DNA of 64,000 bases from a virus. The notes under the pieces were generated by a model. The model made no database searches, was not told the DNA's origin, and was given only the letters and a program-made list of their open reading frames with translations. Location of the stretch: the IMG/VR virus record IMGVR_UViG_3300017780_006957, positions 46,277 through 110,276 of that record; one strand, given 5' to 3'. Numbering within the stretch: position 1 is the first letter of the stretch; every line of letters starts with the position of its first letter. The translations under genes and the position numbers were made by a program. Positions 1 through 64,000 of the stretch are shown one piece after another.

Positions 1-207
1 GCTTTCAACCATTTTATAATAGTCATCAGATAATTCGCCAGCATTATAAATAAAATCAAAAATCCAACCAATATCTGACTCATCTTCTATGAGTAAATCA
101 TTAATGAGATTATCAAATAACTCATCCTGCTTCTTTTGTAAGGTTGAGATTTCGCGTTTAGCGCATTCAACCAAAACCCTTTGTTCTTCGTTTAGTTTTT
201 TATTCAT
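1..207 (-). CDS. hypothetical protein, partial (runs off window)
   Basis: ATG at 207, open frame MNKKLNEEQRVLVECAKREI... to window edge. Confidence 0.6.
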   Translation of the reverse strand, partial: MNKKLNEEQRVLVECAKREISTLQKKQDELFDNLINDLLIEDESDIGWIFDFIYNAGELSDDYYKMVES

Positions 208-363
208 TTATTTTATTCTTGTTGCTAATATTAATCCTAGATTGGCCATTGCGTAACTTCCCCAAACAATAAACCACGGCCAGTTGCCTTTGAAGGCATA
301 ACTTGCCGCGACATAAGCATAGAGAAAGAAAACAATAAATACTATTTTTTCTTCTAAATTCAT
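208..363 (-). CDS. small membrane protein (51 aa)
   Basis: Manual translation MNLEEKIVFIVFFLYAYVAASYAFKGNWPWFIVWGSYAMANLGLILATRIK; two hydrophobic stretches; fits between neighbours. Confidence 0.6.
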   Translation of the reverse strand: MNLEEKIVFIVFFLYAYVAASYAFKGNWPWFIVWGSYAMANLGLILATRIK

Positions 364-725
364 TTTGTTACTTTTATTTCCATAAACATAGGATACTTTT
401 TTATGTAAGACTCTGCTTCTTTTTTGCTCTTACAATAAATATCTACTACTATATTCGATTTACCAAGTTTACGAGATGCTCTACGGCTTTTAACTGCTGA
501 ACCTGTATCTTGCGCCAAAAATGTTTTGCCCATCTTTGGAATAAAAATCTTAGATTTATAAGGTATAATCTTAGGATCAACAGCAATAGTTTTATTGACT
601 GTCGGTTTAGCCCCAGTAGAAGTTTGATATCCATCCCAGTAATAGGTTACTCTCGCCATATAAGTTTGTGCATGGCACAAATTACAAGCGAGCAATAACG
701 CAAGTATTAATGTTTTAATTTTCAT
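360..725 (-). CDS. 3D-domain cell-wall protein with signal peptide
   Basis: IAVDPKIIPYKSKI, AQDTGSAVK and VVDIY motifs; start moved to 725 (promoter at 732-760). Confidence 0.8.
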   Translation of the reverse strand: MKIKTLILALLLACNLCHAQTYMARVTYYWDGYQTSTGAKPTVNKTIAVDPKIIPYKSKIFIPKMGKTFLAQDTGSAVKSRRASRKLGKSNIVVDIYCKSKKEAESYIKKYPMFMEIKVTK

Positions 726-731
726 GCTAAA

Positions 732-760
732 ATGATAGCATAAAAATTTTATCATGTAAA
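732..760 (-). promoter_or_regulatory. sigma70-type promoter, likely leaderless transcript
   Basis: TTTACA-17-TATCAT, 6 nt before ATG 725. Confidence 0.6.
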
Positions 761-768
761 GAATTTAT

Positions 769-954
769 TTAAATTTCTTTCTTAAAGATAGCTTTAGTAT
801 CTTCCCCAAAAAGAATAGCCTCTTTTTGAGCGTAGATGTCTGCTAATTCTCTATTATCTTCCCTAAAGGATACAGTCATGCCCTCAGTCAATGGGTTTTT
901 GCCTTTGAGTGCATATACATACTTTTTTGCTTTCGGTGCTTGTTTTGTTTTCAT
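769..954 (-). CDS. hypothetical protein
   Basis: ORF MKTKQAPKAKKYVYALKG... Confidence 0.6.
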   Translation of the reverse strand: MKTKQAPKAKKYVYALKGKNPLTEGMTVSFREDNRELADIYAQKEAILFGEDTKAIFKKEI

Positions 955-983
955 ATTAAAAATATTTTGTGTAATAAAGTCAG

Positions 984-1226
984 ATGCCAAGACATTTACA
1001 ATCTCAGATCCATTCAGATTTTTCTCGTATTTCGGGAACTTGGACTGGCTATAGAGCGCAAATCACTGGCTTGTGGGGTTCTACCTCTAACCATGATGAT
1101 TTTAATAATCATTTAATTAGAGAATATAATCGAAAAATTAATTACCTTAATATGCCAAGTGGATTATATATTATTCCTTATAATGCAGGTTTCAGTTATA
1201 CTACTGATATTAGTAAGCTTACTTAA
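984..1226 (+). CDS. hypothetical protein
   Basis: 80 aa ORF preceded by GTGTAA motif at 969-974. Confidence 0.6.
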   Translation: MPRHLQSQIHSDFSRISGTWTGYRAQITGLWGSTSNHDDFNNHLIREYNRKINYLNMPSGLYIIPYNAGFSYTTDISKLT

Positions 1227-1230
1227 AAAA

Positions 1231-1246
1231 TGGAGCGGAATGTCAG
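1231..1246 (-). pseudogene. 3' remnant of tRNA (Gly-type) split by endonuclease gene
   Basis: CTGAC-ATTCCGC-T-CCA; matching T-arm half GTTAG-TTCGATT at 1914-1925. Confidence 0.6.
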
Positions 1247-1899
1247 AGTGAAATATAATATTTAATAAAAGTTATACATTTTTCAAGAAAAATTGGAAAA
1301 TCATTTTTTTTCTTATAATTTAAATCATTAGATGAAATTCTCATTATATTCCAACCATTTTTTATTAAATTTGAATCTCTAATAGCATCTTTTTCTTTGT
1401 CGTGCCATTTTATACCATCATATTCTATATTTATTTTATAATCTGGTAAAGCTATATCGAGATAAATATTATCGACTTTGTACTCTTGTTGTAATTCTGG
1501 AAATATCTTTTTTAATTCTTCAAATAATATATTTTGCCAATAAGATTTTTTACCAGCACATTTCTTATTTGGATGTTTTTCTGGATTTAATTTAAAAAAT
1601 TCTTTTTTTGATAAAGACATTTTTAATTTACTTTCATCGCTTCTTTTTGAACCAAGATTTTTTAAAGATAAAGCTTTTTTTCTTTCAAGAGTCCAACTTT
1701 CTTTAAGTTTTTGTTTTCTATCCTCAGTACAAGGTAAAGTTTTTTTGCCTTTTATTGGAGATATTCTACCAGTTGCTTTTTGACTTCTTATTGAATTAAT
1801 TTCTTCAGTCCAAATTCTTGAATTAGCGCAAGATCTAGAACAAAAAATACCACTGCCAAATGTTCCATTATGATCTATATTGCATTTTTTACATTGCAT
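1243..1899 (-). CDS. homing endonuclease (Zn finger + NUMOD3-like repeats + Vsr/DUF559-type nuclease)
   Basis: FCSRSCANSR, RSDESKLKMS, YLDIALPDYKINIEYDGIKWH...RD motifs. Confidence 0.75.
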   Translation of the reverse strand: MQCKKCNIDHNGTFGSGIFCSRSCANSRIWTEEINSIRSQKATGRISPIKGKKTLPCTEDRKQKLKESWTLERKKALSLKNLGSKRSDESKLKMSLSKKEFFKLNPEKHPNKKCAGKKSYWQNILFEELKKIFPELQQEYKVDNIYLDIALPDYKINIEYDGIKWHDKEKDAIRDSNLIKNGWNIMRISSNDLNYKKKNDFPIFLEKCITFIKYYISL

Positions 1900-1942
1900 A
1901 TAATTATTTACACAATCGAACTAACTTTATGAATTAAAAAAA

Positions 1943-2016
1943 TGGTGCGTTATGTGGTAGTCGAAACCACGCTACTAGAGTGGAAGTCTAGTGTGCTACC
2001 GTAACACTTATAACGC
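1943..2016 (-). tRNA. tRNA-Gly(UCC)
   Basis: GCGTTAT/ATAACGC acceptor, CTAGA-CTTCCAC-TCTAG anticodon arm, TTCGACT T-loop, CCA. Confidence 0.92.
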
Positions 2017-2021
2017 AAAAT

Positions 2022-2093
2022 TGGTGGAGCATTTCGGAACTGCCCCGAAGTCCGCAATGCATATAGCATTACGTCGAAATCTATATATGCCCC
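2022..2093 (-). ncRNA. minimal tmRNA-like RNA (tRNA-like domain only)
   Basis: GGGGCAT/ATGCTCC-A-CCA with G3-U70, stemless D-loop GATTTCGAC, 7-bp hairpin, GGAC, T-arm TTCGG-GGCAGTT-CCGAA. Confidence 0.8.
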
Positions 2094-2576
2094 TTAACTT
2101 TCTTTATTAAACATTACATAATTATGAACAGAAACAACATAATCTTCTGCTACAGCAAGTTTACCCTGCATCCATGTTTCTGTCAAGTTATCTTGCACTT
2201 TTAAATCATCTAAAGCTGCCAAAATGTTTTCGGCGTGAGATTTGATTGAAGCAATAGATCCAATAGCCATTTCATAAAGATCTTTCTTGTATTCGGTCAA
2301 CTCCTCTTCTGGACTTTCATCTTCCATTTCTGGAGCATTAAAATCCACTTCTTCAGCCTTGCTAACTTTTTTAAGTGGTTCTGCAAAATCAAGAAATTCA
2401 TCATCGCCAGATCCGACGACAACATCAGCAGAAGCTTTGGCTTGATCGAATTGAGTATAACAGATTGCAATGCGCTGTTGATTGTCTTTGAACTTAGGGT
2501 CTTTGGCTACTTCAGAGATGCAGCGGCCCACAAAATCCTTTTTCTTTTCTTTTTTCTCAGGAGTTGGTAAAGGCAT
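2094..2576 (-). CDS. hypothetical, probably virion-associated
   Basis: MPLPTP..E.KKDFVGRC...QRIAICY N-terminal motif; GTGTAA at 2597-2602. Confidence 0.7.
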   Translation of the reverse strand: MPLPTPEKKEKKKDFVGRCISEVAKDPKFKDNQQRIAICYTQFDQAKASADVVVGSGDDEFLDFAEPLKKVSKAEEVDFNAPEMEDESPEEELTEYKKDLYEMAIGSIASIKSHAENILAALDDLKVQDNLTETWMQGKLAVAEDYVVSVHNYVMFNKES

Positions 2577-2604
2577 AATTTTATATTTAAAATATATTAC
2601 ACTT

Positions 2605-2850
2605 TTAATGCATGAAGTTAATAATTTTCTGAACAGCGACTTCAATGTCCGTTGCGTCTCTTATGATTTTATCTTCAGACCAACTATGGGCCGCATTATA
2701 TGAGTGATTTTTCATCAATTTATTTGTTTTTAAATCTACCCAATGGAAAGACTGCCAATCGACAAGATCTTTTAGGTTTTTTATGGTGATTCTCTGTTCT
2801 TCATATTTGTTGATTTCGATTTCAATAGTAGATGTTCCTTTGATTTTCAT
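2605..2850 (-). CDS. hypothetical protein
   Basis: 81 aa ORF. Confidence 0.6.
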   Translation of the reverse strand: MKIKGTSTIEIEINKYEEQRITIKNLKDLVDWQSFHWVDLKTNKLMKNHSYNAAHSWSEDKIIRDATDIEVAVQKIINFMH

Positions 2851-2863
2851 AATAAGAAAGGCA

Positions 2864-2951
2864 AGGACAGTGCGAGATTCGAACTCGCGGTGAGCTTAAC
2901 GCCCACTTCAGTTTTCAAGACTGACGTATTAATCCACTCTACCAACTGTCC
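2864..2951 (-). tRNA. tRNA-Ser(UGA)
   Basis: GGACAGT/ACTGTCC acceptor, TCAGT-CTTGAAA-ACTGA, long variable arm, TTCGAAT; no CCA. Confidence 0.92.
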
Positions 2952-2957
2952 GTTTAA

Positions 2958-3083
2958 TTATCCTTGGCCGCGATACTTTTTTCTATAATTTTTTGAATTC
3001 TTTAGATGAGAGGTCTTGCTTTTAGCATGGATTCCCTTGCGCTTCTTAGACTTTACACCGTTTTTTTGGTTCTTCTTGTTCAT
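2958..3083 (-). CDS. 41-aa basic protein ending KKYRGQG
   Basis: Manual translation MNKKNQKNGVKSKKRKGIHAKSKTSHLKNSKNYRKKYRGQG; abuts tilS stop. Confidence 0.7.
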   Translation of the reverse strand: MNKKNQKNGVKSKKRKGIHAKSKTSHLKNSKNYRKKYRGQG

Positions 3084-3704
3084 TTATTTATTGTTTAGAT
3101 AGAATTTTTTTAGCACTACTTTATTTAAGCCTCTACGACTTTCGATTTCAGGAATGATTGTTTTACGAATCCAATTTCTTTCATACCTTTGATCTTCGTT
3201 GCTCTCATCAATTTGAAGATACTTGAAAAGATTGTTTTTGTCAACCCAATTTTCAAAATTCTTTTTAATGTTCAAGATGAATGGGCGATAGATAGAAAAA
3301 GAATTAAAATCAGTAAATTCTTGAATTGGTTTGTGTTCTGGGCAACCTTTTAAAGTATTACTTATATAACTCTCTACAGCGTCTTGTAAATGCTGGCATT
3401 GAATAATTGACCCACCCACTTGAGAAAAGAATTTTAATCTTTCTTTCCTTAGTCCATCTTCAATATTTTTATCAATCTTAATAGAACATTTTTCTGTGAT
3501 AAGATTAATTTTATAGTCAGAACAAAATCTTTCGCAAGCCTTTTGCATAAGGTTGTTTTGCGGTCTTTGATTATGATTATAGTGAATAGCTTGAAATTTT
3601 TGTCCAGATTTATGAAGAAAATGAGCGCAAGCTAGACTATCTATACCGCCAGAGATAGCAATACTATAAGTTTTTGGTAGGTATTTTTTATTTATTTTGA
3701 TCAT
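3084..3704 (-). CDS. tilS: tRNA(Ile)-lysidine synthase, catalytic domain only
   Basis: PP-loop SGGIDS, HYNH, H.QD.VE, YRPF, DESN...RNWIR. Confidence 0.88.
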   Translation of the reverse strand: MIKINKKYLPKTYSIAISGGIDSLACAHFLHKSGQKFQAIHYNHNQRPQNNLMQKACERFCSDYKINLITEKCSIKIDKNIEDGLRKERLKFFSQVGGSIIQCQHLQDAVESYISNTLKGCPEHKPIQEFTDFNSFSIYRPFILNIKKNFENWVDKNNLFKYLQIDESNEDQRYERNWIRKTIIPEIESRRGLNKVVLKKFYLNNK

Positions 3705-3752
3705 TTAATTAAAAGATTATGATATTTATCATAATCAGTGTATAATAGTTAT

Positions 3753-4112
3753 ATGCAAAAATGTAATCATTGTCAAGCGAATTTATCTGGTAATCAAACT
3801 AAATGGTGTTCGGATAAATGCAAACATTCTGTCGCAAATGCGAAACATCAAAATTATCAAGCTCAACAGGAAAGAGGCAAGTCTAGAAAAAGAGATTTAA
3901 TTAAAATGAAAGGCGGCGGATGTGAAATTTGTGGTTATAAAAAATCTACAGCCGCTCTATGTTTCCATCATTTAGACCCTTCAATAAAAAAATTTGAATT
4001 AGATATAAGAAGCTTATCAAATAGAAGACTAGATTATATCTTGGATGAAGCCTCAAAATGTCAATTACTTTGCTCTAATTGTCATATGGAAGTTCATCAT
4101 GGTTTAGTATAA
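3753..4112 (+). CDS. HNH endonuclease
   Basis: CEICGY..ALCFHH.DP..K...KCQLLCSNCHMEVH; GTGTAT upstream. Confidence 0.85.
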   Translation: MQKCNHCQANLSGNQTKWCSDKCKHSVANAKHQNYQAQQERGKSRKRDLIKMKGGGCEICGYKKSTAALCFHHLDPSIKKFELDIRSLSNRRLDYILDEASKCQLLCSNCHMEVHHGLV

Positions 4113-4120
4113 AATTAAAG

Positions 4121-4210
4121 TACAAAAGGTGAGACTCGAACTCACAAAGGACTTTCACGTCCATAACGGTTTATGAAACCGCGCCCTTAACCAATTCGGG
4201 TCACTTTTGC
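4121..4210 (-). tRNA. tRNA with CAU anticodon (Ile2/Met) and long variable arm
   Basis: GCAAAAG/CTTTTGT-A, GCGGT-TTCATAA-ACCGT, variable arm GGAC-GTGAAA-GTCC, GTGAG-TTCGAGT-CTCAC. Confidence 0.85.
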
Positions 4211-4223
4211 ATTATTTAGAAAG

Positions 4224-4301
4224 TGGTAGTCACGGTGGAATTCGAATCCACACTGTAATGATTTTAAGTCATTTGTCTCCTACCAGTTGGACTACGTGAC
4301 C
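4224..4301 (-). tRNA. tRNA-Leu(UAA), short variable loop
   Basis: GGTCACG/CGTGACT-A-CCA, AATGA-CTTAAAA-TCATT. Confidence 0.9.
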
Positions 4302-4341
4302 TTTTTTATTTTATCTCACTGACTTACTCAGTGATGTCCTT

Positions 4342-4370
4342 ATCTTACTCTTAGTTGGCGGGATTGTCAA
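4342..4370 (-). promoter_or_regulatory. sigma70 promoter for tRNA/tilS cluster
   Basis: TTGACA-17-TAAGAT; leader hairpin TCACTGA/TCAGTGA at 4316-4334. Confidence 0.8.
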
Positions 4371-4416
4371 CTTTTTTCTGCAAAAAAAGTGTAATGAGAT
4401 TAAACACATTAAAATT

Positions 4417-5727
4417 ATGTCCGCTCAATACACTTTTAATCACCTTGGGCAGCTGTCCCACAGTGCAGCCACAATGCCGTGTCTTTATGATAGCGCACAA
4501 GATGTATATAGACCAATAAATGATTTAGATTTTGGTGGCCAAGGAAGCTATACATCAAAGGGAAGATTAAAAACTTCAAACGTCGAAACGTTCTTCTTTA
4601 ATACATTTCAATATGGTAAAGAAACCGATATTTGGGACGAATCAACTGCAAATGGTGGTTCAGGAATATACGATTCTAACATTAATCAAATTGATATGTC
4701 AGTCAGTAATATCTCTGGATCTGAATGCGTTAGACAGACAAAAAATGTCCAAAGATATGTTCCTTCAAGAAATTCTAATTTAGCTTTTGCGGTTAAATTA
4801 GGAAATCCAACTCTTGGAATTAGAAGACGTTTTGGTTTGTTTGAGCCAAACGATGGAATCTTTTTCGAAGATGGCGGCGATAATAATTATTATTGTGTTA
4901 TCCGTAGTTCTGTTAGCGGCTCAGTGAATGAAATTAAAGTCGCAAGAAACAATTGGAATGGTGACAAATTAGATGGAACTGGACCAAGTAAAATAATTGC
5001 AAATCCGCAAGCTCAACAATTAATTGCCATTGATTATGAATGGTATGGTGCTGGTGAGATAGGATTTAATTATGTTATTAATGGATCTCCCGTGAGAATA
5101 CACACATTTAATACAGCAAATAATTTTACTGATCCTTGGTGCAAAACTCCATTCTTACCTATAAGAGTAGAAATAACAAACACTAGTGGCGGTCAATCTA
5201 GCGGTAGATATCATATTTATCAAGGATCAAATTCATTAACCTCAGAAGGAAATTCATTAAATCTTGGCGTTGCAGAGTCTATTTCTACATCAATAGATGG
5301 AAAAGAAATTCCTAAAGATATATTTTATCCGTTAATAAGCTTAAGATTAAAATCTAATTCACTTAAAGGAGTTGTTTTTCCAAGACATTTTCAAGTAGCA
5401 ACTACTGAAAATAATGTCCATGTTTTTTATAAAATACTTAGAAATGCCGCTATATCTGGGGCTGTTTGGCAAAATCATCCAGATACTAATTCATTTGTTC
5501 AATATGATATTTCTGGAACAGCATATAGTAATGGGCAAACTGTTGATGATGGTTTTGTTGTATATGGATCTTCCGCAGGTCAAATAGAACTTGATGATGC
5601 ATTAAATTATCAAATAGGTAGAAGCGGCATGGGTCTATACAGTGATACTTACACATTGGCCGTAGCTCATACGGCATCCACAAATAGAAGCGTCATAGGA
5701 TCTATGTCTTGGATTGAACAGAGATAA
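4417..5727 (+). CDS. putative virion structural protein (beta-rich)
   Basis: 436 aa, G/S/N-rich; GTGTAA at 4389-4394. Confidence 0.7.
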   Translation: MSAQYTFNHLGQLSHSAATMPCLYDSAQDVYRPINDLDFGGQGSYTSKGRLKTSNVETFFFNTFQYGKETDIWDESTANGGSGIYDSNINQIDMSVSNISGSECVRQTKNVQRYVPSRNSNLAFAVKLGNPTLGIRRRFGLFEPNDGIFFEDGGDNNYYCVIRSSVSGSVNEIKVARNNWNGDKLDGTGPSKIIANPQAQQLIAIDYEWYGAGEIGFNYVINGSPVRIHTFNTANNFTDPWCKTPFLPIRVEITNTSGGQSSGRYHIYQGSNSLTSEGNSLNLGVAESISTSIDGKEIPKDIFYPLISLRLKSNSLKGVVFPRHFQVATTENNVHVFYKILRNAAISGAVWQNHPDTNSFVQYDISGTAYSNGQTVDDGFVVYGSSAGQIELDDALNYQIGRSGMGLYSDTYTLAVAHTASTNRSVIGSMSWIEQR

Positions 5728-5729
5728 TA

Positions 5730-5760
5730 AAAAAGCCTATCTTTTGAAGATAGGCTTTTT
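5730..5760. terminator. bidirectional intrinsic terminator
   Basis: AAAAAGCCTATCTT-TTG-AAGATAGGCTTTTT between convergent units. Confidence 0.85.
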
Positions 5761-5767
5761 AATGAAA

Positions 5768-5854
5768 TGGAGCTAAAGGTGAGATTCGAACTCACGGTGC
5801 GCTTTCGCATCTCGATTACAAATCGAGTCCTTTCGACCACTGAGGGACTTTAGC
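5768..5854 (-). tRNA. tRNA-Thr(UGU) with long variable arm
   Basis: GCTAAAG/CTTTAGC-T-CCA, CTCGA-TTTGTAA-TCGAG, variable arm TGCG-AAAG-CGCA. Confidence 0.85.
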
Positions 5855-5888
5855 AAAATATTAATTAATAATGGTTATGAAGTAAAAA

Positions 5889-5962
5889 GGCTCCCAGTTT
5901 TGGCAACGATCCAAACTCACACTGCTTAACAGGCAGGTCGCACGCCCTGTGCGTTACTGGGA
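5889..5962 (-). tRNA. tRNA-Asn(GUU), divergent T-loop
   Basis: TCCCAGT/ACTGGGA-G-CC, CTGC-CTGTTAA-GCAG, T-loop ATCGTTG. Confidence 0.8.
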
Positions 5963-5993
5963 TTTATATCTTATTATATAAGAATAAGAAAGT

Positions 5994-6162
5994 TTTTCTA
6001 TCGCTGAAGAAGTCCCCCGTTTCCACAGAGGTCAATGACCCTTCTTCACTTTTCTACAAGTACTAACTCGCTGGAGAGTTTGACCACGCGATGCGTAGCT
6101 ACACTCATTTTCCTGTCCGTTTTCTCTGAATACTTCGGGCGATCAAAACGCACGATAGAAAA
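5994..6162 (-). ncRNA. unknown structured RNA module R9
   Basis: 10-bp terminal stem TTTTCTATCG/CGATAGAAAA; internal TGAAGAAG/CTTCTTCA and GGAA-capped hairpin. Confidence 0.65.
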
Positions 6163-6166
6163 TTGA

Positions 6167-6228
6167 CCAATTCCTGACCTGCCGCGCACTACTTTATCAG
6201 GTATAGCCGCTTGCAGTCAGGCAATTGG
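6167..6228 (-). ncRNA. unknown hairpin RNA module R8
   Basis: CCAATT-g-CCTGAC-TGC...GCA-g-GTCAGG-AATTGG. Confidence 0.6.
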
Positions 6229-6234
6229 AAATGG

Positions 6235-6401
6235 TTTTGCGGCTCAGGTCGCTATATCGTGCAATGTGTTCCCAACCGAATAATCGTCTCGAAAGACTCG
6301 ATTTCTATCAACTGCATTAACCCATCACTGAATCGTGCGTTTTATGTTGACTACCTTGCACAAACGTCTTAGTTGACGAATACCCCTCAATGACCGCAAA
6401 A
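6235..6401 (-). ncRNA. unknown structured RNA module R7
   Basis: TTTTGCGG-TCA/TGA-g-CCGCAAAA terminal stem; GTCT-TTCG-AGAC hairpin. Confidence 0.65.
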
Positions 6402-6405
6402 TTAG

Positions 6406-6562
6406 TTTATCTGTCAGACCTTAACGCCTATGCCCCTCGCGCATAGACAGCATCTTCGCTGGTTCACGGATGGGCCACTTTGTAGTGCCGTAAGTGCAGC
6501 ACCTCAGACGGATCTCCAGCATAGGTCTTCACAGCTGTGTGTAGATATTCTCGACAGATAAA
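6406..6562 (-). ncRNA. unknown structured RNA module R6
   Basis: 10-bp terminal stem TTTATCTGTC/GACAGATAAA; GTCTATGC/GCATAGGC and CAGC/GCTG hairpins. Confidence 0.65.
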
Positions 6563-6565
6563 AAA

Positions 6566-6679
6566 TGCAGAAGAGATTGGATTCGAACCAATATTGTACC
6601 ATACTGCCCTTGGGCATCCAAGGAATCGAACCTTAACGAAATAACCGTCGCTATTGCATTGCCGTTATGCTACTCTTCT
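6566..6679 (-). ncRNA. tRNA-like RNA R5 with anticodon arm replaced and two T-arms
   Basis: AGAAGAG/CTCTTCT acceptor, GCAT/ATGC D-arm, ATTGG-TTCGAAT-CCAAT plus internal AAGG-TTCGATT-CCTT. Confidence 0.7.
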
Positions 6680-6685
6680 AAAAAA

Positions 6686-6760
6686 GGTGGCTAGAGTGTT
6701 TGTGGAATCTCAGGAATTGCATCCTGTTATACTAGTAACTTGCCAGATTCCCTCTAGCCA
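6686..6760 (-). ncRNA. tRNA-like RNA module R4
   Basis: GGCTAGAG/CTCTAGCC-A-CC, GAATCT/AGATTC, CAGGA-TGCAAT-TCCTG. Confidence 0.6.
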
Positions 6761-6772
6761 TTGAAAATTTGT

Positions 6773-6866
6773 CCATAGAGTATGCACTCTCAATGCGTTA
6801 TGCAGGACTGGCACTAGCTATATGAATCCTTATAGCTGGAGAAGGAAGCCCGTAACCTTCATATGG
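6773..6866 (-). ncRNA. unknown multibranch RNA module R3
   Basis: CCATA/TATGG closing stem; GAAGG/CCTTC, AGCTATA/TATAGCT, AGAGT/ACTCT hairpins. Confidence 0.55.
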
Positions 6867-6875
6867 CTTTTTATA

Positions 6876-6960
6876 TTTACAATGTATGGTTATTAACCCA
6901 CACGGAATTTCAAGCATTAACCCACTACGTATATGGTAACTCACCGATTTCCATTGCAAA
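6876..6960 (-). ncRNA. unknown RNA module R2
   Basis: TTTGCAATG/CATTGTAAA terminal stem; two TGGGTTAAT copies. Confidence 0.5.
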
Positions 6961-6967
6961 AATTAAT

Positions 6968-7080
6968 ATTCCTTTAATGGTAGGCGTTGTCGCATTCAAA
7001 TCTCTACCCACCACAATCGCTTCAAGATTCTCGTTCGCTTACCGCACGGGGCATGAAGCCCCTTGTCCCATTAAGGGAAT
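6968..7080 (-). ncRNA. unknown structured RNA module R1
   Basis: ATTCCCTTAATGG/CCATTAAAGGAAT terminal stem (12 of 13 pair); GGGGC-TTCAT-GCCCC. Confidence 0.65.
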
Positions 7081-7103
7081 AAAATTTTTAAAATTTTTAT
7101 TTA

Positions 7104-7113
7104 TTAAAGAACA
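7104..7113 (-). promoter_or_regulatory. boxA antitermination element
   Basis: TGTTCTTTAA downstream of hairpin 7122-7142, as in rrn leaders. Confidence 0.7.
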
Positions 7114-7187
7114 GTATTTTATCTCTAATCGTTGACTAGAGAGGATCTTTCGAATCTGAGTGACTCCTATTCAATCGATCTATTTAG

Positions 7188-7216
7188 ATAATAACTTATG
7201 TTTTCGCTTATGTCAA
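7188..7216 (-). promoter_or_regulatory. sigma70 promoter of RNA operon
   Basis: TTGACA-17-TATTAT. Confidence 0.8.
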
Positions 7217-7219
7217 CTT

Positions 7220-7438
7220 TTATCTTAGATTTAATTCACTCTCTACTTTTCGGAATCTGTCATCAGAATGCCAGATTTCATTTACTTGTGGAGTATAAAC
7301 TCCATCAAGGGTTTGAATCGGGACGTTCTTTTGCAGCTTTAAAGTAGAAGGTTGATAAATTTTCCAGTTCTTCACGTTCTCGTTTGAGTTCCATACGCAG
7401 GAGGTCTGCGCGATCAGCAGAAGAGCTGCCCCCATCAT
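7220..7438 (-). CDS. lipoprotein, putative o-spanin
   Basis: MMGAALLLIAQTS-C lipobox-like start; overlaps upstream ORF in another frame (start could be further upstream). Confidence 0.6.
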   Translation of the reverse strand: MMGAALLLIAQTSCVWNSNENVKNWKIYQPSTLKLQKNVPIQTLDGVYTPQVNEIWHSDDRFRKVESELNLR

Positions 7439-7574
7439 TACGCAGCTTTTCAATTTCGTCAAGTATTTCTTTTTGTCTATTTTTTGATTTGATTCTGATT
7501 TCATAATAAAATGATTTGTTTTTTAAGTTTAAATAAAGTTCCAGTGATTTAATTAAAGAAGTTAAAATTCCCAT
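7305..7574 (-). CDS. putative i-spanin / coiled-coil protein
   Basis: Helical charged body, Rz/Rz1-like overlap; N-terminal TM weak. Confidence 0.45.
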   Translation of the reverse strand: MGILTSLIKSLELYLNLKNKSFYYEIRIKSKNRQKEILDEIEKLRNDGGSSSADRADLLRMELKREREELENLSTFYFKAAKERPDSNP

Positions 7575-7580
7575 ATTAAA

Positions 7581-8144
7581 TTATATAAAACTTTTCCACT
7601 CTTTTCTAATTTTGGACACCTGAAGAAAAAGATTAGGAATTACTGGAGCTTTTACTATTTCATTTTTAATATTAAAAAATGGAGAATGATCGGACTTCTT
7701 TTGATTGCAGTCAAGACAAGCCAAAGTCCTATTTTCGTGTTCATCAGTTCCGCCCTTACTTTTTGGTTTGATGTGATCAATAGTAAGATCTGCGATTTTA
7801 AATTTCTTTAAACAATACTGGCAAATAGAATCATGAATTCTGCTTAATTCCGCCAAAGATAGTTTTTTCTTTTTGGGTTTTTTAAAAAATTTACTGGTTA
7901 CAATAATAATTGTTGGAATTGGCCAAGAGCGTTTTGCGCTACGAAGAACGGGCTGATCTTCATGGAACTCCGCATAATCATTCCACTTCTCTATAGAATC
8001 AAACAAATTATTGTTTTTATCTAAAGCGGTGACATTTTGACTTAATAGATGCGCGAAAGCAGCCTTTGCTGTGATGGCAGTGATAGGTTGCCAAGCGTTA
8101 TTAAGTAAGAGTGTGGTTCTAGTATTGCAATCTACGATGTTCAT
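7581..8144 (-). CDS. HNH endonuclease (McrA-like)
   Basis: TLLLN..WQP, CQYC, TIDHIKPKSKGG...N...AC..CNQKK. Confidence 0.88.
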   Translation of the reverse strand: MNIVDCNTRTTLLLNNAWQPITAITAKAAFAHLLSQNVTALDKNNNLFDSIEKWNDYAEFHEDQPVLRSAKRSWPIPTIIIVTSKFFKKPKKKKLSLAELSRIHDSICQYCLKKFKIADLTIDHIKPKSKGGTDEHENRTLACLDCNQKKSDHSPFFNIKNEIVKAPVIPNLFLQVSKIRKEWKSFI

Positions 8145-8821
8145 TAATCAATAACTTGCCCCAAAAACATTGGGAAGATTTTAGATAAAGCTATAGCGCA
8201 TTGTTTTGCAACTTCAATATGCTCTTTCTGAGTCCCATTGCCAGTGCGAACTTCAAGATAATGAATCCAACTACGAATAGTTCCGTTCATATATAAACGA
8301 CTCATCATATTTCCTTCTGGAAGAACTGATCGAGCTACTTCTTTTGCTATCCCATTTTCAATAGCCCAATCATAAGTTTCTTTTGCTTTTTCAATTAATT
8401 GTTTTTGTCTAACTTCCCAACGATAAGAAAGAACTTCATTATTTGTTTCTACTGAATTTTGACGATTCTTTGTATCTTGAAGACGGGCTTCGCGGACTAC
8501 CATTGGCAATACAGAAGTAGGATCTGCATAACGCTGAGAAAATTCTTGAAAAGCAAATGATCTGTGGCGAAGAATTTGGCGAGCAATATCTCTTGTCGTT
8601 TCGATTTCAAGAACAGCGTTACACATTTCAAATGGTGAAAAATGTTTGTGTTTAAGAAGATAATTAATCAACTTATCTGCCGTATCCATATTCATTTGAT
8701 TAGAAGGATTAGACACTCTTCCGCAAAATGTGATTAGATCGGAAATGGTTTCCACTCCTGTTCCAGCAAAATAATCTTTATCAGGAATTGTATAGCCGAC
8801 TAGTTTTACTTTATTACTCAT
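8144..8821 (-). CDS. thyX: flavin-dependent thymidylate synthase
   Basis: HFSPFE, RQILRHRSFAFQEFSQRY, TQKEH. Confidence 0.95.
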   Translation of the reverse strand: MSNKVKLVGYTIPDKDYFAGTGVETISDLITFCGRVSNPSNQMNMDTADKLINYLLKHKHFSPFEMCNAVLEIETTRDIARQILRHRSFAFQEFSQRYADPTSVLPMVVREARLQDTKNRQNSVETNNEVLSYRWEVRQKQLIEKAKETYDWAIENGIAKEVARSVLPEGNMMSRLYMNGTIRSWIHYLEVRTGNGTQKEHIEVAKQCAIALSKIFPMFLGQVID

Positions 8822-9491
8822 TAGTTTTTAAATTGTATTGATTTTCATAAAAAGAACAAGACAAATCTCCATTATTATAATATTTTTTATCAGACTTTGG
8901 GTAATTCGAAATAATTTCATAGTTCAATGAAGCTTTCATTTGTTTCTTTTGCTTCTTTGAGCCAACAAAAAAGAAATATCTGTGCTTTGGCATAGGTTTT
9001 ATCTTTTGTATATTATTTTCTTTGGCCCAAATAGCTGGCTTAGTAATGCCTAGCTTATCTCTAAGGGTCATTGGGTGGGTTGCCACTCCATCAATCAAAT
9101 AAAGACTGTCATGAGATACTGTTGCGCCTGTATATAGCCAATTTGTTGCTTGATAAACTATACCACTATGTCCATGAGCCGAATCTGCATAGCTTATAAT
9201 CGCACAGAACCGCTCTTTAAGCATTTTAGTAGATTGACTAATCAAAAATGATGCGGCGTTTTTTACATCATTATCTACGACTAATCTAGTCAATTCATAA
9301 AGTCTAAAATCCCTATCTTTAAATGCGTATTTTTGAATAGGTGCTGACGGTTGACCAAAGCAACATACTCCAATAAGTTTGTTATCATTAAAAAGACCAA
9401 AGCCTTCCCAGAAAATGCCAAGTCTTTTGGAGTAGTGTTTATTTGATATGATTAAATCAGCTATTGATTTATCAATTCTTTTGACGGTCAT
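8814..9491 (-). CDS. Mom-like DNA adenine modification protein (GNAT fold)
   Basis: HYS, ELTRL, ISYAD...H.GIVYQATNW.Y.G, KHRY. Confidence 0.75.
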   Translation of the reverse strand: MTVKRIDKSIADLIISNKHYSKRLGIFWEGFGLFNDNKLIGVCCFGQPSAPIQKYAFKDRDFRLYELTRLVVDNDVKNAASFLISQSTKMLKERFCAIISYADSAHGHSGIVYQATNWLYTGATVSHDSLYLIDGVATHPMTLRDKLGITKPAIWAKENNIQKIKPMPKHRYFFFVGSKKQKKQMKASLNYEIISNYPKSDKKYYNNGDLSCSFYENQYNLKTNE

Positions 9492-9823
9492 ACATTTTTG
9501 ACGAATAGGCCATCAATGACACGCCCACGCCTATCCTTAATGACATCGTATGCACTGGCAAGGCATTCGATAAAATCAACATCAACTTTATGGCAAAGCA
9601 TCATAAGAGTAACTCCCATGTCACCAATACCGTCAATCACTTCTTCCATTGCTTTTTCTTTTGCTTTTTCTGTTTTTGCGTCTGCAAAAGCAACAAGAGC
9701 GTTCATTGTTTCATCCAACTCTTCTTGAGTTTTATGCAGCTGTTTAATTGGAGTAGAAAATTCAAAAATATTCCTATCCTTACCCCACTGCACAATCTTT
9801 TCTTTTAGTTCTTTGTATTCCAT
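9488..9823 (-). CDS. MazG-like nucleotide pyrophosphohydrolase
   Basis: KTQEELDE, DGIGDM.VTL, AYD.IKDRRG..IDG.FVK. Confidence 0.85.
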   Translation of the reverse strand: MEYKELKEKIVQWGKDRNIFEFSTPIKQLHKTQEELDETMNALVAFADAKTEKAKEKAMEEVIDGIGDMGVTLMMLCHKVDVDFIECLASAYDVIKDRRGRVIDGLFVKNV

Positions 9824-9826
9824 AAA

Positions 9827-10120
9827 TTATCCGATATTAATTTCAGTAGGCGCGATAGATTCAAGTTCGCCGCAAATAGATTGAATCTCCTTCTGGTCCA
9901 TTTCTTTGGCGATGGAGCGTAATTTACTTACTTCAGAACAGAAGAATTTAAATTTGTCATCTTGCTCTATGGTTTTTTTGTTTTGATTGTCATAAATGCC
10001 GAAATCAAAGACTTCAAAACGAGTAGGATCAATGCAGCGTTCAATTGGATCATAGTTGCTGTTTCCAACAACATAATCGAAAATGTCACCCACAGAGATC
10101 TTAATTTTAAACGAATTCAT
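9827..10120 (-). CDS. hypothetical protein
   Basis: 97 aa ORF. Confidence 0.65.
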   Translation of the reverse strand: MNSFKIKISVGDIFDYVVGNSNYDPIERCIDPTRFEVFDFGIYDNQNKKTIEQDDKFKFFCSEVSKLRSIAKEMDQKEIQSICGELESIAPTEINIG

Positions 10121-10169
10121 TATTATTTAGTTAATTATTTTTTTTATTTATTGCGTTCAACGCAAAAAC

Positions 10170-10198
10170 AGATTACCAATAAATAGATCACCAGTCAA
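10170..10198 (-). promoter_or_regulatory. sigma70 promoter
   Basis: TTGACT-17-TAATCT. Confidence 0.65.
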
Positions 10199-10214
10199 GA
10201 TCTTTTTGAAGATT

Positions 10215-10982
10215 TTAAACGCACGAAGCAATTAATGAGGCTTCATCATCTCTTCTTACCAAAAGACCATCAAGACCCTTGCCAATCCACAGCCTTTTCA
10301 TCTTGCGGACTTCGTTGGCGATGGCTTCGTAATTTTTTGAATCAATTAAATTTCTGATATTAAGCATTTCAATCCTACTCGGACCAGAAACCGATGCGCC
10401 TCTATTAAAAACAAGACTGACTAACGCTCCAAAAGCATCTGGGTGGAGTTTGTCGGAATTAGGAAAAGCTTTTTTTGTTTCGTTTATAAAGCGCGGCAAT
10501 GTATTCTTTTTAAAAACAATTTCTGCGGCATCCCAAGATACTTCAATGTCTTTTACGCTTGAAATAGCGGCTTTCGCATTGGAAGATTTTTTTCCAAGGT
10601 GTTGAAGCAATCGAATATAAGATTGGGTATCCAAAATTCCCTTCCAATCTTCTGAGAATTGATATGATGTGTTATAGCCTAAATCGTAGCCTATGCCGAT
10701 TGTTACGCCGCTTTCGCCTCCAGGATAACAAGGATGTTTTAAGCATTTATTATAATAACTTGCGCCGCCGCCAACTTCATATTTAAGAATAAGCGCAAAT
10801 GATTTTGCAGATAAAGGGTTGGATTCATTATTTGAATTAACGACAGGAATTTCGGCAGGTTGCTCGCCAGTTATTTTAATAAGTATTTGTTTCCATGTGT
10901 TTGGGCCATCGATTCCATCAGCATTTAAATTCAAAGCCTTTTGGACTTTGGTTATTAATTCTTTTTTATTTGCAAATTCCAT
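10215..10982 (-). CDS. endolysin (PG-binding + lysozyme-like domain)
   Basis: VQKAL..ADGIDGPNTW; PGGESGVTIGIGYDLG; GLLVRR..EA. Confidence 0.85.
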   Translation of the reverse strand: MEFANKKELITKVQKALNLNADGIDGPNTWKQILIKITGEQPAEIPVVNSNNESNPLSAKSFALILKYEVGGGASYYNKCLKHPCYPGGESGVTIGIGYDLGYNTSYQFSEDWKGILDTQSYIRLLQHLGKKSSNAKAAISSVKDIEVSWDAAEIVFKKNTLPRFINETKKAFPNSDKLHPDAFGALVSLVFNRGASVSGPSRIEMLNIRNLIDSKNYEAIANEVRKMKRLWIGKGLDGLLVRRDDEASLIASCV

Positions 10983-10989
10983 ATTTTTA

Positions 10990-11349
10990 TTAGTTAAAAT
11001 CTTCTGATTGAACCTCATCCTCGTATACAGGCAACAACGCTTGCATTTCTTCTGTAGTCAATTCTTGAACATCTGGGAATAATCCCTGATTAAAAACATC
11101 AACTAATTTTAACGACCAAAGGGCTGTGTAAGCTTTTCTTCCATCAGTAAGATCTGTAAGAGAAGCTGTTTCTGGGAATCTTAAAGCTCTAAGAGTTGTA
11201 TGTTCACTATCATCCCAACCACAAGCAATAGTTTTGACTGTTAATAGTCCATCAGTTGCATCTTCTCCAAATTGTTCATTGAGAAGTGGAAGTTGTTCTA
11301 CTAGTGCTTCTGGAAAAGCAAATGTTTTAAATTCTGTTGAGAAGTTCAT
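10990..11349 (-). CDS. acidic hypothetical protein
   Basis: 119 aa ORF after paralog array. Confidence 0.65.
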   Translation of the reverse strand: MNFSTEFKTFAFPEALVEQLPLLNEQFGEDATDGLLTVKTIACGWDDSEHTTLRALRFPETASLTDLTDGRKAYTALWSLKLVDVFNQGLFPDVQELTTEEMQALLPVYEDEVQSEDFN

Positions 11350-11378
11350 ATGTTATTTTAGTTTATTAATTGTATATT

Positions 11379-12233
11379 TCAATATGGCATATTCAGCCCT
11401 GAGCCTATAGTTTGTCTGAATAGTTGTTTAAATAAGTTTGAGATATTTAATCCTAAAGCCCTTTGGAATACTACAGCGAATGCTCCTGTATCGGCTCTAG
11501 TTGCTGATGTTCCATATGTATTGAATAAGAAACTATTTGTGCCTGTTGCAAGATATGGTAATACACCTATACCTTCTTGAGTATTACCCGTGGAGTTATT
11601 TTGCTGAACAAAATAGTTTCCATTAACAGGGTCATATATATTATTAGTTTGACCAAAATAATAATTATAACCTGACGGTGTTGGACCTGGTGTTATTCTT
11701 GCATATTTTTGAGCAAAAGATGGGGTAAGAGCGCTACTTCTCATAAGTGTTTGTCCATTGGGTTGAAATATTGACAAAGCTAACTTGGCTGTAGCATCAT
11801 TCGTCGTACCACTATTATCTAATGTAACTAATAAAGTAAATGGAAGTATATTTGTTGATCTAAAAACTCCACATAGAGAAGCTTGAGTCCATCCAGTTGT
11901 TCTCACAGGAATATCTATTCTTTTATAGTTTACTACTTGATCAAAGAATATACCAGACCCATCGCTATTCCATACAGGGCTATTTGTCATAGTACCATTA
12001 TAAGTGCCTAATCCACCTAGACTATAAACAGTAGATCCAGTACCAGCATTATGAATACTTCTCATTGGCCAACAAACCATAGAATTCCATAATCCTAGTT
12101 TCTTTGTTCCTATTACAAATTTATTAATTTGTTTTAAGTTTTCGGGCAATATAGTTTTACCACTACCCACTTTAACTCTAGTAGCAAAAGCAATAGTGTC
12201 TTTATCTAATCCAAATGTTCTTGTTCTTGGCAT
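11379..12233 (-). CDS. lectin/LamG-like virion protein, array member 5
   Basis: MVCWPMR..NAG.GSTVYSLGG; C-term TIGSGLNMP. Confidence 0.7.
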   Translation of the reverse strand: MPRTRTFGLDKDTIAFATRVKVGSGKTILPENLKQINKFVIGTKKLGLWNSMVCWPMRSIHNAGTGSTVYSLGGLGTYNGTMTNSPVWNSDGSGIFFDQVVNYKRIDIPVRTTGWTQASLCGVFRSTNILPFTLLVTLDNSGTTNDATAKLALSIFQPNGQTLMRSSALTPSFAQKYARITPGPTPSGYNYYFGQTNNIYDPVNGNYFVQQNNSTGNTQEGIGVLPYLATGTNSFLFNTYGTSATRADTGAFAVVFQRALGLNISNLFKQLFRQTIGSGLNMPY

Positions 12234-12234
12234 A

Positions 12235-13050
12235 TTATGGTAATCCTAATGTTTTTCCGATTGTTGCTTTACATAGATTATAAAAACTTAATTGAGTGCT
12301 ATCGTCAAGTGCTTTATCAAAGTCAGCCGCTAAAGACATTGTTCCATTAAGTCCTCTATCGTTCAAACCACCTCCTTGCATTGCCATGCATCTAATGTTA
12401 TTTGTGTCTGCAATCGGAAAGGCTACTCTCGTTGTCGTATTCTTGGAGGCTCCATTTCTGAAGGAATATGCTTGATTAAAATTTAATGCACTGGAAAGAC
12501 AAACTCTTTGATTATTGTTGACGGTTTGGCTTAAAGTTGTTCTATTTAAAGAAACTCCCCACTGGAAAAGATTTGAAAAGAAAAATCCTTCCCCTGATGG
12601 GGATGCAAACCCAAGATTATAATTAGATGTTAATAGATAAACTTCCTCTAATGTGAGCGCATTTCGAATAAAAATGGATATTATATTTCTTGTAAAATAA
12701 TTTGTTTTTTTGGTGTTTAAGAGTTGAATATAAGGTGGGGGATTTCCTAGACCAGTAGATCTAATACCATCAATTTCCCATACTATGTTGCCAACAGCTA
12801 TGCCCATTTTTGTTGAATCAAGAAGACTGCATACGCTTTGTCCTGCGCCCACATTATATCTATTACTCATCAACCATATTTCTCCACTACCCCATATCCC
12901 CAAATCTTTTAATCCAATAATAAAATTATCAATATCAACAGCATCAGCATTAGTTATCTTATCTAGACCATTTAATTGTCTATAAGTATTAACTCTATTG
13001 AGATAACGTTTAGTATCTATGTCGAAAGTGTATTTTCGTGTAGTAGGCAT
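12235..13050 (-). CDS. lectin/LamG-like virion protein, array member 4
   Basis: DIDNFI.GLK.LG; C-term TIGKTLGLP. Confidence 0.7.
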   Translation of the reverse strand: MPTTRKYTFDIDTKRYLNRVNTYRQLNGLDKITNADAVDIDNFIIGLKDLGIWGSGEIWLMSNRYNVGAGQSVCSLLDSTKMGIAVGNIVWEIDGIRSTGLGNPPPYIQLLNTKKTNYFTRNIISIFIRNALTLEEVYLLTSNYNLGFASPSGEGFFFSNLFQWGVSLNRTTLSQTVNNNQRVCLSSALNFNQAYSFRNGASKNTTTRVAFPIADTNNIRCMAMQGGGLNDRGLNGTMSLAADFDKALDDSTQLSFYNLCKATIGKTLGLP

Positions 13051-13051
13051 A

Positions 13052-13903
13052 TTAAGGTAATCCTAAGTTTTTGCCGATTGTTGTTTTTATTAAAGCGTAT
13101 ACATTTAAATATTCGGCAGGTGATATATATCTATTTGCTATCATCATTAAAGCCATCGCACCTTGAAAGTAATCTCCCGAACCTGTTTGACCATTTCTAG
13201 CTCCGATACCCATAGTATTAAATGTAGCATTACTAAAGAAACTCAATGCTTTAGTACCAGCGTTTGTAGTTGTGTTAATAGAAGCAGCTAGCCCTGTGGT
13301 TAAGCTTTCACCAAAGGATACATAATTAACATGCATTGCTGCTGTGTTGTAAGGTGAATAAAATCTAGATCCTGCACTTGTACCATCAGAAGGTGATGAA
13401 CCAAAGGTTACAAAAAGACCACCGACGTTAATGCCAACATACGAATGAGATTGTACATTTATACGAAATCCTCTTGTAGTAGCAGTGACTCCATCATTAG
13501 CTAGTAATGCTCTAGCTGCTGTAGTGTAATCTGGTTGATGTAAACATATCATACTAAACCCAGCAACAACAGGACTATTTAAAAAATTAGGTATTCTTAT
13601 ATACTGTGAATTAGCGGCAGTAAAATTAATACCAGATGATCCCCACGAAGGACCGTTTATCATAACACCATCAAACTTTCCTATGCCTCCAAATGATAAT
13701 ATGTTAGCTCCAGAACCCAAGTTATGCTGGCTTCTAAAAGGATAAACAATAATGTTTTGTAGTAAATTTAATTGTTTTAATCCCGCTATGAAATTATCTA
13801 TGTCTGCGATATCAGACAAATTTAATTCTCTACCATAAGAATATAATCTTCTTAGATATTGTCTTGTCTCAGTTTGGAGACCATATGATTTAGAATTTAC
13901 CAT
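13052..13903 (-). CDS. lectin/LamG-like virion protein, array member 3
   Basis: DIDNFIAGLK; C-term TIGKNLGLP. Confidence 0.7.
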   Translation of the reverse strand: MVNSKSYGLQTETRQYLRRLYSYGRELNLSDIADIDNFIAGLKQLNLLQNIIVYPFRSQHNLGSGANILSFGGIGKFDGVMINGPSWGSSGINFTAANSQYIRIPNFLNSPVVAGFSMICLHQPDYTTAARALLANDGVTATTRGFRINVQSHSYVGINVGGLFVTFGSSPSDGTSAGSRFYSPYNTAAMHVNYVSFGESLTTGLAASINTTTNAGTKALSFFSNATFNTMGIGARNGQTGSGDYFQGAMALMMIANRYISPAEYLNVYALIKTTIGKNLGLP

Positions 13904-14733
13904 TATAAAATTTCTTCTATTATTCCTGTTGTAACAGTAGGCTTATTCTTAGCTATTAGAGTATTTGTGCCGTATAAATCTCTACCATCTGATGTGCCTG
14001 ATCTTTCATTCAATGGCCAATATGAAACTAGACCATTTACTAGTGATGGTGTGTAATATATAGCTTCTAAAAATGATCTACCACTACCTGAATTATATAA
14101 CGATGTTCTCTCTGCCGCTGTTAATACTCTTGACCATTGCCAAATTCTTGCTGCTTGACCATTTAATGACACATCAACAGGATTCCAAGCGGCAGCTATT
14201 CTTAAATCTCCAACATTAGAAGTGAACCCTCCAGCTAAAACAGCAGATACTATAGCTCCATCATCAACTTGAATATAATAAGAAGATCCATCATACCAAC
14301 CATTGACTAATTGCCAATTATTTGATGGTGCTATATTACTAGATATATTTGTTGTGCCATATTTAGCAAAATAGATATATGTTCCAAAATATAATGCTGG
14401 CCCTCCTTGACCCTTGCCTATTATAGTTCCATTATTTGACCCTTTAAACCAAGCAACAAAAGTAAAAGGTGAAGTTGTAAAGTTAATGGTAGAATTGGTT
14501 GGACAACTCATATGTTGAGATGCAGCTCCTCCTGTGCTTCCTGAACCACCAGCAAAACTTCTAGTTGTTGTACTAGTAGAATTTGGTAATGATAAATTAT
14601 TTGTTTTCCTGAGAATAAAATAATCATTAACTGCTTTTACTCCAGCAGTATTAAGAGAAAATCCACTATTACCTTCCATTCTCTTAAGGAAGGCTTTTGT
14701 TTCTTTTTCTAAATTGTAATATCTTTTTGCCAT
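13903..14733 (-). CDS. LamG/concanavalin-like protein, array member 2
   Basis: FTFVAWFK, W..V.G.YDG, WSRVLTAAE..SLYN, LVSYWPLNE. Confidence 0.75.
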   Translation of the reverse strand: MAKRYYNLEKETKAFLKRMEGNSGFSLNTAGVKAVNDYFILRKTNNLSLPNSTSTTTRSFAGGSGSTGGAASQHMSCPTNSTINFTTSPFTFVAWFKGSNNGTIIGKGQGGPALYFGTYIYFAKYGTTNISSNIAPSNNWQLVNGWYDGSSYYIQVDDGAIVSAVLAGGFTSNVGDLRIAAAWNPVDVSLNGQAARIWQWSRVLTAAERTSLYNSGSGRSFLEAIYYTPSLVNGLVSYWPLNERSGTSDGRDLYGTNTLIAKNKPTVTTGIIEEIL

Positions 14734-14734
14734 A

Positions 14735-15628
14735 TTATGGTAATCCTAAGCCGTTTCCGAGGGTGTTTTTATAGAGATCTGTAAACTGAATGCCTTGATC
14801 GTAAATATCTATGTTAGCGTGTAATAAAAATGGAAGATTCCATGTTTGATTGTTAGTGCTGGTATACGTATATCTAAAATCAACTGTTGTTACTCCTCCA
14901 TTCCAATCGAAGCTTGCATTGGACGCAGATTTAGGCGTTTTGTTATAATATCCTCTTGCTGAGGATATTGAATTAACCGACATGATTACACTCTTGAATG
15001 TCGAGCTTGTGAAAGAGCCGAAGTTTAATTGCTGCGTTCTCCATGCCAAATATTCTCTATTGCCTCCTGGTAGGTAAAAAAGTTTACCATTAAACATGCT
15101 ATGCCCTACTACACTATTTGATGTATATCCAGAAGTATTAGAGTTATCAACTGTCACCATAGCACATGGAACATTTGACAATTTTAAAGACGGTACATTC
15201 AAATAACTATTATTAACTGACCAAAAAATTCCTAAACTACTCCAACTAACAGCATTAACAAGCGTTCCGTTATGAACACCTAACCCACCTAAACTATACA
15301 CTGTTGATCCAGCTCCAGCATTCTGATAATTTCTCATTGGCCAACAAACCATATTCTGCCAAAGACCCAATGTCTTCATTCCTCTAGTAAACCAAAGCAC
15401 TTCACATCTCCCCAAAGGATCTGTGACTCCTGCTCTACTGAGATATGCATCACCATCTACATCATTAAAGCCTAAGCTAAGCCTAGACCAATCACCAGAC
15501 TTCTTTAGACTTTCTACTCTATCATTAATGGCTTTTATTGCAGAAGAAGACACAACGATACCTTGTTCGCTCTGTAAGCGATTTATATAGGATTTTACTT
15601 CGTTTTGTATTCCGTAGAATTTCATCAA
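14735..15628 (-). CDS. lectin/LamG-like virion protein, array member 1
   Basis: MVCWPMRNYQNAGAGSTVYSLGG; C-term TLGNGLGLP. Confidence 0.7.
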   Translation of the reverse strand: MMKFYGIQNEVKSYINRLQSEQGIVVSSSAIKAINDRVESLKKSGDWSRLSLGFNDVDGDAYLSRAGVTDPLGRCEVLWFTRGMKTLGLWQNMVCWPMRNYQNAGAGSTVYSLGGLGVHNGTLVNAVSWSSLGIFWSVNNSYLNVPSLKLSNVPCAMVTVDNSNTSGYTSNSVVGHSMFNGKLFYLPGGNREYLAWRTQQLNFGSFTSSTFKSVIMSVNSISSARGYYNKTPKSASNASFDWNGGVTTVDFRYTYTSTNNQTWNLPFLLHANIDIYDQGIQFTDLYKNTLGNGLGLP

Positions 15629-16452
15629 ACTCCCTCCCAGAAAATATAACGACCAGTTGATCCAGATATGGTATTTACGGAGACATCTCCTTTGTATCTG
15701 TCATCAAAGAATTTTTCTCCTCTAGCGTCGAATTCAGCTGTTCCAGGATATAACATAAAATTAAATGAACTAGTATTACAGCCTAAACCATATTTCACAT
15801 ACAACGGAACTGTCCCGAAATTTTGCCCAACTAAAGTAATTCTATTGGAATTACCAGATACCACTTGAGTGCCGACTCCAGATGAAGAAGTTCCACTAAT
15901 TAACCCAGTAATATAATTTGACACAGATCCATATCCAATATCAAAATTAGTAACACTATCAATATCTTTATCCAAATCGGCCTGATATGCTAATGCTCCG
16001 CCATTATCTTTGTCGAAGTTGAATGATACAGCATCATTGCGGCCATAATTTGGATAGAATCCACTGCCCATATCTACTGCTCTTCCTCCAACATTTTGAA
16101 TTTCAATAGGAACTACTGCGGAATATAAACCAGTAGATGTTCCTGATCCAGTAAGATAACCAGTAAGATAACCAGATGCTAAGTCTACTCTTTCGTTTGG
16201 AGCGTCATAGAAAATCTGAAGGCGATTTGTATCTGCCATCACTCCGCTCGTAGTATAATTTAATTTTAAAGAATTATTTCCTACGCCTGTAATGTATCCA
16301 CCAGCAGTTGGATCTGCAAAATTATAAATAATTTTATTTTGAGTAACATTGGTAACTAAAAGAAAATTCTCTAAAACTAATCCAGAATATTGGGTAAGCT
16401 GAACTATTCCTGAGTTTGAATTAAAATTATAACCTGTAATTAATTTTTTCAT
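15625..16452 (-). CDS. putative structural protein
   Basis: LLVTNVT.N.IIYNFADP motif; G/S/T-rich. Confidence 0.65.
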   Translation of the reverse strand: MKKLITGYNFNSNSGIVQLTQYSGLVLENFLLVTNVTQNKIIYNFADPTAGGYITGVGNNSLKLNYTTSGVMADTNRLQIFYDAPNERVDLASGYLTGYLTGSGTSTGLYSAVVPIEIQNVGGRAVDMGSGFYPNYGRNDAVSFNFDKDNGGALAYQADLDKDIDSVTNFDIGYGSVSNYITGLISGTSSSGVGTQVVSGNSNRITLVGQNFGTVPLYVKYGLGCNTSSFNFMLYPGTAEFDARGEKFFDDRYKGDVSVNTISGSTGRYIFWEGV

Positions 16453-16458
16453 ATTTTA

Positions 16459-17973
16459 TTATAAAGCTATTGCGTAAGCGATAGATAAAATTTTTGCACT
16501 TTCTATCTGTTGATATATATTATATACCCCACTTATTGTTAAATTTCCACTAATATTTATGTTACCACTTATGCTTTGGTCGCCAGTTGTATATACAAGA
16601 TTGTTAATTCCTGTGATAAAGCCGCTTGGGTTTGAACTAGCATAAAACTGACCAGTTTGAGTGTTTAAAACATAAGAGCCAGTAGAATTAGATAAGCTGG
16701 TGATTTGGGTCTGAAGACCCCCACTGATACCAGTAACATAAACTTGAGTTGCGTAAGAAGAAAGATCAACCCCAGTGATAAAACCAGAGGGATTTGATGA
16801 AGCGTAAAATTGACCAGTTTCTATTTTTAAAACATAACTTCCTGTTTGGCTATTTAATGTAGAGATTTGAGTTTGTAATCCGCCACTAATCGTAGCCACC
16901 TCTTCTAAAGAAGCAATAGTATCTAAAGTACTTAAATCACTTGCTCTAGTCGATATTCCAAATTTAAATTTATCGGAATGGTCAAAGCCAATAATTGCGC
17001 CCGAATCATTTATTCCAGTTAAACCAGATCCAGTAACAAAGAATATGCCGCCATCAACTGCACCACCAGTCAAATTCAGCATTATATAATTACTTGAAAC
17101 GTTTGTATTGGTTGTATTGATTATGGTTTCAACGCCAGTTACATATAGATTATTAATGTAAACATTGTCGTGGAATGTTTTAGTCCCGAGGATTGTTTCT
17201 GCGCCAGTTGCATTTACATACCTAGATTCAGATTCATTTTTTGTATAATAATTACCAGAAAATGATAAATCGACTCCAGTAATATATCCCGAAGGGTTAG
17301 TGTTTAGATAATAGGAGCCTGTTTTATTATTAAGAGCGGTTATTTGATGCTGTAGCCCACCGCTTATTCCTGTAACGTAACCAGTTGGCGCGTATTGGTT
17401 TGGATTATTAGATGAATAAAACTGACCAGTTTGGCTGTTCGTGATGAAGTTTCCAGTTTCTGATTTTAATGCGTAAGAACCTGTTTGATTATTTAAAACA
17501 GTAATTTGCCCTTGTAAATATCCACTAACACCAGTTACTTCTGGTTGAGCAGTAATATCACCACTTAATAAAATTCCAGTGCCATTAACTGTTGGGCGAG
17601 AATAGAAATTTTTAATTCCAGAAATATTTTGATTTCCAAAATCATAAACAATATTATTAATTCCAGTAATAAATCCAGATGGATTTGATGAAGCGTAGAA
17701 TGCGCCCGTTTCTGAATGAAGAGTATAAGTTCCTGTTGAATTGATTATACTATTTAAATTAGTATATTGCCCCGAAGTTAAATGATAATATTGATTACTT
17801 TGGCCACCTTGTAAGCCCAAAAGATAATTATGATCAATGGCATCAATGCCGCCACTAATGTGAGTATTAGCGTGTAAAGTATAACCCTGTGGTGATAAAT
17901 TTAATAAATTACCACTATTGCCAACTAATATGTTAATATTAGGAATGGGGGATACTTGAACATTGATACTCAT
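16459..17973 (-). CDS. tail fiber-like repeat protein
   Basis: Repeated TGQFYASSNPSGFITG and TGISGGLQ.QI. Confidence 0.75.
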   Translation of the reverse strand: MSINVQVSPIPNINILVGNSGNLLNLSPQGYTLHANTHISGGIDAIDHNYLLGLQGGQSNQYYHLTSGQYTNLNSIINSTGTYTLHSETGAFYASSNPSGFITGINNIVYDFGNQNISGIKNFYSRPTVNGTGILLSGDITAQPEVTGVSGYLQGQITVLNNQTGSYALKSETGNFITNSQTGQFYSSNNPNQYAPTGYVTGISGGLQHQITALNNKTGSYYLNTNPSGYITGVDLSFSGNYYTKNESESRYVNATGAETILGTKTFHDNVYINNLYVTGVETIINTTNTNVSSNYIMLNLTGGAVDGGIFFVTGSGLTGINDSGAIIGFDHSDKFKFGISTRASDLSTLDTIASLEEVATISGGLQTQISTLNSQTGSYVLKIETGQFYASSNPSGFITGVDLSSYATQVYVTGISGGLQTQITSLSNSTGSYVLNTQTGQFYASSNPSGFITGINNLVYTTGDQSISGNINISGNLTISGVYNIYQQIESAKILSIAYAIAL

Positions 17974-18305
17974 TGTGTTTTATTATCAATATTAATTACA
18001 GATCCATACATCAATTTGTCTGGGCAACCATCTAATCTATCGGCAAAAAGATCATAAGAGCTTGGTGCGACATCAAGAAGTAGCGTTTGGTCAGAAGTTA
18101 AAGAGATAATGGCTGTCCCACTTCCAGTATTTAATATCTGAGTATTAAATACTGCTTGTAATTCATCATCAAAATCTCTTCGTATTTGACCAGTTAAAGT
18201 TATCCCAGAAAGATTATAGGGAGAGCCATCTGTATTGGTAAATGTCAACCCCAAACTAAAACAAGCTCGTTTCTCAACGGAAATATTATACAGCGCAGCA
18301 CTCAT
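17970..18305 (-). CDS. BppU-like fiber attachment protein
   Basis: PYNLSG...GQIR...ISLTSDQT...YDL...K...G. Confidence 0.6.
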   Translation of the reverse strand: MSAALYNISVEKRACFSLGLTFTNTDGSPYNLSGITLTGQIRRDFDDELQAVFNTQILNTGSGTAIISLTSDQTLLLDVAPSSYDLFADRLDGCPDKLMYGSVINIDNKTQ

Positions 18306-18336
18306 CAAATGCTTTTACACTTATCGTTTAAATTAT

Positions 18337-18672
18337 TTACTTATTGACAAACTTTTCTGGACTCTTTTCAAACTTTTTCGCTAAATTGACAATTCCGTTA
18401 ATGATTTCTGGAGAAACAACGCCAATAGTTCCATAAATTATGGCTTTATATAGCGAAGAAATCTCTAACGAATTAATAACCGTACCTGAGTCAATGATTA
18501 TCCAAGCCACACCCGATAACATTGAAGCTGCACAAACTTTTTTTAATTGTTGCAAAATTGTCAACTTTACTGGACTAGAAATTAATCTTGTAGCCATTGT
18601 TAACGCTCCAATAAAAGGAATGATCCAACCACCATTTATAAATTCTTTTAAGAGAGACTTCTCAGGTTCCAT
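18337..18672 (-). CDS. putative holin
   Basis: About three hydrophobic segments and basic C-terminus. Confidence 0.6.
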   Translation of the reverse strand: MEPEKSLLKEFINGGWIIPFIGALTMATRLISSPVKLTILQQLKKVCAASMLSGVAWIIIDSGTVINSLEISSLYKAIIYGTIGVVSPEIINGIVNLAKKFEKSPEKFVNK

Positions 18673-18698
18673 GATAAACATAATTACACAGTGAACAC

Positions 18699-18731
18699 AA
18701 AAAAAACCTCATAAAAATATGAGGTTTTTTT
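18699..18731. terminator. intrinsic terminator
   Basis: AAAAAAACCTCATA-AAAA-TATGAGGTTTTTTT. Confidence 0.8.
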
Positions 18732-18742
18732 AAAAAAATTAT

Positions 18743-18943
18743 TTACTTTTTTAAGGAAACACTAAATATTGTTAGTGCCGTTTCCCCAGTGTCTGATTTT
18801 GTAATCTCATCGACCCTTCCATTCATTCTTGACGCGCAATCCTTTGCCCACCTAAACCCTTCTGAAATTTCGCTAGTGTAGGTTTGAATATAATTGTTTT
18901 TGTAGTCATAGACTCGATATAGATTATGTTGTTTTTCGCTCAT
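18743..18943 (-). CDS. hypothetical protein
   Basis: 66 aa; TTGACT-17-TAATCT at 18952-18980. Confidence 0.65.
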   Translation of the reverse strand: MSEKQHNLYRVYDYKNNYIQTYTSEISEGFRWAKDCASRMNGRVDEITKSDTGETALTIFSVSLKK

Positions 18944-18963
18944 GTGTTTATAGATTACTGTTT

Positions 18964-19257
18964 TTAATCAACAAAGTCAAGATTTTTTTCCGCAAGGCTA
19001 TTTGAATTTGCGGTTTTTTCTGGATAAAACTCTAAAGCAATATTCCCAACAAATTTAGCATCGTCGCTAATAATCCCAAAAATTAATACAAAATTATGAT
19101 TAAAATGGCTTTCTTTAATATCCAAGAAATGTTTTTTATTATTTAAAAAAAGTGAATGGACTTTTCCTTCGCTTTGTAGAGTGCAGTTTTCAAAAATTTG
19201 ATCTTGAAAATGTTTTGTGATGCTGTTTGTGCCGATTATTTTAATTGAGCCTTTCAT
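18964..19257 (-). CDS. hypothetical protein
   Basis: 97 aa ORF. Confidence 0.6.
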   Translation of the reverse strand: MKGSIKIIGTNSITKHFQDQIFENCTLQSEGKVHSLFLNNKKHFLDIKESHFNHNFVLIFGIISDDAKFVGNIALEFYPEKTANSNSLAEKNLDFVD

Positions 19258-19711
19258 GTTTCCAAGTGATTTGTATATTATTTTCTTTTATATTTAATTC
19301 GCCAATATGATCGTATCGTTTTAGCCAATTTAAGAATTTATTTAATTTATGTTTCCTAGTTATACTAGCTGAAATTGAAGATTTATCAAATTTATTCATA
19401 GCAAAAAATACTGTTTCATGAATCATTTGCATGGATAATTTTTGATCTTTAGAAAAACCACCAAAAGAAAACTCAAGAGCAATTTCAGAATTTTGCCAAG
19501 AAAAAAATGTATATCTATCAATTTTGGGTTTTGAAGACTTAACAATAAAACACTCTTTGCTTAAAAAATCAAAATATTCTTTGATTTTCAAAGACCTTAA
19601 AGATGGCGATCTTAGAGAACAAAAATCATAAGGTTTAGATTTGATACAAAAATCATAGAACAGATCAAATAATTCTTTATTATCGTAATCTACCTGTTTA
19701 ATTTCCGTCAT
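19241..19711 (-). CDS. hypothetical protein
   Basis: 156 aa ORF. Confidence 0.6.
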   Translation of the reverse strand: MTEIKQVDYDNKELFDLFYDFCIKSKPYDFCSLRSPSLRSLKIKEYFDFLSKECFIVKSSKPKIDRYTFFSWQNSEIALEFSFGGFSKDQKLSMQMIHETVFFAMNKFDKSSISASITRKHKLNKFLNWLKRYDHIGELNIKENNIQITWKHERLN

Positions 19712-19748
19712 TACTGTTTATAATAACAATAATAGTGTAAATTTAAAT

Positions 19749-20726
19749 ATGGGTCAAGGTCAAAATAAAATAGCAAGCAGTTTGTTGGATATCCAACCGA
19801 CAGCAGTGCTAGAATTTTTTAGAATATATCCAGATACAGTCAATAAGCCAACCGCCTTCATTCCAATTCATGGCGGATCTATATTCGGAGGAAATGTTAC
19901 TTGGCAGTCTATTGAATATATTCCCGTGCCAGTAGAGGGTGAAGGTTTTGAAATCAATGGCAATGGTCAATTATCAAGGCCAAAAATTAGAATTGCCAAT
20001 AAAGATTATTTAATAAGCAGTTTACTTCAAAATAATTTTGATTTTAAAAATGCTAAAATAGTCAGAAAAAGAACATTCTTAAAATATTTAGATGATGTTA
20101 ACTTCGAAGGTGGCAATCCTTTTGGACCTCAAGATTTTACGGCAGAAATAAATAACGAAACATTTTTAATTGGTCAAAAAACGGCTGAAAATAAAGTATA
20201 TGTAGAGTTTGAACTCACTTCGCCGCTTGATTTAGAAAATTTTGAAATCACTAATAGACAAATATTAGCAAAGTATTGTTATTGGATGTATAGAGGCGCA
20301 GGCTGTAATTATGTTAATAAACCAATAGAAATGGAAAACGGAGATCCATTTTTAGATGCAAATGGAGATGCTGTAATTCCAAATTCTCCAGAAAATGGAT
20401 TTTTGACTAATTCTAATTATCAATGGATCGATACTACTACTTATAATCAAAGTGGTATAGCGTATTTAGAAAATCCAAAAGTAATTATCAATAAAAACCC
20501 TAATGACAAAGAAAGTTATTCAGGACCGCTAAGAACTTGGTATGTTTCCATTACTGGCGGTAATTTAAATAATCATCCAGAATCAAATCCAACTTATTGG
20601 CTAAAAGATGGATGCTCAAAAAAATTAAATGCTTGTAAAAAAAGATTTATTAGTAGCCCCAAAATACAAGGAGAAAGTCTGCCATTTGGAGGCTTTCCTG
20701 GAACAGATGGATTCCCTTATGGTTAA
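19749..20726 (+). CDS. minor tail protein, lambda gpL-like
   Basis: Y.P.PVE.EGFE, RKRTFLKYLD, C.W.YRG.GC.Y, C.K.L.AC..RF, FGGFPG. Confidence 0.92.
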   Translation: MGQGQNKIASSLLDIQPTAVLEFFRIYPDTVNKPTAFIPIHGGSIFGGNVTWQSIEYIPVPVEGEGFEINGNGQLSRPKIRIANKDYLISSLLQNNFDFKNAKIVRKRTFLKYLDDVNFEGGNPFGPQDFTAEINNETFLIGQKTAENKVYVEFELTSPLDLENFEITNRQILAKYCYWMYRGAGCNYVNKPIEMENGDPFLDANGDAVIPNSPENGFLTNSNYQWIDTTTYNQSGIAYLENPKVIINKNPNDKESYSGPLRTWYVSITGGNLNNHPESNPTYWLKDGCSKKLNACKKRFISSPKIQGESLPFGGFPGTDGFPYG

Positions 20727-21120
20727 TATTTGTAAAAATATAAAAGATGCATTAGCGGTAATTAAAAATCACTGCTGTTCAAATCCGTATACTGAAGTAT
20801 GTGGATTTATAGGCTATGATGAAAGTTTAAAAAAACACATAGTGCAGCTAGAAAAAAATTGCTCCACTGATCCTCAAAACTTTTTTGCTATTGACGCTTT
20901 GAAATATTTGCTTTTTAAGCAGAAGTATTTATTTGGCGCAATCTTCCATAGTCATATTATTGGCGACGAAAAAGCTTCTGAGTTCGATATTAAAATGTCA
21001 GAAAATTGCTGTATTCCATTTTTGATTTACGGGTTAAACACTGATGAGTTCGAAATTTATCAGCCTAAAAATATCGAATGTGATGTAAAGATACTAAAGA
21101 GAATTAAATCCAACATATGA
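20719..21120 (+). CDS. tail tip assembly protein, gpK-like (JAB/MPN domain only)
   Basis: EVCG, IFHSH, SEFD; lies between L and I. Confidence 0.8.
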   Translation: MVNICKNIKDALAVIKNHCCSNPYTEVCGFIGYDESLKKHIVQLEKNCSTDPQNFFAIDALKYLLFKQKYLFGAIFHSHIIGDEKASEFDIKMSENCCIPFLIYGLNTDEFEIYQPKNIECDVKILKRIKSNI

Positions 21121-21779
21121 CAAATATAATTTTACATGGAATTCTTGCTAAAGAATTTGGCGGAAACTTTAGAATGAAAATTCATAAGGCTATAAATGTT
21201 ATTAAAGCTATAGATGTCAATAGAAGAACTTTTAATAAAAGAATATTCGAACTTTCGAGAGAAGGATTAAATTATACAATGATTGTTGATGGTAAAAAAA
21301 TTACTGAATTAGAGGAATTAAATATACAAAAAGAACCACAGGAGATTCATTTAGTTCCTTTGATTATGGGATCTGGGGGGGTTGCTTTGGTGACTGCGCT
21401 TGGATTTGCAACCTCCGCAGGAACTCTTATAGGTGGTGCTGCTTTTGCTGCGGCAGCAATAAACGCAGTCATTCTTACTGTTGTATCCGTTGGTCTTCAA
21501 ATGTTATTGGCCCCAAAACCTGATGCTGGTCCAGCAATATCTGCGACTACAAAAGCTTTGTCAGAATCTTTTGCTTTCTCTAATAAAGGAAACGTAGCTG
21601 CTCAAGGCTCTGCGGTCCCAGTTGGCTATGGACGACTCAAAGTTGGATCGAAATTAATACAAATGAGCGTAAAATCATTTCCTCAAAATCAAAATGCAAC
21701 TAGCATTATGCGTCAAAATCCTTATTCTTCCCCCAATACAACCGAACAGATTATTGAGACTGTATCTAATAAATCTTAA
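21117..21779 (+). CDS. tail assembly protein, gpI-like
   Basis: LHG.LA..FG, EIHLVP..MGSG, QG..VPVGYGRL.VGS. Confidence 0.9.
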   Translation: MTNIILHGILAKEFGGNFRMKIHKAINVIKAIDVNRRTFNKRIFELSREGLNYTMIVDGKKITELEELNIQKEPQEIHLVPLIMGSGGVALVTALGFATSAGTLIGGAAFAAAAINAVILTVVSVGLQMLLAPKPDAGPAISATTKALSESFAFSNKGNVAAQGSAVPVGYGRLKVGSKLIQMSVKSFPQNQNATSIMRQNPYSSPNTTEQIIETVSNKS

Positions 21780-21787
21780 TAAATAAT

Positions 21788-24700
21788 ATGAAACACTTAT
21801 TAAAGAAAATGTCTTTTGGCGGCGGTGGAATTTTTTCAAAGAAAAAACCAAAACCAAAACCAGCACAATTAAAGCCTCCCGTTCTTGGCACAATTCAATT
21901 AGCCGCTTCATTTAGTTATGTAGAGCTTTTGGATTTAGTGAGTGATGGGCCTATCCTTGGATTAGTTAATGAAAATGGCCTTGTATTATCAAGTAAAGAT
22001 ATGTTGCAGGGTATATATTTAGATGATACAGCTGTCGCTGTGTCTGATGATAAAATTGTTCAAGAAATTCCCAAATTGGGTCTATCGAAAGATGTTAAAA
22101 GTACGGCTCTCGTAACGACCCTTTCTCAAGTATTCAAGAATATACAAAAATCAAATGTTTATTATACGCAAGGTATACCGCAAAATTATAAAGCAATTAA
22201 TTCGTTAATTAAGTATAGCCTTTTGGCAGTTTATATGAATAAACTTATTAATTATACAACTTATGATTACATTTATACAGAAAATACAAATTTAACTAGA
22301 CTGGGCCAAAGATGGTTTTTTGAAAATAAAAATAATCAATTACATACTCTTGCAGATAGTGCTTGGTGGTCAGCTAATCTTTCTCCAAAAAACGAACCAC
22401 GATATACTCGTACTTTAATTCATGACCAATTGCTGAATTTGTTTACTATTTATGACGCAAATACAAACCCCTATGAAAGATCATATCTTAAAAATATATT
22501 TGATAATAACTTTTCATCGGGATGGGAAAGCTTACATAGAGCAACGATAATCTCTAATTTTATAGATCTTATAGAGGGTCCAGGTGGGGATATGAGATAT
22601 ATAATTAAGGTAAACCCAACCGACACGGAACTCTTTTTTAAAGCTGGAGAAGCTATTTCAAAAGACAAAAAATATAAATTTTCCATGTTCAATGTCGGTG
22701 GCGATCCTATCGAATTAAGTACAGACGTAAAAATTTATGATTTATTATTGCCGAGAATAGATGGTACTGGCAAGACCACTGGACGCGCAGTGGGATTTAG
22801 TGTTGTGTGGATCTACGCCCTCACTCAAAGCTACAGTAAGGATGGCTATGGATATGCGGCTTTCACTATTCCACAATTTGCTATTAATGCATTATCTAAT
22901 GTTTCGTATTTAGGTTTAAATGAAATATCAATTCCTATTGAAAATAATAATACAGTTCAAAAATACAATTATAGTAACATACTTGCAGAACATAGATTAG
23001 GAGAAGAATATCAAACTCCATTCAGATATTTTAATAATGTTTTAATCGATAAAGATTATTCATCACCACTAGTTGGCCCATTTAGGGTAAATTCTTCGGT
23101 TCAGAGAATTAATGAAAATGCAAGCATGATTAATGTAGAAGGCTCCACATTAACTACTTATGATATAGATGAAGAAGGAAGTAATGATCAAAGAGGAGGT
23201 TATAACTTTAGTAATTGGGATAAAAATATAAATTCATATAATGAAAATGCTATGCCTACAACTCATGTCATTAATAACCCAAACGTTACAAGTGTTTTTA
23301 TTACCATTCAAGTAGATTCTCTTGCGGACACTCTCAGCTTAGAATTAAATTCAACATTCCAAGCTGGTATGAATTATGCCAGTATTCTTAATATACAAGT
23401 AGAAACTGGATCAATAAATGAAAAGGGCGAAGAGGGGAATAAAGTTATTAGAAAATTTAAAATTTTAGCTCTAATACAAAGTTCCACTTATATTGATATA
23501 GGTAATCCAGATTTAAATGCATTTAACTCTGCTGATTATAAATTTATTAGTGAATATCCTGGTCAATCCAATACTGGAGACAATATCTTTCAACCATTTA
23601 TTTTACAAGAAATAAGTGATACGGTAGTAAAAAGATATGTTAGAGTCACAAAGCTTTCTGCCGAAACAAATTCCTCCCTATTACAAAAAGAATGCTCTCT
23701 TTCAAAAGTAACAGAGATTATTCCACAAAATTTTAGTTATCCAAATTCGGCAATAATCGCTACAAAAATTGATTCTAGGAGTTTTGGCAGCATACCAACA
23801 AGGGTATTTGATTGTAAATTAAAAAAAGTTCGTGTTCCAAGCAATTATTATCCTATTCTTTCAAATGGAAAAGATAAAAGATATTATTCATCAGAACTTA
23901 GTTTCAATCAAACACAATCATTAGATAAAATAGTTTATGATGGAGACTGGGATGGTGAATTTAAAATAGATCCCAAAACTAATCAATATCTTTTAGAGTG
24001 GACAGATAATCCTGCTTGGATTCTTTTAGATTTAATTACAAACTCAAGATATGGTCTTGGTCAATATATGGATGATAGTCAGATTGATATTTTTGATTTA
24101 TATAAAATAGCTAGATTCTGTGATGCCGTAGATGACTTTGGATATTTTCAAGGAGTTCCAGATGGACAAGGAGGTTTAGAGCCTAGATTCTCTTGTAATA
24201 TTTTATTTGAAGAAAACACAAAAGTGTTTGACGCTTTGAATGTTATTGCTTCTCTTTTTAGAGGTATTATTTATTATAGTAATTCTCAAATTAATTTTGT
24301 TGATGATAGGCCCAAAGATGCAATCGCTTTATTCTCAAATACAAATGTCAAAGATGGTATTTTTAACTATAGTAATTATCGTCGTGACGAACAATTTAAT
24401 TCTATAGAAGTAGTTTATATTGATAGATTTGAAAATTATTTAACAAAGATTGAATACATTGAAGATGAAGAAGATATTAGAAAGAGGGGCATTTTCAAAA
24501 AAACAATAAATGCCAATGGAGTAACTTCAAGAGCAATGGCAAGAAGATTAGGCAAGCATTTGATCTTTCAAACTATTAAAGAAAATCAGAGTGTAAGTTT
24601 TTCCACTGGTCTTGAAGCTTTATTCTGTAAGCCTGGAGATTTGATCATAGTCGAAGATGAACTCAAAAATTTAAAAAGTAATTTTGGTAAAGTTTTATCT

Positions 24701-25996
24701 ACTAACACTCAATCTGGATCAATTAGACTAAATGAAAAATTCATTAGTGGAGAATTTGATAATAGATTAACTGTTTATACTCCTACTGGATATTCAACTA
24801 ATGATGAAATTTTAGAGATAGCTAATTTACAAAGATCTAGAGTTCATGGTTCTGGATTTTATTTAAATTCGGGCAATTTACCTTCGACTTATTATGCCTA
24901 CCTTACGGGAGATTATATATTTTCTAAATATACAGATGGGTATGCTGGAGAAGTTGCACCTCCGAAACAAAACCAATACGCTTTCTATACTGGTTCAAAT
25001 TCAAAATTTTGTTATTATTCAACAGGATTTACTGGTTGGGTTTTAGGGACAGGGGTTTCGTTCTCTGACAATAATACATATAGTAAGATTATTTTTGGAA
25101 CTGGTGATTCTGAATTTACTGAAGTTAATAGGGGAAAATATAATATTTATAATACTGCCAGCGGAGATAGAAGAAGCGGTATCGCTGCTGATACTAATTC
25201 AGCAAATGCAATTACTGGAGTTAATTCATTATTTAAAGATGTTAGCGGAAGTTTACAACCAACTCACGGATTACTAGATTCAGATATTATCTTAAGCAGC
25301 CCGTCCCAGATAACAACATTTAATATTTCAGGAATAGTTCAATATGATTACGGTTGCGAGGCTTTTGTCGATTCTTCTGATATAAATTATTCTCTAGTTC
25401 CATTCGTCAAGGAGGGTTCTGTATATAGATTCCAAAGGACACTTTCAGACGATCAACTTTATAAAGTAATTTCAATAAAAGAAGAAAATATTAATGAATA
25501 TTCTCTTATATGTACTAAATTTGATACTGGCAAATATGCCCTTATTGAAAATGATAAAAGTATTGAATATCAATCAAATACTTATAGTTATACTGTAAGT
25601 CAAAAGATTGGAAATATTAATTATCAAGTATTAAGCACACCTAATATCCAGCAATTAACGACGGGTTTGAATGAGTCTAGTCAATTTTATATAAGTGGGA
25701 GCTGGAAACAGGTTTTAAATAATCAAGGATATAATGTTAATATTAAAAACTCACAAGGAGTAGTTGAAAGTCAAGTTTTAGCAACAAATATAACTGGCGC
25801 TGAATTTTATGTGGATGGTATTGGCAACTATTCATTTAGAGTAAACGCAATTGGTTCTGTCCCAAATCCCGCCCAAAATAATGCAAATTTCTATACCGAC
25901 TCGGATTATTCTGAATCTGGCTTATTTTTAATATATGAAGAAGGAAACCTTCTTAATTATGATAGACCTTATTTATCATCAGTAACAATTTTATAA
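21788..25996 (+). CDS. tail tip / host specificity protein, gpJ-like
   Basis: DLVSDGPI.GLV, WTDNPAWILLDL...RYGLG, EPRFSCN, G.TSR..A.R, PGDLI. Confidence 0.92.
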   Translation: MKHLLKKMSFGGGGIFSKKKPKPKPAQLKPPVLGTIQLAASFSYVELLDLVSDGPILGLVNENGLVLSSKDMLQGIYLDDTAVAVSDDKIVQEIPKLGLSKDVKSTALVTTLSQVFKNIQKSNVYYTQGIPQNYKAINSLIKYSLLAVYMNKLINYTTYDYIYTENTNLTRLGQRWFFENKNNQLHTLADSAWWSANLSPKNEPRYTRTLIHDQLLNLFTIYDANTNPYERSYLKNIFDNNFSSGWESLHRATIISNFIDLIEGPGGDMRYIIKVNPTDTELFFKAGEAISKDKKYKFSMFNVGGDPIELSTDVKIYDLLLPRIDGTGKTTGRAVGFSVVWIYALTQSYSKDGYGYAAFTIPQFAINALSNVSYLGLNEISIPIENNNTVQKYNYSNILAEHRLGEEYQTPFRYFNNVLIDKDYSSPLVGPFRVNSSVQRINENASMINVEGSTLTTYDIDEEGSNDQRGGYNFSNWDKNINSYNENAMPTTHVINNPNVTSVFITIQVDSLADTLSLELNSTFQAGMNYASILNIQVETGSINEKGEEGNKVIRKFKILALIQSSTYIDIGNPDLNAFNSADYKFISEYPGQSNTGDNIFQPFILQEISDTVVKRYVRVTKLSAETNSSLLQKECSLSKVTEIIPQNFSYPNSAIIATKIDSRSFGSIPTRVFDCKLKKVRVPSNYYPILSNGKDKRYYSSELSFNQTQSLDKIVYDGDWDGEFKIDPKTNQYLLEWTDNPAWILLDLITNSRYGLGQYMDDSQIDIFDLYKIARFCDAVDDFGYFQGVPDGQGGLEPRFSCNILFEENTKVFDALNVIASLFRGIIYYSNSQINFVDDRPKDAIALFSNTNVKDGIFNYSNYRRDEQFNSIEVVYIDRFENYLTKIEYIEDEEDIRKRGIFKKTINANGVTSRAMARRLGKHLIFQTIKENQSVSFSTGLEALFCKPGDLIIVEDELKNLKSNFGKVLSTNTQSGSIRLNEKFISGEFDNRLTVYTPTGYSTNDEILEIANLQRSRVHGSGFYLNSGNLPSTYYAYLTGDYIFSKYTDGYAGEVAPPKQNQYAFYTGSNSKFCYYSTGFTGWVLGTGVSFSDNNTYSKIIFGTGDSEFTEVNRGKYNIYNTASGDRRSGIAADTNSANAITGVNSLFKDVSGSLQPTHGLLDSDIILSSPSQITTFNISGIVQYDYGCEAFVDSSDINYSLVPFVKEGSVYRFQRTLSDDQLYKVISIKEENINEYSLICTKFDTGKYALIENDKSIEYQSNTYSYTVSQKIGNINYQVLSTPNIQQLTTGLNESSQFYISGSWKQVLNNQGYNVNIKNSQGVVESQVLATNITGAEFYVDGIGNYSFRVNAIGSVPNPAQNNANFYTDSDYSESGLFLIYEEGNLLNYDRPYLSSVTIL

Positions 25997-25997
25997 A

Positions 25998-28013
25998 ATG
26001 TATAAATCTAACTTACAAATAATATATTCTTGGCCTGAGGGTCAAGATGATCTTGATTCAGTGACTTCTTTTTTGGGTTACTCTGTAGGCTATGGTTATG
26101 TAGATGGAGACATTCCGCCATACATCACATTTTCTACTGACGATACAAATGCTGGTCCAGAAATTGTTACAATAGATTTGCAGCAAGCCTATTTGGATGG
26201 CGCAATTGGTCCTTTTGTTAATATTCCTTGTCATGCTGATTGGTTTCCCTCGGCAGGTGGGTCTGGGCCAGCTACTATTACATGGATTTATGATGGACAA
26301 TCTTATAGCGAGACTATATATCCAAATAGTATAAATCATGCAGGAAGCATATTTAAAACATTAGTTAAAAATCTTGGAATTGGTGGCGGAAAAATTGCTC
26401 CATATAGTAATAATATTATTTATGAATTCGAACCAATATTCGATTTAAATACTGGTGATTTATCTATTACCGCAACTGGTTATGCTGTTCATCGCGCAAA
26501 AGACGTGTCTTTTGTTTTTAATGTAACAGATAGACAATTAAATATTTTAAATTCTCCTAGTGCTTTATTGGAGAATCCATTCGTAAGAAGCGTAGATATT
26601 GATATTTTAGATATATCTGGAAATACTGTATATGATAATTATATCACAGGCTCTTTCAACAACTCTTTTACTTTAACTGAGGCAGAAAATACTGGAATAT
26701 TTGGAATTTATACTAAAGATTTTGGAATTGGAATTTCTACCGTAGGCGAAAACGCAAATATACACTCTAGTAGATATTTTGTTTATGGTAATGCTTTAGA
26801 AATAGAATCCATTTCTATTACTGATTCTAGTGGCGCTTGGCTTAATAATAATCCCAATCAGTATCAATCTTATATTCCATATTCGACATCAGGAAACGAC
26901 ATGAATGCTCAAAATGTCACAAATAATGCTTTATATATAGATGAATATAAAGATTATGTTAGTGGTTATTTTGCAGAGATATCGGGATTGATTCCGTTTG
27001 CAATTCTTAGCGGCGAATCTTTGAAAATTGATTGGGGTACTGGCCAAATTGATACAATTTTTACTCAAACTGGAGCGAGCGGATTTTCATCAATTTCTGG
27101 AGTTAGTGATTTCAATACTTATACAGGCGATGCCTTACTGACATCTTTAATTGATCCTACTGGAATTGATGGACAAACTTATAGTTTCATAACTGGATGT
27201 AATTATCCAACTGGGGTAACTGGTGTCTATGATATAAAATTTTATTATAGTGGAATAGGAAGCACGGGAAATGAGCTTATTAAAACTACTCAATATAGAA
27301 TCCCAGATGAACTAAAGAGCCAAGGAAAGCCTCAGATTGGAGATTCAGCTACTGGACAAATTGATTTTAATATTGAATTTGAAAATAACCCATTATATAC
27401 TAATTCAAATAAACTAAGCTTATATCTAAATACTGGAAGTGGTATAGAATTAAATACTGGAAATTTAGTTTCAACTATCCCTATATTAACAAATTTAAAA
27501 AATTATTCATTCACTCTTAATAATTCATTAATTAAACCAAATATTCCACAATGGTTTAAAGTCGCGCCATCTAGCGAAATAACAACTGGATACGCTTGGG
27601 AAATTGGACCTTATAATATATATCAGGCCCCCGCTCCCAAAACAAATATTAGTTCAGAATCATTCTCATTATTAAATGGAGACTCAGAAGCTAATATAGA
27701 TTTCCTTACTGGATCGGTTAAGACTAGTTCTATAACTACTATTGATACTTTATTAAAGGGGGCAAGATATAGTTATGAATATCTTACTCAATTTAGAGAT
27801 CAATCTGGATGTTATTGCTCTTCCAAGATCCTTATTGTTGATAATACATCGGGAATAGATCTATCAAGAACGGGTTTATCGTTTTCTGAGTATTCAATAA
27901 GCGATGATTCGTTTGTTAATTATTCCATTAGCGGAGATAATCAAAATATCTACTTGAATGCTCAGTTAAATACTCCAACTGGAATTTATAAACTTTATAA
28001 AACGTCTATCTGA
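25998..28013 (+). CDS. putative tail-associated protein
   Basis: 671 aa beta-rich ORF directly after gpJ. Confidence 0.7.
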   Translation: MYKSNLQIIYSWPEGQDDLDSVTSFLGYSVGYGYVDGDIPPYITFSTDDTNAGPEIVTIDLQQAYLDGAIGPFVNIPCHADWFPSAGGSGPATITWIYDGQSYSETIYPNSINHAGSIFKTLVKNLGIGGGKIAPYSNNIIYEFEPIFDLNTGDLSITATGYAVHRAKDVSFVFNVTDRQLNILNSPSALLENPFVRSVDIDILDISGNTVYDNYITGSFNNSFTLTEAENTGIFGIYTKDFGIGISTVGENANIHSSRYFVYGNALEIESISITDSSGAWLNNNPNQYQSYIPYSTSGNDMNAQNVTNNALYIDEYKDYVSGYFAEISGLIPFAILSGESLKIDWGTGQIDTIFTQTGASGFSSISGVSDFNTYTGDALLTSLIDPTGIDGQTYSFITGCNYPTGVTGVYDIKFYYSGIGSTGNELIKTTQYRIPDELKSQGKPQIGDSATGQIDFNIEFENNPLYTNSNKLSLYLNTGSGIELNTGNLVSTIPILTNLKNYSFTLNNSLIKPNIPQWFKVAPSSEITTGYAWEIGPYNIYQAPAPKTNISSESFSLLNGDSEANIDFLTGSVKTSSITTIDTLLKGARYSYEYLTQFRDQSGCYCSSKILIVDNTSGIDLSRTGLSFSEYSISDDSFVNYSISGDNQNIYLNAQLNTPTGIYKLYKTSI

Positions 28014-28198
28014 TAAGCATTGAAATCTGGATTATTATCTTTTTTGAAATCATTTTTATAAATTGATAGAATTACTTTTTGAGTAGTTCCATCTTTTAAT
28101 TTTATTTCAATAGTTCCAGAAAGATATTGTCGGTCAGCTTTTGTTTTTTTAATCCAAAAGCCTCCGACTTTTTTGTTGCTCCAATTATTTTTTTCCAT
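27995..28198 (-). CDS. small protein, DUF736-like
   Basis: VGGFW.K...YLSG.I...PDF. Confidence 0.6.
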   Translation of the reverse strand: MEKNNWSNKKVGGFWIKKTKADRQYLSGTIEIKLKDGTTQKVILSIYKNDFKKDNNPDFNAYQIDVL

Positions 28199-28352
28199 TT
28201 AGAGTCTCTCTCGTCATCTCAATAAAGATGCCTCGACTGTCTTGTGGAATTTTATTATACTGTTTCTTAACTCTCCTATAAACTCTTCGCGTAATAGGAT
28301 TTGTAATATCTCCAATAGCTTTTCTTAGTTTTTTTGCTGTTCTGTTGTTCAT
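28185..28352 (-). CDS. basic hypothetical protein (55 aa)
   Basis: Manual translation MNNRTAKKLRKAIGDITNPITRRVYRRVKKQY... Confidence 0.55.
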   Translation of the reverse strand: MNNRTAKKLRKAIGDITNPITRRVYRRVKKQYNKIPQDSRGIFIEMTRETLNGKK

Positions 28353-28804
28353 AATTCTGTAATAAATGTTTCTGTATCTTTTATAAAACCCATCTTTTCA
28401 TAAAAACTCATTACTCCGTGGGAATGGGGATGTTTCATTACCCTATTCATTGTAACATATTTAAATTTATTTTGTTTAGCAAAATTTATAGCTTCTTTAA
28501 ATAATTTATAACCCATTTTAGGATTCTTTGATAACCAAAGATATTCAGAAAAAATTCTTTCATTAAATTTCGCATTTTTATCATTAAAAAACATAATAAT
28601 ACAATCGTAATTGTTCCCATTGTGGTTTGCCCATACAAACATATCCCATGCTAAAATATGCTTATTGCCGAAACAGTTTATAATTGTTTCTTTACTGTGT
28701 TTTAAAAAATGATGACCTTGATTTTCGTTTTCAAATTCGAAAAGAGTCGAGATGTCCGAAATTAATGATTCGAAATCTTTGGGATCTAAGATTCTTTTAA
28801 TCAT
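28349..28804 (-). CDS. GNAT-family protein
   Basis: G.KLFKEAINFAK...FYEKMGF. Confidence 0.65.
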   Translation of the reverse strand: MIKRILDPKDFESLISDISTLFEFENENQGHHFLKHSKETIINCFGNKHILAWDMFVWANHNGNNYDCIIMFFNDKNAKFNERIFSEYLWLSKNPKMGYKLFKEAINFAKQNKFKYVTMNRVMKHPHSHGVMSFYEKMGFIKDTETFITEL

Positions 28805-29625
28805 TTTTTATTGATCAAAGGAAGAAGAATTCGGGCTTCTTTAGCTGGAATATCTTCAAATTGTTTCCAGTCTTTAATTCCTTCATAACGATACTTTTCT
28901 AATGACCAGAGATCTCTTAAAATGATCCTGAAGCCTTCGAAATCTGCAACACCGTGTTTCTCTCGCAAAGTCTTTTCAAGGATGCCCGTTGGAGTTACAG
29001 GGATGATAGAACTGTCGTGTCCAGAAGATTCAACTGATGGGCCGAATGAATTCTTGGATTTATCAATTTCATCTGCTCCGACAATATGAATATTAAGGAA
29101 ATTACGAACACAACGAACAAATGCTCGATTACATGCTATAGTCTCAAGAAACTTCGCGCAGAAATCATCTGTATTAGCGAGTGTGGCATTGGCTACATCT
29201 TCATAACAAACATGAAAGTCAGCAGTATGCTCATAATTAGTAATCCAAGAAATCCTACATTTTGCTACAACATAATTCTCATTAACATGATTAATATCGT
29301 ATGAAACAGAGTGAAACCCGCGAAGCTTTGCAATTTCCTTGATGCCCCCAAGCATAATAAGAAGTTGATTGTCCTTTAATCCTTCAACAGAAGACGGCGC
29401 TTCTTTCTTGCGAATATCAAACCACCCTTTATTTGGATAAAGGAATTCGTCTTTAATCATCTTGCGCCAATTAACTGAACCGTCGTCATTAAACACATAT
29501 GATTGAGACTCAATCAGTCCATATTCATTTCTTTTATATTTTTCATGAAACGCTAACGGAGGAATAGAAGATGGTTCTATTTCCTGTGTGATTTCTTCTT
29601 CTTGTTTTGATTTAATTTTGCTCAT
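28801..29625 (-). CDS. hypothetical, possible Rad52/Sak-like annealing protein
   Basis: IA.NRAFVRCVRNFLNI..VG.DE resembles recombinase C-terminal motif; uncertain. Confidence 0.5.
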   Translation of the reverse strand: MSKIKSKQEEEITQEIEPSSIPPLAFHEKYKRNEYGLIESQSYVFNDDGSVNWRKMIKDEFLYPNKGWFDIRKKEAPSSVEGLKDNQLLIMLGGIKEIAKLRGFHSVSYDINHVNENYVVAKCRISWITNYEHTADFHVCYEDVANATLANTDDFCAKFLETIACNRAFVRCVRNFLNIHIVGADEIDKSKNSFGPSVESSGHDSSIIPVTPTGILEKTLREKHGVADFEGFRIILRDLWSLEKYRYEGIKDWKQFEDIPAKEARILLPLINKK

Positions 29626-30766
29626 AGATATAAAAGTGTTCTTGCTCTTCCCAGTATTTAGGAGTATCCAACACATTCATTCTTTGGTCAACACTTTTTT
29701 CTTTAATTCTACAATGAGCTAAACTTGGATATTCAACACCATTCTCAAAAACTCTTTTGCCAGAAAGAAAAAGATTTTTGGATGAAATGTTTTCTGGTTT
29801 TTCTTTATTTTGAGAATAAAAATTTACCGAATGATCAAAATATTTATTTTTTAAATATGAAAAATCCTCTTCTATTTTCGTCATTAATTGCAACTCAATG
29901 CCCCAAAGTTTTAAGATTTCAAAATACTTTTCTGGTATTTCTCCAAAACTTTTGTCGATAAAAACTGATATTTTTTTAATATTATGTCTATTTTTTTCCA
30001 ATCCAGATAGTTGGATGAGCTGATTAGCAACTATACAAACTTTATAATTTTCACAATATTTTATAAAAGCTTCTTGATCATATCCTTCGTCAACCCTTAA
30101 AAATAATAGTTCATTTTGATTAATGGGTATTGGAGTGAAAGACGTAGGAACGACTTCGGTAATCCCATTATTGAATAATTCACCAACTTTAATTGTTTTA
30201 AAATTTATTCTTTTATTAATTTTTAATAGATCTAAAATAGATTGAGCAATTTGTTCTACTTTTATTTTATTAATTTCTGATTTTGGATCTTGTAAATTTA
30301 AACATGGTTTAACATCCCAAATTGGAGCAATATCTTTTTTCTTATCATTTTTTGACCAATAGCCATTACTAATGCTTGGATATGTATTGCCAAATAAATT
30401 AACCAACGGGGCGTTTTTGCTACTCACATAATGCGAATAAACATTATCTACCCCAATATGTAATAATGAATTAGATAAGATGTTTGCATACTGCTTAAAT
30501 GATAACCCACCTAAAACTTTATTAACACCATTTAGAGCGCGACCCTTGCAATCAATTTGAATAATTTTTATATTTTGTTGCTGAAGGATTGGGTTTATTA
30601 AATCCAGCATTAAATTAAAATGTTTATAGTTTTTAGATTGTATATTTTCTTCAGAATAAATAGTAATATATTTGTTTTCTGGAATGGGAAAATAATGTTC
30701 TGAAATTATTGGTTTTGATATTAAAACTCCTAAATTTTTTGCGTATTCTTCTAAAATGTGAGACAT
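29612..30766 (-). CDS. GT-B glycosyltransferase-like (GT9-like)
   Basis: LHIGVDN...H......P.V.LFG. Confidence 0.7.
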   Translation of the reverse strand: MSHILEEYAKNLGVLISKPIISEHYFPIPENKYITIYSEENIQSKNYKHFNLMLDLINPILQQQNIKIIQIDCKGRALNGVNKVLGGLSFKQYANILSNSLLHIGVDNVYSHYVSSKNAPLVNLFGNTYPSISNGYWSKNDKKKDIAPIWDVKPCLNLQDPKSEINKIKVEQIAQSILDLLKINKRINFKTIKVGELFNNGITEVVPTSFTPIPINQNELLFLRVDEGYDQEAFIKYCENYKVCIVANQLIQLSGLEKNRHNIKKISVFIDKSFGEIPEKYFEILKLWGIELQLMTKIEEDFSYLKNKYFDHSVNFYSQNKEKPENISSKNLFLSGKRVFENGVEYPSLAHCRIKEKSVDQRMNVLDTPKYWEEQEHFYIYEQN

Positions 30767-30767
30767 A

Positions 30768-32672
30768 TTATTCTGATAATGAAAATTGATGTTTGTTTAC
30801 CCCGTTATGTAAATAACAGATATTTTTCTGAGTTGTTGTATGGGGATAGAAAGCCATTTCAAAAAATCCTTTATGATCGCCGCCGCCCTCTAGAATTAAA
30901 ATATTTTCTAATAATTCTGAATATTCCATGCATTTATATATATACGGGTTATCTTCGATAAAATTAAAATATTCTGGTCTAGTGAATATATAGATATTGT
31001 ATTGGGGATACTGTTTTTTTAAATTTTTCATCAACGAATTAATTAATAAAACATCAGTATCTGATTGTGGGATAATTACTGCAATTCTTTTGCCCTCATC
31101 TTTGGAGTCGAACAAAGAGCCAAAATCAATTTTTATATTTTTAGAATTTAATTGTTTTGAAATATTTCTAAAATGTTCGATAATTTGATTACCATTTATT
31201 TCATTGCTTTCAATTTTATTTATCCAAAATTTAAATGCGCTTGAGTTAACATCTACATCTTCATTTGCAAAATTCTTATGTAAATCAATTATGAATTCAT
31301 GAGCGTTCATGTTTTCTTTTGGATTGTAATTTTCATTTAAAACAATTGGTGTGTTTTCAAAGTCATAATCTACAGTAGGCATATTATCAATAATATCCTC
31401 TAATTGTTTACCTATAACTTCTATTGAAAAATTATCTATAGCCCACTGGCGAGAAATCTTTTCAATTTCGCGTTTAGTGGTTTGATCCATTTTATAAACA
31501 TTCTCAATTTCTGAACATATGCTATCAGAATCAGTCGATGCTTTAATGAATTGAGTTCCAGGTTCTCGATATTCGCTCCACTTCAATGGGACTCCCCCAC
31601 TTTCTATTGAGCAATTGTCCTCCCCACAAGAATAATCTGTGACAAGTGTTATTAGTTCTGTTAACTTGGCTTCTTGGATTGGTATTTCTTGACCGCCGCT
31701 AGTGAATGGGTGGCAGTATAAATCCATTAAGTTGTATATTTCGTTCAGCTGTGTTTCGGAAACTCCTTGACTAACATTGGTTGTATTAACGGATTTTGCA
31801 GTATTGCATTTTGGGCAATTTTGTTCTTGACCAGTGAATGGCCTCACTTCATATGAATTACATTTTGAACAAAAATAAGTTGTTAAAATATCATTTGAAT
31901 TTATATTCTTTTCTCTCAAAAATTCTGGAATATTCCAACCTTCACTCCAATGGGTATGTAAAAGTAATTTAGCTTTAACTTGTGGATTTTTATTTTGAAA
32001 CTTTTTAAATCCATCTAAAATGTTAGGGACTGATTTTCTTAATTGGTTTCTAAATACAAATCCAATTATAAAATTATCTTTTGGTATATTGTTTTTCTCT
32101 CTTAGCGCAGACCTTTCTTCATCGCTAAATCTAAAAAAGTTTTTAGTATCCAAAGATCCTCTTAGAGTTTTAATATGATTATATCCAATTTTATTGAATG
32201 CTTTTTCTGCAAATGATGCCCAAACAAAATAGTTTTTAATTTTGGGTGCAAAATCAATAGCTTGTTGCAGAATTGGCAAACTATCTAAAGTCGTCCATAC
32301 CATACAATTGACTTTATTCCACCAAGGCTTTTTATCAAAATCGTTAAAAGCCCAGATATCTTCTATTCCAATGTATACGTCTGGCTTAACTTTTTTGATA
32401 ATATCGTCAATCATTAATGCCCCATATCCAGCAGATCTTTGCTGTTCTTGATTTAATGATTGTAGTGTTTGGGCGGGAGGTAGGGTTCCGTAGCATTCCC
32501 ACGGAACCGTTTTCGTTATTGGGTCTTGAAAACCAATTCCATTTGCAGCTTCTACTATAGTATATTTTCCAGTAGAAAATAAATAACGTAAAATATTTTT
32601 TTTATTTTTACCAAAACCTGTAAAAGCTTTGCAAAAATTAGAATGAATTAATACAGTTTTTTTATTTGTCAT
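30768..32672 (-). CDS. glycosyltransferase (GT4-like) with Zn ribbon insert
   Basis: GFVFRNQLRK, CSKC...CPKC, LNEIYN.MD...P..SGGQEIPIQEA. Confidence 0.8.
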   Translation of the reverse strand: MTNKKTVLIHSNFCKAFTGFGKNKKNILRYLFSTGKYTIVEAANGIGFQDPITKTVPWECYGTLPPAQTLQSLNQEQQRSAGYGALMIDDIIKKVKPDVYIGIEDIWAFNDFDKKPWWNKVNCMVWTTLDSLPILQQAIDFAPKIKNYFVWASFAEKAFNKIGYNHIKTLRGSLDTKNFFRFSDEERSALREKNNIPKDNFIIGFVFRNQLRKSVPNILDGFKKFQNKNPQVKAKLLLHTHWSEGWNIPEFLREKNINSNDILTTYFCSKCNSYEVRPFTGQEQNCPKCNTAKSVNTTNVSQGVSETQLNEIYNLMDLYCHPFTSGGQEIPIQEAKLTELITLVTDYSCGEDNCSIESGGVPLKWSEYREPGTQFIKASTDSDSICSEIENVYKMDQTTKREIEKISRQWAIDNFSIEVIGKQLEDIIDNMPTVDYDFENTPIVLNENYNPKENMNAHEFIIDLHKNFANEDVDVNSSAFKFWINKIESNEINGNQIIEHFRNISKQLNSKNIKIDFGSLFDSKDEGKRIAVIIPQSDTDVLLINSLMKNLKKQYPQYNIYIFTRPEYFNFIEDNPYIYKCMEYSELLENILILEGGGDHKGFFEMAFYPHTTTQKNICYLHNGVNKHQFSLSE

Positions 32673-33126
32673 TTGCTGCTTGTCTTGCGTAATAAATTTC
32701 ATTTAATGCAAATTTGAAAAATTGGCACAAAGCATAAGCCTCTGACATCTCTACCCCCATACCAAATTTATTTGCGGAATTTCTAATAATAGAAAATGAA
32801 AAAGCTTTTTGTCCATTCTTTTTCGTATAAGGCTTGAAAGATATTGCAGTTTTATTTTCCTCATATGTATGAAAAGCAGAAAATTCTGTATACTGTTCAA
32901 TGGCGTAAATAAATCCACCTAGTTCGTTCTCGTTTAATTTGAGAGAAATTGATTTTTCTGGATTTTTGGAATTTTCAGAAAATGAGCCATTTTTTGTTTT
33001 TTCATTCCAAGAAAATTGCTGAATGGCTGTTATAAAAATTGACGGCTCTTTATTTTTATTGCCAGTTCCTAATTGGAATCCAAAAGCAGATCCAGTATTG
33101 CTGGAGTTTGGTTTGTATAATTTCAT
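32662..33126 (-). CDS. hypothetical, possible ssDNA-binding protein
   Basis: 154 aa ORF. Confidence 0.55.
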   Translation of the reverse strand: MKLYKPNSSNTGSAFGFQLGTGNKNKEPSIFITAIQQFSWNEKTKNGSFSENSKNPEKSISLKLNENELGGFIYAIEQYTEFSAFHTYEENKTAISFKPYTKKNGQKAFSFSIIRNSANKFGMGVEMSEAYALCQFFKFALNEIYYARQAANDK

Positions 33127-33159
33127 GCAAGATTATATCAAATTTATTTAAAAAATCTA

Positions 33160-34233
33160 TTAAGCTTTTTGATCTAAAATAGGCTCAGTAAGCGTTTTAA
33201 ATATAAAGTCTTTATTATCTTTGAAATATTTAATACTCATATATCTATCATAAGAATCGTAAAATTTATCAGATATATTGATAATCATATCAATTCTTTC
33301 TGAGCTATAGAGATAAACTTCTTTTAAATAATTAGTCATTAATTCTATTGCTTTTTTAATCAAACTTATTTTATAACATTTTTTATATAGACTAAGAGTA
33401 TTTGAATTAAATTCAATTTTTAAATTTGAGCAAAATTTTTCTAATAACACGTATTCAAGGTTTTCTGGAACTCCAAGTTCTATAAAAAGCTCGTTTAGAT
33501 CAAAAAAACAATGAGAACTATAACAATTATCAAAATTAATAAATTTAAATACGCCATTTCTAGAGATAATATTTTTTGCGCTTAAAGATCCATGACATAT
33601 AAATGTCTTATCCTCGAAAGATTCATCGTATAATACTAATAATTCATTTTTCATATCATCCATTATTTTTTTTAATAAATTAAAATTAGTATAATTTTTA
33701 ATGGCATTAATACTGTCTTCCGTTAAAAGTTCAGAAATATTTGATGTCTGAAAGTATTCGGATATATTCTGTTTATATGATATATTAATTTTTTTAGAAT
33801 CTTGCATTAAAGCGTATGTTTTACAAAAACTATTGAAGTTTTCTAGCAAAAATGACCTTCCTAATTCTTCAAGAGATTCTGATTCCTCATATGAAGTAAT
33901 AATATATCTTAAATCGTCTCCGATTTTAATTGCTCCATCTTTTATATATTTAGGGCAAATTAAATTATTAATTTTATTTAAACAACTGGCTTCATGTTGT
34001 ATTTTTTTGCAATCTTTATCAAGGGAGATTTTTATGCAATAAAATGAATCTCTATATGTATATCTATATACGTCATAATCTTCGGTTGTTTCTATAAATT
34101 TTATATCTATGGGGAAGATAGGTTCATCTAGTGAATTTAATAAGCATTTCACTAACTCTGTTTCGCTATCACTAGATTCGACATGAATAGGCAAAACATA
34201 AGCTTTATTTTTGAGTAAATTGCCAATAGACAT
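33160..34233 (-). CDS. APH/choline kinase-fold protein, degenerate active site
   Basis: ICHGSLSAKNII, FINFD, FFDL. Confidence 0.65.
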   Translation of the reverse strand: MSIGNLLKNKAYVLPIHVESSDSETELVKCLLNSLDEPIFPIDIKFIETTEDYDVYRYTYRDSFYCIKISLDKDCKKIQHEASCLNKINNLICPKYIKDGAIKIGDDLRYIITSYEESESLEELGRSFLLENFNSFCKTYALMQDSKKINISYKQNISEYFQTSNISELLTEDSINAIKNYTNFNLLKKIMDDMKNELLVLYDESFEDKTFICHGSLSAKNIISRNGVFKFINFDNCYSSHCFFDLNELFIELGVPENLEYVLLEKFCSNLKIEFNSNTLSLYKKCYKISLIKKAIELMTNYLKEVYLYSSERIDMIINISDKFYDSYDRYMSIKYFKDNKDFIFKTLTEPILDQKA

Positions 34234-34246
34234 TATTAGATAATAT

Positions 34247-34280
34247 AAAAAAGACTCTATTTTTCAATAGAGTCTTTTTT
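34247..34280. terminator. intrinsic terminator
   Basis: AAAAAAGACTCTAT/ATAGAGTCTTTTTT. Confidence 0.85.
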
Positions 34281-34300
34281 ATTGTTAATGATTATTTGAA

Positions 34301-34531
34301 TTAATAAGCCTTTCCGACAACTCGACCAGAGATTGTTACCCCAATAATGCTTGACTTGGCAAGCTTTACGTTTGAGCGTGAATTACGATCATAGATCATA
34401 ACATACGCTGGAGTTTCACTCTGAAACTGTGCATTAATTGCAGGACGGTTATTGGTGTAGAGTCCAAAGAAACGTCCTCGGCTATTGCGGATTTCATTGA
34501 TTACGCTGTTTTGCTGTTTTGTGTTATTCAT
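34301..34531 (-). CDS. hypothetical protein
   Basis: 76 aa ORF. Confidence 0.65.
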   Translation of the reverse strand: MNNTKQQNSVINEIRNSRGRFFGLYTNNRPAINAQFQSETPAYVMIYDRNSRSNVKLAKSSIIGVTISGRVVGKAY

Positions 34532-34542
34532 ATATAGTGATA

Positions 34543-36969
34543 TTAACCGATATTAATTGAGTTGTCAATGATTTTTACTGAGATTTGTGATTTTTTTGAA
34601 TTTTGAATAATAAACTTCGAAATTGGCACTTGCAGTTTGTTGCGAACAAAATCTTTAATGCTTCTGGCGTGAAGTTTTTCTTTTTTTAATGAATTTAAAA
34701 TGAATTCCGAGATGGCTTTATTAAAAGTCATTTTAATATTTTGTTGTTTGAGTTTATTTTGAATAGTTGAAATTTCAAAATTAATGATTGATTCGAATTC
34801 TTTATCTCCAAGTTCATTAAAAACTAAAATATTATTAAGTCTTGCGACAAATTCTGGTTTCAAATATTTTTTTACTGAATCTTTGTATATTTCTTGAGCT
34901 GGGGGCGAGTCATTAATAAAACCCATCGATACAGCTTCTTTTTTATCATGCCCAATATTACTAGTCAGGATGACGATTGATTTGGCGAATGATATTTTAT
35001 TATTTAAATTATCATTGACATATCCTTCATCTAATAAATGAAGCAATAGATTGAGAATCTCAGGATCACATTTCTCTACCTCATCGAAGAGAACCACGCA
35101 ATTGGGGTTGTTCCTTACAAATTCGGTTAAAAGCCCTCCTTGGTCAAATCCTACATAGCCAGCATTAGCGCCAATCAATTTACTGATGCCAGTTTTCTCT
35201 TGGTACTCGCTCATATTGATTTGGATAAATGCTTTTTCATTACCATAAAAATGTTTGGCGATTTTTTTGGCTGTATAGGTTTTGCCTACACTGGTTGGGC
35301 CAACAAAAAATAAACTAGCTAATGGTTTGTCGTTATCATTAAGCCCGACTTTGGCGCAAGACAAAATATCAGTAATCTCTTCAATGTTTTTGGATTGACC
35401 AAAAACCTCTTTTTCTATATTGTTTTGAAAATTAGAAAATTCATTATTATTAACCGCAATTGAGCCTTCTGATAAACCAGTTTTTTCCGAAATAACTTTA
35501 ATAACATCTGATAATTTAATTTTAAACCTTTTATTCTTAATTGTCTCATTAAATTCTCCAACACACAAAACATACTGCATTAAAAGATCTTCACAATATG
35601 CCTGTTCATCTATATCTTGATCTACTTTAACATCATTTAATTTTTCGATTAGATATTTTTGCAAGTTTTTAATATCTTCTGGAAGTTGAAGGTTTTTAAT
35701 TTTAACTTTAGCGCCAACTAAATCCATAATATCAAAGGCTTTATCTGGGAAGTTTTTATGAGGAATATATTTCTCACAAAGATTGACGATTGTATCGATA
35801 ATTTGTGGAGTATAGCTTACATGGTGGAAGTCTTCATAATCGCTCACGCAATTTTTAATAATTTCCATAGTCTGTTCTTTGGGCGGTGCTTCGATTTTTA
35901 CGGGATCAAATCTCCTTTTCATTGCCCCGTCTTTTTCAAAATATTTTTTATATTCTGCGTTGGTGGTCGCGCCAATACATTTAAAATTGCCTCTAGCTAA
36001 TGCTGGTTTTAAAATATTTGCTGCATCCAAAGAACCCTCTGAACTGCCAGTTCCTACAATATTGTGAATTTCATCAAAAAATAAAATAATATTTTCTTTT
36101 TCAGAAGCAGCCTCAATTAATTGTTTTAATTTTTCTTCGAAATCTCCCCTATAGCGAGTGCCAGCGACCATAGATGCCAAATCTACGCTATAAATACGAA
36201 GATCGAGTAAATTCGATGGGACATCTTGAGAGATAATTCTTTGGGCTAACCCTTCAACAATCGCAGTCTTGCCAACCCCGCCTTCACCAATTAAAATTGC
36301 GTTACTTTTTATTTTTTTAGAAAGGATTTCGATGACTTCATTAATTTCTTTATCGCGTCCAGAGATAAAATTAAATTTACCGTCGATAGCCTCTTGATTT
36401 AAGAATGAACAATATAATTCTAAAGATTTATTTTTTTTCTTTTCACTAAATTTTGTTTGAGTAGTTTTTTCTTCTGTTGATTTTTCTGAAGTTTCGACTG
36501 GAGTATTTGAGAACGACTCTATGTGTTCTTTGACAACTTGTTTTAAACTATCAATATCAATTTTTTTAAATTTTAAAAATTCACATAAATTTTTTGAGTT
36601 TTCTAAAATAGAATAAAAAATATGTTCAATTCCAATATAATCATGCTCGTAAACTTCAGATAGTTTTTGAGCGTACGAGATCGTTTCTGCCGTTTCTTCG
36701 TGCCATGATTCAACAGAAAAATCGCTAATAAAATCTTTTGGATATTTTTTGAAATAACTCGACATTAAATGTTCACAATTAATTAGGGAAACATCAATAT
36801 CATTAATTTCCAACATCATTGTTAAATCTTCAGATAGATTTTTAAAACAACCATAATATAGGTGGGTGTTATTGATTATATTGTGAGCATTTTCAACGGC
36901 AAATTCTTTTGCGTGTTTATAGGCTTTTTTTGCTCTTGGTGTCAAATTAAAATTATTGATTGCCATCAT
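34543..36969 (-). CDS. ClpA/ClpC-like AAA+ chaperone
   Basis: Clp_N repeats, [40 protein letters not shown]. Confidence 0.93.
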
Positions 36970-36980
36970 ATTTTTTACAC

Positions 36981-39542
36981 TTATTTAAGTTGTGAAAGTT
37001 TCATATAGATTTTTTCTTTTAAGATATTAATTTTTTCGATAAAGATAATATCATCGCCCTTTGTTCCGTAGATGATAACCATATCACCTTTGACGGGAAG
37101 CTTTTTACCAGAATTTACATACTCAGTCAATCTTTCTTTGTTCGCGCTATCCATAAATAAACCAGATACTGTTCCAAGCTCGTCTTGAAGATCGAGTCTA
37201 GCGTATTTATTTCCATTAGCACTCGTTCTTTTCGTTATGTCAGAAATAGTGCCAACAAATTTAATTTGACCTCTTGGCTCTGCCTGTTTGAGTTCTTGAG
37301 ACGACATCAAACCACTGCCATCTTGATCTTTGAAAATTTGCCTAATATTATAAGAGTAACTATAACCCAAAAGTTCTGTTTCAAAAAACCAGTTAGCAAA
37401 TTTAAAATGTTGCTTGTTCATTTCATAAATACCCTTATATGGATCATACTTCTTTTTAAATGTCTCAAATCTTTTTGCAGTAAATAAAGGCTTGTTATCA
37501 TCTGCTGGCAAAGAGTTAACATGATAATCATGGATACATTTTAAAATATCAAAATTATATTTTGGACCAAGCTCAATCATGTTTCTTTTTTCACGGTCAC
37601 TAAGGACATTGAAGGTTTGTGCTTCTAGCACTAATCTACAGCGGTCTTTTGCTACGAACGAATCAAGAAGCCCAGCTTGGATCAACGCTGAAAAACAACC
37701 AATATTTAAACCAGATTGTTTTGCGGACGAAAACGCTTCGTATTTATTGGCGAATGATTCTTCTCTGAATTCCAAAAGAGATTCCAAAGATTTGTCCGAT
37801 ACGCCTTTAATGCAGTTTAAACCATAGCGGATATCCTTGCCCTCAATTTTAAAATCAATATCTGATTTGTTTAAATCGGGAGGAAGGAGCTTAATGTCAA
37901 AAAAAGATAGTTCTTGAGAGATTTTACGAATCTCATCTAAGGAGTCTGGCTCAAACCTAGCAAATTTCAACAAGCTCAAAAAGAATTCTTGAGGATAATT
38001 AAATTTAAGATAAACAGTGATAGCTGCCAAATTAGCATATGAAATAGAGTGGCTTTTATTAAAGCTATAATTAGCTGAATCTTCCGCAACTTTCCAAAGA
38101 ACTTCTCCAATTTCAAAATCAAGACTCTTTTCTGTAATTTTTTCTGCGATCTTATCTTTCCATGCTGCCATTTGATCAATCTTCTTTTTACCGACAATAC
38201 GACGAAGCTGTTCTGATTCATCAAGAGAGAATCCGACCTTTACCGCCATCTTCATTAGCTGCTCTTGATATAAAGGGATGCCGCCTGTATAACTAAGCAC
38301 ATCATCAAAGAATGGATGAACGGATTGGAAGTCTCCAGTTCTGACGTAATCTGCATAACGATCTTTGAAATCTAATGCTCCAGGTCTTGCAATAGCGACG
38401 ACCGCAGAAAGCTCCTCTAAGCTTCGTGGAGCGATTAGCTTGCACACTTTGAAGTTGGTGTCGGCTTCGATCTGGAAGAGTCCTTGTGGCTGTTCTAAGC
38501 AAGCCAAAGCGGCGTAGATAGATGGGTGTTGAACATCGATATCATCAACGTTGATTCCAATATTTTTACATACAGCATGAACAACTGATAATGTGCGAAG
38601 ACCAAGAATATCAAACTTAACACTAAGGCTTGCGACATCATTCATATCATAACCAGAAACCAAAGAATCATCATTAGTTTTTTGTAATGGCATGATATCT
38701 TCAACATCATAATAACTAATACAAATACCTGATGGATGAACACCAGTATTCTTATTTAGACCTTCAAGTTTTTTTGCAATATCATAAGATTTAGGATATT
38801 GATCAGCATATTTTTTGAAAGTTTCACTCTCTTCGTATGCAATACCAAGCTTTGCGACTTTTCCGAATTTTTTTGGAATTGAATCGCTGATTTCATTAAC
38901 TTGAGTTTCTGAAAGCTCATCAACGATTTTGCCGCACTCTTTGATACAAAGCTTGCCGCTGAGTGTATTCAAAGTAAGAATTTTACAAGTCCTGCCTTTG
39001 TATTTTTGATTAATATAATCGATCACTTCTGCACGTCGATCATAGGAAATATCATTATCTACGTCAGCAAGAAGTCCGCCATCAAGATAGGTTTCACCAT
39101 TATGTTCGATCTTTCTCGCACGACTTTTAGAAACAAATCGCTCAAAGAATAAATCGTATTGGATAGGATCAATATTAGTTACGCCAATAACATAAAGAAC
39201 AAGTGATCCTGCCGCAGATCCACGACCTGCCCCAGTAGGGATTCCATTCTCTTTGCAATAGTTAAGAATATCCCAGTTAAGAAGAATATAATCAATAAAG
39301 CCAAGATCCTCCAAAACAGAAAGTTCTTCTTTTAGGCGATCATAATATTTTTGGACATTATCTTTCTTATCAATTCCCCTGCCGATAAGACCTTTGTGAC
39401 AGAGCCTACGAAGAAAGTTGAAATTTGACTGATTTTCAGAACATCCTACGTAATCATAATATTTTTTTTCAATTTTGATTTGTGGCAGTTTTACTCCGAC
39501 AGGAAATGGAGTTTCATATTTTTGATAGTTAGAAAAATTCAT
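36981..39542 (-). CDS. dnaE: DNA polymerase III alpha core (lacks PHP domain)
   Basis: GRGSAAGSLV, DVDND, GVHPSG, KFDILGL, YQEQ, YSFNKSH, C-terminal OB. Confidence 0.95.
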   Translation of the reverse strand: MNFSNYQKYETPFPVGVKLPQIKIEKKYYDYVGCSENQSNFNFLRRLCHKGLIGRGIDKKDNVQKYYDRLKEELSVLEDLGFIDYILLNWDILNYCKENGIPTGAGRGSAAGSLVLYVIGVTNIDPIQYDLFFERFVSKSRARKIEHNGETYLDGGLLADVDNDISYDRRAEVIDYINQKYKGRTCKILTLNTLSGKLCIKECGKIVDELSETQVNEISDSIPKKFGKVAKLGIAYEESETFKKYADQYPKSYDIAKKLEGLNKNTGVHPSGICISYYDVEDIMPLQKTNDDSLVSGYDMNDVASLSVKFDILGLRTLSVVHAVCKNIGINVDDIDVQHPSIYAALACLEQPQGLFQIEADTNFKVCKLIAPRSLEELSAVVAIARPGALDFKDRYADYVRTGDFQSVHPFFDDVLSYTGGIPLYQEQLMKMAVKVGFSLDESEQLRRIVGKKKIDQMAAWKDKIAEKITEKSLDFEIGEVLWKVAEDSANYSFNKSHSISYANLAAITVYLKFNYPQEFFLSLLKFARFEPDSLDEIRKISQELSFFDIKLLPPDLNKSDIDFKIEGKDIRYGLNCIKGVSDKSLESLLEFREESFANKYEAFSSAKQSGLNIGCFSALIQAGLLDSFVAKDRCRLVLEAQTFNVLSDREKRNMIELGPKYNFDILKCIHDYHVNSLPADDNKPLFTAKRFETFKKKYDPYKGIYEMNKQHFKFANWFFETELLGYSYSYNIRQIFKDQDGSGLMSSQELKQAEPRGQIKFVGTISDITKRTSANGNKYARLDLQDELGTVSGLFMDSANKERLTEYVNSGKKLPVKGDMVIIYGTKGDDIIFIEKINILKEKIYMKLSQLK

Positions 39543-40171
39543 AGTTCAATTTCAAATAATTGTTTTTTAAAGATCTTATAAGTCATTTCGCAGTCATAGA
39601 TAGCGTCATGCAAGCGTTTCTCATCAAAGGGGATTTCATATTTCTTCAACAAAGCCAACTGAGAAGCTTTGACCTTCTTATCTCTATGATTAAGAAGTCT
39701 ATATTGCCAACTAATTAAATCATCTTTTTGCGCTGGAATCTGTTTCGCAATCGCCATTGCAAGACAACGAGTATCAATGATTCTATCGACAAACGAATAA
39801 TCAGATTTTAATCCAATTAGCTTGCGCCAGATATTTAACATATAAACATCAAATCCTAAAATATTTTGTCCAATCAATTTATATTGTGGATCATAAAGGT
39901 ATTTGCCAAATAGATTAAAAGCCTCTATAGGGTCTATGGCTTTTCTTTCATAATGCTCATAAGAAAAACCAGTTACCTTAGCCGCCCCTTCGGACACTTT
40001 GAGATCGCTCCATTTAATATAAATATCAAATTTTTCAAGAGTCTTTTCTCCTTGAGAGACAGTCCAAGCTATCTGCCAAGGTTTAGAATGCACAAGATTT
40101 AAACCTTCTGTTTCAAAATCCCAAGTGACGTATTTTTGTTGCTTATCAAATCTAAGTAAATCAGTTTGCAT
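39539..40171 (-). CDS. DEDDh 3'-5' exonuclease (DnaQ-like)
   Basis: DFETEGL, N..GFD, DT, HDAIYD. Confidence 0.9.
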   Translation of the reverse strand: MQTDLLRFDKQQKYVTWDFETEGLNLVHSKPWQIAWTVSQGEKTLEKFDIYIKWSDLKVSEGAAKVTGFSYEHYERKAIDPIEAFNLFGKYLYDPQYKLIGQNILGFDVYMLNIWRKLIGLKSDYSFVDRIIDTRCLAMAIAKQIPAQKDDLISWQYRLLNHRDKKVKASQLALLKKYEIPFDEKRLHDAIYDCEMTYKIFKKQLFEIEL

Positions 40172-40925
40172 TTTGTTCTAAGTAGCTTTCGAAGCAAAAT
40201 TCATCGCTTCCAAAGTGATTAAGGTTTGGACTAGAAAGGGAAGATGCTTTTCCAAAACTTCGATTACAAAGAATCTTATAGGTTTGAAGTGCTGCATAAT
40301 CTTTTTTGTCTTTATAATAAATAGATTTTACTATTTTTGTCTTAAAGTCATATCCACCGCAAGTGAATTTATCAATATGTCTATCTATAATCATATCGAA
40401 TGGCAGATTATTATTCTCTACAAAAAAAGATGGTTTAATCCTTGAGAAATCGGGAACGCAATTTGATAAATACATATGATTATTAAAAATAAATGAATCA
40501 TAGAACGGAATTGCTAAATTAATATTTTGTTTTTGCCAAATTGAATTTAGATATTTGAAGTCAACTCTATCATTACAGTTTAGTGCTGAGTGCGATGAAA
40601 TCTTGTTGAGTAATCTACATCCATCATCATTTTTTGCGAAGATAATAATTTTATGATTAGAAGTCACAGATTCATCTAATACATCATTACAGCATGTTAT
40701 TCTTAGGCCGAAGATCAATTGGATATCATTATCCAAACAAGTATTATGCGCTTTGATGAAACCTGTCATGCGGTCCTCAACTAAAACAAGAGTTTTAATA
40801 TTATTATCATTACAAATTGTAATGATACTATCTGGTCCATCAGATTCTTCTGAATCATCTAAAGTCAAAATTGATTTCCCAATAGAAAAAGTACTTTTCC
40901 ATATTGGTATAATATTATTGCTCAT
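40161..40925 (-). CDS. stand-alone PHP domain of DnaE
   Basis: STFSIGKS, L.ED.MTGF..., IFG, H.IIIFAKN..G...L.KI.S. Confidence 0.8.
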   Translation of the reverse strand: MSNNIIPIWKSTFSIGKSILTLDDSEESDGPDSIITICNDNNIKTLVLVEDRMTGFIKAHNTCLDNDIQLIFGLRITCCNDVLDESVTSNHKIIIFAKNDDGCRLLNKISSHSALNCNDRVDFKYLNSIWQKQNINLAIPFYDSFIFNNHMYLSNCVPDFSRIKPSFFVENNNLPFDMIIDRHIDKFTCGGYDFKTKIVKSIYYKDKKDYAALQTYKILCNRSFGKASSLSSPNLNHFGSDEFCFESYLEQNAN

Positions 40926-41004
40926 GATAATTTTTATCATTAATTTAAAATAATGTCAAATAGAAAAGCATCTAATCGAACTTTAATGTGTAAATATACC
41001 ACAT

Positions 41005-41775
41005 ATGAAAAGATTTTCACAAGAAGAAAAAATATGGATTAAAGACAACTACAAGCACAAATCAATTAATGAAATGTGTTCTTTCTTAGAAAGAACCGAA
41101 GCTTCTGTAAAAGGATTTCTAAATAAAAATAAATTAAAAAATAGCTTTGATTATTCTAGACCTAATAATATTGGATTAGAAAATGAAAAATTATGTTATC
41201 TTTTGGGATTTATTTGGGCAGATGGCTATATTAGTGAAAAAGGATATATAGAATTAACTATTTTAAATTCAGATGGACAACAAATATTACCCGTAATCCA
41301 ATATATTGAAGGATTTAAAATTAGATTAAATAATAGAAAAAATAAAAAAACTACTATATCTTTTATATCTAGAAATAAAGATTTTGTTTCTATGTTATTG
41401 AATTTAAAATTTAATAACAAAAGTTATTGCGAACCAACTGAACTTTTACAGATTATGCCAAAAAATAATCATTATCTTTTTTGGAGAGGTTTATTCGATG
41501 GTGATGGTTGTATTTATGATCAAAAGACTTCAGCTACAAAAGTATCAAAAAGAATAGAAATTTCAGGTCAATATGATTATCAATGGACAGAGCTTTCTAA
41601 ATTATTAGAAAATCTTAATTGTTCTTTTTGTATAAAAAAGTCAGATACTCTTTATGGAAAAAATTCTTTGATTAAGATTTGGAGAAAGGCTGATGTCATA
41701 AAATTTAGTGAATATATTTACGCCGACGGAGGAATTAATGGGTGCTTAACTAGAAAAAAAATTAAGTTTTATTGA
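41005..41775 (+). CDS. LAGLIDADG homing endonuclease
   Basis: YLLGFIWADG and FWRGLFDGDG; opposite strand to flanking operon; GTGTAA upstream. Confidence 0.9.
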   Translation: MKRFSQEEKIWIKDNYKHKSINEMCSFLERTEASVKGFLNKNKLKNSFDYSRPNNIGLENEKLCYLLGFIWADGYISEKGYIELTILNSDGQQILPVIQYIEGFKIRLNNRKNKKTTISFISRNKDFVSMLLNLKFNNKSYCEPTELLQIMPKNNHYLFWRGLFDGDGCIYDQKTSATKVSKRIEISGQYDYQWTELSKLLENLNCSFCIKKSDTLYGKNSLIKIWRKADVIKFSEYIYADGGINGCLTRKKIKFY

Positions 41776-42781
41776 AGCGGGGGCATCCTTCATAGTATTT
41801 CATTTCATGGCTTCCGCCCTCTGGAATCATCTCTTCAGAAAACTCTTCTTCTCTAATAGAGACAATAAATTCTTTATTTTTATCAAAAATATGATGATAG
41901 AAAAACGGAAGCTTAGAAGAGCATTTCCACATAAGTGACCCATCTTTTTTAAGATGCCCTTCGTGATCAGCCCTACCACAAACTAGTTTGCCAGCAAATC
42001 CTTCGTCCTTTGCGGGATAACCTTTATCATAAGCGAAATTAGATTTAGCAGTATTCTCATCGAACTTGTTGATGGTTTCTTGAATTCCAGTAAGAAAGTA
42101 TTCAAAGCCTTCAAGTTCATCATCTGAAAGCTGATCCATTTTTAAATGACCCTTACCTCTACAATCAAATTTAATAAATAAAAATTCAGAATTTCTCTTA
42201 ATGTATTCTGGATACAAATACTTTACTGCAAGACTATACATTAAATCTTGCATATTGTCTTTCGCTTCTTTACCCTCAAAGACTCCTTTGGATGTTTTGA
42301 AGTCTCTAATAAGAATTCTGCTTTGTTTCTTAAAAAGAAACAGCTTATCAATAAATCCTAAGATTCTATAATTCTTGCCATCTTGATTGATATTTAAATC
42401 AAATTTTTCTTCGCTGAGAGCTTGGGTTAGTCCCTTGTCTTCTTCTCCGAAGAAGTCAAAGTTTAATCCTTCTACTGTCATTGAATTAATTAGATCAATA
42501 TTTTCTTGATCAGCAATATTGTATTTTTTTGCATAAGCCATTACCATTCTTTTGATTGGCTTAGATACAAAAATATCTTGCGCTTTTATAATTGAATCAT
42601 AATGATGCTTGTGTTTTGGGTTGCCTAGATTTTCAAAGATCGCGTGACAAATGCTGCCCCTTAAATTACCATGATTATTTTTATTAGGTAATTTAAGTTT
42701 ATAGTTTGTCCAGTAAAGCCAACTACAAGTTTGTAGCGTTTTGATTCTGGATGCTGATAGTGGAGTATTAGGCTCGGTCAT
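41762..42781 (-). CDS. PD-(D/E)XK exonuclease (RecB/Cas4-like)
   Basis: LSASRI...C, GSICH, GFIDKL, DFKTSK, Q...Y. Confidence 0.85.
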   Translation of the reverse strand: MTEPNTPLSASRIKTLQTCSWLYWTNYKLKLPNKNNHGNLRGSICHAIFENLGNPKHKHHYDSIIKAQDIFVSKPIKRMVMAYAKKYNIADQENIDLINSMTVEGLNFDFFGEEDKGLTQALSEEKFDLNINQDGKNYRILGFIDKLFLFKKQSRILIRDFKTSKGVFEGKEAKDNMQDLMYSLAVKYLYPEYIKRNSEFLFIKFDCRGKGHLKMDQLSDDELEGFEYFLTGIQETINKFDENTAKSNFAYDKGYPAKDEGFAGKLVCGRADHEGHLKKDGSLMWKCSSKLPFFYHHIFDKNKEFIVSIREEEFSEEMIPEGGSHEMKYYEGCPRFNKT

Positions 42782-43853
42782 TACAAAGTTTTGAAAATTT
42801 AGTTACGTCTTTGGCGTTGAAAAATGTAGGATTCTTTTCAATAAAGCTTAGAATAGCTTTGATTTGCTTATCTTTATCGATCTCTTGTGAGAGCCAGTCT
42901 TTAAGATTATACTCGCTTTCATGGGCAATTCCAAAATCATTATGAGGCTTTGGAGGAAGTTTAATGACTAGCTGATTAAGATCAAAGAATTTACTAAGAT
43001 TCATAAAAATCTTAATAGATGAAATAAGTCCATGATTCTTTTCGGACTCGGCATCATTGTTATTGGAAATAATGATTCGATTAATCTCTTTGCCGCTAAG
43101 ATATGAAATGATTTTTGGATTGATACCAAGCCCAAAAGTGACTAGGGAGTTCTTAATTCCTTGATCGAATAACGCCATACTATCGCCAATGCTCTCCACA
43201 AGAATGACTTCTTTGGCTTGATCAATATATTCATCTACTGTTGTAGGAGCTGGAACATATGCTGGATAAACCCAATTCTTTCTTTTGCCAAGATGCTTCC
43301 ATTTAGCGAAATCATTTTCATTATCTACTTTTCGCCCAGAGAATCCAATAATTTGTTTATTCTCATCATAGATCGGGAAAACCATTCTACGATACATCTG
43401 TCCTACGCCAGCAAGACCGACTTTGAAAAACTTTTGAGTAGTTTCTGAAATTGATTTATTTTTATAAAAATTATAATTTGGAAATAATCTTTCTAGTGCT
43501 GATTCTGGGTAAATTTTTTCCATTTCAATTAATTCTTTATTTTCTGTATAAACATATGTTTCACCTTTTTGAATTCCATCTAAGATTGTTTTTAATCTAG
43601 ATCTATCATCTCTAAGAGTAAGCTGTATTAAGGCTTCTAAAGGTTTTGAGCCTTTGTTTTCAATATAGTCATTCCATACTCCTGTATTTTTATATATCTG
43701 AACTGCTGTTCTGTTATCACCATTTCTATAAATGGCGCTAGTTCTCCAGTGGTTTCCGCAATCAATAAGATTATAGCCTATTGACTCAAGAACTTCTTTG
43801 ATCTTATTAGAATCTATCGAAATTGGGGATTTGGTCGTTGCTGTCTGTGTCAT
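42768..43853 (-). CDS. DNA primase (TOPRIM)
   Basis: RMVFPIYD....IGFSGR, KW, VILVESIGD. Confidence 0.85.
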   Translation of the reverse strand: MTQTATTKSPISIDSNKIKEVLESIGYNLIDCGNHWRTSAIYRNGDNRTAVQIYKNTGVWNDYIENKGSKPLEALIQLTLRDDRSRLKTILDGIQKGETYVYTENKELIEMEKIYPESALERLFPNYNFYKNKSISETTQKFFKVGLAGVGQMYRRMVFPIYDENKQIIGFSGRKVDNENDFAKWKHLGKRKNWVYPAYVPAPTTVDEYIDQAKEVILVESIGDSMALFDQGIKNSLVTFGLGINPKIISYLSGKEINRIIISNNNDAESEKNHGLISSIKIFMNLSKFFDLNQLVIKLPPKPHNDFGIAHESEYNLKDWLSQEIDKDKQIKAILSFIEKNPTFFNAKDVTKFSKLCNDRA

Positions 43854-45324
43854 CTAGTTCTTCGTCTCCTTCTAGTGTTCTTGAAATATCCCTCAGATCT
43901 CCCCGCTCTGCAATGTTAAAATTAGCGAATTCCAAATTAACAAAATTCTTACGAAGCGTATCGCCAATTCGAACTGGTTCGATTGCGCCAGCAATATCCT
44001 TGCCAAGATGTCTTGCTTTGACGTTGATTAATTTATGAGTTCCGAATCTTACCCCCTCTGTTTGGATTTCATCGGCGGTTTTGTTTCTAAGGATAAACAT
44101 GTGAGAACAGAATTGGGTAATGCGGTCTGAAAGAGATACAACGCTCTCATCGTCAATAACATTTGCTGACATTCTATTGTTCGTAATACCGCTCCTATTC
44201 GATTGAACCGAAGTTATCATGGGGATTACTGGATTACCATCTTCAAGAATCTCTTTTTGGATACACTTCTTAAATTTATCAACCATCTCACCAACAGTTT
44301 GCCACTCACTTTTTCCAGCACTAGATTCTGAAGTTGTTTTAATGTAATCAAAAGAAAAAATCATTTGATTACCACGGCCAACCTTAGAATAATAAAATCT
44401 TTTTAATGTATCAACCATTGAATCTACATCCATGCCGCCGACATTATAATAATAGAACTGAAGATGTTTAATCTTCGTCCAAACGCTACGGACCTTATCC
44501 ACGATATCTTGCCCCGCTCTACGCCAGTTTCCACTCTCAATAAGATGCATTGGAACGCCCGAAAGAGCAGCGCACTGGCGCATTACCAATTCTTCCTTGC
44601 TCATCTCTCCATTGTCAAAATGTAATACTGGAACATTGTATTTTTCGCTAACTCTTGTTGCATAATGCATACAAAATTGGGTTTTACCAACTCCAGAACG
44701 AGCAACAATAACTGTGATGTTTCCTGGCCTCAGTAGAGATCCATAAATTTCATTAACTTTTGGATGCGGACCCATCATACCGAACTCCGTAATGGGATTA
44801 TTGCCCCTCTCTTCAATGATGTCTTCCATGTCAGCGTAGATATTCTCTGGAACGTCCTTGCCAATCTCATAGAGATTAATCTTGGAGTTATAAATGCCAT
44901 CTGCACACTCGACAATTTGTTGATATGAAGATTCTGGTGATATGGATTTCATCGCCTTTGCCATCTCCTGAGAGGAGTTGAAAATTTCCCTGCGAATAGA
45001 AAATTTCTTTAGTTCTTTTGCTGTCTTAACCAGATTTCCCGCTGGAACTTTTCTCAATGCGAGCGACTTAATGTAATCAGACGGATTTAAGTTGTCCTCA
45101 AAAGATAACCCAATAGAATTAATTCTTTGGGCAATAATGATCTCATCAATCTCGTCGCCAGCATCAATAGCTTGCTTAATAATAGTAAAGATTGCACTAT
45201 GAAGATTGCTCTGTTCTGAATAAAAATCAGATGCTCCAATAAAATTGGAGATCTGTGAAAAATGCTGCGACTCTTTAATGAGTCCAGCAAGTAATTGTTT
45301 TTCTATTTCAAAGTTATAAATCAT
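43807..45324 (-). CDS. dnaB: replicative DNA helicase
   Basis: ARSGVGKT, EMSKEEL..R, DYI, Q.NR, KARH. Confidence 0.92.
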   Translation of the reverse strand: MIYNFEIEKQLLAGLIKESQHFSQISNFIGASDFYSEQSNLHSAIFTIIKQAIDAGDEIDEIIIAQRINSIGLSFEDNLNPSDYIKSLALRKVPAGNLVKTAKELKKFSIRREIFNSSQEMAKAMKSISPESSYQQIVECADGIYNSKINLYEIGKDVPENIYADMEDIIEERGNNPITEFGMMGPHPKVNEIYGSLLRPGNITVIVARSGVGKTQFCMHYATRVSEKYNVPVLHFDNGEMSKEELVMRQCAALSGVPMHLIESGNWRRAGQDIVDKVRSVWTKIKHLQFYYYNVGGMDVDSMVDTLKRFYYSKVGRGNQMIFSFDYIKTTSESSAGKSEWQTVGEMVDKFKKCIQKEILEDGNPVIPMITSVQSNRSGITNNRMSANVIDDESVVSLSDRITQFCSHMFILRNKTADEIQTEGVRFGTHKLINVKARHLGKDIAGAIEPVRIGDTLRKNFVNLEFANFNIAERGDLRDISRTLEGDEELDDTDSNDQIPNFDRF

Positions 45325-45329
45325 ATGTA

Positions 45330-45358
45330 TATATAGCACCCTTAATTAACGAATGCAA
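45330..45358 (-). promoter_or_regulatory. sigma70 promoter, likely leaderless dnaB
   Basis: TTGCAT-17-TATATA, 5 nt before ATG. Confidence 0.55.
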
Positions 45359-45360
45359 GA

Positions 45361-45606
45361 TCATTCATCAATCATTTCGGGATCATTATCTGTCCTATTA
45401 AGATAATCAGTCAAAGCTTTTTTCAAACCTAATTCGGTGATAACGGATTCAAAGCGAGAATAGATCATTGGATATCCCTTTTCGCTTACACACGCAATTA
45501 TTAATCCTTTATATTTATCCGAATCTCCGCTTAATTCATAGAGTTTATTAACTAAACTTTCTGGAATGTTAAATTCTGGCTGTTCTTCTGGTTCAAATTC
45601 TTCCAT
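45361..45606 (-). CDS. hypothetical protein
   Basis: ORF MEEFEPEEQPEF... Confidence 0.65.
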   Translation of the reverse strand: MEEFEPEEQPEFNIPESLVNKLYELSGDSDKYKGLIIACVSEKGYPMIYSRFESVITELGLKKALTDYLNRTDNDPEMIDE

Positions 45607-45607
45607 A

Positions 45608-46015
45608 TTATAAGTATATTTGTTGATTCTCAAAAAATTCCAAACAGATTTTATCTGTTGGGTAAATTTCCACTAATTTTAGATTGTTTTTTTGACAAAA
45701 TTCATATTTTTTGTCGTCTCTTTTTAATTGTTGTAAATATTTAAGTCTATTCCCATGAAAAAATTTTACAAATTTTGTATGTTGCGCTCCTTGGACTTCT
45801 ATCATGATTTTTTTATTTGCATTATAAAAATCAAAACTTAGCCTTGTTCCAACTAATCTAAATTCTTCAAAAACAATATCATGTTGCCAATATGGCTTTA
45901 AGAAGTTTTTAGTTTCTAATTGGAATTTACTTCTGCTTTTTTTGTTCCAATCAATTAAATATTTTTTAGGATTTTTAAGGGTTAATTCTCTATCGTTTAA
46001 TCCAATGAATTTCAT
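45608..46015 (-). CDS. Vsr/DUF559-like endonuclease
   Basis: SFDFY...IEVQGAQH...RD..K..FC. Confidence 0.75.
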   Translation of the reverse strand: MKFIGLNDRELTLKNPKKYLIDWNKKSRSKFQLETKNFLKPYWQHDIVFEEFRLVGTRLSFDFYNANKKIMIEVQGAQHTKFVKFFHGNRLKYLQQLKRDDKKYEFCQKNNLKLVEIYPTDKICLEFFENQQIYL

Positions 46016-47160
46016 TAATTTAAATCTGAGATTGATCGCTTAAAATAACCAATCAAAAAGTCGCATAGTTTTTCATCATCTTCGATTAATTTAAATAGGT
46101 TGGCATCACCGTGAACTTTTTCTGGAAACTCTAAACCATTTTCATTAAGAAGCTCTTTGAATTCATCTACAGGATTAATCCATGCTCCTTTCTTTTCTAA
46201 GAATTCCCAAGCATATAGCAGATCTACAATTTCTTTTTGAACCCAAATAGAAGTCCCATTCTTTCGACCATAACGAATTGGATAAGTAATTGTCATGTTG
46301 GTTTTTTCATTTGGAGATTTTTTGATTGTCGCTTTGGCGAAATGACCAATGATTGGATTTTTTTTCAAATCAATTGTTTTATTTGCTGGATCTTGCAGAA
46401 TGAGATCTCCTTTATATCGAGGCTCAAATTCTACAATATAATTTGCAAAGTGCAAAAGGGCATTACCTCCTGTCGCGCTTGTTTGGCGAATTGGGGCTTT
46501 GGAATATGGGTCGAGCTTAATGTCTGCTCTAACTTGGCTGATAAAAATTGCCATATGGCCGCGCTTTGTGAGAGCGATTGAAAGACGCTTCATGAAATTA
46601 GCAGCAATGACTGCGCCGCCAGCTACTTTATTGCTGTCTTCGAAAGACTTATCAAGATCTCCTTTAGTAATAAGACCGTCTACAGAGTCGAGAAGAAAAC
46701 AATACTTTGTCTTCTGTTCATTTTTGGCGACGAGTTCCCGCATTACTTCAACTACCGTTTCATAGATGTTACTTTCGAATACGAAACAAGTGCCATCCAC
46801 CCATTCATCCGCTGAAAATACAAACCGAACGCCCGACCTTTCTCTCATTTCTGGAGAGAGTCTTCCTTCTGCTTTAATATAAAAACCTTTGGCGTTTGGA
46901 AGGCTATTGCAAAAATTCTTCATAACCTCCAACGATTCTGAAGTTTTTCCTCCCTCATTCATTCCAACAAAACGGTGAAGCCCTGGGCCAAATCCACCGC
47001 CCAATTGCAGGTCAAATTGCAAAGACCCGCTTGATACCTTATAATCAATTTCATCTTCAAAATTATAATGATCTTCTTTATTTGTCTTTAAGAAAGATCC
47101 TAAAACATTTTGGGATGAAATTGGATCTTTTGCTTCTTTGATTTCTTTAATTTTACTCAT
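46015..47160 (-). CDS. recA: RecA-like recombinase
   Basis: SSGSL.FD..LGGG, GMNEGGKT, LDSV, FISQVR, TGGNAL. Confidence 0.9.
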   Translation of the reverse strand: MSKIKEIKEAKDPISSQNVLGSFLKTNKEDHYNFEDEIDYKVSSGSLQFDLQLGGGFGPGLHRFVGMNEGGKTSESLEVMKNFCNSLPNAKGFYIKAEGRLSPEMRERSGVRFVFSADEWVDGTCFVFESNIYETVVEVMRELVAKNEQKTKYCFLLDSVDGLITKGDLDKSFEDSNKVAGGAVIAANFMKRLSIALTKRGHMAIFISQVRADIKLDPYSKAPIRQTSATGGNALLHFANYIVEFEPRYKGDLILQDPANKTIDLKKNPIIGHFAKATIKKSPNEKTNMTITYPIRYGRKNGTSIWVQKEIVDLLYAWEFLEKKGAWINPVDEFKELLNENGLEFPEKVHGDANLFKLIEDDEKLCDFLIGYFKRSISDLN

Positions 47161-47509
47161 TTAAAAATTGTTTTGCTGTTTTTGGTTTGTTAATGATTTT
47201 AACGTCTTCTCCTTCTTTATCTCCAATAGAATAATTGATATACTTGCTTTCGTCAATCTTAAAGTTAAATGCTCTAAATTTAAGATCAAGCGTCATTTTC
47301 AATTTATCACAAACGATGTATGCCAACGAATCAAATTTCTTATCAAATGAAATAATATTCATAAAATCTTCAGAATATCTTTCGCATAGATCATTAAGAA
47401 TCTTCATTTCTCGCATATAAAAAAGACGCTTATCCTTCGTGGGAACAAGCGTCAGTCTAGAAAGAATATCTTTCTTATTGATTTTTTTCTTTGCTTTCTT
47501 TTTAGCCAC
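47153..47509 (-). CDS. hypothetical protein
   Basis: GTG start 5 nt after TTGCCA-16-TATACT. Confidence 0.6.
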   Translation of the reverse strand: MAKKKAKKKINKKDILSRLTLVPTKDKRLFYMREMKILNDLCERYSEDFMNIISFDKKFDSLAYIVCDKLKMTLDLKFRAFNFKIDESKYINYSIGDKEGEDVKIINKPKTAKQFLNE

Positions 47510-48710
47510 ACCCGAGTATAGCATCATTTATGTCTTTGGCAACCATTTTTTTAACTAGACCTTTAAAATCTGTTTTAGGACTCCAATTTAACTCTTCTCT
47601 GGCTTTTGTAGAATCTCCCCAAAGAAGTTCGACTTCTGCTGGTCTATAAAATTTGGGATTAATTTTCATTACAATTTCATTATTAACAATAAATTCTTCA
47701 TCTTCTGGGTGTCCAGTAGTATTTCTCCATGATCCACTCAAACCTGCATACCAAAAAGCTAGCTCTACAAACTCTCTAATTGTGTGCGTTTCATTTGAGG
47801 ACAATACATATTCTTTAATATTTTTAGAATAATTGTGAATTATCTCTTGCTCTTCCGTAAGATTTACTATAATAATTGGAAAATTTTTATTATGCTTTTC
47901 TTGATTAAGCATAAGCCAGATTCCTTCGACAAAATCTTCTGCGTCACTCCAATCTCTTTTGGCATCAAGATTTCCTAATTCAAGAGGGTTAAACTCATTA
48001 TTATTATCAATAGCATTTTTTATATGAGCAACCGCCTTTGTGATCTTACGAGTAACGAATTCTTCACCACGACGAGTTCCTTCGTGATTAAAAAGCCAAC
48101 CCTGTATAGCGTAAAGACCATAAGATTCTCTCCATACTTTAACTAACTGTCTAGAAGCGGCTTTGGAAGCTCCGTAGGGGCTTCTTGGTCTCAATGGATG
48201 ATGTTCATCTTGTGGAACGTAAGATACATCTCCAAACTCCTCTGAAGAACCAGCTTGATAAAATCTGCAAGTTGGATGGTATAGTCTAATAGCTTCAAGA
48301 ATATGAAGTGCTGAAGTTGAATTGGTTTCCCAAGTTTGATGAGCAAAATCCCAACTGCTTCCAACAAAACTTTGGGCAGCTAAATTAATAAAATAATCAG
48401 GTTTTATTTTTTCAACAACTCTTGAAATAGAATGGCTATCAGTAAGATCGAAATTAATTAAATGAAAACGTTTATTATCAATATGAGAAATATTTTTATG
48501 ATTATAAACACTAAGCCTACGAACACATCCAAAAATTTCATAATCTGTATTTGCCAAAAGATAATCAACCATATGACTGCCATCTTGACCTGTTACCCCA
48601 GTGACAATAATGGATTTCTTTCCTGAAGAAAGTTTTGCCGCATCTTCAATGTTTAAAATATCCATGTGATCTATTTTTTTTCCTATGTATTTTTCTTTAA
48701 GATTGTTCAT
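47502..48710 (-). CDS. gmd: GDP-mannose 4,6-dehydratase
   Basis: TGVTGQDGS, PRSPYGASK, FVTRKIT, LGNLDAKRDW, YRPAEV. Confidence 0.95.
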   Translation of the reverse strand: MNNLKEKYIGKKIDHMDILNIEDAAKLSSGKKSIIVTGVTGQDGSHMVDYLLANTDYEIFGCVRRLSVYNHKNISHIDNKRFHLINFDLTDSHSISRVVEKIKPDYFINLAAQSFVGSSWDFAHQTWETNSTSALHILEAIRLYHPTCRFYQAGSSEEFGDVSYVPQDEHHPLRPRSPYGASKAASRQLVKVWRESYGLYAIQGWLFNHEGTRRGEEFVTRKITKAVAHIKNAIDNNNEFNPLELGNLDAKRDWSDAEDFVEGIWLMLNQEKHNKNFPIIIVNLTEEQEIIHNYSKNIKEYVLSSNETHTIREFVELAFWYAGLSGSWRNTTGHPEDEEFIVNNEIVMKINPKFYRPAEVELLWGDSTKAREELNWSPKTDFKGLVKKMVAKDINDAILGCG

Positions 48711-49293
48711 TTTCTTTGTTTGGAACAAATATTAATTTTGGAAGCCCATCTCCAATTATTTTTTCAGATAATTTATAATTTACATCATTAAAAAAAGATA
48801 CATGCATATCTATCTCTTCTTCTAATGACATATCTAAAAATGGATAATGACATTCTACTTCAATATTATAAAATAATACTTTATTAAAGTCAATACCATT
48901 TAAAACGTTTTTTTCATAACCTTCAGTATCTAAATAAAAATTTTCAACAATCAATATATTATTTTCATCTAAAATAGATTGCAAGGTTCTCGCTGGAACA
49001 CTAATTGTATCTACATAGTTTTGGTTAGATGGTTTAACTATTGAATTCATAGCTGTATATTCTGAATGAATTCCAAGTTGAATTTCCGTAGATTCAAAAT
49101 CAAATGAAACTAAAGCTGCATTATAAATTTTACAAAATCCATCGTCTCTGTTTACAATACATTGTTTGTAAGTTTCAAAATGAGGCTCTATTAATAAGCC
49201 GAAATATTCATTATTATTTTTAAATTGTATTGATCTTGATTGAAAAACACCGTCATGTGCGCCAGCTTCTATATAGATTTTTTTGTTGTTCAT
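48697..49293 (-). CDS. FkbM-family methyltransferase
   Basis: IEAGAHDG, LIEP, DTEGYE..VL.G. Confidence 0.85.
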   Translation of the reverse strand: MNNKKIYIEAGAHDGVFQSRSIQFKNNNEYFGLLIEPHFETYKQCIVNRDDGFCKIYNAALVSFDFESTEIQLGIHSEYTAMNSIVKPSNQNYVDTISVPARTLQSILDENNILIVENFYLDTEGYEKNVLNGIDFNKVLFYNIEVECHYPFLDMSLEEEIDMHVSFFNDVNYKLSEKIIGDGLPKLIFVPNKENEQS

Positions 49294-49295
49294 AT

Positions 49296-50111
49296 TTAAA
49301 TTTGATTATATATATTTAGTATTCCTTCAGTTAATGAAGTTTTAGGTTTCCAGAAATTTAAAATGTATGAATCTGGAGGGTTCATAGCATTCATTTGAGT
49401 CTGATCTTTCTTGTCTCCAGAAATTATTTTACAATCAGTAATTTTAGAAATGATTGAAGCTATTTCTTTTATACTAATCCATTCAAAACTTGTTATATGG
49501 TAATTTTGATTTTTATCTAATTGATGGTATTGATTTGTTAAATTCAATAAACATTCGGCGCAATCTTCTGCAAACAAAAATTGTCTATATTCTTCACCAT
49601 CTGTTCTCATTTTAATAACATTTTCAAATTTTGCCATCTTAATAAAATCTGTTATTACATGAGCTTTTTCTTCATTCTTTTCATGTCCATAAACATTCCA
49701 TAGCCTTACGACTAACCCACCAATATCTTGGCACATTTTTTCGCCAATCATTTTTAATAGACCATATGTAGAATGAGATAATTCTGCCATTTGAGATGAT
49801 GTAAAAATGAATGGTTTATTTGAATCTTTTAAACAAGAAAAAGTCAATGACATTATATCAATATTATTTTTAATGAAGTTAAAATTATTTTGATTTTTTT
49901 CTAAATATTTAGCTCCACCGACATCTGATGCAAAATAATACACAAAATCACATTTATTCAAAACGTTTACTAATCCATTTTTATTAATTCTTAAATCATG
50001 ACTTGGATCTTTTTCAATATCCCATTCTATAATATCAATTTTTTTTTGTTTTAAAAAATTGCATACTGATTTACCTATTTGACCTTCCGATCCTAATACT
50101 AAAATTTTCAT
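49296..50111 (-). CDS. NAD-dependent epimerase/dehydratase
   Basis: VLGSEGQIG, YGLLK, NVYG, RQFLFAED. Confidence 0.88.
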   Translation of the reverse strand: MKILVLGSEGQIGKSVCNFLKQKKIDIIEWDIEKDPSHDLRINKNGLVNVLNKCDFVYYFASDVGGAKYLEKNQNNFNFIKNNIDIMSLTFSCLKDSNKPFIFTSSQMAELSHSTYGLLKMIGEKMCQDIGGLVVRLWNVYGHEKNEEKAHVITDFIKMAKFENVIKMRTDGEEYRQFLFAEDCAECLLNLTNQYHQLDKNQNYHITSFEWISIKEIASIISKITDCKIISGDKKDQTQMNAMNPPDSYILNFWKPKTSLTEGILNIYNQI

Positions 50112-50114
50112 TAA

Positions 50115-50708
50115 TTATTCTGTTTTCCTATTAGAATATTTTTTTCTCAAAATAGTCAACCCATGACTCCAAGGTAAAGTTGAAAATTCCCAAAATTGAG
50201 GATTTAATTCTGCAATAGCTCTATATGGACCACCATTAGCCCATTGTCCATCTTTTAAAGTAATATCTGAATGATAGTAAGGGCATGTATTTCCATACAT
50301 GGCATCATGAAGAATGATAATAGTTGATGGGGTCACTATTCTATCCAAAATATCTAATTCTTTTTTTACATGATCATAGCTATGCCAATCATCTACATAA
50401 ACAAAATCTGGAGATGGGTTTTTATTTTTTTCCCAATTTTCTAAAAATTCTACAGCATCATTTTCATAGTATTCCCAATTATCATCTTTTGATAACTTAA
50501 ATGGATTTTTATCAATATCTACAGAATGTAATTTTCCATGATTTAGTTGTGCTGCCATTTTTAATGGACCAGTAGTATTACCAGATCTCACTCCTAACTC
50601 TATAAAATTTTTACCTTTTGTAGCTAGTGCTATGCTGAATAGAACCATTAAGTGTCGGTCAGAATCGTTTGATCCAGTTAGTGCTGTTTTGATATATTCG
50701 TTTATCAT
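50115..50708 (-). CDS. class I SAM methyltransferase (Methyltransf_24-like)
   Basis: IELGVRSG, SVD, D..HSY, ILHD. Confidence 0.85.
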   Translation of the reverse strand: MINEYIKTALTGSNDSDRHLMVLFSIALATKGKNFIELGVRSGNTTGPLKMAAQLNHGKLHSVDIDKNPFKLSKDDNWEYYENDAVEFLENWEKNKNPSPDFVYVDDWHSYDHVKKELDILDRIVTPSTIIILHDAMYGNTCPYYHSDITLKDGQWANGGPYRAIAELNPQFWEFSTLPWSHGLTILRKKYSNRKTE

Positions 50709-51466
50709 ATTTCGTTTATTTTATATTTTGAAGTTCTGTTTGGGTAAAAAAATCTATACTGATGTACTAATGGGTGATAAGTATTAGGCCAATTGTAATT
50801 TCTTTCACATTCTATAATATCTGGATTAAATTCTTCAGATTTACCGATTAATGAAAATAAAATTGGCATTAATATATCATGAGAAAAAATTGCATAAAAA
50901 GATTTGCAAAGATCATCTATTATTTTACTATCTGATAATAAAATATCTTTTGCTCTTAAAAAATCATCAGTATTAAATATAGCTGGGACAGCCCCAAAAA
51001 AATGAATTGGAATTCCTCCATTTTTTATTAAAATTTGATTTGTTGAATCTGGGAAATATCTATTTACTTGAGATCCTAATAATCCTGAGTTTTCTGGAAT
51101 ATTTAATTCTCCTCTAATAAAAGTATCTGGGCAGTGAAGTAAAATATATTCGGAGTCAAGATGTTTTATTGAATCAATTAATCTATTAATTAAAGTTAAT
51201 GATGCATTTTTTATAGATTCTTGTTGTTTTTCTGATTGATAATTATTTTCAGATAGACCAAGTACTGTACCCATGCTATCTTCACCTTTATTAATAATAA
51301 TATTAGATATTTTATCGTTTAAAAAAGAAAAATCTTCATTACTTTCACATGTTAAATATATAGGTATATCTGGATATATTGATTTTAAAGATAATAAAGC
51401 TTGTTCAATAGCTTTTGTTTCATCGTAACAGGTTACAAAAATTCCTAGTTTATTTTTATATGTCAT
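50705..51466 (-). CDS. putative GT-A glycosyltransferase
   Basis: GT2-like N-terminus; glycosylation cluster context. Confidence 0.55.
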   Translation of the reverse strand: MTYKNKLGIFVTCYDETKAIEQALLSLKSIYPDIPIYLTCESNEDFSFLNDKISNIIINKGEDSMGTVLGLSENNYQSEKQQESIKNASLTLINRLIDSIKHLDSEYILLHCPDTFIRGELNIPENSGLLGSQVNRYFPDSTNQILIKNGGIPIHFFGAVPAIFNTDDFLRAKDILLSDSKIIDDLCKSFYAIFSHDILMPILFSLIGKSEEFNPDIIECERNYNWPNTYHPLVHQYRFFYPNRTSKYKINEI

Positions 51467-51471
51467 ATTTA

Positions 51472-52221
51472 TTATTTATTTAAATATTCCATGCTCCAAG
51501 GTTGGCCACCAGCAAAGTGTCTAATTATTGTATTGTTTTTAAAACTTTTTACAATATTATATTTTTGCAAAGATCTACTTATTTCATCATTTTGTTCTTC
51601 ATCTAAAAGAGTAGTATTCCATTCTGGTCCTTTGATATCTACATGTTTATGAAGTGTTTCTACATCGTAATATGTATATGGAGTAACATATGAATGCCAT
51701 CCATAATTTTCTATTTCAAAAAAAGATTTATCACTATGAGCTTGTATTCCACATAAGGTATACCATGCTGCTTGTTCTCTAAAATTTTGCCAATGATCAA
51801 AATATTTACATGACTCATAAAAAGAGTTATCCAGTATTCTATTAATTAAATCAATACTCCATTCATTTATTTTAATACTAAAATTACCCATACAATGAGT
51901 GTTACCATTGTCTATAGAATAAGAAAAACTTTTACTTGTTAAATATGGATAATCATCTTTAACTATTGCCATATCAGCATCAAAATGAGTTATAATATCT
52001 CCAATTTTGAAGGTTCCATTATTAATAAAATCTTTAATAATAGAAAATTTCCACCATGTTGGATTGCCTCTTATAACTTCTAGAGCATAATCATTTTTAA
52101 TTTCAATATAATTGAAGCCATGCTTTAACGCATACTTTTTATTTTTAGGAGAAATAAAATCTTCAAAAAGATTTTGCTTATCACATTTATATCTAGCAAT
52201 TACTAATAAGTGTTTGTTCAT
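51472..52221 (-). CDS. glycosyltransferase (GT34-like)
   Basis: K.YA..HG, W.K, DAD, EQ, HFAGG. Confidence 0.7.
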   Translation of the reverse strand: MNKHLLVIARYKCDKQNLFEDFISPKNKKYALKHGFNYIEIKNDYALEVIRGNPTWWKFSIIKDFINNGTFKIGDIITHFDADMAIVKDDYPYLTSKSFSYSIDNGNTHCMGNFSIKINEWSIDLINRILDNSFYESCKYFDHWQNFREQAAWYTLCGIQAHSDKSFFEIENYGWHSYVTPYTYYDVETLHKHVDIKGPEWNTTLLDEEQNDEISRSLQKYNIVKSFKNNTIIRHFAGGQPWSMEYLNK

Positions 52222-52981
52222 TTAATATTTTTAAAGTAGTTAAAAAAGATCCTTCTATAGAGCAGTTTTTATTATACCAATCTATGCATTGTTTAGACAT
52301 TTTTTCCCATTGCTCTTTTGAGCAGGAGTTTATTTTTTCTTTAGCTTCTCTTGGATTTTTTGCATAAAAATAATGTTCATTTTCAATTAATGGATCATAA
52401 TAATCATTAAAAGTATTCCATGTAAAAATAGGAACAACTCCAAGTGCCATATATTCTATGTCTCTCTGGCATTTATTTCCAAATCCCTCTAATGAGAGTC
52501 CAAATTTACATGATGATAAAATATTTAAATATTCTTCATTTGCATATTTATGAGGATTTGAAGAAAAATTAAAATTGAAATCATATTTATCAACTGATAA
52601 ATTCCAATCATATTTTGTTCTGTTTACATATTGAATATAATTTTCGGCACATCCAATAAATATGGAATTTATATGTCTTGATTCATAAGATTTAATATGA
52701 TTAGTCTGTATAAATAAATTTAATTTTTTAGGAAATCTGGGCCAATAAATCCAAGATTTAGTATTATTTTGTTTAACTACTTCATTAGCAAATAATCCAA
52801 AATCAAAACAAGGTAAATCAGATGCCCTGTCATGCTCATGTAGCAATATTTTTTTCTGATTATCTATCCATGAATAGCGATCTATAGATTTTTCTACTTC
52901 GCAATATCCAATTTCTTGCCAACAATCAATCAATTCTTGAAAGCTATCTGACCATTCAACATTTGCTTTAAATATTTTCAT
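52193..52981 (-). CDS. exostosin-like glycosyltransferase
   Basis: Y...L...KFGL...G.G....R..E.MALG.VPI. Confidence 0.7.
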   Translation of the reverse strand: MKIFKANVEWSDSFQELIDCWQEIGYCEVEKSIDRYSWIDNQKKILLHEHDRASDLPCFDFGLFANEVVKQNNTKSWIYWPRFPKKLNLFIQTNHIKSYESRHINSIFIGCAENYIQYVNRTKYDWNLSVDKYDFNFNFSSNPHKYANEEYLNILSSCKFGLSLEGFGNKCQRDIEYMALGVVPIFTWNTFNDYYDPLIENEHYFYAKNPREAKEKINSCSKEQWEKMSKQCIDWYNKNCSIEGSFLTTLKILNEQTLISNC

Positions 52982-53792
52982 TGCTTAATCTTTCTATTTC
53001 ATAAAGAGTTATTAAATCTTCTTGATTAGATCTTTGATGTAAAATACTAATAAGTAAATTTTTAAATTGATTTTTGTCAAAACTATGCTTATCGTCTTTA
53101 AAAAAATGAAAATGGAAGTTAATTAGTTTTTTTCCATATAATGTAATATTATTATTTTCTAATTTTAAATATGAGAAATTGCCTTCAAATTTTTCATTCA
53201 TAAATTTCCACCAACCAACATTATAATTAATTGGCAAATTTGTAGTTATGAATTTTTTACAAGCCAACTCTAAAGCTTTTTGTTCAAAATATATATTAAG
53301 TTTTTCATGCTGATCGTACAATCTTTTCCATTCAATTAAGAAATCAATATTTTTGATAACTACAAAACCACAATTAAAAAATCCAACTTCATTTTCATTA
53401 GCGAAATTATTTGAATAATGTGGAGTTAATAATGCGTCATTATTATCTTGATATATAAACTCATCAATACTATTAATAAACATGTGATCAGTATCGCACC
53501 ATAAAAGCATATCATTAGATGATTGTAAAATTTTTAAAGTATGTTCAAATTTAATTTTGATTATATTTTTAAAATTTTTTAATGATTGCTTGTCATTTTC
53601 TATGTGACTGCCATCTTCTAATTCGTCATATTTAGAGCATTTTAAGTTATTAAAATTATCATTTAAATAATCAAAACAATAACTATCACACGCTAAATCA
53701 TACATATGGTTAGTATGGTATAGATCAAAAGTCTTTTTCATTAAAAGAAAATCTTTTAAGCAGCTTTTTGTTATGATAGTAGATATTGTCAT
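52968..53792 (-). CDS. GT-A glycosyltransferase
   Basis: DTD, LTPH, G.FNCGF, EQ, YNVGWW, FHFH. Confidence 0.75.
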   Translation of the reverse strand: MTISTIITKSCLKDFLLMKKTFDLYHTNHMYDLACDSYCFDYLNDNFNNLKCSKYDELEDGSHIENDKQSLKNFKNIIKIKFEHTLKILQSSNDMLLWCDTDHMFINSIDEFIYQDNNDALLTPHYSNNFANENEVGFFNCGFVVIKNIDFLIEWKRLYDQHEKLNIYFEQKALELACKKFITTNLPINYNVGWWKFMNEKFEGNFSYLKLENNNITLYGKKLINFHFHFFKDDKHSFDKNQFKNLLISILHQRSNQEDLITLYEIERLSNENI

Positions 53793-54493
53793 TGATATTT
53801 AGCTATAATTAAGAGTACCTCATCTATAGCTTTTTGTAAAGTTTTTTCATTACTAGATATTCCATGAGGATTTCTATAATATAGCCCAGATGTAATGTCC
53901 ATTTTACTTAATTTACCACCACCTTTTAATACTCTAAACCACATATCATAATCTGCTCCAGAAAAATAAGATAAATCAAATAATCCAAATCTATCATGAA
54001 TAGATTTTCTCCATACAGGAAGACAATGAGGAGAGTTATGAATCAATTGATTTTCAAGAGTGCCATCTAAAGCTTGATAAATTTCTTTTGATTGACAAAA
54101 TTCAAAAGATTCATTTTCTTTATAACTTATTATAGTTTGACCATAACAAACATCAGAATCTAAATTTGATTCTAAAAATTCAACTTGTTTCTTTAAGGAA
54201 TTATAAGATCTCCTGTCATCAGTGTTCCAATTCGTTAATAAATCAGAAGTTGATAATTCTACGCCCTTGTTCCAAGCCTCATATACAGGGCAATTACCAA
54301 TATTAATATATTTAATATTGGGCAAAGATAAATAAGGCTCTATTGATAAATACTCTTGATCTGGAGATCCAGCATCTAATAATAAAAATTCACATTCGTG
54401 AAAGATAGATTGTCTTCTAATGTCTTGTAGGAAATGATCAATGAATTTCCCAGCTTTAAATATTGAAACTAATACTGAAACTCTATACTTCAT
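53789..54493 (-). CDS. GT2 glycosyltransferase
   Basis: VSVLVS, DAGS.D, AWNKG, NTDD, DYDMW. Confidence 0.88.
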   Translation of the reverse strand: MKYRVSVLVSIFKAGKFIDHFLQDIRRQSIFHECEFLLLDAGSPDQEYLSIEPYLSLPNIKYINIGNCPVYEAWNKGVELSTSDLLTNWNTDDRRSYNSLKKQVEFLESNLDSDVCYGQTIISYKENESFEFCQSKEIYQALDGTLENQLIHNSPHCLPVWRKSIHDRFGLFDLSYFSGADYDMWFRVLKGGGKLSKMDITSGLYYRNPHGISSNEKTLQKAIDEVLLIIAKYQ

Positions 54494-54513
54494 GCTAATG
54501 CATGATTATATGA

Positions 54514-55491
54514 TCACAAGTCTTCTTCTTCAATAAATACTTTGACTTCTTGTAGATCTGGATTTTCAGCAAAAAGATCTTCTTGAGAAACAAATGTGGA
54601 TTCATCCCAGTCCCAATCTAAACCATCATCATCACTCAACAAGAACTCTTCAGCGGAAGCCAAAGAGGAAACAGGCTTAGAACTCCAGAACCTACAAGAC
54701 CAATAACGAGCTTTATACTTTGGGCCGACATTGGTATCGCACTGATGTCTAGCTCTAAAATTTTTGCGTCTTGCTGGATCATCACGTTTGATTTCCATAT
54801 TAGGATCACCAAACTTAACAACTACAGTATTGCCTTTGTCGTTTTTGACATAAACGCCAAACTTTTTATTAGATCCAGAAGGTAATCTAAATGGTTTGTT
54901 AAGGGTCTTTTTTTCAGCATCAGAAAATTCTAAATCTTCAGCCTCTTGATCTTGATCCCAAACCTCTATTCCTGCATAAATTAAATCTAATTTAGCCAAA
55001 TCAAATTCAATATCTTGAAAATCCCAAAATGCTTCTCCTTCTCTTTCTAAATAATAAAGATCATGGCCTTCCGCAACATCTTGGTCTGCTTTTCTATAAG
55101 AATCTTTAACAGATCCCCCACGAAGCATCTTTAGAAACATATTAACTCTGGCCATTGCCCATCCGCCTCTTGTCATTCCAACTCTATGACTAGATGAGAA
55201 TGCTCCAGCGCCGCGACGATAAATCTTTTTTAATTGCCCAAGAGTTGTCTTTTTTTCGTATTTTGCATTATGCTCTTTTACTTTGCTCTTCAAAGCAGAA
55301 GTGATTTGTTCTGAAAAAGTAATAGAAGAAGATTTTCCAGATGATGCTGAATCTTTTTTATTTTTTGACGATCCGCTCTTTCTCTCCTCTGGTTTGGCTG
55401 GAGTCTGAGCGTCACTTTTTGGCCCAGAACGTGCAGCAGCAGAAGAATTAGAAAAAAACTCTTTTATTTTATCAGAAAAATCGAATTCCAT
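54514..55491 (-). CDS. two-domain hypothetical protein
   Basis: YRRGAGAF..SHR.G....WAMARVN and KFGDPNM.IKRD.P.RRK.FRARH.C...ARYWSC motifs; GTGTAA upstream. Confidence 0.7.
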   Translation of the reverse strand: MEFDFSDKIKEFFSNSSAAARSGPKSDAQTPAKPEERKSGSSKNKKDSASSGKSSSITFSEQITSALKSKVKEHNAKYEKKTTLGQLKKIYRRGAGAFSSSHRVGMTRGGWAMARVNMFLKMLRGGSVKDSYRKADQDVAEGHDLYYLEREGEAFWDFQDIEFDLAKLDLIYAGIEVWDQDQEAEDLEFSDAEKKTLNKPFRLPSGSNKKFGVYVKNDKGNTVVVKFGDPNMEIKRDDPARRKNFRARHQCDTNVGPKYKARYWSCRFWSSKPVSSLASAEEFLLSDDDGLDWDWDESTFVSQEDLFAENPDLQEVKVFIEEEDL

Positions 55492-55520
55492 TATATTATG
55501 GTTACACATTTTTTAATAAA

Positions 55521-57170
55521 TCATCCCTCACAAGTCGAACAATTTAAAATTGATCTAGCAAGTTGTTGGCTTGGGTTACTTGATCTTTGATAGTATAAGC
55601 TTTTGATTCCTTGTTCCCAAGCAAAAATCATTAATTCATTAATATCTTTTGGTTTAGTAGAGGCTGGGACCATAATATTAAGGCTTTGTCCTTGATCAAT
55701 ATAGTGCTGCCTTTGCGCTGCCTGAATGATGATTTCTTTTTGAGAAATTTCTCCAAAAGTTTTAAATACATCTTTTTCTTCTTGAGTAAAAAATGAAAGA
55801 TGCTGAACAGATCCTCCGTGAGAAAGTATATCTTTCCAAATTTCTGGAGTATTCATGCTTTTCTCTTTGAGAAGATTCAAAAGATATGGATTTCTATATG
55901 TAAATTTTCCTTTGGCGAGGTCTTTCGTAAAATAATTACTATTCAATGGTTCGATTGACGGAGAAATTTGACCAAGAATAAATGAACTTGAAGTAGTTGG
56001 GGCTACAGCAATAGTTGTGGAGTTTCTTCGGCTATAACCTTTTAAAAGTTCTGGCTCTCCAAAAATTTCAGCCAGTTCTTGAGTTGCTTTATCGCATTTT
56101 TCACGAATAGTTTTCCAAATTTCAATATTTAAAAATTTTGCATCTAGTGATTCAAATGAGATTAGCTTCGCTTGCAACAGAGAATGCCATCCAAGGACTC
56201 CGACCCCTAATGCTCTCTGCGTCATAGCAAACTTTCTCGGAGCCTCCATAAACGCTACTCCTTCTGTTTTATCAATGAATTCAGACATGACTGCATCTAA
56301 AAAGTAGACAAGAGTTTCAATAGCGTCGGTTCCGATCATAGCGTCCCATCGCTCAAGATTAAGCGACGAAAGATTACAAACAAATGATTCATCTTCTTGG
56401 TTAGATAGAAAGATTTCTGAGCAAAGATTAGAATTATTAATTTTTAATCCTTTATCTTTATAGACTTGCGGGGCTTGGTCATTAGCGTTGTCAGAAAAGA
56501 AAATATATGGATAGCCAGTTTCAAATCTCTTTTTAATTACTAGCCCCCAAATCTTTCTAAGATCTTTATCTCCATCAATCATTTTATGCATCCATTCGTT
56601 AGAAACACAAACACCAATAGACATTTCTTGGATCTCATGACCATCTCCACGAATCTTCAAGAATTCTTCAATATCTGGATGATCAATAGGAAGATATGCT
56701 GCAAAAGATCCGCGACGAACATTGCCTTGAGAAACGACATTCATGAGCTTATCATAAAGCTCCATAAAATGGACAGAACCTGTAGACTCTCCACCAGAAT
56801 TAATAGGAGTTCCTCTTCCGCGAAGCTCTCCAAAATAAGCTGAAGTTCCTCCACCCATTTTAGTCATAATGCCAACTTCAGAAAGCTTTCCAAGAATACC
56901 TGACATTGTATCTGGAATATAAGATCCAAAACAAGAAATAGGAAGACCTCTTTTACGGCCAAAGTTAGACCAGATTGGGCTTGACAATGAATAAAAACCC
57001 TTTGCCATATATCCTTCAAACTTTTTAGCAAAACCATCAATACCTAAATATTTTTCAGCAGTATTTGCAATGTCTAAAATTCTTTGTTCTGGTTCTTCTC
57101 CTTCAATAAGATACCCTCTTTCCAGAAACTTTCTGGAATCTTTGTTTAACCAATAATATTCAGTAGTCAT
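55521..57170 (-). CDS. nrdA: class I ribonucleotide reductase alpha, no ATP cone
   Basis: ISCF, RRGS, SNLCSE, VCNL, APTTSSS, DQGQS, KSLYY, CSTCEG. Confidence 0.95.
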   Translation of the reverse strand: MTTEYYWLNKDSRKFLERGYLIEGEEPEQRILDIANTAEKYLGIDGFAKKFEGYMAKGFYSLSSPIWSNFGRKRGLPISCFGSYIPDTMSGILGKLSEVGIMTKMGGGTSAYFGELRGRGTPINSGGESTGSVHFMELYDKLMNVVSQGNVRRGSFAAYLPIDHPDIEEFLKIRGDGHEIQEMSIGVCVSNEWMHKMIDGDKDLRKIWGLVIKKRFETGYPYIFFSDNANDQAPQVYKDKGLKINNSNLCSEIFLSNQEDESFVCNLSSLNLERWDAMIGTDAIETLVYFLDAVMSEFIDKTEGVAFMEAPRKFAMTQRALGVGVLGWHSLLQAKLISFESLDAKFLNIEIWKTIREKCDKATQELAEIFGEPELLKGYSRRNSTTIAVAPTTSSSFILGQISPSIEPLNSNYFTKDLAKGKFTYRNPYLLNLLKEKSMNTPEIWKDILSHGGSVQHLSFFTQEEKDVFKTFGEISQKEIIIQAAQRQHYIDQGQSLNIMVPASTKPKDINELMIFAWEQGIKSLYYQRSSNPSQQLARSILNCSTCEG

Positions 57171-57172
57171 AA

Positions 57173-58144
57173 TTAAAAGAGTTCAGATTCATCAAAACAT
57201 TGATTTTTCTTAGAGTATTCCACGGGCCTAGAACTGAAAAAATCGGTCATATTATTTCCAAGTAATTCTTCTGTAAACCACATAGTAGATGATAGCAGAT
57301 CTTCGTTTATTTTAAAGACTTTTTTGAATCCAATTTGAATTAAAGATTCATTGATTCTATTTTTAATAAATTCTTTTAATATTGGAGCAGAAAGCGACTT
57401 CTCTTCAATTCCATTAATCATCCAATCAACAATTTTGCTTTCTGATTCAAAAGCTTGTTCTGCTTCATGAGCGATTCTATTTTCTAATTCTTCATCAAAC
57501 AATTCTGGATATTCTTCGCGAATAGTGTTGATGATTTTGATACCAACAAGAGCATGAATGTTCTCTTCGTTACGAGTATATTTGACTTGTTGATCAGTAT
57601 CTTTCATCACGTTTTTAAAACGTGCGAAATGATTGATAATATAAAATTGAGAAAACAAAGAAACATTTTCAACGAAAAGTGTGAAAAGAATTAAAGCGTA
57701 TAAATATTGTTTCTTGGAATCTTTATAAAATTTATGAGTATATTTACGAAGATATTTCACTCTTCCTTGAATCCATTCAAGTTTCAAATTTTCTTCAAAT
57801 ACGTCTTCGATATCCAATACATTCAAAAGTCTTTCATAAGCATTATTGTGGATAACTTCCACATTCGCCATAACATAACCAAGATCTTGTAAGGATGGAT
57901 GAGGAAGATTATCTCCAAGTTTCGCCCAAAATGATTTTACTGCAACCTCAATTTGACCAATAGCAGAAAGAGTTCTAACGATTATTTCTCTTTCTTGATC
58001 TGTTAAATTTACTTTGAATTGCTGAACATCGCTTTTAAAATTGAACTCTTTGTCGGTCCAAAAGCCATCATGCATTGCTTGTATAAATTGGTCTGTCCAC
58101 TGGTATTTGTTCGGCTTGCGAGATATTTGTTCTTCAAAGATCAT
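57173..58144 (-). CDS. nrdB: ribonucleotide reductase beta
   Basis: FW...F, EVIH..AY, ENVSLFSQF, EENIH, DFF. Confidence 0.95.
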   Translation of the reverse strand: MIFEEQISRKPNKYQWTDQFIQAMHDGFWTDKEFNFKSDVQQFKVNLTDQEREIIVRTLSAIGQIEVAVKSFWAKLGDNLPHPSLQDLGYVMANVEVIHNNAYERLLNVLDIEDVFEENLKLEWIQGRVKYLRKYTHKFYKDSKKQYLYALILFTLFVENVSLFSQFYIINHFARFKNVMKDTDQQVKYTRNEENIHALVGIKIINTIREEYPELFDEELENRIAHEAEQAFESESKIVDWMINGIEEKSLSAPILKEFIKNRINESLIQIGFKKVFKINEDLLSSTMWFTEELLGNNMTDFFSSRPVEYSKKNQCFDESELF

Positions 58145-58158
58145 AGTAATATGATTAC

Positions 58159-58187
58159 ACTATAAGGCAAAATCGAGAGTCTCGCAA
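58159..58187 (-). promoter_or_regulatory. sigma70 promoter of nrdBA, overlapping GTGTAA motif
   Basis: TTGCGA-17-TATAGT; GTGTAA at 58155-58160. Confidence 0.6.
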
Positions 58188-58211
58188 GTAAAAAAATAAA
58201 AGTTTTTTGTC

Positions 58212-58240
58212 TTGACACTAAAAATATTTCTGTGTATAAT
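58212..58240 (+). promoter_or_regulatory. consensus sigma70 promoter
   Basis: TTGACA-17-TATAAT. Confidence 0.85.
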
Positions 58241-58254
58241 TGAAGAATCTTACA

Positions 58255-58430
58255 GTAACGTATGTGCTTAAGCCGACGTTTAATAAATAAAATTAAACGA
58301 TATCTTATTTGTTTAATAAACGATTTATAATCAAATAAGATAAACGTTTACGAATAAAGAAAACGAAATCGTATACGAATTAATATTATTTATAAATCGT
58401 ATACAAATAGTATATAAATAATAAAGATAT
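58255..58430. repeat. AT-rich region with short AAACG/TCGTATAC repeats (candidate origin)
   Basis: aaacgata, aaacgatt, aaacgttt, aaacgaaa; AAATCGTATAC twice. Confidence 0.45.
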
Positions 58431-58486
58431 CTATTTTATGTGTTGACTTATTAAAAATATAGTATAAACTAATAGTTAGGATCAAA

Positions 58487-59083
58487 ATGACAACTAACAA
58501 ACATATTATAGCTATAGCTGGTAACGCTAGATGTGGCAAAGATACTTTAGGTAAAAATATTTCAGATTTATTGAATGAATACGGAATAAATTCATCTACT
58601 TATTCGTTTGCTGATGAATTAAAAAAAGAAACAGATAAGTTTCTGCTTGAAACTCTTGGTATATCAGCTTATACAAATAATGATGAAGAAAAATTAATAA
58701 TTAGGCCATTTTTGGTTTTCTGGGGAACTGAGATTAGGAGAAAAATTAATCCGTCTATATGGGTAGATAAAGTCTTTGAAAGAATTAAACCTAACGAAGT
58801 TGCAATCATTACTGATTTAAGATTTGAAAATGAATTTAATTTTGTTAGATCAAATAATGGATCTTTAATATATCTATCTAGAATAGATGTGAACGGAAAC
58901 CAAATACAACCAGCCAATGATTATGAAAAATTAAATAACGAATTTTTATCACAAAACGCTGATTCTAATTTCACATGGCTATCATCTGATGATTCATCAT
59001 TGCTTAAATCATTGTCTAATGAAGCTTTAGAAACTATCCTAACTGAAGAAAGGTTCGAAGAATGGAAAGCGATATCTCTTTAA
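58487..59083 (+). CDS. deoxynucleoside monophosphate kinase
   Basis: G.ARCGKDT, SFADELK, GTE..R, WV, ITDLRFENE. Confidence 0.88.
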   Translation: MTTNKHIIAIAGNARCGKDTLGKNISDLLNEYGINSSTYSFADELKKETDKFLLETLGISAYTNNDEEKLIIRPFLVFWGTEIRRKINPSIWVDKVFERIKPNEVAIITDLRFENEFNFVRSNNGSLIYLSRIDVNGNQIQPANDYEKLNNEFLSQNADSNFTWLSSDDSSLLKSLSNEALETILTEERFEEWKAISL

Positions 59084-59634
59084 TAACAAAAATTCAGTCA
59101 AAAAATGATGAGCATAGTTTATTGGAATTAATCAATAGACATTCTGGAATCTATACATCTATGGTTGATAGATTTGCTTCTGGAAAAACTATTTTAGATA
59201 AGGATTTAATCATGGATGATAAAGATTTCACCATTTATGCATCTGCTTTAAAGTTTGACTCTAGCAGGGAAACTAAATTTTCAACTCATTTAGCTAATGA
59301 AGTTAAATGGAAGTGTTTAAACGCTATTAATAAAATTAAAAAGCGCAAAGAATTCAGCATAGAGGATGAATCCAATTATATAGAACCATCGTGCGATGAT
59401 TTTATATCTTCCATAAATGAAAAAGAAACATTAAGGAATTTTCAAAATCTATTAGATAAAGAAAATGATAAAAGAGTGAAAAAAATTATTGACATGAGGT
59501 ATAATAGCGTTAATAATAAACTAACTTCATGGAAAATTATAGCTTCTGATTTACAAATGAGTATTCAGGGATGTATAAATATTCATAACAAATTTATAAA
59601 CAAACACAAAAAAGAATTATGTATAACACAATAG
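59062..59634 (+). CDS. RNA polymerase sigma factor (sigma70 family)
   Basis: KFDSSRETKFSTHL region 2; IIDMRY...SW..IA..L..S region 4. Confidence 0.8.
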   Translation: MESDISLITKIQSKNDEHSLLELINRHSGIYTSMVDRFASGKTILDKDLIMDDKDFTIYASALKFDSSRETKFSTHLANEVKWKCLNAINKIKKRKEFSIEDESNYIEPSCDDFISSINEKETLRNFQNLLDKENDKRVKKIIDMRYNSVNNKLTSWKIIASDLQMSIQGCINIHNKFINKHKKELCITQ

Positions 59635-60014
59635 TAACAGTATGTCATCTGGTTTCAGATCCAGAACTTAAGGAAATTAGCGGAGGAAAGAAGGTTTGCA
59701 AGATGCGCGTTTGCGTATCAAGCTCAAACGCAAAGACCAAAAATTTTATTGACGCAGAAGCATGGGACAGGCAAGCTGAGATTTGCTCTCAATATCTAAA
59801 GAAGGGTCGAGAAGTACTTATTCAAGGTGAGCTTTGCATGGATTCTTGGGAGAAGGATGGAAAGAAGGCTAGCAAGCATTTCATCAGAGTTGGGTCAATC
59901 CAATTCTTGGGAGGCAATGGCGATGGCAAAAAGGATGCAAACTCTAATGTCACAACTGCCACAACACAACAAACAGCCTCTTTATCTCCTTTTGAAGACG
60001 AAATTCCGTTTTAA
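59619..60014 (+). CDS. ssb: single-stranded DNA-binding protein
   Basis: DPELK, AW..QAE....YLKKG..V...G.L, DEIPF tail. Confidence 0.93.
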   Translation: MYNTIVTVCHLVSDPELKEISGGKKVCKMRVCVSSSNAKTKNFIDAEAWDRQAEICSQYLKKGREVLIQGELCMDSWEKDGKKASKHFIRVGSIQFLGGNGDGKKDANSNVTTATTQQTASLSPFEDEIPF

Positions 60015-60016
60015 TT

Positions 60017-61096
60017 ATGAAGTTACTTGTAGAAGCCCCTATTAATTCGCTTTCACTTGGAAATGTTTCAATAAACTTTCTCAAAGAATTAAAAAATAAA
60101 AACGTTGAAGTTGGACTCTTTCCAGTAGGAAATATTGATGTTCAAGCTTATGATTTAAGCTCTGATTTTACATCATGGCTCCAAGAAGCAACAAATAATA
60201 AATTTAAATTTCTTAACAAGGATACTCCGCAGCTTAAGCTTTGGCATCTAAACGGGAGCGAGAATAGAAAAAATGCAAAACAATATTTATACACATTTTA
60301 CGAATGCAATGAGCCAACTAGCACAGAAGTATCTATTGCTAAAGCTCAAGACAACGTGTTTTTTAGTTCGACATATTCTGCAAATAAATTTATAGAAAAT
60401 GGATGCGAAAATGCATCTTTTATTCCGCTTGGATTTGATAGCACATTTTTTGAAACAAAAAAGAAATATCTAAATGATGTTATCCATTTTGGAATAATGG
60501 GCAAATTTGAAAAGAGAAAGAACACTGGAAAAATCATCCAAAACTGGGCCAAAAAGTATGGTAATAACAATAAGTATCAATTAACTTGTTGTGTTACAAA
60601 CCCATTCTTTAAGCCAGAAGATATGCAAAATATTATTCAAACAGTTCTTGAAGGAAAGAGATATACAAATATTAATTTCCTTCCATATCTTCAAAAGAAT
60701 TCAGAAATCAATGAATTGCTTAATGCTATTGATATTGACCTCACAGGATTAAGTTTTGCAGAGGGATGGAATCTTCCTAGTTTTAATGCTACTTGTTTGG
60801 GCAAATGGTCTATTGTCCACAATGCAACAGCACACACGGATTGGGCAAATGCTGAAAACAGTATTATGGTTGAATCTAGTTCTGAAATAGAGTGCTATGA
60901 TCAAGTGTTCTTCCAAAAAGGTTCTGAATTTAACCAAGGAACTTGGCCAATTTATTCTGATGAGGCAATGTTTGCTGCGATGGAGAAAGCGGAGAAAAAT
61001 TTTGGAAAGATCAATACAGAAGGATTGAAACTTGCTGATAGTATGACTTATTCCAAAACAGTCGATTCTATCTTAGCGAACATTTTCAAATATTAA
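60017..61096 (+). CDS. GT4-like glycosyltransferase
   Basis: GKFEKRKN, EGWNLP. Confidence 0.85.
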   Translation: MKLLVEAPINSLSLGNVSINFLKELKNKNVEVGLFPVGNIDVQAYDLSSDFTSWLQEATNNKFKFLNKDTPQLKLWHLNGSENRKNAKQYLYTFYECNEPTSTEVSIAKAQDNVFFSSTYSANKFIENGCENASFIPLGFDSTFFETKKKYLNDVIHFGIMGKFEKRKNTGKIIQNWAKKYGNNNKYQLTCCVTNPFFKPEDMQNIIQTVLEGKRYTNINFLPYLQKNSEINELLNAIDIDLTGLSFAEGWNLPSFNATCLGKWSIVHNATAHTDWANAENSIMVESSSEIECYDQVFFQKGSEFNQGTWPIYSDEAMFAAMEKAEKNFGKINTEGLKLADSMTYSKTVDSILANIFKY

Positions 61097-61099
61097 AAT

Positions 61100-61495
61100 A
61101 TGCCTATCTACACCTACTTCAGAGAATCTACAGAAGAGTTTATTGATGTATTTCAAGGAATGAATGATGTTCACGAATATAACGGAGTAGATGGCAATGA
61201 GGACGACTGGAAGAGGGTCTATTACTCTCCTCAGATGGCAATGGACACACAAATAGATCCTTTTAGCTCAAAACAATTCAATGACCGCACAAGAGACAAG
61301 AAAGGCACAGTTGGGCATATGCTTGATTATAGTGCAGAAATGAGTGATAAAAGAGCATCTCAAGCGGGTGGAGTTGATCCAGTAAAACAAAAGTATTTTG
61401 ATAATTATGCTAAAGAACGCAGGGGATCAAGGCATCAACTTGAAAAACAAACTTTTGAAGGTAAGAATTTTAAAGTAGATTATAAATCTGATTAA
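61100..61495 (+). CDS. FmdB-like protein lacking Zn cysteines
   Basis: MPIYTY....E.F.....M.D......KRVY. Confidence 0.55.
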   Translation: MPIYTYFRESTEEFIDVFQGMNDVHEYNGVDGNEDDWKRVYYSPQMAMDTQIDPFSSKQFNDRTRDKKGTVGHMLDYSAEMSDKRASQAGGVDPVKQKYFDNYAKERRGSRHQLEKQTFEGKNFKVDYKSD

Positions 61496-62187
61496 TTTAT
61501 CTTAACAAAAGATAACTGGGTAGTAGATCCAGAATTAGCCAGTCCAGTTCCAGATGCCAAGACAGAACTTGAAGCTACACTTGATAGTGCCTGTAATTGA
61601 ATATTAGTATTGCTTGTTAAATTTATTATTGTTGACATATTAATACTAGAAAAATCAGAGACACCACTAACATGGAAAGCCATTGTTTCTGCATAAACAG
61701 AGCCAGCAGTGTTTTTTATTCTAAATGCCACTGTGCTTGGCGCTAATCCAGTATGCAAAGCCATCGCACTAGCAAGCCACACCCCACTTGTTAGATCTCC
61801 AGATATTATATTATAATATGTTTGAGCTAAAGCCAATCCAGTATTTGAAGATAATTTTATACCTGTATTTTTTAATGTGAAAGAATCCCCACTAAATGAT
61901 ACTCCACTAATTGGGCTTGTGAAAATTTTATTTCCATTTATCGTTTGATCTCCAGTTGTATAAACTCCATTAGTTACCGACGTAACAGTTGCGGCATTTC
62001 CATTAATACTGCCATTAATTAAAGAGTTAAAAGTTTTTGTCCCAGCAATAGTTTGATCGCCAGTAATAGAAACAACTCCTCCAGCATTCCAATTAACTGT
62101 CGAATTATTACCTAATGTAATAGCACTACCACTTTGGTTTAAAACATACTTATAAGTATCAGCAACATTAGTTAATCCTAAATCCAT
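61492..62187 (-). CDS. tail fiber-like protein
   Basis: TGDQTI.G.K.F repeats; GTGTAT upstream. Confidence 0.7.
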   Translation of the reverse strand: MDLGLTNVADTYKYVLNQSGSAITLGNNSTVNWNAGGVVSITGDQTIAGTKTFNSLINGSINGNAATVTSVTNGVYTTGDQTINGNKIFTSPISGVSFSGDSFTLKNTGIKLSSNTGLALAQTYYNIISGDLTSGVWLASAMALHTGLAPSTVAFRIKNTAGSVYAETMAFHVSGVSDFSSINMSTIINLTSNTNIQLQALSSVASSSVLASGTGLANSGSTTQLSFVKIN

Positions 62188-62256
62188 ATATTTATATACA
62201 CTTTGAACTATTGATTGTGATTTATTCTAAACTTTTAAAGTAGATACTAGGAAACA

Positions 62257-62568
62257 TTAGTTCGATACTTCTTGAAGTGGTTTTATAGCTTCGGGATCTA
62301 AATCTATTCGCGCATCCAGTCCCCCCAAAAGTTCAATAAGCATTAGAAACTCTGGAAAATCTCGCGGTGTTTGAATTGGATTACCACAAAGAGGAGTATC
62401 AAAAATGTGATCATCAGCTGGAATAAAGTAATTGCCAACGTATTCGCCACTATTGATAGGTGGAGAGCCAGCAAGCCAGAAAACTGGAAATCCTCGATCT
62501 GTTTGGGCTTTTGCGATAGCGGAATTGATAAAGTCTGCCTGTTCTTTTGTTGTTATATATCCGATCAT
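62257..62568 (-). CDS. acidic hypothetical protein
   Basis: ORF MIGYITTKEQADFIN... coupled to upstream stop. Confidence 0.65.
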   Translation of the reverse strand: MIGYITTKEQADFINSAIAKAQTDRGFPVFWLAGSPPINSGEYVGNYFIPADDHIFDTPLCGNPIQTPRDFPEFLMLIELLGGLDARIDLDPEAIKPLQEVSN

Positions 62569-63521
62569 GGCAATGTTAGTGATGTTGTAGTTTCCCAAAG
62601 AGTCTCAAGTGCTGCCGTAAAGAGTAAGTCATCAGCAGCCGACATGTAAGCTCCTAGAACTAACGCACCACATTGCCCATCCCAATAGGACGAAGAGACA
62701 GTACCAAGTAGTGTGATGGAAGAAGATCCGAAACTTTGAGTAATCGTCCCACCTTGAACAGCAACACTTGTAGTACCAGAAGCCTTTCTTACTTTACCGT
62801 ATCTTGATGCCAATGTGGTTTGACCACCATAAGATATAACGCCAAATACATCAGATGGAGCAAAAGAATTATCATCAACACAAGATGAACCCCCAATAAC
62901 AACTCTTAGTGATTCCTCTCCATAGCCGATAAAGAGATCAGAATTCAAAATAGATTTAAAGTTGTCTGATGGGGCAGTCTTAAATAGACCAGCAAAATAG
63001 TGAGAATTATCTGAAAGCCCCAATCCTGCAAGGGTTGTTCCAAGACTAATGTATTTGTTAATACCGCCTTGAATGTAACCAGATGCATGAGTAAATGCAC
63101 CGTTAAATGTGCAACTCGTCAGCGACTTCATGCAGATCGCATTTGCGGCAGCAAGACCCCATACGGGGAAATATAGACGCTTGATGCCATTCCATCGAGA
63201 AGCAGCTTTTTCTGCTTTGACAAAAGTATCGATTGCACTTTTTTGCCCACTTGTTACGGTGGCCCCCGTATTTATTACGGATGCAATATAAGCCGCTGCA
63301 TCTTGATCAGGAATAGTTAAGCCATTGAATAATAGCATATTTGATACAAAATCCCTACGGGTCAAAGAAGATCCATTTAATCCTTGAATTCCCACGTCTA
63401 TTGAAGAATCAGATATGATATTCAAATTATTCAAGTATAGTCCCGAAACTTCATCTTTTAGATAAAATCTTTGGCCGCTTGATATGCCTGTATTAGAATA
63501 GTGGAAGACTTGGTTTGCCAT
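62565..63521 (-). CDS. lectin-like virion protein related to the 11.4-15.6 kb array
   Basis: DQDAAAYI..V......AIDTFVK..K....W; C-term TTTSLTLP. Confidence 0.65.
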   Translation of the reverse strand: MANQVFHYSNTGISSGQRFYLKDEVSGLYLNNLNIISDSSIDVGIQGLNGSSLTRRDFVSNMLLFNGLTIPDQDAAAYIASVINTGATVTSGQKSAIDTFVKAEKAASRWNGIKRLYFPVWGLAAANAICMKSLTSCTFNGAFTHASGYIQGGINKYISLGTTLAGLGLSDNSHYFAGLFKTAPSDNFKSILNSDLFIGYGEESLRVVIGGSSCVDDNSFAPSDVFGVISYGGQTTLASRYGKVRKASGTTSVAVQGGTITQSFGSSSITLLGTVSSSYWDGQCGALVLGAYMSAADDLLFTAALETLWETTTSLTLP

Positions 63522-63524
63522 TTT

Positions 63525-63788
63525 TTAGTATCTTACTTGCTTGTGATTTCCACTAGCGTCTCTGTAATTAAGAATGCCGCTGAGAGTGTCTATATCATAA
63601 ACATCAAAGCTGATAATAGAATCAAAATCACTAAGCGAGGAAGTGATTAGATCGTATTTAGTATCTAGAGAAAGTTTTTCTTGTTCGGAAACTTCTGTTT
63701 CAGTTTTCTGAGGCTTGTTTTCAGAGTCTTTGGTTATTTGAACTTTTTTAAACTCAGATGTTTTTGATTTTTTTATATAGTAATTCAT
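63525..63788 (-). CDS. hypothetical protein
   Basis: Start at MNYYIKK (63788). Confidence 0.6.
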   Translation of the reverse strand: MNYYIKKSKTSEFKKVQITKDSENKPQKTETEVSEQEKLSLDTKYDLITSSLSDFDSIISFDVYDIDTLSGILNYRDASGNHKQVRY

Positions 63789-63795
63789 ATTTTTT

Positions 63796-64000
63796 TTATA
63801 AGTTAAATGAGCCTCCTGCTCCAGTACAATTTTTAAAGTTTCCACTTGCAGTTCCGCCACTTCCACCAAATGAGCCTTCCCCTCCAGCACAATCTGTAAA
63901 AGTTCCACTTGCAGTTCCAAGTAAACCGCCAAACGAATAATTACCTCCAATACAATTTATAAAAGTTCCACTTGCAGTTCCACCTTCGCCACCAAATGAA
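63796..64000 (-). CDS. C-terminus of 21-aa Gly-rich repeat protein (partial)
   Basis: SFGGxxGTASGTFxNCxGGxx three times; 63-bp repeat. Confidence 0.75.
   Translation of the reverse strand, partial: SFGGEGGTASGTFINCIGGNYSFGGLLGTASGTFTDCAGGEGSFGGSGGTASGNFKNCTGAGGSFNL

Follow-up and report, generated by a model that had tools for sequence, protein, structure and literature searches.

The stretch of viral DNA analysed here (hereafter the window; 64,000 nucleotides of IMG/VR record IMGVR_UViG_3300017780_006957) carries on its minus strand a cluster of tRNA genes between 1943 and 5962, and inside this cluster lies a 72-nt RNA gene, the element, whose parts and immediate neighbours are listed in Table 1. 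ARAGORN calls six tRNAs in the window, the element not among them, and Rfam at gathering thresholds returns tRNAs only. Phage genes in the window encode a virion protein (phrog_1645), HNH endonucleases, thymidylate synthase and a Mom-like protein, along with a DNA polymerase, a DnaB-like helicase, ribonucleotide reductase and tail proteins. Compared with proteins from Synechococcus myophages and from an uncultured freshwater virus, the virion protein shows 46-52% identity. The window DNA or close relatives of it are found in freshwater and lake metagenomes of about 20 studies, and near-identical contigs are present in three DNA runs compared with the window. CheckV completeness of two related fragments puts the genome at roughly 120-200 kb, of which the window covers 64 kb.

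Table 1. The 72-nt element, its parts and the adjoining genes (coordinates in the window; positions numbered along the RNA).
Feature	Coordinates	Strand	Basis and remarks
TLD-only (tag-less) tmRNA-like RNA gene, 72 nt, CCA encoded	2022..2093	-	sequence, fold, covariation, model R1
Acceptor stem, 5' strand GGGGCAU, positions 1-7	2087..2093	-	pairs with 2026-2032; G3·U invariant; 5:64 is C-G or U-A among variants
Stemless D-loop AUAUAGAUUUCGA, positions 8-20	2074..2086	-	unpaired in fold; five variants alike except one column
8-bp hairpin with 5-nt loop, positions 21-41, in the place of tmRNA helix 2a	2053..2073	-	fold; two pairs change on both sides
GGAC linker, positions 41-44 (G41 also closes the hairpin)	2050..2053	-	invariant; aligned to GGAC of the alpha_tmRNA and tmRNA_permuted consensus
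T-arm UUCGG-GGCAGUU-CCGAA, positions 45-61, alpha-tmRNA-type T-loop	2033..2049	-	stem invariant, loop varies at three columns
Acceptor stem, 3' strand AUGCUCC, with discriminator A and CCA, positions 62-72	2022..2032	-	sequence, fold, alignment
tRNA-Gly(UCC)	1943..2016	-	ARAGORN; Rfam 58.9 bits; 5 nt downstream of the element
Upstream ORF, 183 aa as listed, acidic, without family	2094..2645	-	not SmpB; TAA stop abuts G1 of the RNA

Anatomy and setting of the element

Read along the minus strand from 2093 to 2022, the RNA runs GGGGCAU / AUAUAGAUUUCGAC / GUAAUGC-UAUAU-GCAUUGC / GGAC / UUCGG-GGCAGUU-CCGAA / AUGCUCC-A-CCA. Its minimum free energy (MFE) fold, at -26.3 kcal/mol (z = -3.28; 0 of 200 shuffled sequences fold as well), consists of a 7-bp acceptor stem, 13 unpaired D-loop bases, a hairpin, a three-base linker, a T-arm and ACCA. 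A U stands opposite G3, at tRNA position 70, the discriminator is an A, and the CCA end is encoded in the DNA. The D-loop ends in GAUUUCGAC, in agreement with the UUCGAC consensus of the Rfam tmRNA models; the T-loop, 7 nt long, is non-canonical, reading GGCAGUU and not UUCRANY. Sequence and MFE fold reproduce the acceptor with G3-U70, stemless D-loop, GGAC, T-arm and A-CCA that an initial annotation, made from the letters alone, had picked out; its hairpin of 7 bp with a 5-nt loop was right as to the loop, but pair C21-G41, present in the MFE fold, lengthens the stem to 8 bp. Only 19 nt separate GAC from GGAC, with no resume codon, tag frame, stop or pseudoknots among them, and the 5-nt hairpin loop leaves no space for a tag reading frame, so that such a mini-TLD, a tmRNA cut down to its tRNA-like domain (TLD), cannot resume translation.

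The tRNA-Gly gene follows the element directly in four of the five distinct variants described below, and element and tRNA-Gly(UCC) are probably co-transcribed. Our scan found no terminator between the two, and promoter-like matches (29, against 23.4 expected from shuffled sequence) were near background. In metatranscriptome run X24 a contig spans 1937-2112 and includes the element; contigs from RNA libraries may stem from DNA carry-over, however, so that this one is no proof of transcription. A contig from the same run joins 2112 to 2596, skipping 483 nt (2113-2595) that make up most of the upstream ORF, which indicates a related strain that is without most of this ORF and has retained the mini-tmRNA and its flanking tRNAs. 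The likely start of the ORF is the Met at residue 24, and the ORF is kept upstream of the element in four related contigs (L003, L055, L056 and L059), with an insertion in the L055 and L056 copies.

Several other features of this region are unusual in their own right. A PP-loop ATPase of the TilS/lysidine-synthase type is encoded at 3084-3704 (minus strand; PF01171, 106 bits), and L003 and L055 have the protein at 99% identity. About 400 nt away is a tRNA (4120-4210, minus strand) whose anticodon is CAU and whose variable arm is unusually long; the two may represent a phage tRNA-Ile2 supplied with its own modifying enzyme. Long variable arms recur in several tRNAs of this phage (see 5768-5854 and 2864-2951, minus strand), and tRNA-Thr(UGU) has an extra variable-region hairpin of 11-13 nt, a type-II-like feature that is unusual for a Thr tRNA. 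About 1.2 kb on the minus strand (5963-7216), upstream of tRNA-Asn and tRNA-Thr, lack a credible ORF, are apparently GC-richer and rich in RNA, and are conserved in patches in a related contig (G002). A 112-nt tRNA-like RNA at 6568-6679 (minus strand), uncalled by ARAGORN although it scores 40.4 bits with the Rfam tRNA model, has in the place of its anticodon arm an insertion of ~40-60 nt with a second T-arm-like hairpin. Two HNH endonuclease genes and a LAGLIDADG endonuclease gene (1243-1899 and 7581-8144, minus strand; 41005-41775, plus strand) are also present, the first HNH gene immediately downstream of tRNA-Gly.

Conservation and class membership

Pattern scans of IMG/VR and JGI metagenomes recovered four further distinct variants of the 72-nt RNA, all on related freshwater phage contigs (L003, identical in L055 and L056; L052; L054; L059). 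All 20 pairs are standard in all five distinct variants, and three of them change on both sides, namely 5:64 (C-G to U-A or the reverse) and two pairs in the hairpin; when partners are slid as a control, pairing falls to 37-58%. The hairpin of L059 is shorter by 2 nt and the T-loop of L003 reads GGCGGCU. In contrast to the drifting stems, G3·U70 and ACCA never change, and a single column varies across the unpaired D-loop and GGAC, which means that the loops are more tightly constrained in sequence than the stems, as expected from sequence-specific recognition rather than from a mere hairpin. The L003 contig is 89% identical to 1938-4227 of the window, so the locus is orthologous. It follows that relatives carry the same mini form, which rules out a case that the initial annotation had named as one that would undo it, a one-off deletion in a lineage whose other members possess a full tmRNA.

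To which class does the RNA belong? Scoring against Rfam, a check proposed at the outset, gave partial matches. The 3' half (CGGAC, T-arm, CUCCACCA) aligns to alpha_tmRNA (RF01849; 23 bits, E 1e-5, gathering threshold 50), whose consensus T-loop GGCgGUA resembles the GGCAGUU of the element, and to tmRNA_permuted (RF04321; 27.8 bits, E 1e-4, gathering threshold 47), and the isolated element yields nothing at E <= 10 with RF00023 (gathering threshold 47 bits), mt-tmRNA or the tRNA model RF00005. We also built a covariance model, R1, from 16 other phage mini-TLD families in a common register, excluding both the family of the window and DS6A, the phage whose TLD-only gene is discussed below. R1 matches the element end to end at 53.3 bits (E 1.3e-9), its sole significant match in the 64 kb; the next best match in the window reaches 9.5 bits and the best true tRNA 26 bits, and the four relatives score 52-55 bits and the DS6A gene 61.6 bits. 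The RNA has neither a D-stem nor an anticodon arm, its loop in that region is only 5 nt, and it draws no ARAGORN call as a tRNA would. What it does have is what the DS6A-type class has: a closed 7-bp acceptor with G3·U70, the discriminator A and a CCA end, a stemless D-loop with UCGAC, a linker (GGAC here, GGAC or GCAC in the class) ahead of a 5-bp T-arm, and a helix 2 that ends in a short loop and encloses neither tag frame nor pseudoknots. The original reading of the locus as the tRNA-like domain of tmRNA, minus the mRNA-like domain, is borne out by the 3'-half alignments, by R1 and by the blank result with the tRNA model. Anatomy, conservation, covariation and class membership are observed for this element, and at the level of sequence they support its being a functional phage gene of the TLD-only tmRNA kind, compact and divergent, in a class that was already known.

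The only phage TLD-only tmRNA that we found described in the literature is that of DS6A, a gene characterised in a passage of PMC4131195 as "little more than the TLD"; we located it at JN698994.1: 28478-28560 by its Rfam tmRNA match (43.2 bits). Both RNAs are phage-encoded and made in one piece in standard 5'-to-3' order, with a closed acceptor carrying G3·U70, a stemless D-loop ending in UCGAC and a T-arm, and neither has a tag frame or pseudoknots. They differ in much else. The DS6A gene is 83 nt long, with a longer helix enclosing an inner CCGCACGCGG hairpin, whereas the element makes do with 72 nt and a plain 8-bp hairpin; DS6A has GCAC, a canonical T-loop (UUCGAUU) and no encoded CCA (CUA instead), whereas the element has GGAC, the alpha-type T-loop and an encoded CCA; and the 43.2 bits of DS6A on RF00023 contrast with no match for the element. 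DS6A is a temperate actinophage, the source of the element a large freshwater phage with the gene in a tRNA cluster.

Other known systems are further removed. The two-piece tmRNAs of Alphaproteobacteria and their phages (RF01849, RF04321) have the GGCRGU. T-loop and the 3' half in common with the element, but their gene is permuted, with the acceptor piece upstream of the coding piece; in the element the 5' and 3' halves are linked by the hairpin into one RNA, and what lies downstream is a bona fide tRNA-Gly. Judged by its sequence, the element is an alphaproteobacterial-type TLD in standard, non-permuted, one-piece order. With one-piece SsrA (RF00023) it shares TLD architecture and the motifs GGGG..UUCGAC, GGAC and CUCCACCA, and it is without about 300 nt that hold helices 2b-d, four pseudoknots and the tag reading frame. 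The CDS-less tmRNAs of jakobid mitochondria and Mallomonadaceae plastids likewise consist of the TLD only, at about 65-75 nt (PMC11915505), but they are organellar and operate with imported SmpB. The jakobid precedent invoked in the initial annotation is thus of the right, tag-less kind, although the mt-tmRNA model gives no match to the element at E <= 10 and the phage precedent, DS6A, had been missed. Searches of isolate phage genomes by blastn returned no match to the element, and a marine mini-TLD used as query found nothing in cyanophage and Caulobacter-phage records beyond generic 3' portions, namely T-arm and acceptor.

Mini-TLDs across viral genomes

With loci fetched earlier included, two structured IMG/VR scans, whose matches had to have a T-stem and an acceptor stem paired throughout, bring the census of mini-TLDs to at least 208 loci, with at least 135 different sequences, 62-92 nt long, that fall into at least 39 clusters at 75% identity; as the scan patterns force the signature motifs, this census is a biased lower bound. 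Among the matches listed, no locus is called a tRNA by ARAGORN, 4 of 207 overlap a full-tmRNA call and 22 of 207 adjoin tRNAs.

The matches listed also show how the two loops go together. Of 105 sequences with a canonical UUCRA T-loop, 89 have GG in the D-loop, and many UUUGA T-loops are paired with a D-loop GA, a combination consistent, as far as sequence goes, with a swap of G19-C56 for A19-U56. Alpha-type GGCRG T-loops mostly occur without GG (22 of 30), a rule that the RNA in the window follows. Across the at least 135 unique mini-TLDs the two loop types co-vary (Fisher p = 4e-9, keeping in mind that the sequences are not independent), which is what one would expect of a genuine tRNA-like elbow. 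CCA is encoded in 120 of 208 among the loci listed and is not encoded in 18 of 208, nor in L039-L044 (e.g. ..CUCCACGA); mini-TLDs of the latter sort would have to rely on the CCA-adding enzyme of the host.

DS6A-type minis (L062:28478-28560, and many of ~78-82 nt such as L162, L176 and L064:1362-1444) share an extra conserved module that is absent from the RNA in the window: helix 2a encloses UAAA/GAAA, a small CCGC-NNN-GCGG-like hairpin and A(A/G)C. One of these came from a scan of 185,579 species' genomes for the T-arm of the element, which returned a single further TLD-only gene (L064:1362-1444, minus strand). It is ~83 nt long, has an alpha-type T-loop (GGCAGAA) and sits on a 3-kb contig, probably phage or prophage DNA, that is binned with a Tissierellia MAG. 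The same 185,579 genomes held no full bacterial tmRNA with this T-arm, so that the Rfam alignment is the one source from which an alphaproteobacterial host can be read; with that in mind, the T-loop type suggests, on the strength of its sequence, tuning to such a host.

Proposed interference with trans-translation and alternative roles

What might a phage do with such an RNA? In tmRNA proper, the TLD is charged by AlaRS, binds EF-Tu as a tRNA does and has high affinity for SmpB, which takes the position of the anticodon arm that the TLD lacks (PMC8012679). If the mini-TLD followed suit, it would share a transcript with the tRNA genes next to it and be processed in the manner of a tRNA, with RNase P cutting at G1 and the 3' CCA already encoded; G3·U70, A73 and CCA would lead to charging by the alanyl-tRNA synthetase of the host; and the stemless D-loop (..UUCGAC), GGAC and T-arm would form the elbow that SmpB binds in real tmRNA. 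Host tmRNA would thus face a competitor for SmpB, and possibly also for EF-Tu and stalled ribosomes, with the outcome that host trans-translation and ssrA tagging would be shut down or blunted during infection. Arguing by analogy, we give slightly better than even odds (a probability of roughly 0.55) to this reading, in which the RNA matures like a tRNA, binds host SmpB, is probably alanylated, competes with host tmRNA and suppresses tagging; charging, SmpB binding, inhibitory effect and host are points that we infer.

The existing data on inhibition of tmRNA come from E. coli and a DS6A-type RNA, outside natural infection. A passage of PMC4131195 (Hudson et al. 2014), citing Mao et al. 2009 (RNA Biol 6:355), describes a DS6A-like molecule that strongly inhibits tmRNA in E. 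coli whether or not it can be charged, perhaps by titrating SmpB; inhibition of tmRNA by this type of RNA is likewise reported in a passage of PMC11915505, again citing Mao et al. 2009. An SmpB decoy and tag-less rescue, the two roles put forward in the initial annotation, are also those that the literature discusses for RNAs of this sort.

Tag-less rescue is the main rival, although we think it unlikely. Imagine that alanylated mini-TLD together with host SmpB enters a stalled ribosome and accepts the nascent chain, and that the peptide is then freed untagged, by ArfB, Pth or a second rescue event, with ribosomes set free during infection and phage proteins left unmarked for proteolysis. The determinants of charging and A-site entry are indeed intact and conserved (G3·U70, A73, encoded CCA, T-arm), transfer of the peptide to the TLD is a distinct step, taken before the tag frame comes into use (PMC8012679), and for the CDS-less tmRNAs of jakobids (mitochondria) and Mallomonadaceae (plastids) the presumed role is rescue that adds no tag (PMC11915505). 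However, after transfer the mini-TLD supplies no stop codon, and searches of the window with PHROGs and Pfam showed no release factor or hydrolase that might serve as partner. The published TLD-only RNA inhibits tmRNA regardless of charging, according to the passage in PMC4131195, and inhibition independent of charging argues for titration, not productive rescue.

Could the phage bring its own SmpB, or the missing half of a tmRNA? We found no SmpB by Pfam in 29 mid-size ORFs of the window, no rescue-related protein by PHROGs in 17 further ORFs, no tmRNA or coding piece in a permissive Rfam scan of the whole 64 kb, and nothing credible as a detached tag-coding half in two tag-peptide scans of the window, 5963-7216 included. 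The search for smpB or a coding piece suggested by the initial annotation has therefore come out negative for the 64 kb it covers, and since these are part of a genome of roughly 120-200 kb, either could lie elsewhere in it.

A quite different, and very improbable, role would be in RNA processing: the tRNA shape might do nothing in translation and simply mark the sites of RNase P cleavage and 3' trimming between the upstream ORF and tRNA-Gly. The layout invites this idea, with the TAA of the ORF abutting G1 and tRNA-Gly 5 nt further on, but a tRNA-Gly at that distance is already a processing site, and most census loci, all but the 22 of 207 among the matches listed, do not adjoin tRNAs. Moreover, punctuation needs the shape of acceptor and T-arm only, yet D-loop, GGAC, G3·U70 and ACCA are invariant while the stems drift.

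Phage tRNAs counter defences that target tRNAs, replacing or shielding host tRNAs that are cleaved, and the mini-TLD, sitting as it does among phage tRNAs and other tRNA-like RNAs, might by the same token shield tmRNA or tRNA-Ala by acting as decoy for a host defence nuclease or another factor aimed at them. We hold out little hope for this idea: no nuclease is known to target the TLD, nothing in the window links the element to a defence or counter-defence gene, and the features that are conserved are those recognised by SmpB and AlaRS.

Finally, ssrA is a frequent integration site of phages and genomic islands, which then carry the 3' part of the gene (PMC9004378), but a functionless decayed tRNA-Ala or ssrA attachment-site remnant is hardly credible and was rejected, as both acceptor halves are present and paired with compensatory changes in five variants that, at ~86% identity and with paired changes, are not one recent clone, the RNA has no tRNA-model match and no anticodon arm, and there is no integrase nearby in what is a large phage that itself encodes a DNA polymerase and enzymes of nucleotide metabolism.

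A gene elsewhere in the window is worth noting next to an RNA putatively aimed at the ssrA tagging pathway. It encodes an 808-aa ClpA/B/C-like double AAA+ unfoldase (34543-36969, minus strand; domains Clp_N, AAA, AAA_lid_9, AAA_2 and ClpB_D2-small) and belongs to phrog_4871, "ATP-dependent protease".

Returning to competition for SmpB as our preferred reading, trans-translation is nearly universal in bacteria and a drug target. The element extends the TLD-only design to a phage very different from DS6A, large, freshwater and probably with an alphaproteobacterial host, and does so in even more reduced form. Its points of interest are an alpha-type T-loop in a one-piece RNA, a minimal hairpin, the setting in a tRNA cluster and the evidence for a widespread, unannotated class; the element itself escapes both ARAGORN and Rfam at gathering thresholds. 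Taken with the at least 208 loci in IMG/VR, it suggests that interference with SmpB and tmRNA is a common phage strategy. Tentatively, and with the odds somewhat against us, we would go further and propose that one-piece, "de-permuted" alpha-type TLD-only RNAs belong as one branch to a phage RNA class that is large and has gone essentially unannotated (in IMG/VR, at least 135 unique sequences), that would take over SmpB-dependent rescue and that here, alongside other tRNA mimics and the ClpA/B/C-like unfoldase, would help to reshape the quality control of host translation. Either way, the mini-TLD offers a very small natural RNA with which to ask by what route, and to what benefit, phages disable or sidestep ribosome rescue.

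Follow-up and report, generated by a model that had tools for sequence, protein, structure and literature searches.

The minus strand of the analysed window, a stretch of 64,000 nucleotides of viral DNA, carries between positions 7216 and 5730 a row of compact segments ahead of two tRNA genes, which raises the question of what these segments encode. The region is likely to represent an operon for stable RNAs that belongs to the tRNA region of a T4-like phage from fresh water.

Layout of the predicted transcription unit

In the direction of transcription, a promoter is followed by two leader hairpins, a boxA-like word, nine modules (M1 to M9), tRNA-Asn, tRNA-Thr and a terminator, all on the minus strand, where promoter, boxA-like word and terminator are predictions based on consensus matches. 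The modules comprise 73–169 nt, abut one another and are each closed by a helix of their own. The initial annotation had listed these elements, with one leader hairpin, in the same order and on the same strand, and each listed element was found in its place. The predicted sigma-70-type promoter (7188–7216, TTGACA-17-TATTAT) agrees at 11 of 12 positions in a consensus scan; it is kept in G001, one of the relatives discussed below, and, with TATAAT as its second element, in the related array L171.

The leader (7122–7180) folds into two hairpins (7180–7144 and 7142–7122) with a minimum free energy of −20.2 kcal/mol (z −3.0), and pairing of the first hairpin is kept in G001 by changes from A-U to G-C and from U-G to U-A. 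Between promoter and first stable-RNA gene lies the boxA-like word (7101–7115), a sequence match whose core TGTTCTTTAA at 7113–7104 agrees with the boxA consensus. The single copy of TGTTCTTTAA in 64 kb is by itself not above chance, since 0.59 copies are expected. The core is invariant in four lineages (the window, G001, L171 and L176) and always located just upstream of M1, even in L176, where the surrounding leader has otherwise diverged.

At the distal end of the unit, tRNA-Asn (GUU, 5889–5962), which has an unusual T loop, is reported by ARAGORN only, since the tRNA model of Rfam does not list it at E values up to 10; a 97% identical copy is present in the related array L174. It is preceded by a second promoter-like site (5973–6000, TAGAAA-16-TATAAT), a consensus match at 10 of 12 positions. 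The second tRNA, tRNA-Thr (UGU, 5768–5854), displays a long variable arm and is found by both ARAGORN and Rfam (54.8 bits). Together the two tRNAs take up about 160 nt of the 1.4-kb unit. The terminator-like hairpin (5730–5760), a stem of 14 pairs followed by a U run, is common to the array and to a converging structural gene, the protein product of which has relatives at 60–88%. One or more homing-endonuclease genes adjoin the array in the window.

The modules had further been described as GC-richer, devoid of a credible ORF and biased towards the minus strand, and each of these observations holds. GC content is 0.41–0.48 in the array versus about 0.30–0.38 in the flanks. The longest ORF in the array, 90 aa on the opposite strand, has no family match and is disrupted by indels in relatives. 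A 10-codon ATG frame within M3 was rejected as a micro-ORF, its start being ACG in three relatives. The fold energy is −355 kcal/mol for the minus strand versus −310.6 kcal/mol for the other strand, and the conserved helices are rich in G-U pairs on the minus strand, which identifies the latter as the RNA strand.

Folds and covariation of the nine modules

Comparison with related sequences demonstrates that the modules are non-coding, that they adopt their folds on the minus strand and that compensatory mutations maintain the helices. Covariation among homologs had been named initially as a check, and homologs with compensatory base-pair changes were obtained; such changes back helices in all nine modules, in alignments of just four to nine related sequences per module. 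Folding z-scores are mixed (M4 −4.3, M8 −3.2, M5 −3.1, M1 −2.4, M3 +0.2, M7 −0.3), and the case is therefore built on the comparison with relatives and not on folding energy.

M1 (about 113 nt, 6968–7080) consists of a 13-bp closing helix, a GC hairpin and a variable middle part, which is deleted in L171. Across four distinct homologs 95.8% of cells are paired, eight pairs are changed on both sides, five of these in the closing helix, and none of 500 shuffles reaches the score. In M2 (85 nt, 6876–6960) the closing helix is stacked on a T-arm-like hairpin and accompanied by a variable hairpin, which occupies a constant site in the seven homologs and is built from four stems that bear no relation to one another, such as CCAU/GUGG, GUGCAUA/UAUGCAU and GAGUAUA/UAUACUU. 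M4 (75 nt, followed by a 3′ A-CC tail; 6686–6762, z −4.25) has two pairs changed on both sides. Its internal loop contains the 6-nt palindrome ACUAGU, for which lineage B has a different palindrome, GAAUUC; a word scan yielded no new variants, so that two variants stand behind the palindromic-loop observation. The closing helix of M4 is followed by ACC, ACCA or GCC in its variants.

M6 (151 nt, 6410–6560) is represented by nine distinct homologs, in which 98.9% of cells are paired and four pairs (nine cells) are changed on both sides, a score that is reached by 0 of 500 shuffles. A possible pseudoknot between a loop and an upstream segment is too invariant for covariation. M7 (about 169 nt including a 3′ A-CCA, 6232–6400) and M8 (6166–6228), a long and irregular hairpin whose apical loop is invariant and whose z-score is −3.2, always adjoin each other. 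In both modules 100% of cells are paired in six homologs; six pairs in M7 (with none of 500 shuffles attaining the score) and two pairs in M8 (with 11 of 500 doing so) are changed on both sides, double changes that stem mostly from one diverged lineage and thus represent few independent events. The 7-bp closing helix of M7 is followed by N-CCA in four of six variants, and the N-CC(A) ends of M4 and M7 thereby correspond to those of the operon's own tRNAs. M9 (about 160 nt, 5999–6158) has an 8-bp closing helix and, in four homologs, three pairs changed on both sides; G001 carries other modules in its place. A perfect complementarity of 12 nt between M7 and M9 may point to interaction between modules.

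M3 (98 nt, 6772–6869) differs in that its sequence is almost invariant while its folding z-score is +0.16. It is 100% identical across three arrays that are otherwise 82–92% similar, and two pairs are changed on both sides in variants of 83–90% identity. The 5′ hairpin of M3 and, separately, its 3′ half turn up within other modules of relatives. Being near-invariant and folding no better than shuffled sequences, M3 could be conserved for something besides structure. This conservation far beyond the needs of helices, together with invariant single-stranded loops in several modules such as the apical loop of M8, would fit small RNAs that act in trans by base-pairing with host or phage mRNAs, being neither protein binders nor tRNA mimics. 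However, on the phage side, that is within the 64-kb window, the best complementarity to the modules is 11–13 nt, about what is expected by chance, and most modules are compact multi-helix folds rather than a seed followed by a terminator. A base-pairing role thus appears unlikely.

M5 (112 nt, 6568–6679) is the module with a recognizable relationship, a tRNA frame lacking the anticodon arm. It matches the tRNA model RF00005 with 40.4 bits (gathering score 29), and acceptor, D and T arms are present, whereas about 50 nt replace 13 model positions of the anticodon arm. An anticodon arm with a 7-nt loop was not found, and ARAGORN makes no call. The insert comprises a second T-arm-like hairpin and another hairpin, in which the whole stem is replaced in relatives (UGCCC/GGGCA by UUGUU/AACAA). 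With acceptor, D and T arms kept and the anticodon arm missing, M5 could engage tRNA-binding proteins without decoding.

The tRNA score of M5, the location in a tRNA array, the degenerate tRNA-Asn that is unreported by Rfam, and tRNA-like units in relatives that ARAGORN does not call could also be explained if the modules were decayed tRNA genes or inert tRNA-processing spacers devoid of a function of their own. Eight of the nine modules, however, lack similarity to tRNA at E up to 10, and the two tRNAs cover only a small part of the unit. Moreover, compensatory changes in helices combined with loops that are invariant across lineages are unlike decaying DNA, as is the complete conservation of M3, which renders this explanation highly improbable.

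Turnover of the modules and a possible role

Pattern scans in lake and marine viral contigs revealed about eight related arrays. One of them, G001, is 96–98% identical and lacks exactly M5, while L169, L171, L172, L174, L176, L177 and L178 carry modules in different orders. In these arrays the modules are found among bona fide tRNAs and homing-endonuclease genes, along with ten or more additional conserved blocks of unknown identity; genes of the GIY-YIG, HNH and REase-like types are also present, and modules can be up to 1.5 kb apart, with tRNAs and protein genes in between. Within one lake run, DNA contigs jump over M2, over M5 or over more extensive blocks, and the gaps begin and end at spacer positions. 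One contig of run X2 skips 6873–6971, which is exactly M2, and M5 is cleanly missing from an X2 contig, as it is from G001. Indels between relatives fall in the U-rich spacers and provide independent confirmation of the module borders, so that the initial description of modules with their own closing stem, separated by U-rich spacers, is supported by helices and spacer indels alike. An internal-repeat search showed that the modules are single-copy and not paralogs of one another. Taken together, comparison of the arrays shows the modules to be separate genetic units that are gained, lost and reordered among related phages.

Beyond these relatives, the array had no blastn match in 50,697 phage records, and no homolog was found by blastn or nhmmer in 160 viral loci fetched via the structural protein and ThyX. 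A 24-mer of M3 was without match in 185,579 prokaryote genomes, which gives no sign of a host origin or a prophage copy. RNA-library contigs from three studies (Logan) hold relatives of M2–M6, two of them at a word depth of 76–92; these contigs, which may derive from DNA and are mute on processing, give a weak hint of expression. As the RNA runs are represented by contigs only, little or no cover of the flanks was not read as differential expression, nor were contig ends at 6764 read as RNA ends.

The mode of turnover bears on whether the 1.2 kb of modules might be domains of one large ornate RNA, acting as a single folded or multimeric particle in the manner of GOLLD or ROOL. These phage RNAs occur near tRNA islands, and tRNAs are sometimes located inside the variable linker of GOLLD (PMC12286853). 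The predicted co-transcription and the tRNA-adjacent position in a lake phage would agree with such a particle, as would the complementarity between M7 and M9, the constant association of M7 with M8, and the palindromic loop of M4. Nevertheless, near-identical relatives lack single modules, M6 occurs without M7–M9 in L174 and L177, and the segment of M7 that is complementary to M9 is deleted in L172, which retains the M9 side. Real tRNAs and protein genes separate the modules in relatives, and the covariance models of GOLLD and ROOL find no match on 5500–7500 at the gathering score or, with lax filters, at E up to 10. A single large RNA is therefore decidedly unlikely. The related proposal of the initial annotation that the modules are parts of a multi-piece assembly is disfavoured for the same reason, that they come and go one by one and have tRNA and protein genes between them in relatives.

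Clean presence or absence of whole units, and homing-endonuclease genes in the arrays of relatives as well as next to the array in the window, might instead point to function at the level of DNA, with the units being either miniature mobile elements, in which the closing stems would be the terminal inverted repeats, or target cassettes of homing endonucleases. The units are single-copy and mutually unrelated, however, many G-U pairs of their helices become A-C mismatches on the opposite strand, internal hairpins covary in addition to the ends, and contigs from RNA libraries contain relatives of the units. Purely DNA-level units are accordingly barely credible.

The modules are probably independent small structured RNA genes that are co-transcribed with the tRNAs and matured like them. 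From one predicted promoter with a boxA-type leader, a single transcript would be made that contains the nine RNAs, tRNA-Asn, tRNA-Thr and the terminator. The tRNA-maturation enzymes of the host would excise each module at the U-rich spacers, involving RNase P, RNase E or Z, 3′ trimming and CCA addition, with the closing helix of each module serving as an acceptor-like handle. By analogy to rnaC and rnaD of phage T4, each module may then persist as a small stable RNA.

The most speculative step concerns what the mature RNAs do: they may bind host RNA-processing factors or defence factors that target tRNA or other RNA, M5 being, on this most speculative level, the clearest tRNA mimic among them. 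That binding of host RNA-handling or defence proteins is the function of the modules is a guess, and no result singles out any particular protein partner or defence system. If the RNAs do bind such host proteins, the rapid turnover of cassettes would reflect an arms race. Extending this idea, the array may be a fast-evolving arsenal of RNA decoys, in which each cassette neutralises one specific host factor, either a defence directed at tRNA or other RNA or an enzyme of RNA processing, and cassettes are traded between lake phages by recombination driven by homing endonucleases. The cassettes would then be different protein-binding RNAs, such as a tRNA mimic or a dimerising hairpin. This remains a tentative proposal of low confidence; if true, the array would be to RNA what anti-defence islands are to proteins, and a role for rnaC and rnaD of T4 would be suggested as well. 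Turnover is quick enough to distinguish genomes that are 97% identical; together with the long rows of unrelated folded RNAs, the large pool of families and the purifying selection on structure described below, it forms a pattern typical for loci of host-virus conflict. With their defined borders, covarying helices and an anticodon-less tRNA frame, the modules lend themselves directly to pull-downs, to assays with RNase P and to testing by deletion.

Comparison with known RNA families

A search of positions 5500–7500 with 4227 models of Rfam 15, at the gathering score and at E up to 10, revealed tRNA only: within the array tRNA-Thr and M5 are matched, and weak chance matches occur around the terminator. 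No Rfam 15 match was obtained for tmRNA, RNase P, 6S, SRP, Y RNA, ribozymes or riboswitches, and the modules of relatives are likewise without an Rfam match. The earlier statement that the modules cannot be assigned to a known family thus proved correct for Rfam 15, except for the tRNA frame of M5. Since the families are missing from Rfam, annotation currently overlooks them, and such stretches appear as intergenic DNA without an explanation.

In its proposed capacity as a tRNA mimic without decoding, M5 would resemble YrlA and the tRNA-like domain of tmRNA, although it matches neither the Y RNA nor the tmRNA families of Rfam. The tRNA-like domains of YrlA and tmRNA are not known to carry a second T-arm-like hairpin, which sets M5 apart from them. 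One publication (PMC4201824) describes the Y RNAs of bacteria as mimics of tRNA.

Members of the GOLLD and ROOL families also derive from lakes. Whereas they are single RNAs of 500–800 nt with one conserved architecture, the units of the present array are independent and reshuffled, and the conserved multi-domain core of a single large RNA is not found, modules being lost singly and separated in relatives.

The leader resembles those of rrn operons and lambda nut sites, in which a hairpin and a boxA-like word likewise separate the promoter from the first stable-RNA gene. The boxA of E. coli rrn operons is TGCTCTTTAACAA, and the word in L171 and L176 matches this rrn-type boxA at 11 of 13 positions. 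However, rrn boxA leaders serve rRNA operons, whereas the operon described here is a tRNA-type operon of a phage in which no boxC was identified.

The closest precedent is found in T4, where small stable RNAs in the tRNA cluster have been known since the 1970s. In T4, tRNA-Arg, rnaD and rnaC abut one another at the end of the tRNA cluster, next to the homing-endonuclease gene segB, and homing-endonuclease genes likewise accompany the arrays of relatives. Like the modules, rnaC (species 1, 139 nt) and rnaD (species 2, 119 nt) are non-coding; they measure about 120–140 nt and abut the tRNA genes, with spacers of 1–6 nt, on the same strand. The modules have the same strand and abutting position and, in relatives, are interleaved with the tRNA genes. 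In addition, rnaC ends in a T arm, as does M5. A blastn-short comparison of rnaC and rnaD with the modules yielded chance words and a shared T-loop motif only, and the T4 RNAs are accordingly of the same kind as the modules, not of the same families. The suggestion of an undescribed system thus stands as far as the families, which are new to Rfam, are concerned, but not for their kind, for which rnaD and rnaC, both still of unknown function (PMC9697503), set the precedent.

The two arrangements differ in scale and order. T4 has two such RNAs, whereas nine follow one another in the present phage and at least ten more families are contributed by its relatives, which extends the T4-type phenomenon in common freshwater phages to rows of at least nine unrelated folded RNAs, drawn from a pool of at least twenty families with structure under purifying selection. 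Unlike in T4, the tRNAs follow the other RNAs, and the row starts with a predicted promoter and boxA-like leader of its own.

Organization and setting of the array

The array extends on the minus strand from 7216 to 5730. It starts with a predicted, near-consensus promoter (TTGACA-17-TATTAT, 11 of 12 matches), followed by a 60-nt leader with two hairpins (folding-energy z-score against shuffled sequence, z, of −3.0) and the boxA-like word TGTTCTTTAA at 7113–7104. Downstream lie about 1.1 kb of modules without a credible reading frame, tRNA-Asn, tRNA-Thr and, at the 3′ end, a terminator-like hairpin of 14 pairs, which is common to the converging virion-protein gene. The layout described in the initial annotation, from promoter, leader and boxA-like word through nine stem-closed modules to tRNAs and terminator, is thus present on the minus strand. 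The nearest real gene upstream ends at 7305. The sole longer frame within the array (90 amino acids, opposite strand) gave no match in a Pfam search and is disrupted by indels in relatives. GC content is 0.41–0.48 in the array versus 0.30–0.38 in its flanks.

Each module, M1 (7080–6968), M2 (6960–6876), M3 (6869–6772), M4 (6762–6686), M5 (6679–6568), M6 (6560–6410), M7 (6400–6232), M8 (6228–6166) and M9 (6158–5999), has its own closing helix of 5–13 pairs. The A/U-rich spacers of 2–10 nt mostly carry a terminal U run, as found ahead of tRNA-Thr. When compared for internal repeats, the modules proved not to be copies of one another. Folding energy alone does not make a convincing case for them: z lies between −4.3 (M4) and +0.2 (M3), and one genuine tRNA of the operon reaches only −1.4. 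Taken over the array, the minus strand has a folding energy 44 kcal/mol more favourable than that of the plus strand.

In G001, a relative with 96–98% identity, a change from A-U to G-C leaves the first leader hairpin paired. A single copy of the boxA-like core is present in the window against 0.59 expected, and as a count this is not above chance. The core is situated downstream of the promoter, ahead of the first RNA gene, and is invariant in the window, G001, L171 and L176-type arrays, the rest of the L176-type leader having diverged. In L171 and L176 the word TGTTCTTTAACAT matches 11 of 13 positions of the E. coli rrn boxA. Placement of the core and its invariance in four array types support the earlier rrn-like reading of the leader, with a putative boxA.

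The neighbouring genes, encoding a structural protein (phrog_1645), ThyX, a Mom-like protein, HNH endonucleases and a PP-loop ATPase, indicate a T4-like, cyanophage-related myovirus, which is present in many lake metagenomes (sequencing runs). The PP-loop ATPase (3084–4301; TilS/QueC-like, 106 bits to Pfam PF01171) has a tRNA-Leu and a 91-nt tRNA with CAU anticodon in its vicinity. With tRNA-Thr of the array also unusually long (87 nt), this phage seems prone to odd tRNAs. The array's tRNA-Asn (5889–5962) is called by ARAGORN but goes unreported by the Rfam tRNA model, also with E raised to 10; its T loop is AUCGUUG, where loops of the UUCGAAU type are usual, and it terminates in GCC. L174 contains a copy with 97% identity.

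Modules as separate genetic units

A search via neighbouring genes recovered no related arrays. Relatives were obtained by exact-word scans of viral and metagenome contigs with pieces of M3, M6 and M1, and modules, tRNAs and ORFs were mapped onto their contigs. These comprise G001/L165 (96–98% identical to the window array), lineage B (L166–L169), lineage C (L164, L172, L180), the marine assembly L171, and L170, L174, L175/L176/L181, L177 and L178.

The central result of this mapping is that each module is a genetic unit of its own. Precisely M5 is missing from G001, where the place of M9 is taken by other units. Within one lake run, DNA contigs skip 6873–6971 (M2), 6559–6678 (M5) or 6150–6766, with the joints located in spacers. 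Other lineages contain the same modules in different orders; M6 is found without M7–M9 in some relatives, while M7 and M8 invariably occur together. Interspersed among the modules of relatives are ordinary tRNA genes (as many as 16 at one locus), protein genes, including GIY-YIG SegE-like, HNH and REase-like endonucleases, and at least ten additional conserved non-tRNA blocks common to varying subsets. This cassette behaviour, in combination with covariation and strand-specific G-U pairs, disfavours the view that the modules are parts of a single large RNA. The best-supported reading is that of a phage tRNA operon in which small structured RNA genes, independent of one another, are co-transcribed.

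Homing-type endonuclease genes (GIY-YIG SegE-like, HNH, REase/DUF559-like) are positioned inside or adjoining the arrays (L169:245–895 and 4887–5732, L170:133–858, window 7581–8144) and probably drive the exchange of cassettes. In relatives, a tRNA-shaped unit whose loop, CCCAUAG, contains CAU lies between M8 and M9 (L001:2525–2595, L176:3800–3870, L178:6300–6370, L169:3210–3280); neither ARAGORN nor Rfam gave a call for it. It is followed by an M3 paralog; the window has neither.

Structure under selection, probable maturation and possible action

Compensatory changes were seen in homologs, as the initial proposal of structured RNAs predicted, in alignments that are small. Counting pair positions summed over aligned sequences (cells), 95.8% are paired in M1 (four distinct sequences; 8 pairs changed on both sides, 5 of them in the closing helix) and 98.9% in M6 (nine sequences; 4 pairs, 9 cells). 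M7 and M8 (six sequences each) are 100% paired, with 6 and 2 such pairs, respectively, most of these changes coming from one diverged lineage. In a shuffle control that ignores kinship of the sequences, the score was reached in 0 of 500 shuffles for M1, M6 and M7 and in 11 of 500 for M8. Sliding the partners by 1–3 columns lowers pairing in these four modules to 27–52%. Pairs changed on both sides also occur in M4 (2), M3 (2) and M9 (3). In M5 an entire hairpin is swapped (UGCCC/GGGCA to UUGUU/AACAA), and one hairpin position of M2 holds at least four unrelated stems between invariant flanks.

Covariation of the M1 closing helix identifies the terminal stem as an RNA helix rather than a DNA inverted repeat, and G-U pairs, conserved and common in covarying helices, assign the RNA to the minus strand. 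Together with the cassette behaviour, these observations disfavour DNA elements as well as decayed tRNAs. The latter bear on M5, which scores 40.4 bits on the Rfam tRNA model and retains intact acceptor, D and T arms; its anticodon arm is replaced by about 50 nt and ARAGORN does not call it.

Independent small RNA genes would probably mature like tRNAs. Depending on lineage, ACC, ACCA or GCC comes after the closing helix of M4, and four of six lineages have N-CCA after the 7-bp closing helix of M7; GCC and UCCA are the ends of the tRNAs in the operon itself. These ends fit, but do not prove, tRNA-type end maturation. An internal loop of M4 (6724–6742) contains the 6-nt palindrome ACUAGU, for which lineage B has GAAUUC (L169:1566–1580), also palindromic; a self-complementary loop kept by covariation, in two variants, may mediate dimerisation through kissing loops.

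Three arrays share M3 at 100% identity, their neighbouring modules being 82–92% alike, and such conservation suggests a sequence-specific partner. Its 5′ hairpin (loop UUACGGGCUU) also stands alone as a unit of ~35 nt with a U run behind it (L176:1203–1235 and 1932–1965; L177 about 7415–7450 and L171 about 1620–1655, both reverse), with a compensatory stem change from GAAGG/CCUUC to GGAGG/CCUCC, and could act as a signal for processing or for protein binding. The 3′ half of M3 is reused inside another module of relatives.

No antisense targets of the modules were found within the window. M7 (6332–6343) and the 5′ end of M9 (6145–6156) show perfect 12-nt complementarity; in L172 the M7 side is deleted and the M9 side kept, so that the match is not obviously co-conserved. 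Contigs bearing relatives of M2–M6 are present in RNA libraries of three studies, two of them at word depth 76–92 and in the rearranged order of L170 and L171; these contigs may derive from DNA and only hint at expression. As to module function, our preferred guess is that the RNAs bind proteins or mimic tRNAs in the conflict between phage and host.

Comparison with known systems

At gathering scores, Rfam 15 detected only tRNA-Thr in the array. Raising E up to 10 added chance matches around the terminator and M5 on the tRNA model; GOLLD, ROOL, tmRNA, RNase P, 6S, Y RNA, ribozymes and riboswitches were absent from the matches. The initial annotation could assign the modules to no known family; Rfam agrees for eight of them and recognises a tRNA frame in M5. 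The relatives' loci yielded tRNAs only, apart from a full-length tmRNA (135 bits, L178:3515–3895), directly upstream of tRNA-Gly within a tRNA/structured-RNA island, and a group I intron (59 bits, L174:6637–6838) in a tRNA region, on the strand of nearby tRNA-Lys and tRNA-Met.

Full-text literature searches returned no description of such arrays, and a 2023 catalogue of viral structured-RNA candidates treats tRNA-like motifs in general terms only (PMC10690425). The large ornate phage RNAs GOLLD and ROOL likewise occur at tRNA islands (PMC12286853); however, the array neither matches their models nor passes the single-architecture test. The closest precedent is phage T4, in which tRNA-Arg, rnaD (119 nt) and rnaC (139 nt, with a T arm at its end) abut. 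The adjoining homing endonuclease gene segB lies inside the tRNA cluster, as endonuclease genes do in or near these arrays. The function of rnaC and rnaD is still described as unknown (PMC9697503), and they have no sequence similarity to the modules. The window array is of the same kind as T4 rnaC/rnaD, but consists of new families and is far larger.
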